The notes under the pieces: generated by a model | The model's database searches: none | Seen by the model: only the letters and a program-made list of their open reading frames with translations | Told to the model about the DNA's origin: nothing | Assembly (NCBI GenBank): GCA_038727515.1 | Contig: JAVYVS010000008.1 | Location: 1 to 14,047 of the forward strand | DNA: 14,047 nucleotides | From: Candidatus Methanomethylicia archaeon | GTDB taxonomy: Archaea; Thermoproteota; Methanomethylicia; Culexarchaeales; Culexarchaeaceae | Direction of reading: 5' to 3' | Translations under genes and position numbers: made by a program | Part shown: positions 1 to 14,047 of the stretch, one piece after another | Layout of the letters: each line of letters begins with the position of its first letter | Numbering within the stretch: position 1 is the stretch's first letter

Positions 1-1
1 T

Positions 2-862
2 TATGTTTCAGGTTTTAATATGCCATTTATAATTGAACGTAGAGAGGAAGTTGAAGAATCTAGTTGTCAAATTTGGTTTGATGGTAATATAGATCATTTA
101 AGCTATTTACGTTATCCAGAGGTTAGAGATTATAAAAGAGCCTTCGAAGATGATAAAGGACCTAACACTGGCGGTATGGGTTGCTATATGGATTCAAATT
201 TTAAACTCCCATTTATGTTTGATGAAGATTTTGAAGCTGGATATGATTTAGCTCGTAGGACTATTAAGAATGTAGAGAGATGGGCTGAAGAAAATGATTT
301 TGATACTTCTGGTATGAAGCCTTGTATGTATTATTTAGCTATGGCTCATCCCCATAGGGTTTTTGAGGGTAATGTGGGTAGACCTGGAGATCCTGAAGAT
401 ATTCCACCATTATTATCAATGAAGAATGATCTCATTGAATTCTATTTACATTTATGTGAAGGTAATCCTGAAAGACTTGAATTTGATTTAAAGGCTATTG
501 TATTGGTTTATGTTGTTCCACCAAATTATGGTGGTAAATCTAGTGTAACTCAAAGTATAATTTTAGATTTACCTGAACTCTTTAATACAAGTATTTGCGG
601 TGATAAACTTATGATTCCAGGGGATGTGGAAGTTAGAATGGATGGACGTATTTATGTTAGAAGTTCTAGGAGTGTTGCTGCTATTGGTATTGGTAGAAAT
701 TTAGATGAAGCTGCTTTAAAAGCTCATGAACTTGCACTTTATATTGAGGATAAATCTATTCCTAAAGGATTTTTATGGCATAGGAGTGATATTGGTTTAA
801 AGAGTCATGTGGAGAAGAGTATTGAGCATAGGAGAGATTTGAAGAGGAGGTTTGGATTTTAA
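2..862 (+). CDS. purD: Phosphoribosylamine-glycine ligase (GAR synthetase)-like protein, C-terminal part; 5' end lies outside the window
   Basis: The frame is open from base 2 (YVSGFN-MPFIIE...), so ATG20 is probably internal. It carries the PurD signatures RDYKRAFEDDKGPNTGGMG and E-x-N-x-x-R-PGDPE, plus C-domain motifs PPNYGG, SSRSVA and HRSDIG. The sequence is divergent from canonical PurD. Confidence 0.85.
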   Translation, partial: YVSGFNMPFIIERREEVEESSCQIWFDGNIDHLSYLRYPEVRDYKRAFEDDKGPNTGGMGCYMDSNFKLPFMFDEDFEAGYDLARRTIKNVERWAEENDFDTSGMKPCMYYLAMAHPHRVFEGNVGRPGDPEDIPPLLSMKNDLIEFYLHLCEGNPERLEFDLKAIVLVYVVPPNYGGKSSVTQSIILDLPELFNTSICGDKLMIPGDVEVRMDGRIYVRSSRSVAAIGIGRNLDEAALKAHELALYIEDKSIPKGFLWHRSDIGLKSHVEKSIEHRRDLKRRFGF

Positions 863-1740
863 TGATTAGAAAGATAATTCCCTTAGGATTTGATAGTTTT
901 GGAGTTAGATCTATGGCTACATTTATTGAAACTGATGATGTTAAACTTATTATTGACCCGGGAGTTTCACTTGCACCTTTAAGGTATGGTTTAGAACCTC
1001 ATCCAATTGAACTTCAACGTATGGATGAAGTTTGGAATGATATTGAAAAATATTCTTTTGAATCCGATATCCTAATAGTTACCCACTATCATTATGATCA
1101 TCATGAACCCGATAAACCTGAAATATATAATGGTAAAATTGTAATAATTAAGAATCCACAGGAAAACATAAATTTTAGTCAAAGAAAACGTGCAGCATAC
1201 TTTCTTGAGAAGATTAAGGGGCTTCCAAAGAAGATCTTGATAGCTGAAGGTAATAGTTTTAGATTTGGAGATACCATATTAGCTTTTTCTAATGCTGTTT
1301 TCCATGGAACTAATTCTAAACTTGGGTTTGTAGTTGAAGTTTCAGTTAAATCTGGTGGTGAAGTTTTCTTATATACTTCTGATGTGGAGGGTCCTTCTAT
1401 TGAAGATCAAGTTAAATTTGTTTTGGAAGAGAAGCCCAATATACTTTTTGTTGATGGACCAATGACTTATATGTTGGGGTATAGGTATTCTAAGATGAGT
1501 TTGAATTTATCTATTGAAAATCTGATTAGGATTTTAAGTTTAAATTGTGTTGAAACCGTGGTTTTAGATCACCATCTACTTAGAGATCTAAATTTTAGGG
1601 AACATATTTCTAGAGTTTATGAGGTTGCAAAAGATTTTAATTGTAGTATTATTACTGCAGCTGAATTTTGTGGTAGGGATATTGAGATGCTTGAAGCTCA
1701 TAGGAGAGATCTATATGAGAAGTATGGTGGTTGGAATTAA
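862..1740 (+). CDS. UPF0282-type (COG2248-like) metallo-beta-lactamase-fold hydrolase
   Basis: N-terminal DSFGVRSMATF, DPGVSLAPLRYGLEPHP, MBL metal motif THYHYDHH, FHG, TSDVEGP, DHHLLRD and C-terminal LEAHRRDLY. The ATG overlaps the purD stop (TAATG). Confidence 0.88.
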   Translation: MIRKIIPLGFDSFGVRSMATFIETDDVKLIIDPGVSLAPLRYGLEPHPIELQRMDEVWNDIEKYSFESDILIVTHYHYDHHEPDKPEIYNGKIVIIKNPQENINFSQRKRAAYFLEKIKGLPKKILIAEGNSFRFGDTILAFSNAVFHGTNSKLGFVVEVSVKSGGEVFLYTSDVEGPSIEDQVKFVLEEKPNILFVDGPMTYMLGYRYSKMSLNLSIENLIRILSLNCVETVVLDHHLLRDLNFREHISRVYEVAKDFNCSIITAAEFCGRDIEMLEAHRRDLYEKYGGWN

Positions 1741-1772
1741 ATGGAGATTTATGGTTATTGGTGTATACATTT

Positions 1773-3458
1773 ATGCCCACGGAGTTTAAGGTTTTAGCTG
1801 AATTATGTGAGAAATTGGAGTCTATGAGTAGGAAGAGTTTAATGGTTAATGAAGTTGCAGCTTTCCTTAAAACTTTAGATGATGATGAAATTTCACCTGC
1901 AATATCAATGATTCTTGGAAGAGCTTTCCCACTTAGTAGTGGATTTGATCTTAATGTTAGTTGGGCTACAATTGTCAAAGTATTGAAGGGTATTGTTCAT
2001 GGTGATTGGAAGATTTTTGAAGATGCATTTAAAAGTACTGGTGATATTGGTTCTGCAGTTAAGATTTTTGTTGAACAGAGTAGGGTGGGTAGACAGGCTA
2101 CTCTCACCCCTAAAAATCTAACTATAATTGAAGTTAAAAGATTCTTTGAAAGTATCGCAAAGGCTTCAGGCCCAGGTTCTGCAACACATAGATCTAGAAT
2201 CCTCCAAACATTTCTAAGTCTCCTAAATCCAATTGAATTGAAGTATATTATTCGAATTTTAATTGGGGAAATGAGAACCGGATTTAGTGAAGGTTTAATG
2301 AAGGAAGCCATTTCAGAAGCTTTTAGAATTCCCATTGAAGTTTTAGATAAAGCTTTACTTATGGTTGGAGATATAGAGATTTTAGCTGAAACAGCTAAGA
2401 AGTTTGGTTTAGAAGGTGTTTTAAAACTTAATTTTGAAGTTTTTAGACCTGTTAAACCTATGCTTGCACAGGATTCAGGTGGTTTAATTGAAGTTTTCAA
2501 GGATATTCGTGGAGAATTAGCTTTAGAATATAAGTTGGATGGAGCTAGAGTTCAAATACATAAATCTAAAGATTTAGTTAAAATTTATAGTAGACGTTTA
2601 ACTGATGTTACTGATAGCCTCCCAGAAATTGTAAATATGATTTTAGATAATTTAAAGGTTGATGAAGCTATATTGGAAGGTGAAGTTATAGCTGTTGATG
2701 TTGATGGTAAACCTCTCCCATTCCAATATTTAATGAAGAGATTTAAACGTAAACATGATATTAGAGAAACCTCTAAACTCTTTAACCTTAAGTTATACTT
2801 GTTTGATGTTATATATGTTAATGGATTATCACTTATAGATAAACCCTATATTGAACGTAGAAGTATTCTAGCCAATATATCTGGTGGAATACCTTTAGTT
2901 AAACAGATTATAACAAATGATTATAAGAGAGCTGAAGAATTTTTAAAGGAATCTTTAGATGAAGGTCATGAAGGTTTAATGATTAAAGATTTAAATAGCC
3001 CATATATTCCCGGTTCTAGAGGTAAATATTGGCTTAAAGTTAAACCCACTTTAGAACCTTTAGATTTGGTTATTGTTGCAGCTGAGTATGGTTATGGTCG
3101 AAGGCGTAAGTGGCTTTCAGATTATTATCTTGCAGCTAGAGATCCAGAATCAAATAAGTTTTATGTTGTTGGAAAGACCTTTAAAGGTTTAACTGATGAT
3201 GAATTAGAGGAAATGACTAAAAGGCTTAAGGAACTTATAATTAGTGAAGAAGGTAGGAGGGTTTATGTAATTCCAAAGATTGTTGTAGAAGTTTTATATA
3301 ATGAGATTCAGAAGAGCCCTAAATATGAATGTGGGATGGCTCTTAGATTTGCAAGGATTAATAGGATTGTCTATGATAAAAATCCAGAGGATATTGATAC
3401 TATACAACGTGTTAGGGAAATTTATGAAAGACAATTTTTAAAGAAGAGGAAGGTTTAA
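1773..3458 (+). CDS. lig: ATP-dependent DNA ligase (archaeal replicative type)
   Basis: Motif I EYKLDGAR (adenylated Lys), PMLA, LEGE, LFDVIY, EGLMIK, WLKVK and OB-fold ALRFARI, with an N-terminal DNA-binding domain. Start placed at ATG1773 (MPTEF, GGTG upstream) rather than TTG1731, which overlaps the previous gene. Confidence 0.96.
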   Translation: MPTEFKVLAELCEKLESMSRKSLMVNEVAAFLKTLDDDEISPAISMILGRAFPLSSGFDLNVSWATIVKVLKGIVHGDWKIFEDAFKSTGDIGSAVKIFVEQSRVGRQATLTPKNLTIIEVKRFFESIAKASGPGSATHRSRILQTFLSLLNPIELKYIIRILIGEMRTGFSEGLMKEAISEAFRIPIEVLDKALLMVGDIEILAETAKKFGLEGVLKLNFEVFRPVKPMLAQDSGGLIEVFKDIRGELALEYKLDGARVQIHKSKDLVKIYSRRLTDVTDSLPEIVNMILDNLKVDEAILEGEVIAVDVDGKPLPFQYLMKRFKRKHDIRETSKLFNLKLYLFDVIYVNGLSLIDKPYIERRSILANISGGIPLVKQIITNDYKRAEEFLKESLDEGHEGLMIKDLNSPYIPGSRGKYWLKVKPTLEPLDLVIVAAEYGYGRRRKWLSDYYLAARDPESNKFYVVGKTFKGLTDDELEEMTKRLKELIISEEGRRVYVIPKIVVEVLYNEIQKSPKYECGMALRFARINRIVYDKNPEDIDTIQRVREIYERQFLKKRKV

Positions 3459-3464
3459 TTCACA

Positions 3465-3486
3465 TTTAGTTTTTAACTTGTTTTTA
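3465..3486 (+). terminator. Putative archaeal oligo-T terminator after lig
   Basis: T-tracts (tttagtttttaacttgttttt) directly after the lig stop codon. Confidence 0.45.
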
Positions 3487-3490
3487 CTCA

Positions 3491-3505
3491 AAAAAGGTTT
3501 TATAT
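3491..3505 (+). promoter_or_regulatory. BRE + TATA box for the nucleotide-sugar dehydrogenase gene
   Basis: Purine-rich AAAAAGG directly followed by TTTTATAT, 25-35 nt upstream of the candidate starts TTG3531 and ATG3540. Confidence 0.65.
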
Positions 3506-3539
3506 TATATTTAATTATTAACATATTTGGTTGTATCCT

Positions 3540-4916
3540 ATGCTTTTTGGGTTGACTAATGATGAAATTGCTAGTAAGCTTAATAGAGGTGAAGTTAATA
3601 TCGCCATTTACGGTTTAGGTAGAGTTGGTTTACCTCTTGCAGCTGCTTGGCTTAGAGCTGGTCAAAGGGTTATTGGAGTTGATGTAAATAAGAATGTTGT
3701 TGATATGATAAATATGGGTTTATCCCCCATTAAAGATGAACCTTTAATTCCTGAAGTTATAAGGGAATTTGTAGAAGCTGGAAGGTTTAAAGCTACTACA
3801 GATCTAGTTGAAGCTTCAAGGATCTGTGAAGTTAAATTCATTGCTGTTCCAACGGGTATTGTTAATGGTAGATTTGATAGTAGATTTTTAGAAGATGCTT
3901 TAAGAGGTATTGGTAAAGGTTTGAAGAAGGGTGATGGTGTATGTATAGAATGTACTGTTCCTCCTACTACAACAGAGGTTTTCGCTAAAGGTATACTTGA
4001 AGATGAAAGTGGTTTGAAGGCTGAAGAAGATTTTGCCTTAGCCTTTAGTCCTGAAAGGATATATGAAGGTAGAGCTTTAGAGGATTTAGAAGTTAGATAT
4101 CCTAAGATTGTTGGTGGTATAGGTCCTAAAAGTACGGAATTTTTTGCTTCACTATATGGTAGGATTGCTAAGAAAGGTGTTATAATGATGAGTAGTGCTA
4201 GAGCTGCTGAATTATCTAAGATTTTTGAGGGTGTTTATAGGGATGTTAATATTGCATTGGCAAATGAATTAGCTAGTCTATGTAGTCTTTATAATGTAGA
4301 CTTCTTTGAAATTAGATCTGCATCTAATAGTCAACCTTTCTGCCATTTACATAAACCGGGTGTTGGTGTTGGTGGACCATGTATACCAGTATACCCATAT
4401 TTTCTAATTGAATGTGCTTCTAAATTTAATTTAAATTTAGATTTAATAAAATTGGCTAGGAGTATAAATGAAGCTATGCCTAAAAATACTGTTTCTCTAA
4501 TAATTGATTTTCTAATGGGAAGGGTTGATGATTTTTCAAAGATTAAAGTGGCTATTCTTGGTTTAGCTTTTAGAGGGAATATAGCTGATTCTAGAGGTAG
4601 TCCAACATATGATTTAGTTAGACTATTATTATCTTTTGGAGTTAAAATTGTTGTTCATGATCCATTTATATCCATGGATAACACTTTAAATTCTCTTGGA
4701 GTTCATTTAACAAATTCTATTGAAGAAGCTGTTAGAAATGCAAATGTGGTTCTTATAGCTACTGATCACGATTTCTATTTAGGTTTAGATTGGATTTATC
4801 TTTCGAATCTTATGGTTGAACCAAAGCTCTTATTTGATGGTAGAGGCATTATTGATCTATCAAATATACCTAAAAATTTGAATTTTATGGGTATTGGTCG
4901 TCCAAATAAATTTTAG
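3540..4916 (+). CDS. Nucleotide-sugar dehydrogenase (UDP-glucose/GDP-mannose DH family, WecC/UDP-ManNAc DH-like)
   Basis: Rossmann GLGRVG, AVPT, ECTVPP, FSPERIYEG, K-x-x-E-G-VYRDVNIALANE, catalytic Cys in GVGGPC, GLAFRGNIADSRGSP, HDP, ATDH and FDGR. The start is ATG3540 or TTG3531; the exact substrate cannot be determined. Confidence 0.9.
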   Translation: MLFGLTNDEIASKLNRGEVNIAIYGLGRVGLPLAAAWLRAGQRVIGVDVNKNVVDMINMGLSPIKDEPLIPEVIREFVEAGRFKATTDLVEASRICEVKFIAVPTGIVNGRFDSRFLEDALRGIGKGLKKGDGVCIECTVPPTTTEVFAKGILEDESGLKAEEDFALAFSPERIYEGRALEDLEVRYPKIVGGIGPKSTEFFASLYGRIAKKGVIMMSSARAAELSKIFEGVYRDVNIALANELASLCSLYNVDFFEIRSASNSQPFCHLHKPGVGVGGPCIPVYPYFLIECASKFNLNLDLIKLARSINEAMPKNTVSLIIDFLMGRVDDFSKIKVAILGLAFRGNIADSRGSPTYDLVRLLLSFGVKIVVHDPFISMDNTLNSLGVHLTNSIEEAVRNANVVLIATDHDFYLGLDWIYLSNLMVEPKLLFDGRGIIDLSNIPKNLNFMGIGRPNKF

Positions 4917-4917
4917 A

Positions 4918-6714
4918 TTAACTTTTTTCTATTGGTGTATGTTCCATTATGAATTTTATAATTTCAAATTGTGTATTCACTCTATTAATTATCTTTGCTA
5001 TTCCATGACCTTCATCAACAATCCTAATATATTTGACTTCTCTACCCATCTTCTTCATGGCTTCTATCAATTGTTCTGCTTCACTTATTGGAACTCTTGG
5101 ATCATTTGCTCCATGTATAACCATTAATGGAGCTTTAATTTTCTCAATATGGCTTATTGGGCTTAATTTAATCATTATATCATACATTTTATCTGGATCT
5201 CCATATTCATTTATTCTATACTTCCTCCTCCATGGTCCAGTATTCCTTATAAACGTTACAAGATTTACTATTCCAACTCTTTCCACTCCACAGCTCCAGT
5301 AATCTGGGAATAATGCCATACTCATTAATGTAGCATATCCACCATATGATGCTCCTGTAACTGCTACCCTACCTTTCTCTAAGAGTCCTTCTTTCTCAGC
5401 CCAATCTACAAGTGCACCTATATCTTTTAATGAATCTAATCTTTTCTCTCGATCATCTAGATGTATGAAGCTTTTACCATATCCACTTGAACCTCTAAAG
5501 TTTGGTGAGAGAACTATGTATCCAAGTCTTACAAGTATTTGTGGTAGGAATTGAAATGTTGGTCTATCTTGCCCTTCAGGTCCTCCATGTATTGTTACTA
5601 CTGCTGGATATGGTGGTTTCCCATTTTTCGGTCTATATATTAATGCTGGTATCATCATTCCATCCCAACTCTCATATCTAATGACTTCTGGTTTTACATT
5701 TTTATTCATATCAATATCGAATTTTGGTGAATTTGTCATTTGTGTTTGTCCAGTACCTTCATGCCAAATCCATATTTCATTTCCAATCTTTGGATTTGAA
5801 ATTGAGTATGCTAATCCCATCATACCCCAAGATAATTCATTTATAACTCCAGAGGGTGTTTTCATTTCCCTTATATATGTGAAATCTATTTTTGCTATGT
5901 ATAGCTTTGAATATCCATCAACATTTTCTACATATGCTACTTTATCCTTATTTGGTGATAATTCTATTAATTCTACATCTCTATTTGTTTGATATATGAA
6001 TTTCCAATCATTTTTACCGAGATCATATATTGCAATACCCATATACTCTGAATCATTATTTGTTAGAAATAGAAATCTTTCTTCATCTAAGACTTTTGGA
6101 CTTATATTTCTAGCTTCCCCTTCATGTTTAGTTAAATTCTTCAATTTACCACTTTTAATATTTAATAGGTATATATCACTATCAAGATTTGTATTGTTAT
6201 GTATTATTAACATGTTTTCATCATTAATCCATTCAGCAATATTATTTGTTCCTTCCATTTCAATTATTGGCCCTATCACCTCCCCTTTAATATTATAGAT
6301 GTATACATCGAAGTCTACTCCATTTCTTCTATTTGATGTAAATCCAAGTTTTGTACCATCTATACTCCATGCTCCAACATTATTTATATATGTGTAATCT
6401 CCTGCTACGTGAATTAGGTTTTTCTGATTTAAATCGTATATTGATATTCTCCATCTCTCATTTCCATCTAAATCATTTCCAAAGGCTATAAGTCCATTTT
6501 CACTTATGGATATTTCTCCTACTCTTTGCTCCAATGGTATTAATGGTTCATTTCTATATGCTTCCTTCATCCATGGTATTGGGACTCCAGTAATATCACT
6601 TAAATAGATAATTCTATATGATCTTTTGAAGGCTCTTGGGATTGTGGCAGATCTAATACTTAAGAATTTCTTTATTTCAAGCCATATTGGGTTGTATTCA
6701 TATTCTAAAGGCAT
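4918..6714 (-). CDS. S9 family serine peptidase (acylaminoacyl-peptidase/prolyl oligopeptidase-like)
   Basis: N-terminal beta-propeller-like repeats (FTSNRRNGVDFDVY), then IHGGPEGQ, PNFRGSSGYG, nucleophile GASYGG, Asp in HGANDPRVP and His in DEGHG. ATG6714 is preferred over TTG6723. No signal peptide seen. Confidence 0.93.
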   Translation of the reverse strand: MPLEYEYNPIWLEIKKFLSIRSATIPRAFKRSYRIIYLSDITGVPIPWMKEAYRNEPLIPLEQRVGEISISENGLIAFGNDLDGNERWRISIYDLNQKNLIHVAGDYTYINNVGAWSIDGTKLGFTSNRRNGVDFDVYIYNIKGEVIGPIIEMEGTNNIAEWINDENMLIIHNNTNLDSDIYLLNIKSGKLKNLTKHEGEARNISPKVLDEERFLFLTNNDSEYMGIAIYDLGKNDWKFIYQTNRDVELIELSPNKDKVAYVENVDGYSKLYIAKIDFTYIREMKTPSGVINELSWGMMGLAYSISNPKIGNEIWIWHEGTGQTQMTNSPKFDIDMNKNVKPEVIRYESWDGMMIPALIYRPKNGKPPYPAVVTIHGGPEGQDRPTFQFLPQILVRLGYIVLSPNFRGSSGYGKSFIHLDDREKRLDSLKDIGALVDWAEKEGLLEKGRVAVTGASYGGYATLMSMALFPDYWSCGVERVGIVNLVTFIRNTGPWRRKYRINEYGDPDKMYDIMIKLSPISHIEKIKAPLMVIHGANDPRVPISEAEQLIEAMKKMGREVKYIRIVDEGHGIAKIINRVNTQFEIIKFIMEHTPIEKS

Positions 6715-6800
6715 ATTAATCAAGTATATTTCTGTTGCTTTAACCTTTAATGGTATCGTTTAAATATCTTCTATGGAAAATTTTCATTGGTGATTTACTA
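6715..6800. promoter_or_regulatory. Divergent promoter region shared by the S9 and CocE/NonD genes
   Basis: 86-bp intergenic region with plus-strand TATA-like TTTAAATA (6759-6766), SD-like GGTGA (6789-6793) before TTG6801, and an AT-rich TTAAA box on the minus strand upstream of ATG6714. Confidence 0.5.
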
Positions 6801-8498
6801 TTGTCTTTTGAAGTCTATTTTGATGTTAAAGTTCCAATGAGGGATGGTGTTAAACTTTCCACTGATATATACCTTCCACGTAGAGGTGGGAAGTATCCAA
6901 CAATATTGATTAGAACTCCATATAATAAGGCTCTTCAAAGTGAAATTAAGCATGGAACTAGAGATGTAGAATTCTTTGTTAAACATGGTTATGCAGTAGT
7001 TATGCAGGATGTTAGGGGTAGAGGGGATTCTGATGGTGATTGGCATCCCTTTATAAATGAGGGTTTTGATGGTTATGATACTATAAAGTGGATTGGAGAA
7101 CAAGATTGGTGTGATGGAAATATTGCTATGATGGGTGGCTCATATAGGGGTTGGGTTCAATGGTGTGCTGCTAGGCTTAATCCTCCCAATCTTGTAACTA
7201 TGATTAGTACTGCAGCTGCTGGTAGATGGTTTAGAGAACTTCCATACTATAATGGTTTAGTCACTTTAGGAATGATTGAATGGCTTAATTATGTTGGTGG
7301 TAGAGTTGTTCAAAACCCTGATTCTGTGGATTGGAATAGGGTTTTATGGCATTACCCAATTAAAACCATGGATGAAGTTATTGGTAGAGTTAATACTGTA
7401 TGGAGGATTTGGCTTGAACATTCAAAACTTGATGATTATTGGAAGAGTATACTGTTAACTGAAGAGGATTTTAAGAGGATAAATATGCCAGTACTTCACA
7501 TAACCGGTTGGTATGATGGTGATCAGCCTGGAGCCATATATTTCTATGAAGGTATGATCAAATATTCTCCAGCTAGAGATAGACAATATCTTGTTTCTGG
7601 ACCTTGGGATCATGCTGGAACGAGAATTCCTAGGAGGATTTTGGGTGGTGTAGATTTTGGTCCAGATGCAATTATAGATCTACTAAGATTGCATTTATGG
7701 TGGTTTGATTATTGGTTGAAGGGTGATCAGAAAGCTTTTAGGAATATTCAAGAATTCTTTGATGGCGGTAGATGTTTAACTTTTGTTATGGGTTTAAATA
7801 AATGGGTTTCCCGTGATATATGGCCTCCTAGAAATGTTCATTATGAAAATTGGTATATTGATAGTGATGGGAGAGCTAATAGTTTAAGGGGGGATGGTAG
7901 ACTTCAAAATAAAATTCCATTGATTGAAAGTTTTGATTCTTATACATATGATCCAATGGACCCAGTGATCTCTTCTGTTGATTTCAACTTCTATTCTCCC
8001 AAGGCTATTGAAACACCATTGGATTCAAGGTCTATTGAATCTAGATTTGACGTCCTAGTTTATACTAGTGAACCTCTTAAAGAACCTTTAGAGATTGCTG
8101 GTAAGCCTAGAATGGTATTGTATGCTTCAAGTGATTGTTTAGATACTGATTGGATATGTCTACTTTCAGATGTTCATCCCAATGGTAAATCAATACTCTT
8201 TAATTATGGTGGTATTAGAGCTAGATTTAGAGAATCCTTTGAGAAGGAAGTCTTCTTAAAACCTAATGAAATCTATAGATTTGAATTCGACTTCTTCTTT
8301 GATACAAACATTCTAATTGATGTTGGGCATAGAATTAGACTTTCCATAACCAGTAGCTATTTCCCAAGGTTTGATAGAAACTTTAATAGTAATGAGCCTA
8401 TTGGTGAAATGTCTAAGGTTAATATAGCTCATAACAATGTTTTTCATGGAGGAAGATTTCCCTCATCAATAATGCTACCAATTGTAAAAAATAAATAG
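6801..8498 (+). CDS. CocE/NonD family hydrolase (peptidase S15/alpha-amino-acid ester hydrolase-like)
   Basis: VPMRDGVKLSTDIYLP, RTPYNK, QDVRGRGDSDG, nucleophile GGSYRG, Asp in GWYD, His in GPWDH, and a C-terminal jelly-roll (GHRIRLSITSSYFPRFDRN). TTG6801 has GGTGA 7 nt upstream and is more plausible than ATG6750. Confidence 0.93.
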   Translation: MSFEVYFDVKVPMRDGVKLSTDIYLPRRGGKYPTILIRTPYNKALQSEIKHGTRDVEFFVKHGYAVVMQDVRGRGDSDGDWHPFINEGFDGYDTIKWIGEQDWCDGNIAMMGGSYRGWVQWCAARLNPPNLVTMISTAAAGRWFRELPYYNGLVTLGMIEWLNYVGGRVVQNPDSVDWNRVLWHYPIKTMDEVIGRVNTVWRIWLEHSKLDDYWKSILLTEEDFKRINMPVLHITGWYDGDQPGAIYFYEGMIKYSPARDRQYLVSGPWDHAGTRIPRRILGGVDFGPDAIIDLLRLHLWWFDYWLKGDQKAFRNIQEFFDGGRCLTFVMGLNKWVSRDIWPPRNVHYENWYIDSDGRANSLRGDGRLQNKIPLIESFDSYTYDPMDPVISSVDFNFYSPKAIETPLDSRSIESRFDVLVYTSEPLKEPLEIAGKPRMVLYASSDCLDTDWICLLSDVHPNGKSILFNYGGIRARFRESFEKEVFLKPNEIYRFEFDFFFDTNILIDVGHRIRLSITSSYFPRFDRNFNSNEPIGEMSKVNIAHNNVFHGGRFPSSIMLPIVKNK

Positions 8499-8505
8499 GG
8501 TTATA

Positions 8506-10011
8506 TTAAACCTTCAAATATTTTTCTTCAAGATACTCTAATAGGTATATGGGATTCATTTCTTCATTAAAGCTCCTCTTTAAAAGCTCTTTTGGCTCAT
8601 ATGTTGAACCCCAAATATGCACTTTCTCCTTCAAATATTCTCTTATGGGTTTAAAGTTTAATTTCATAATTTCTTCATCGATTTTAATTTTCTTCATCAT
8701 ATGTTTCCTTATTTGTGCTGCAATTATATTACCAATAGTGTAATTACAGAATGATCCAAGTCCACTACTCCAATGTATATCTTGTAGTACTCCTTCACTA
8801 TCAGATTTTGGTCTAACCCCTATAAGTCTTTCAATTTCAGAATTCCAAACTTCTGGTAATTCACCTATTTTTACATCTCCCGTAATCATTGCTTTTTCAA
8901 GTTTATACCTCAACAATATGTGTAGATTGTATGTTACTTCATCTGCATCAACTCTAATTAAACTTGGTTTTACAGTGTTAAAGTAATAGTATAATTCTTC
9001 TGGAGTATATTTCTCAACGAATTTCAAATGCTTCTTTATTATTGGGTATATTGCTTCAGCGAAAACTCTACTCCTACCAATTATATTCTCCCAAAATCTA
9101 GATTGACTTTCATGCATCCCCCCACTAACTCCTGTGGCTAACAATGTCCCTGAAAGTCTTTCATCTATTTGTAATTCATATAGGGCATGTCCATATTCAT
9201 GTATCGTACTATACATACTTCTCTTGAAATCCTTCCCCTCATATCTAGTTGTTATCCTAACATCCCTTATACCCATACTAGTTGTAAATGGATGTGTAGA
9301 AACATCAAATCTTGATCTAACTCCAAGTGGATACTCAAAAATCTTCAATAACTCTAAATTTAGATTCTTCATATCCTCAACATTATATTCAACCTTTTCC
9401 AATTCATGTTCCGGTTTATATAAGCCTTTAATTTGAATAACACTTAGAGTTCTCCTAATTCCAGGTTCTAGAACGTTGAATATTCTATCAGCATCTCTCG
9501 TTTTAAAACCTTCTTCATGTAGGTCTAGTAGTGCATCATATGGATGTTCTTCATAACCTAAATATTCAGCGAATTTCTTCATTAAATCCACTATTTTCTC
9601 CAGGTATGGTTTGAATATTCCGTAATCACTTTTTGATCTTGCAATCCTCCATTGTATAGTGGCTTCAGAAGTTGTTTTAAAATATTCTTTTAATAAATCC
9701 TCTGGTATTGCTGTTGCAATCTTTATCCTCCTCTTTAAAACTCTTATCAAACCTCTCTCATAATCATTTAATTCTTCAATTCGCTTTTCAGCTTCTTCAA
9801 CTAGACTTCTAAGCTCTGGAGATTTAAGTATGCTTTGACCAATGGCTTGAAGTTCTGCTCTAGCCATACCTCTTTCCATGGCGCCTTCTTGAGGCATTGA
9901 AACTTCAATATCCCATCCCATTAAACTATCTGAAACATCCAAAGCCCATATAACCCTAGATTTCTCCACAATCTTCTTCACAATATCGTTTTTGAAAAGT
10001 TCTTGACTCAT
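8506..10011 (-). CDS. M32 family thermostable carboxypeptidase (carboxypeptidase Taq/Pfu type)
   Basis: HPF, DVRITTRY, zinc motif HEYGH, HESQSRFWEN, IRVDADE, GVLQDIHW and NYTIG motifs; about 500 aa. Confidence 0.96.
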   Translation of the reverse strand: MSQELFKNDIVKKIVEKSRVIWALDVSDSLMGWDIEVSMPQEGAMERGMARAELQAIGQSILKSPELRSLVEEAEKRIEELNDYERGLIRVLKRRIKIATAIPEDLLKEYFKTTSEATIQWRIARSKSDYGIFKPYLEKIVDLMKKFAEYLGYEEHPYDALLDLHEEGFKTRDADRIFNVLEPGIRRTLSVIQIKGLYKPEHELEKVEYNVEDMKNLNLELLKIFEYPLGVRSRFDVSTHPFTTSMGIRDVRITTRYEGKDFKRSMYSTIHEYGHALYELQIDERLSGTLLATGVSGGMHESQSRFWENIIGRSRVFAEAIYPIIKKHLKFVEKYTPEELYYYFNTVKPSLIRVDADEVTYNLHILLRYKLEKAMITGDVKIGELPEVWNSEIERLIGVRPKSDSEGVLQDIHWSSGLGSFCNYTIGNIIAAQIRKHMMKKIKIDEEIMKLNFKPIREYLKEKVHIWGSTYEPKELLKRSFNEEMNPIYLLEYLEEKYLKV

Positions 10012-10029
10012 AAATCGTCAAGTATACTA

Positions 10030-10044
10030 TTATTAAACTTTAAA
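10030..10044 (-). promoter_or_regulatory. Putative BRE/TATA for a leaderless M32 transcript
   Basis: On the minus strand TTAAAG is followed by TTTAATAA, ending about 20 nt upstream of ATG10011, with no SD motif. Confidence 0.4.
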
Positions 10045-10051
10045 TTAAACT

Positions 10052-10681
10052 TTAAGTTACCAATGTTTTTACTGCCTTTAAAACTCCTTTAATAGCTTTC
10101 ACTTCACTCTCAGCCCAGCATATTATAGCCACATGGCTTCCATATATTCCCACAATATTTTTCAAAGCTTCTTTCTCATCTCTACAATATTCTTCAATAG
10201 GTTTATCCATACTTGGAATTATGATTTCCCCATTTCTAAGGATTATTGTGGTAGCTCCTTGAGCTCCAGCTCTAACAGCTTCATCCCTCTGTTTTAATCC
10301 ATTGGTTACTTTATCCAATTTATCTCTAACAATAACCAAAGCCTTAACCTTCCCTGGAGCTAGAAACTTAAATTCATTTTCACCATAAACATTGAAGAAT
10401 TCTATACCAACATCATCAAAATACTCTTTTAATGCTTTTTCACCTTCACTTGTAATTTCACATCCCCTAGCATCAATTTTTATAAGTTTATTTTCTGAAA
10501 ACCTTTTCATAATTCCCCTTACAGTTCCTTGAGGTATACCTATAGCGTCAGAGAGTCTATACCTACCAATAACTCCACCTCTAGAAATCATAATCAATGC
10601 TATAGCTAAATCTTCCAAATCAATTTTTGGGGTTGGCCCTCTACAACTCTTCCTCCAATTCTTCAAAATTTCATTTAACAT
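10052..10681 (-). CDS. Winged-helix + DUF4443-like domain protein, putative transcriptional regulator
   Basis: N-terminal wHTH pattern IGRYRLSDAIGIPQGTVRGIMKRF...GCEITSEG, and C-terminal GLKQRDEAVRAGAQGATTI matching my recollection of archaeal DUF4443 proteins. Confidence 0.75.
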   Translation of the reverse strand: MLNEILKNWRKSCRGPTPKIDLEDLAIALIMISRGGVIGRYRLSDAIGIPQGTVRGIMKRFSENKLIKIDARGCEITSEGEKALKEYFDDVGIEFFNVYGENEFKFLAPGKVKALVIVRDKLDKVTNGLKQRDEAVRAGAQGATTIILRNGEIIIPSMDKPIEEYCRDEKEALKNIVGIYGSHVAIICWAESEVKAIKGVLKAVKTLVT

Positions 10682-10714
10682 ACAGATGAAACTTGTTTTC
10701 TCAATAATTTAATT

Positions 10715-11332
10715 TTATGGGGGTTTAGGAGGCCATTCAGCTGTATTCGTATATTTCCATGCAAATATTTCTCCATTAATTGGTATATACCTATCACATG
10801 CTATTTCTCCAAGAATCCACATCTTCTTTTCAGAATCCCATCTCCACCACATCCAATATAATAGCCTATTTGGATCATTGTAAACATCATTTATAGCTTC
10901 AATAAATACTCCAAATGGATATACACTATACTTCACTTTTACAATGCCCTCTAAAGCTTTAATCATACTCTCACCCATAACTATCTTTGTACCATTATAC
11001 CATTTCCTACTTCCATTACCATAATCCACGAGTATATTAACACTTATAACTCCACCAATAATTCTATGTAACTTTAAAGTTTCATTTTCCAATTTCTCTA
11101 TGGAATTCATAAGTTCTAAATCTCCCCTTCTAACAGCTTCTTCAACTATCCTCATTAATTTTGAAGTTAAATTATTCATTTGATTTCTAGCATCTTCAAT
11201 TAACCTATTCATTTCAATAATCTTTCTAGAGGCATCCAACATTTGATTATAGTAGTATATGGATATGGATGTAGCTGTTAAAGCCCAAATTAATAGGGTT
11301 AAAGCTATAATCCAAGGGGTTCTACTAGCCAT
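10715..11332 (-). CDS. Membrane-anchored DUF4430 (transcobalamin-like C-terminal/beta-grasp) domain protein
   Basis: N-terminal hydrophobic helix (WIIALTLLIWALTATSISIYYY), a heptad-rich coiled-coil stalk, then VNILVDYGNG...YPFGVFIEAINDV...YWMWW...GEIACDRY...FAWKY typical of DUF4430. Overlaps the upstream ECF-S gene by 8 nt and has a GAGGGGG SD. Confidence 0.78.
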   Translation of the reverse strand: MASRTPWIIALTLLIWALTATSISIYYYNQMLDASRKIIEMNRLIEDARNQMNNLTSKLMRIVEEAVRRGDLELMNSIEKLENETLKLHRIIGGVISVNILVDYGNGSRKWYNGTKIVMGESMIKALEGIVKVKYSVYPFGVFIEAINDVYNDPNRLLYWMWWRWDSEKKMWILGEIACDRYIPINGEIFAWKYTNTAEWPPKPP

Positions 11333-11852
11333 TTAGAATCCCCCTCATTCTAGGTATTAACATTGATATTATCATTGCAGATGAAAATTCCACTATGGGA
11401 CCTATGGCATATAGTGTTCCACCCATAACTGGGATGAAGAGACCTATAAAACCAAGTATTAAAGCTTCTTTAATAGGCATTAATGGTATGTAGAGTAGTA
11501 CTGATGATAATATATCGTATACGAGTATTAGTATTGTCGATACTACGAGGATCTCAAGGCTACATGGATTCTTCCTATACCATATCAATCCACTTAGAAA
11601 TCCAATTAAACCACAACTTAAACTCGTTATAAGAGTCCATATACCCATACCCAAGAATATATCTGAAACTATAAAGCTTAAAGCTCCTACAAGAAATCCA
11701 TTTAATGGTCCCAGTATTGCTCCAGAAATTATTGAGAATACTATTGGGAAATTTATTATTGGCATGACACCTATAAATATATGCTTTACAAGTCTAAGTG
11801 CTACTGATGCTGCAGTTAAATTTGATATTAACGCTATATCCCTAGTTTTCAC
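11325..11852 (-). CDS. ECF transporter S-component (substrate-binding membrane subunit, CbrT-like)
   Basis: 175-aa very hydrophobic protein with 5-6 TM segments, N-terminal helix TRDIALISNLTAASVALR, and GAILGPLNGFLVGALSFIVSDIFLGMGIWT characteristic of S-components. GTG start. Confidence 0.82.
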   Translation of the reverse strand: MKTRDIALISNLTAASVALRLVKHIFIGVMPIINFPIVFSIISGAILGPLNGFLVGALSFIVSDIFLGMGIWTLITSLSCGLIGFLSGLIWYRKNPCSLEILVVSTILILVYDILSSVLLYIPLMPIKEALILGFIGLFIPVMGGTLYAIGPIVEFSSAMIISMLIPRMRGILNG

Positions 11853-11883
11853 ATAGGAAATTTTGCCTATTCACTTATATAAG
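11853..11883 (-). promoter_or_regulatory. TATA box (CTTATATAAG, 11874-11883) plus 18-bp imperfect inverted repeat (11853-11870), candidate operator for the ECF-S/DUF4430 unit
   Basis: The minus strand reads purine run - CTTATATAAG - TGA - ATAGGCAAAATTTCCTAT - GTG start. The TATA centre is about 27 nt from the GTG, consistent with a leaderless mRNA. The palindrome arms match 7/8. Confidence 0.6.
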
Positions 11884-11885
11884 CT

Positions 11886-12305
11886 TTATTTCTTCTTTCT
11901 CTTCTTTAAATCTTCTTCATCTTCTTCAATAATCCTTATATCAGCTCCCTTCCTCGGTAAAATATCACTAATTATACTTTCCTTTTCCTTAACCTTTTTA
12001 ACCTCTTTAACTTCCTCTTTAGATTCTTCTTTTATCTCCACTATTTCCCTAGCCTTTCTTCCTCCCTCTATAATTATCTTTGCACCTGGATATTTCCTCT
12101 CTAAATCTCTCTTTAAATCTTCTACATCTACATCTTCTCCAGCTTTTACATGTATTTCCGTGCCCTCAGGCGTTTGTGTTATTGATATTGAATATCCACT
12201 TCCAATACTCATTTCTTCAAATCTCTTAAACATTTTCTCCCATTCATCAAACCATGAATCATCAAAGAAACTATCAAATATTGATTTCCTCTTCTTTCTA
12301 CTCAT
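11886..12305 (-). CDS. Hypothetical highly charged protein; N-terminus reminiscent of archaeal small heat-shock protein N-terminal regions, no alpha-crystallin domain
   Basis: SIFDSFFDDSWFDEWEKMFKRFEEM, then GYSISITQTPEGTEIHV, LKRDLERKYPGAKIIIEGG and a K/E-rich tail. ATG12305 has GAGGGG 7 nt upstream; the alternative ATG12320 overlaps the purN stop (TAATG). Confidence 0.7.
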   Translation of the reverse strand: MSRKKRKSIFDSFFDDSWFDEWEKMFKRFEEMSIGSGYSISITQTPEGTEIHVKAGEDVDVEDLKRDLERKYPGAKIIIEGGRKAREIVEIKEESKEEVKEVKKVKEKESIISDILPRKGADIRIIEEDEEDLKKRKKK

Positions 12306-12319
12306 CTTTAATCCCCTCA

Positions 12320-13339
12320 TTATCCTCCTTTAAGCTTCCCTAAGAATTTTTCAGTGTTCACGATGAATCTTTCATGTTCACCTTCACCAATAATGATATC
12401 TTTATACATTGCTGATACTTTAAATGTTATCTTCCTCCCCTCAATTTTCACTATTTCCGATGTTACTTTAATTTTCTCTCCTATCGGTGCTGGATTTAAA
12501 TGTTTCACGTTTACACTAGATCCAACGGTTATATATCCTTCTGGTAAGCTTTGTTGTGCAAGTTTATTTGATGTTATTTCCATGAATGCTATCATTGATG
12601 GTGTTGATAATACTTGTACATCTCCTGAACCAATATTTCTAGCTGCATGTTCAAAGCTAGTTTGATATTCTTCAGTTAAACTCATTCCAACTTTAAGATT
12701 ATGTTCTACACTAGTCGTTGGGGGAAGTATTCTAACTCTTCTACCTTCAACCTTCAATCTACCTTCCTGAAATAGCTTTATAGCTTCAATTATTATCTCT
12801 TGTTCAGCTTTTTGAACCTTAGGTTTTAAGGTATCTGGAGTATCATCTTCCTCCACTGGGACTGCTTTCTGTAGTATTATTGGACCTGTATCTACACCTT
12901 CATCTACAAAATGTAGTGTACATCCAGTAACTTTAACCCCATAATCTAAAACAGCCTTATGAACTTCTAAATCCATTCCACCGGCAAATGCTGGTAGTAG
13001 TGAGGGATGTATATTCATAATCTTCCACCTATACTTATTCACAAACCATGGACTAAGTATACGCATATAACCTATCAGCAATATCAAATCCACTCCACGT
13101 TTATCTAATTCAGCTGCCACCTCCCTATCATAAGTCTCCCTATCCTTACCCTTAGGATCAATAAATATTGCTTCAACACCCCTCTGCCTAGCTCTCTCAA
13201 GTATATACGCATCTCTCTTATTACTAATCACACATACAACTTCCACATCTCTAAGTCTACCATCTTCAATAGCTTTAAAAATCCCCTCTAAATCTGTTCC
13301 ACGCGTTGAACCAAGAACTCCAATTCTAAGTTTACCCAT
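12320..13339 (-). CDS. purN: Phosphoribosylglycinamide formyltransferase (PurN) fused to a C-terminal FlK-like hot-dog thioesterase
   Basis: aa 1-205: GSTRGTD loop, LIGYMRIL, NIHPSLLPAF, TGCTLHFVDEGVDTGPII (catalytic N, H, D present). aa ~215-339: VLSTPSMIAFME, TVGSSVNVKHLNPAPIG, GEGEHERFIV (FlK-type T/E/H). One uninterrupted frame. Confidence 0.9.
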   Translation of the reverse strand: MGKLRIGVLGSTRGTDLEGIFKAIEDGRLRDVEVVCVISNKRDAYILERARQRGVEAIFIDPKGKDRETYDREVAAELDKRGVDLILLIGYMRILSPWFVNKYRWKIMNIHPSLLPAFAGGMDLEVHKAVLDYGVKVTGCTLHFVDEGVDTGPIILQKAVPVEEDDTPDTLKPKVQKAEQEIIIEAIKLFQEGRLKVEGRRVRILPPTTSVEHNLKVGMSLTEEYQTSFEHAARNIGSGDVQVLSTPSMIAFMEITSNKLAQQSLPEGYITVGSSVNVKHLNPAPIGEKIKVTSEIVKIEGRKITFKVSAMYKDIIIGEGEHERFIVNTEKFLGKLKGG

Positions 13340-13388
13340 AGACTAACCCATACTCTTATATGCTTCAGTATAAAATTAACTTATCTAG
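13340..13388. promoter_or_regulatory. Compact 49-bp divergent promoter between purN-thioesterase and the creatininase-family gene
   Basis: Plus-strand CTTATATG (13355-13362) lies about 27 nt before ATG13389; minus-strand TTTTATAC (13375-13368) lies about 29 nt before ATG13339. Confidence 0.5.
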
Positions 13389-14047
13389 ATGTACCTCGAA
13401 GAACTAACTTCAGAAGACCTTAAAGAAATAGTCAACTTTTGGAATATAGTTATAGTTCCAGTGGGCTCATTGGAAGTTCATGGACCACATCTACCCTTAT
13501 CAACAGACACTATAATAGTTGAAGCAATTGCGAAAAGGGTCATAGAAAAATTAAAGGATTCAGATATTAAAGTCCTCATTGGACCTAGAATTAGATTTGG
13601 ATGTTCAGGTGAACATATACGTTTCCCTGGAACAATAAGTTTAAACTGTGAAACCATGATACAATTAATATATGAATTATGCCTATCCCTAGCTAAAAAT
13701 GGATTTAAAAACATAATTCTACTAAATGGTCACGGAGGTAATGAAGCTCCACTAAAAGCTGCAGCAGTAAAATTGAGGGATGAAGCAAAAGTAATTGTTG
13801 CAATAATCAATTGGTTTGAACTTACATCTAGTGGATTTACTGATCATGCAGGTCAAATAGAAACTTCAATAATACTAAGCCTAAACATAAAACCTGGAAT
13901 AACTCTAAAAGGATTAACTGAAAGGAAGGCTTCTTCAAAATATGTATCACTTAAATCTCCAGTACAAATACCATTACCAGACATGTGGAATCACACCTGT
14001 GGACATGGTTATATTGGGGATCCATCAAAATCAAACATTGAACTAGG
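13389..14047 (+). CDS. Creatininase/ArfB/MftE-family amidohydrolase, 3'-truncated by the window end (absent from the ORF track)
   Basis: Manual translation from ATG13389: MYLEELTSEDLKE...VPVGSLEVHGPHLPLSTD...FGCSGEHIRFPGTISL...LLNGHGGN...DHAGQIETS...GYIGDPSKSNIELG, with all family metal-ligand motifs and no stop before 14047. Confidence 0.92.
   Translation, partial: MYLEELTSEDLKEIVNFWNIVIVPVGSLEVHGPHLPLSTDTIIVEAIAKRVIEKLKDSDIKVLIGPRIRFGCSGEHIRFPGTISLNCETMIQLIYELCLSLAKNGFKNIILLNGHGGNEAPLKAAAVKLRDEAKVIVAIINWFELTSSGFTDHAGQIETSIILSLNIKPGITLKGLTERKASSKYVSLKSPVQIPLPDMWNHTCGHGYIGDPSKSNIEL

What the first reader, a model, noticed from the sequence alone, without database searches (positions are those of the whole stretch)
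12320..13339. PurN fused in-frame to a fluoroacetyl-CoA thioesterase (FlK)-like hot-dog domain
Seen: a complete PurN (catalytic Asn/His/Asp intact) continues through a short linker (LPPTTSVEHN, about 12727-12698) into a complete FlK-type domain with the Thr/Glu/His triad and the HER arginine. The second domain has no start codon or SD in front of its typical LKxG beginning, which favours a real fusion. Known: PurN is normally stand-alone or fused to other purine enzymes (PurH, PurD/PurM), and many archaea use formate-dependent PurT instead. I do not recall a PurN-thioesterase fusion. Inference: the domain could link GAR formylation to short acyl-CoA/formyl-CoA turnover, supply or proofread C1 units, or sense CoA thioesters, which would give a function to the widespread orphan FlK homologues.
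Basis: partly seen in the sequence, partly recalled or inferred. Interest (0 to 1): 0.75.

Follow-up and report, generated by a model that had tools for sequence, protein, structure and literature searches.

The report
Conserved PurN-thioesterase fusion enzyme
A hot-spring archaeon makes its only GAR formyltransferase (a purine-synthesis enzyme) as one protein joined to a small FlK-type thioesterase domain; the join is real, old, and arose separately in some gut bacteria, but nothing found so far shows that the two halves work on the same pathway.

Summary
Window 12320-13339 (-) is one 339-aa ORF. It has a canonical PurN domain (res. 1-205, NCBIfam PurN above cut-off), an 8-aa linker, and a complete FlK-family hot-dog domain (res. 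214-339) that keeps the Thr/Glu/His/Arg catalytic set.

It is not an assembly artefact. The same fused frame occurs in 4 of 5 other genomes of the family (Culexarchaeales-type archaea, one named Ca. Culexarchaeum yellowstonense). dS is above 1, both domains are under purifying selection, and the linker has no indels.

In a sister family the two genes are separate but adjacent, with the stop codon overlapping the next gene's start region. The same PurN-then-FlK order arose independently in a few gut Bacteroidales (Rikenellaceae-type MAGs).

The proposed functional link to GAR formylation is weak:
- FlK-like genes stand alone in many archaea that have no formyltransferase at all.
- They show no purine or folate neighbourhood in 16 genera.
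- They are also fused to HAD phosphatases, nucleotidyltransferases, Nim-like and thioredoxin-like domains.

Most likely this is a fusion of two co-transcribed, independently acting enzymes, dimerised through the hot-dog domain. It is a new variant of known kinds and of moderate interest. I found no paper describing it.

The parts
12320..13339 (-). Whole purN-flK fusion ORF (339 aa plus stop)
   Evidence: The same fused frame is found in G001, G003, G004 and G005. AF2 model pLDDT 95.6, pTM 0.75.
12725..13339 (-). PurN (GAR transformylase) domain, res. 1-205. Catalytic N109 (13013-13015), H111 (13007-13009), D150 (12890-12892).
   Evidence: TIGR00639 191 bits, above cut-off. PDB 3auf E 1.5e-53, aligned to its C-terminus. 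Foldseek 3auf TMt 0.90. It is the only Formyl_trans_N in the genome.
12701..12724 (-). Linker, res. 206-213 (PPTTSVEH). Contains the C5 run at 12720-12724.
   Evidence: The linker has the same length in four orthologues but a different sequence (PAKTDIEH, PAKVNIEH). Its pLDDT is lower but above 50.
12323..12700 (-). FlK-family hot-dog thioesterase domain, res. 214-339. T246 (12602-12604), E254 (12578-12580), H280 (12500-12502), R324 (12368-12370).
   Evidence: Pfam PF22636 E 5e-33. PDB FlK 3kv7/3p2q E ~4e-10 with residue-level alignment. Foldseek 3p3f TMt 0.87. Invariant residues listed in A1. dN/dS 0.10-0.17.
13340..13388 (.). 49-bp divergent intergenic region between the fusion and the creatininase-family gene. 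Presumed promoter region.
   Evidence: Coordinates. A/T-rich TATA-like words are visible. Promoter function was not tested.
11886..12320 (-). Downstream 144-aa ORF. Its ATG overlaps the fusion's stop (TAATG). No family match.
   Evidence: Res. 30-91 are conserved at 69-74% in L002-L005.
11325..11852 (-). ECF-transporter S component in the same gene string
   Evidence: Pfam ECF-ribofla_trS 49 bits. The best NCBIfam match is the folate-family S component TIGR04518, 37 bits, below the cut-off of 60. Its position is conserved in L003-L005.
10715..11332 (-). DUF4430-like protein, overlapping the end of the S-component gene
   Evidence: Weak Pfam hit, E 0.009. Conserved in L003-L005.
13389..14045 (+). 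Divergent creatininase-family amidohydrolase, cut by the contig end
   Evidence: Pfam Creatininase E 1.5e-52. All NCBIfam equivalogs are below cut-off. The same divergent partner is present in L003, L004 and L006.

Best explanation
The gene encodes a bifunctional protein. It was made by fusing two neighbouring, translationally coupled genes: purN and a FlK-family hot-dog thioesterase gene.

Shown:
- The N-terminal domain is a standard 10-formyl-tetrahydrofolate-dependent GAR transformylase and the only one in the genome. Fhs and FolD can supply its formyl donor, and PurH is present for the second formylation.
- The C-terminal domain is a complete FlK-family hot-dog domain with the catalytic Thr, His, Glu and pocket Arg intact, and it is under purifying selection.
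- The sister family has the two genes separate, with the purN stop inside the SD/start region of the thioesterase gene. A small deletion across that junction is enough to explain the fusion.

Inferred:
- The C-terminal domain is an active thioesterase for a short acyl-CoA. Arg120 is retained, and in FlK that residue makes the acyl pocket small.
- FlK-type active sites form at a dimer interface, so the fusion should be at least a dimer carrying two PurN domains.
- The two activities are chemically independent. The fusion was probably kept for co-expression, stoichiometry or stability, not for channelling.
For: The ORF and its domains.

Conservation of the fused frame:
- 4 of 5 family genomes carry it.
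- It was seen in 12 sequences of the 90% cluster, including a 1.58-Mb contig, and in a named Ca. Culexarchaeum yellowstonense protein, WP_304330045.1.
- dS is above 1, with dN/dS 0.016-0.025 for PurN and 0.10-0.17 for FlK, and there are no linker indels.

Split but adjacent form: in G006 the purN stop TGA lies within GGTGA, 8 nt before the flK ATG.

Trees: the FlK domains of the fused proteins are sister to the G006 solo gene and nest inside the solo genes of the same order.

Genome context:
- One Formyl_trans_N and one FlK in the genome.
- No purT over cut-off.
- purH, folD and fhs present.

Evidence that the functions are independent:
- FlK-like genes occur in G007, G009, G020 and G043, which have no Formyl_trans_N gene at 92-99% completeness.
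- Purine or folate families are not among the 25 commonest of 155 families matched by 121 neighbour ORFs of 16 genera. A BLAST for purN, folD, pyrG, guaA, purD and 5-FCL found only one 5-FCL-like neighbour.
- FlK is also fused to HAD, NTP_transferase, Nim-like and thioredoxin-like domains.

Published FlK data: the active site lies at the dimer interface, Arg120 shapes a small pocket, and the homologues have no defined function (PMC2903362).
Against: The same PurN-then-FlK order arose independently in Archaea and in Bacteroidales. The adjacency or fusion is kept across at least two archaeal families. Together these hint that selection favours the pairing itself. In another archaeon (G044) the FlK-like gene sits between pyrG and guaA, 5 kb from a PurN-FolD fusion and a 5-formyl-THF cyclo-ligase gene. 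No enzyme activity was measured. Thioesterase activity, substrate and oligomeric state are all inferred. The AF2 pTM of 0.75 leaves the mutual orientation of the domains open.
Confidence: 0.6

Rival explanations
1. The two domains are metabolically coupled. The FlK-like domain hydrolyses a C1-C2 thioester tied to the formyl-folate pool, for example formyl-CoA or an S-formyl-pantetheine species. It would act as a relief valve or proofreader for GAR formylation, a role comparable to PurU, which this genome lacks.
For: The fusion arose convergently in two domains of life, with the same domain order. The genes are adjacent and translationally coupled in the sister family. The pocket Arg that makes the acyl site small in FlK is retained (PMC2903362). 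There is no second Formyl_trans_N gene, so no PurU. In G044 the arrangement is pyrG-flK-guaA next to PurN-FolD-5FCL. From my own knowledge, not tested here: 10-formyl-THF dehydrogenase passes the formyl group to a phosphopantetheine thiol, which is a chemical precedent.
Against: FlK-like genes persist in genomes without any Formyl_trans_N gene. There is no purine or folate enrichment around solo FlK genes. The fusion partners are promiscuous and unrelated. In Millionella, PurN and FlK lie 1.4 Mb apart. The bacterial fusion has no purine or folate neighbours. It was found in only 1 of 401 sampled Bacteroidales, and that one was the centre genome itself.
Confidence: 0.2
2. The hot-dog domain is mainly a structural or regulatory module. 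It would serve dimerisation or thermostabilisation, or sense CoA thioesters to tune PurN, and not act as an enzyme in its own right.
For: Hot-dog domains are obligate dimers (PMC2903362). The domain sits at the C-terminus of most of its fusion partner types (in the HAD-type P0329 it is N-terminal), as expected of a generic add-on module. It evolves 5-10 times faster than the PurN domain.
Against: All four catalytic or pocket residues, and 8 of the 9 residues reported as conserved in FlK homologues, are invariant in the fused archaeal and most bacterial forms. That is unnecessary for a scaffold. The fusion also occurs in mesophilic gut bacteria, so thermostability is not a general reason.
Confidence: 0.15
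3. The fusion is an assembly or sequencing artefact, such as an indel in the C5 run, or a recent accident in one strain.
For: The junction contains a C5 homopolymer. The genome is a 12-contig MAG.
Against: Four other species-level genomes and dozens of metagenome sequences keep the same frame with different linker codons and no C5 run. dS is above 1 across the gene with no frame break.
Confidence: 0.02

Closest known systems
PurN, phosphoribosylglycinamide formyltransferase 1 (NCBIfam TIGR00639; solved structures 3auf, 2ywr, 1cde)
   Same: The full-length domain has the NIHPSLLP and Asp motifs. It shares 50% identity and TMt 0.90 with 3auf. It is the sole GAR transformylase of a genome that also has fhs, folD and purH.
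   Different: It carries a C-terminal hot-dog domain. The known PurN fusions seen here are with PurH/MGS, AIRS (PurM) and FolD. The phosphate-loop sequence is GSTRGTD instead of the usual G-S/T-N, and the unfused archaeal relatives share this.
FlK, fluoroacetyl-CoA thioesterase of Streptomyces cattleya (Pfam PF22636; PDB 3kuv, 3kv7, 3p2q; PMC2903362)
   Same: Same hot-dog fold (TMt 0.87). Thr42/His76/Glu50 and Arg120 are conserved, as are 8 of the 9 residues reported as conserved among homologues. The size is similar, about 125 aa.
   Different: Only about 27% identity. The Phe36 position is Asp. It is fused to PurN. Whether the organism makes fluoroacetate was not examined. The substrate is unknown.
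Uncharacterised FlK homologues TTHA0967 (2cwz), TM0581 (2q78) and 3qoo
   Same: Same family, also with no defined function.
   Different: Those are stand-alone proteins. 2cwz has Gln in place of Arg120 and 2q78 has His in place of Glu50, whereas the window's domain keeps the FlK set.
Other FlK-domain fusions in gut bacteria (HAD-IA+FlK, NTP_transferase+FlK, Nim-like+FlK, thioredoxin-like+FlK)
   Same: The FlK domain is C-terminal, the total length is about 290-370 aa, and the bacterial FlK domains form one clade.
   Different: The N-terminal partners have unrelated chemistry. This argues that the module is generic, not specific to purine synthesis.

Membership tests
PurN (GAR transformylase, TIGR00639) | Whole-domain score above the curated equivalog cut-off | tested here: met
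   191.4 bits against a cut-off of 150.1. PurU and Fmt models score far below their cut-offs.
PurN (GAR transformylase, TIGR00639) | Catalytic Asn-His (NIHPS) and Asp of the formyl-transfer site | tested here: met
   N109, H111 and D150 are present and aligned with 3auf and 2ywr. Their identity with E. coli N106/H108/D144 rests on my own knowledge.
PurN (GAR transformylase, TIGR00639) | Pathway context: formyl-THF supply and the rest of de novo purine synthesis | tested here: met
   fhs, folD and purH are found, and a purD fragment lies at the window start. There is no purT over cut-off. Only part of the pathway was searched.
PurN (GAR transformylase, TIGR00639) | GAR formylation activity | not testable with these tools
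   Needs an enzyme assay or complementation of a purN purT mutant.
FlK family hot-dog thioesterase (Pfam PF22636) | Profile score above the gathering cut-off, and the hot-dog fold | tested here: met
   113.6 bits against a cut-off of 27. Foldseek 3p3f TMt 0.87, rmsd 1.5.
FlK family hot-dog thioesterase (Pfam PF22636) | Thr42-His76 dyad with Glu50 from the partner protomer | tested here: met
   T246, H280 and E254 are aligned and invariant in 11 homologues. Dimer formation was not tested.
FlK sensu stricto (fluoroacetyl-CoA-specific) | Arg120 small-pocket residue | tested here: met
   R324 lies in GEHER. Its role is described in PMC2903362.
FlK sensu stricto (fluoroacetyl-CoA-specific) | Phe36 gate residue | tested here: not met
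   By ungapped extension of the alignment, Phe36 falls on D240. All homologues in A1 have D/E/N there (GSG-D/E/N). The residue's importance is suggested by the PDB entry 3p3f, an F36A mutant, and by my own knowledge.
FlK sensu stricto (fluoroacetyl-CoA-specific) | Association with fluoroacetate biosynthesis (fluorinase locus) | not tested
   No search for a fluorinase was run. Nothing of that kind lies in the window.

The most novel reading that the evidence does not exclude
The FlK-like domain acts on a formyl or other C1-C2 thioester that is linked to the 10-formyl-THF pool. It would work as a PurU-like release valve or proofreader next to GAR transformylase. The independent PurN-FlK fusions in Archaea and Bacteroidales would then be the first clue to the physiological substrate of at least part of the large orphan FlK family.
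Probability: 0.15. Interest if true: 0.7.

Novelty: new variant of a known kind. Interest (0 to 1): 0.4.

Why it matters
FlK homologues are widespread in bacteria and archaea. According to the one structural paper I could read, they have no defined function apart from the fluoroacetyl-CoA enzyme of one Streptomyces. A conserved fusion that arose twice, to the sole GAR transformylase of an organism, is one of the few genomic handles on this family, and it gives a cheap, direct experiment. The evidence gathered here warns against over-reading it: the module also fuses to unrelated enzymes and lives in genomes without any formyltransferase. For annotation, public records call these proteins simply 'phosphoribosylglycinamide formyltransferase' and miss the second domain.

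Tried and rejected
Gene neighbourhoods were obtained through the genome search, the fetch from genomes and the search for related loci instead.

2. The word-based search of the FlK region at near lengths found only the archaeal clade. The bacterial fusion surfaced only through the all-against-representatives HMMER search and the profile search of longer proteins. Only the best 150 and 30 hits are listed, so weaker-scoring fusions may exist unseen.

3. The ESM Atlas returned only ordinary PurN clusters at scores below 0.8, which is uninformative.

4. Literature searches found no paper on a PurN-thioesterase fusion. The Culexarchaeia paper does not mention purine genes or thioesterases.

5. Earlier notes of this scan held nothing on FlK or PurN fusions beyond another first-reader note on the same stretch.

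6. I tested whether solo FlK genes sit with purine or folate genes, using 121 neighbour ORFs from 16 genera. They do not. The recurrent neighbours are the CCA-adding enzyme, LigT, MCM and RFC, which reflects synteny within one family.

7. The polarity of fusion versus fission is not settled. In the PurN tree the fused P0009 groups with the unfused P0010/P0012 (support 92, not starred). In the FlK tree all fused forms are one clade (support 91). Both trees were 'quick' builds.

8. The read-through PurN matches with internal stops in G048 and G097 were not followed up.

Full report
**1. What is there**

The minus strand of the window carries one uninterrupted ORF from 13339 to 12320: 339 codons, ATG start, TAA stop.

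- Pfam places Formyl_trans_N on residues 5-187 (E 7.5e-49) and the FlK family PF22636 on residues 231-330 (E 5.4e-33, 113.6 bits against a cut-off of 27).
- The NCBIfam equivalog model for PurN scores 191.4 bits against a cut-off of 150.1. The PurU and Fmt models stay far below theirs.
- Against solved structures, the N-terminal 205 residues align end to end with PurN of Symbiobacterium toebii (3auf, E 1.5e-53). This includes the NIHPSLLP motif, the Asp-containing strand, and the very C-terminus ...GRRVRIL, which is also where 3auf ends.
- The last 134 residues match the fluoroacetyl-CoA thioesterase FlK (3kv7, 3p2q, E about 4e-10). FlK Thr42, Glu50, His76 and Arg120 align to T246, E254, H280 and R324.
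- An AlphaFold2 model built on 47 sequences is confident (mean pLDDT 95.6, pTM 0.75). Foldseek finds PurN structures (3auf, TMt 0.90) and FlK (3p3f, TMt 0.87) for the two halves.

One qualification applies. Phe36 of FlK is the residue mutated in PDB entry 3p3f and is linked to fluoroacetyl selectivity. It corresponds to Asp240 here, and to D/E/N in all aligned homologues. The domain belongs to the FlK family but should not be expected to share FlK's specificity.

**2. Is the fusion real?**

Yes.

- The window is the whole of contig C8 of a 1.59-Mb, 12-contig genome estimated 93.6% complete.
- Four of the five other genomes of the same family carry the same fused frame at 83-87% identity. The fifth is only 45% complete.
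- The 90%-identity cluster of the protein holds 12 sequences from several assemblies, one on a 1.58-Mb contig. A related cluster of 49 includes WP_304330045.1 of Candidatus Culexarchaeum yellowstonense. More distant fused forms go down to 72% identity (P0009).
- Codon comparison with three orthologues gives dS above 1. dN/dS is 0.016-0.025 for the PurN part and 0.10-0.17 for the FlK part. The linker keeps the same length but has a different sequence (PAKTDIEH, PAKVNIEH) and no C5 run.

An indel artefact or a one-strain accident is excluded.

**3. Where it came from**

In the one genome of a sister family (G006), purN (212 aa, 84% identical) and the FlK-like gene (58% identical) are separate, on the same strand and abutting. 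The purN stop TGA lies inside GGTGA, 8 nt before the ATG of the second gene, and a GTG overlaps the stop by 4 nt. That is the usual picture of translational coupling.

Aligning the junctions shows that the fused linker corresponds to the tail of PurN (LPKTNR...) joined to the head of the thioesterase (MEIKLNPGM against VEHNLKVGM). A short deletion across the stop suffices to make the fusion.

In a tree of FlK domains, the fused archaeal domains form one group (support 91), sister to the G006 solo gene (87), inside the solo genes of the same order. In the PurN tree, the fused P0009 groups with the unfused G006-type sequences (92, not starred). A secondary fission in that lineage therefore cannot be excluded.

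A third family of the order (G007, G009, G010) has the FlK-like gene alone. G007 and G009 have no Formyl_trans_N gene at all.

**4. Does it occur elsewhere?**

In an even sample of 401 Thermoproteota genomes, the full-length match is confined to the window's family and the adjacent pair to G006.

A HMMER search of 1.84 billion representatives listed only one other full-length hit among its best 150, P0233 (324 aa, 36% identity). It has both Pfam domains and passes the PurN equivalog cut-off. It belongs to gut Bacteroidales MAGs from yak, buffalo and sheep (MBO7278382.1). Four species-level genomes hold it (L014-L017).

A profile search of longer proteins added further bacterial clusters: P0311-P0315 and P0332. 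These have different linker lengths, and P0332 has HIR in place of HER.

- The bacterial PurN halves nest inside Bacteroidota PurN (100*) and the archaeal ones inside archaeal PurN (99*).
- The FlK halves likewise separate (94 and 94).
- The architecture therefore arose at least twice, with the same domain order.
- It is rare in bacteria. Unfused Bacteroidota purN loci have no FlK within 4 kb. Millionella has the two genes 1.4 Mb apart. In an even sample of 401 Bacteroidales, only the centre genome showed the fused match.

**5. Genome context**

The fusion is the only Formyl_trans_N gene and the only FlK gene of the genome.

- No purT reaches its cut-off; the only hits are carbamoyl-phosphate-synthase-like.
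- purH (AICARFT), folD and fhs are present, the last two adjacent to each other.
- A purD fragment lies at the window's own start.
- The organism therefore formylates GAR with 10-formyl-THF made from formate. This agrees with the THF branch described for Culexarchaeia (PMC9723716).
- No Pterin_bind (folP-type) or HPPK gene was found.

Downstream of the fusion, on the same strand and conserved in three other genomes of the family, lie:

- a 144-aa ORF without family, whose ATG overlaps the fusion's stop;
- an ECF-transporter S component, whose best NCBIfam match is the folate-family model, though below cut-off (37 against 60 bits);
- a DUF4430-like protein.

A creatininase-family gene is the divergent neighbour, 49 bp away. 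It is also conserved in G006. The string could be a folate-use module, but that is a lead, not a finding.

**6. Does the fusion reveal what FlK homologues do?**

The evidence is mostly negative.

(a) FlK-like genes are present in G007, G009, G020 and G043, which have no Formyl_trans_N gene at 92-99% completeness.

(b) I took up to four ORFs on each side of solo FlK genes in 16 Thermoproteota genera, 121 ORFs in all, and scanned them against Pfam. The commonest families were AAA ATPases, the CCA-adding enzyme, LigT, MCM and RFC. No purine or folate family was among the top 25 of 155. A BLAST with purN-folD, pyrG, guaA, purD and 5-FCL found only one 5-FCL-like gene, near the G020 copy.

(c) The FlK domain is also fused to HAD-IA hydrolases (the commonest, in Bacteroidaceae), to a sugar-phosphate nucleotidyltransferase-like domain, to a Nim-like flavoprotein domain (Ruminococcus), and to a ResA-like thioredoxin domain.

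(d) The bacterial fusion has no purine or folate neighbours.

On the other side stand the double origin of the fusion, the conserved adjacency, and one more case. In G044 the FlK-like gene sits between pyrG and guaA, 5 kb from a PurN-FolD fusion followed by 5-formyl-THF cyclo-ligase.

**7. Most likely mechanism**

The N-terminal domain does the housekeeping GAR formylation.

The C-terminal domain keeps every residue needed for FlK-type catalysis, including 8 of the 9 residues reported as conserved among FlK homologues. It also keeps the Arg that in FlK closes the acyl pocket to something as small as a two-carbon acyl group. It is therefore probably an active thioesterase for a short acyl-CoA.

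In FlK, Thr42 and His76 of one protomer meet Glu50 of the other at the dimer interface. The fusion should therefore be at least dimeric, tethering two PurN domains.

I rate independent action of the two enzymes, fused from an operon pair, at about 0.6. True metabolic coupling (formyl or other C1-C2 thioester turnover linked to the formyl-folate pool) is at about 0.2. A mainly structural or sensing role is at about 0.15. An artefact is at about 0.02. Activity, substrate and oligomeric state are all inferred.

**8. Novelty and verdict**

Both domains are well-known families. The sequences are already in public databases, labelled only as PurN. I found no paper that describes the architecture. 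The one structural paper read here states that FlK homologues have no defined function.

This is a new variant of known kinds: a real, conserved domain architecture that evolved at least twice. It offers a simple biochemical test, but on present evidence it does not explain the FlK family. Interest 0.4.

Noticed in passing
window 11325-11852 (-) and 10715-11332 (-): An ECF-transporter S component (best NCBIfam match: folate-family TIGR04518, below cut-off) and a DUF4430-like protein follow the fusion in a string conserved across the family. The genome gave no hit for Pterin_bind (folP-type) or HPPK. Folate salvage, not synthesis, is therefore possible.
   Followed up: partly
window 11886-12320 (-): A 144-aa ORF rich in charged residues with no Pfam or NCBIfam family. 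Its ATG overlaps the fusion's stop (TAATG), and residues 30-91 are 69-74% conserved in four related genomes.
   Followed up: partly
window 13389-14045 (+): A creatininase-family amidohydrolase lies divergent from the fusion across 49 bp. All NCBIfam equivalogs (MftE, creatininase, IolN, ArfB) are below cut-off, so its substrate is open. The pairing is kept in L003, L004 and, with one gene inserted, L006.
   Followed up: partly
window 2-862 (+): The C-terminal part of a PurD-like (GARS_A) gene is cut by the contig end. The enzyme that makes PurN's substrate therefore lies 11.5 kb from purN on the same contig.
   Followed up: partly
L063 (G044:C1:22000-34000) 8350-9870 (+) and 9854-10423 (+): A 506-aa PurN-FolD fusion (Formyl_trans_N + THF_DHG_CYH + THF_DHG_CYH_C) is followed directly by a 5-formyl-THF cyclo-ligase gene in another Thermoproteota family.
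   Followed up: no
L063 1560-4804 (-): An FlK-like gene (156-aa ORF) sits between CTP synthase (pyrG) and a GMP-synthase-type PP-loop gene (guaA) on one strand. This is the only solo FlK found inside a nucleotide-synthesis string.
   Followed up: partly
proteins P0316-P0331: The FlK domain is fused to HAD-IA hydrolases (many clusters, one with 267 members, Bacteroidaceae), to an NTP_transferase domain, to a Nim-like FMN-binding domain (Ruminococcus) and to a ResA-like thioredoxin domain. All are uncharacterised two-domain proteins of gut bacteria.
   Followed up: partly
window 4918-10011: Three peptidase genes lie in a row: prolyl-oligopeptidase S9 at 4918-6723 (-), X-Pro dipeptidyl-peptidase S15 at 6750-8498 (+), and carboxypeptidase Taq M32 at 8506-10011 (-). 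This fits the protein-degrading lifestyle proposed for Culexarchaeia.
   Followed up: no
window 13339-13270 region; PurN res. 10-18: The PurN phosphate-binding loop reads GSTRGTDLE instead of the usual G-S/T-N-L-Q. The unfused archaeal relatives (G006, Bathyarchaeia-type PurN) share this, so it is unrelated to the fusion.
   Followed up: no
G048:C85:22617-23315 and G097:C36:46955-47659: PurN matches in another family extend to query residues 235-237, through two or three stop codons. This could be an aligner overrun or a decayed remnant of a downstream FlK-like start. It was not examined.
   Followed up: no
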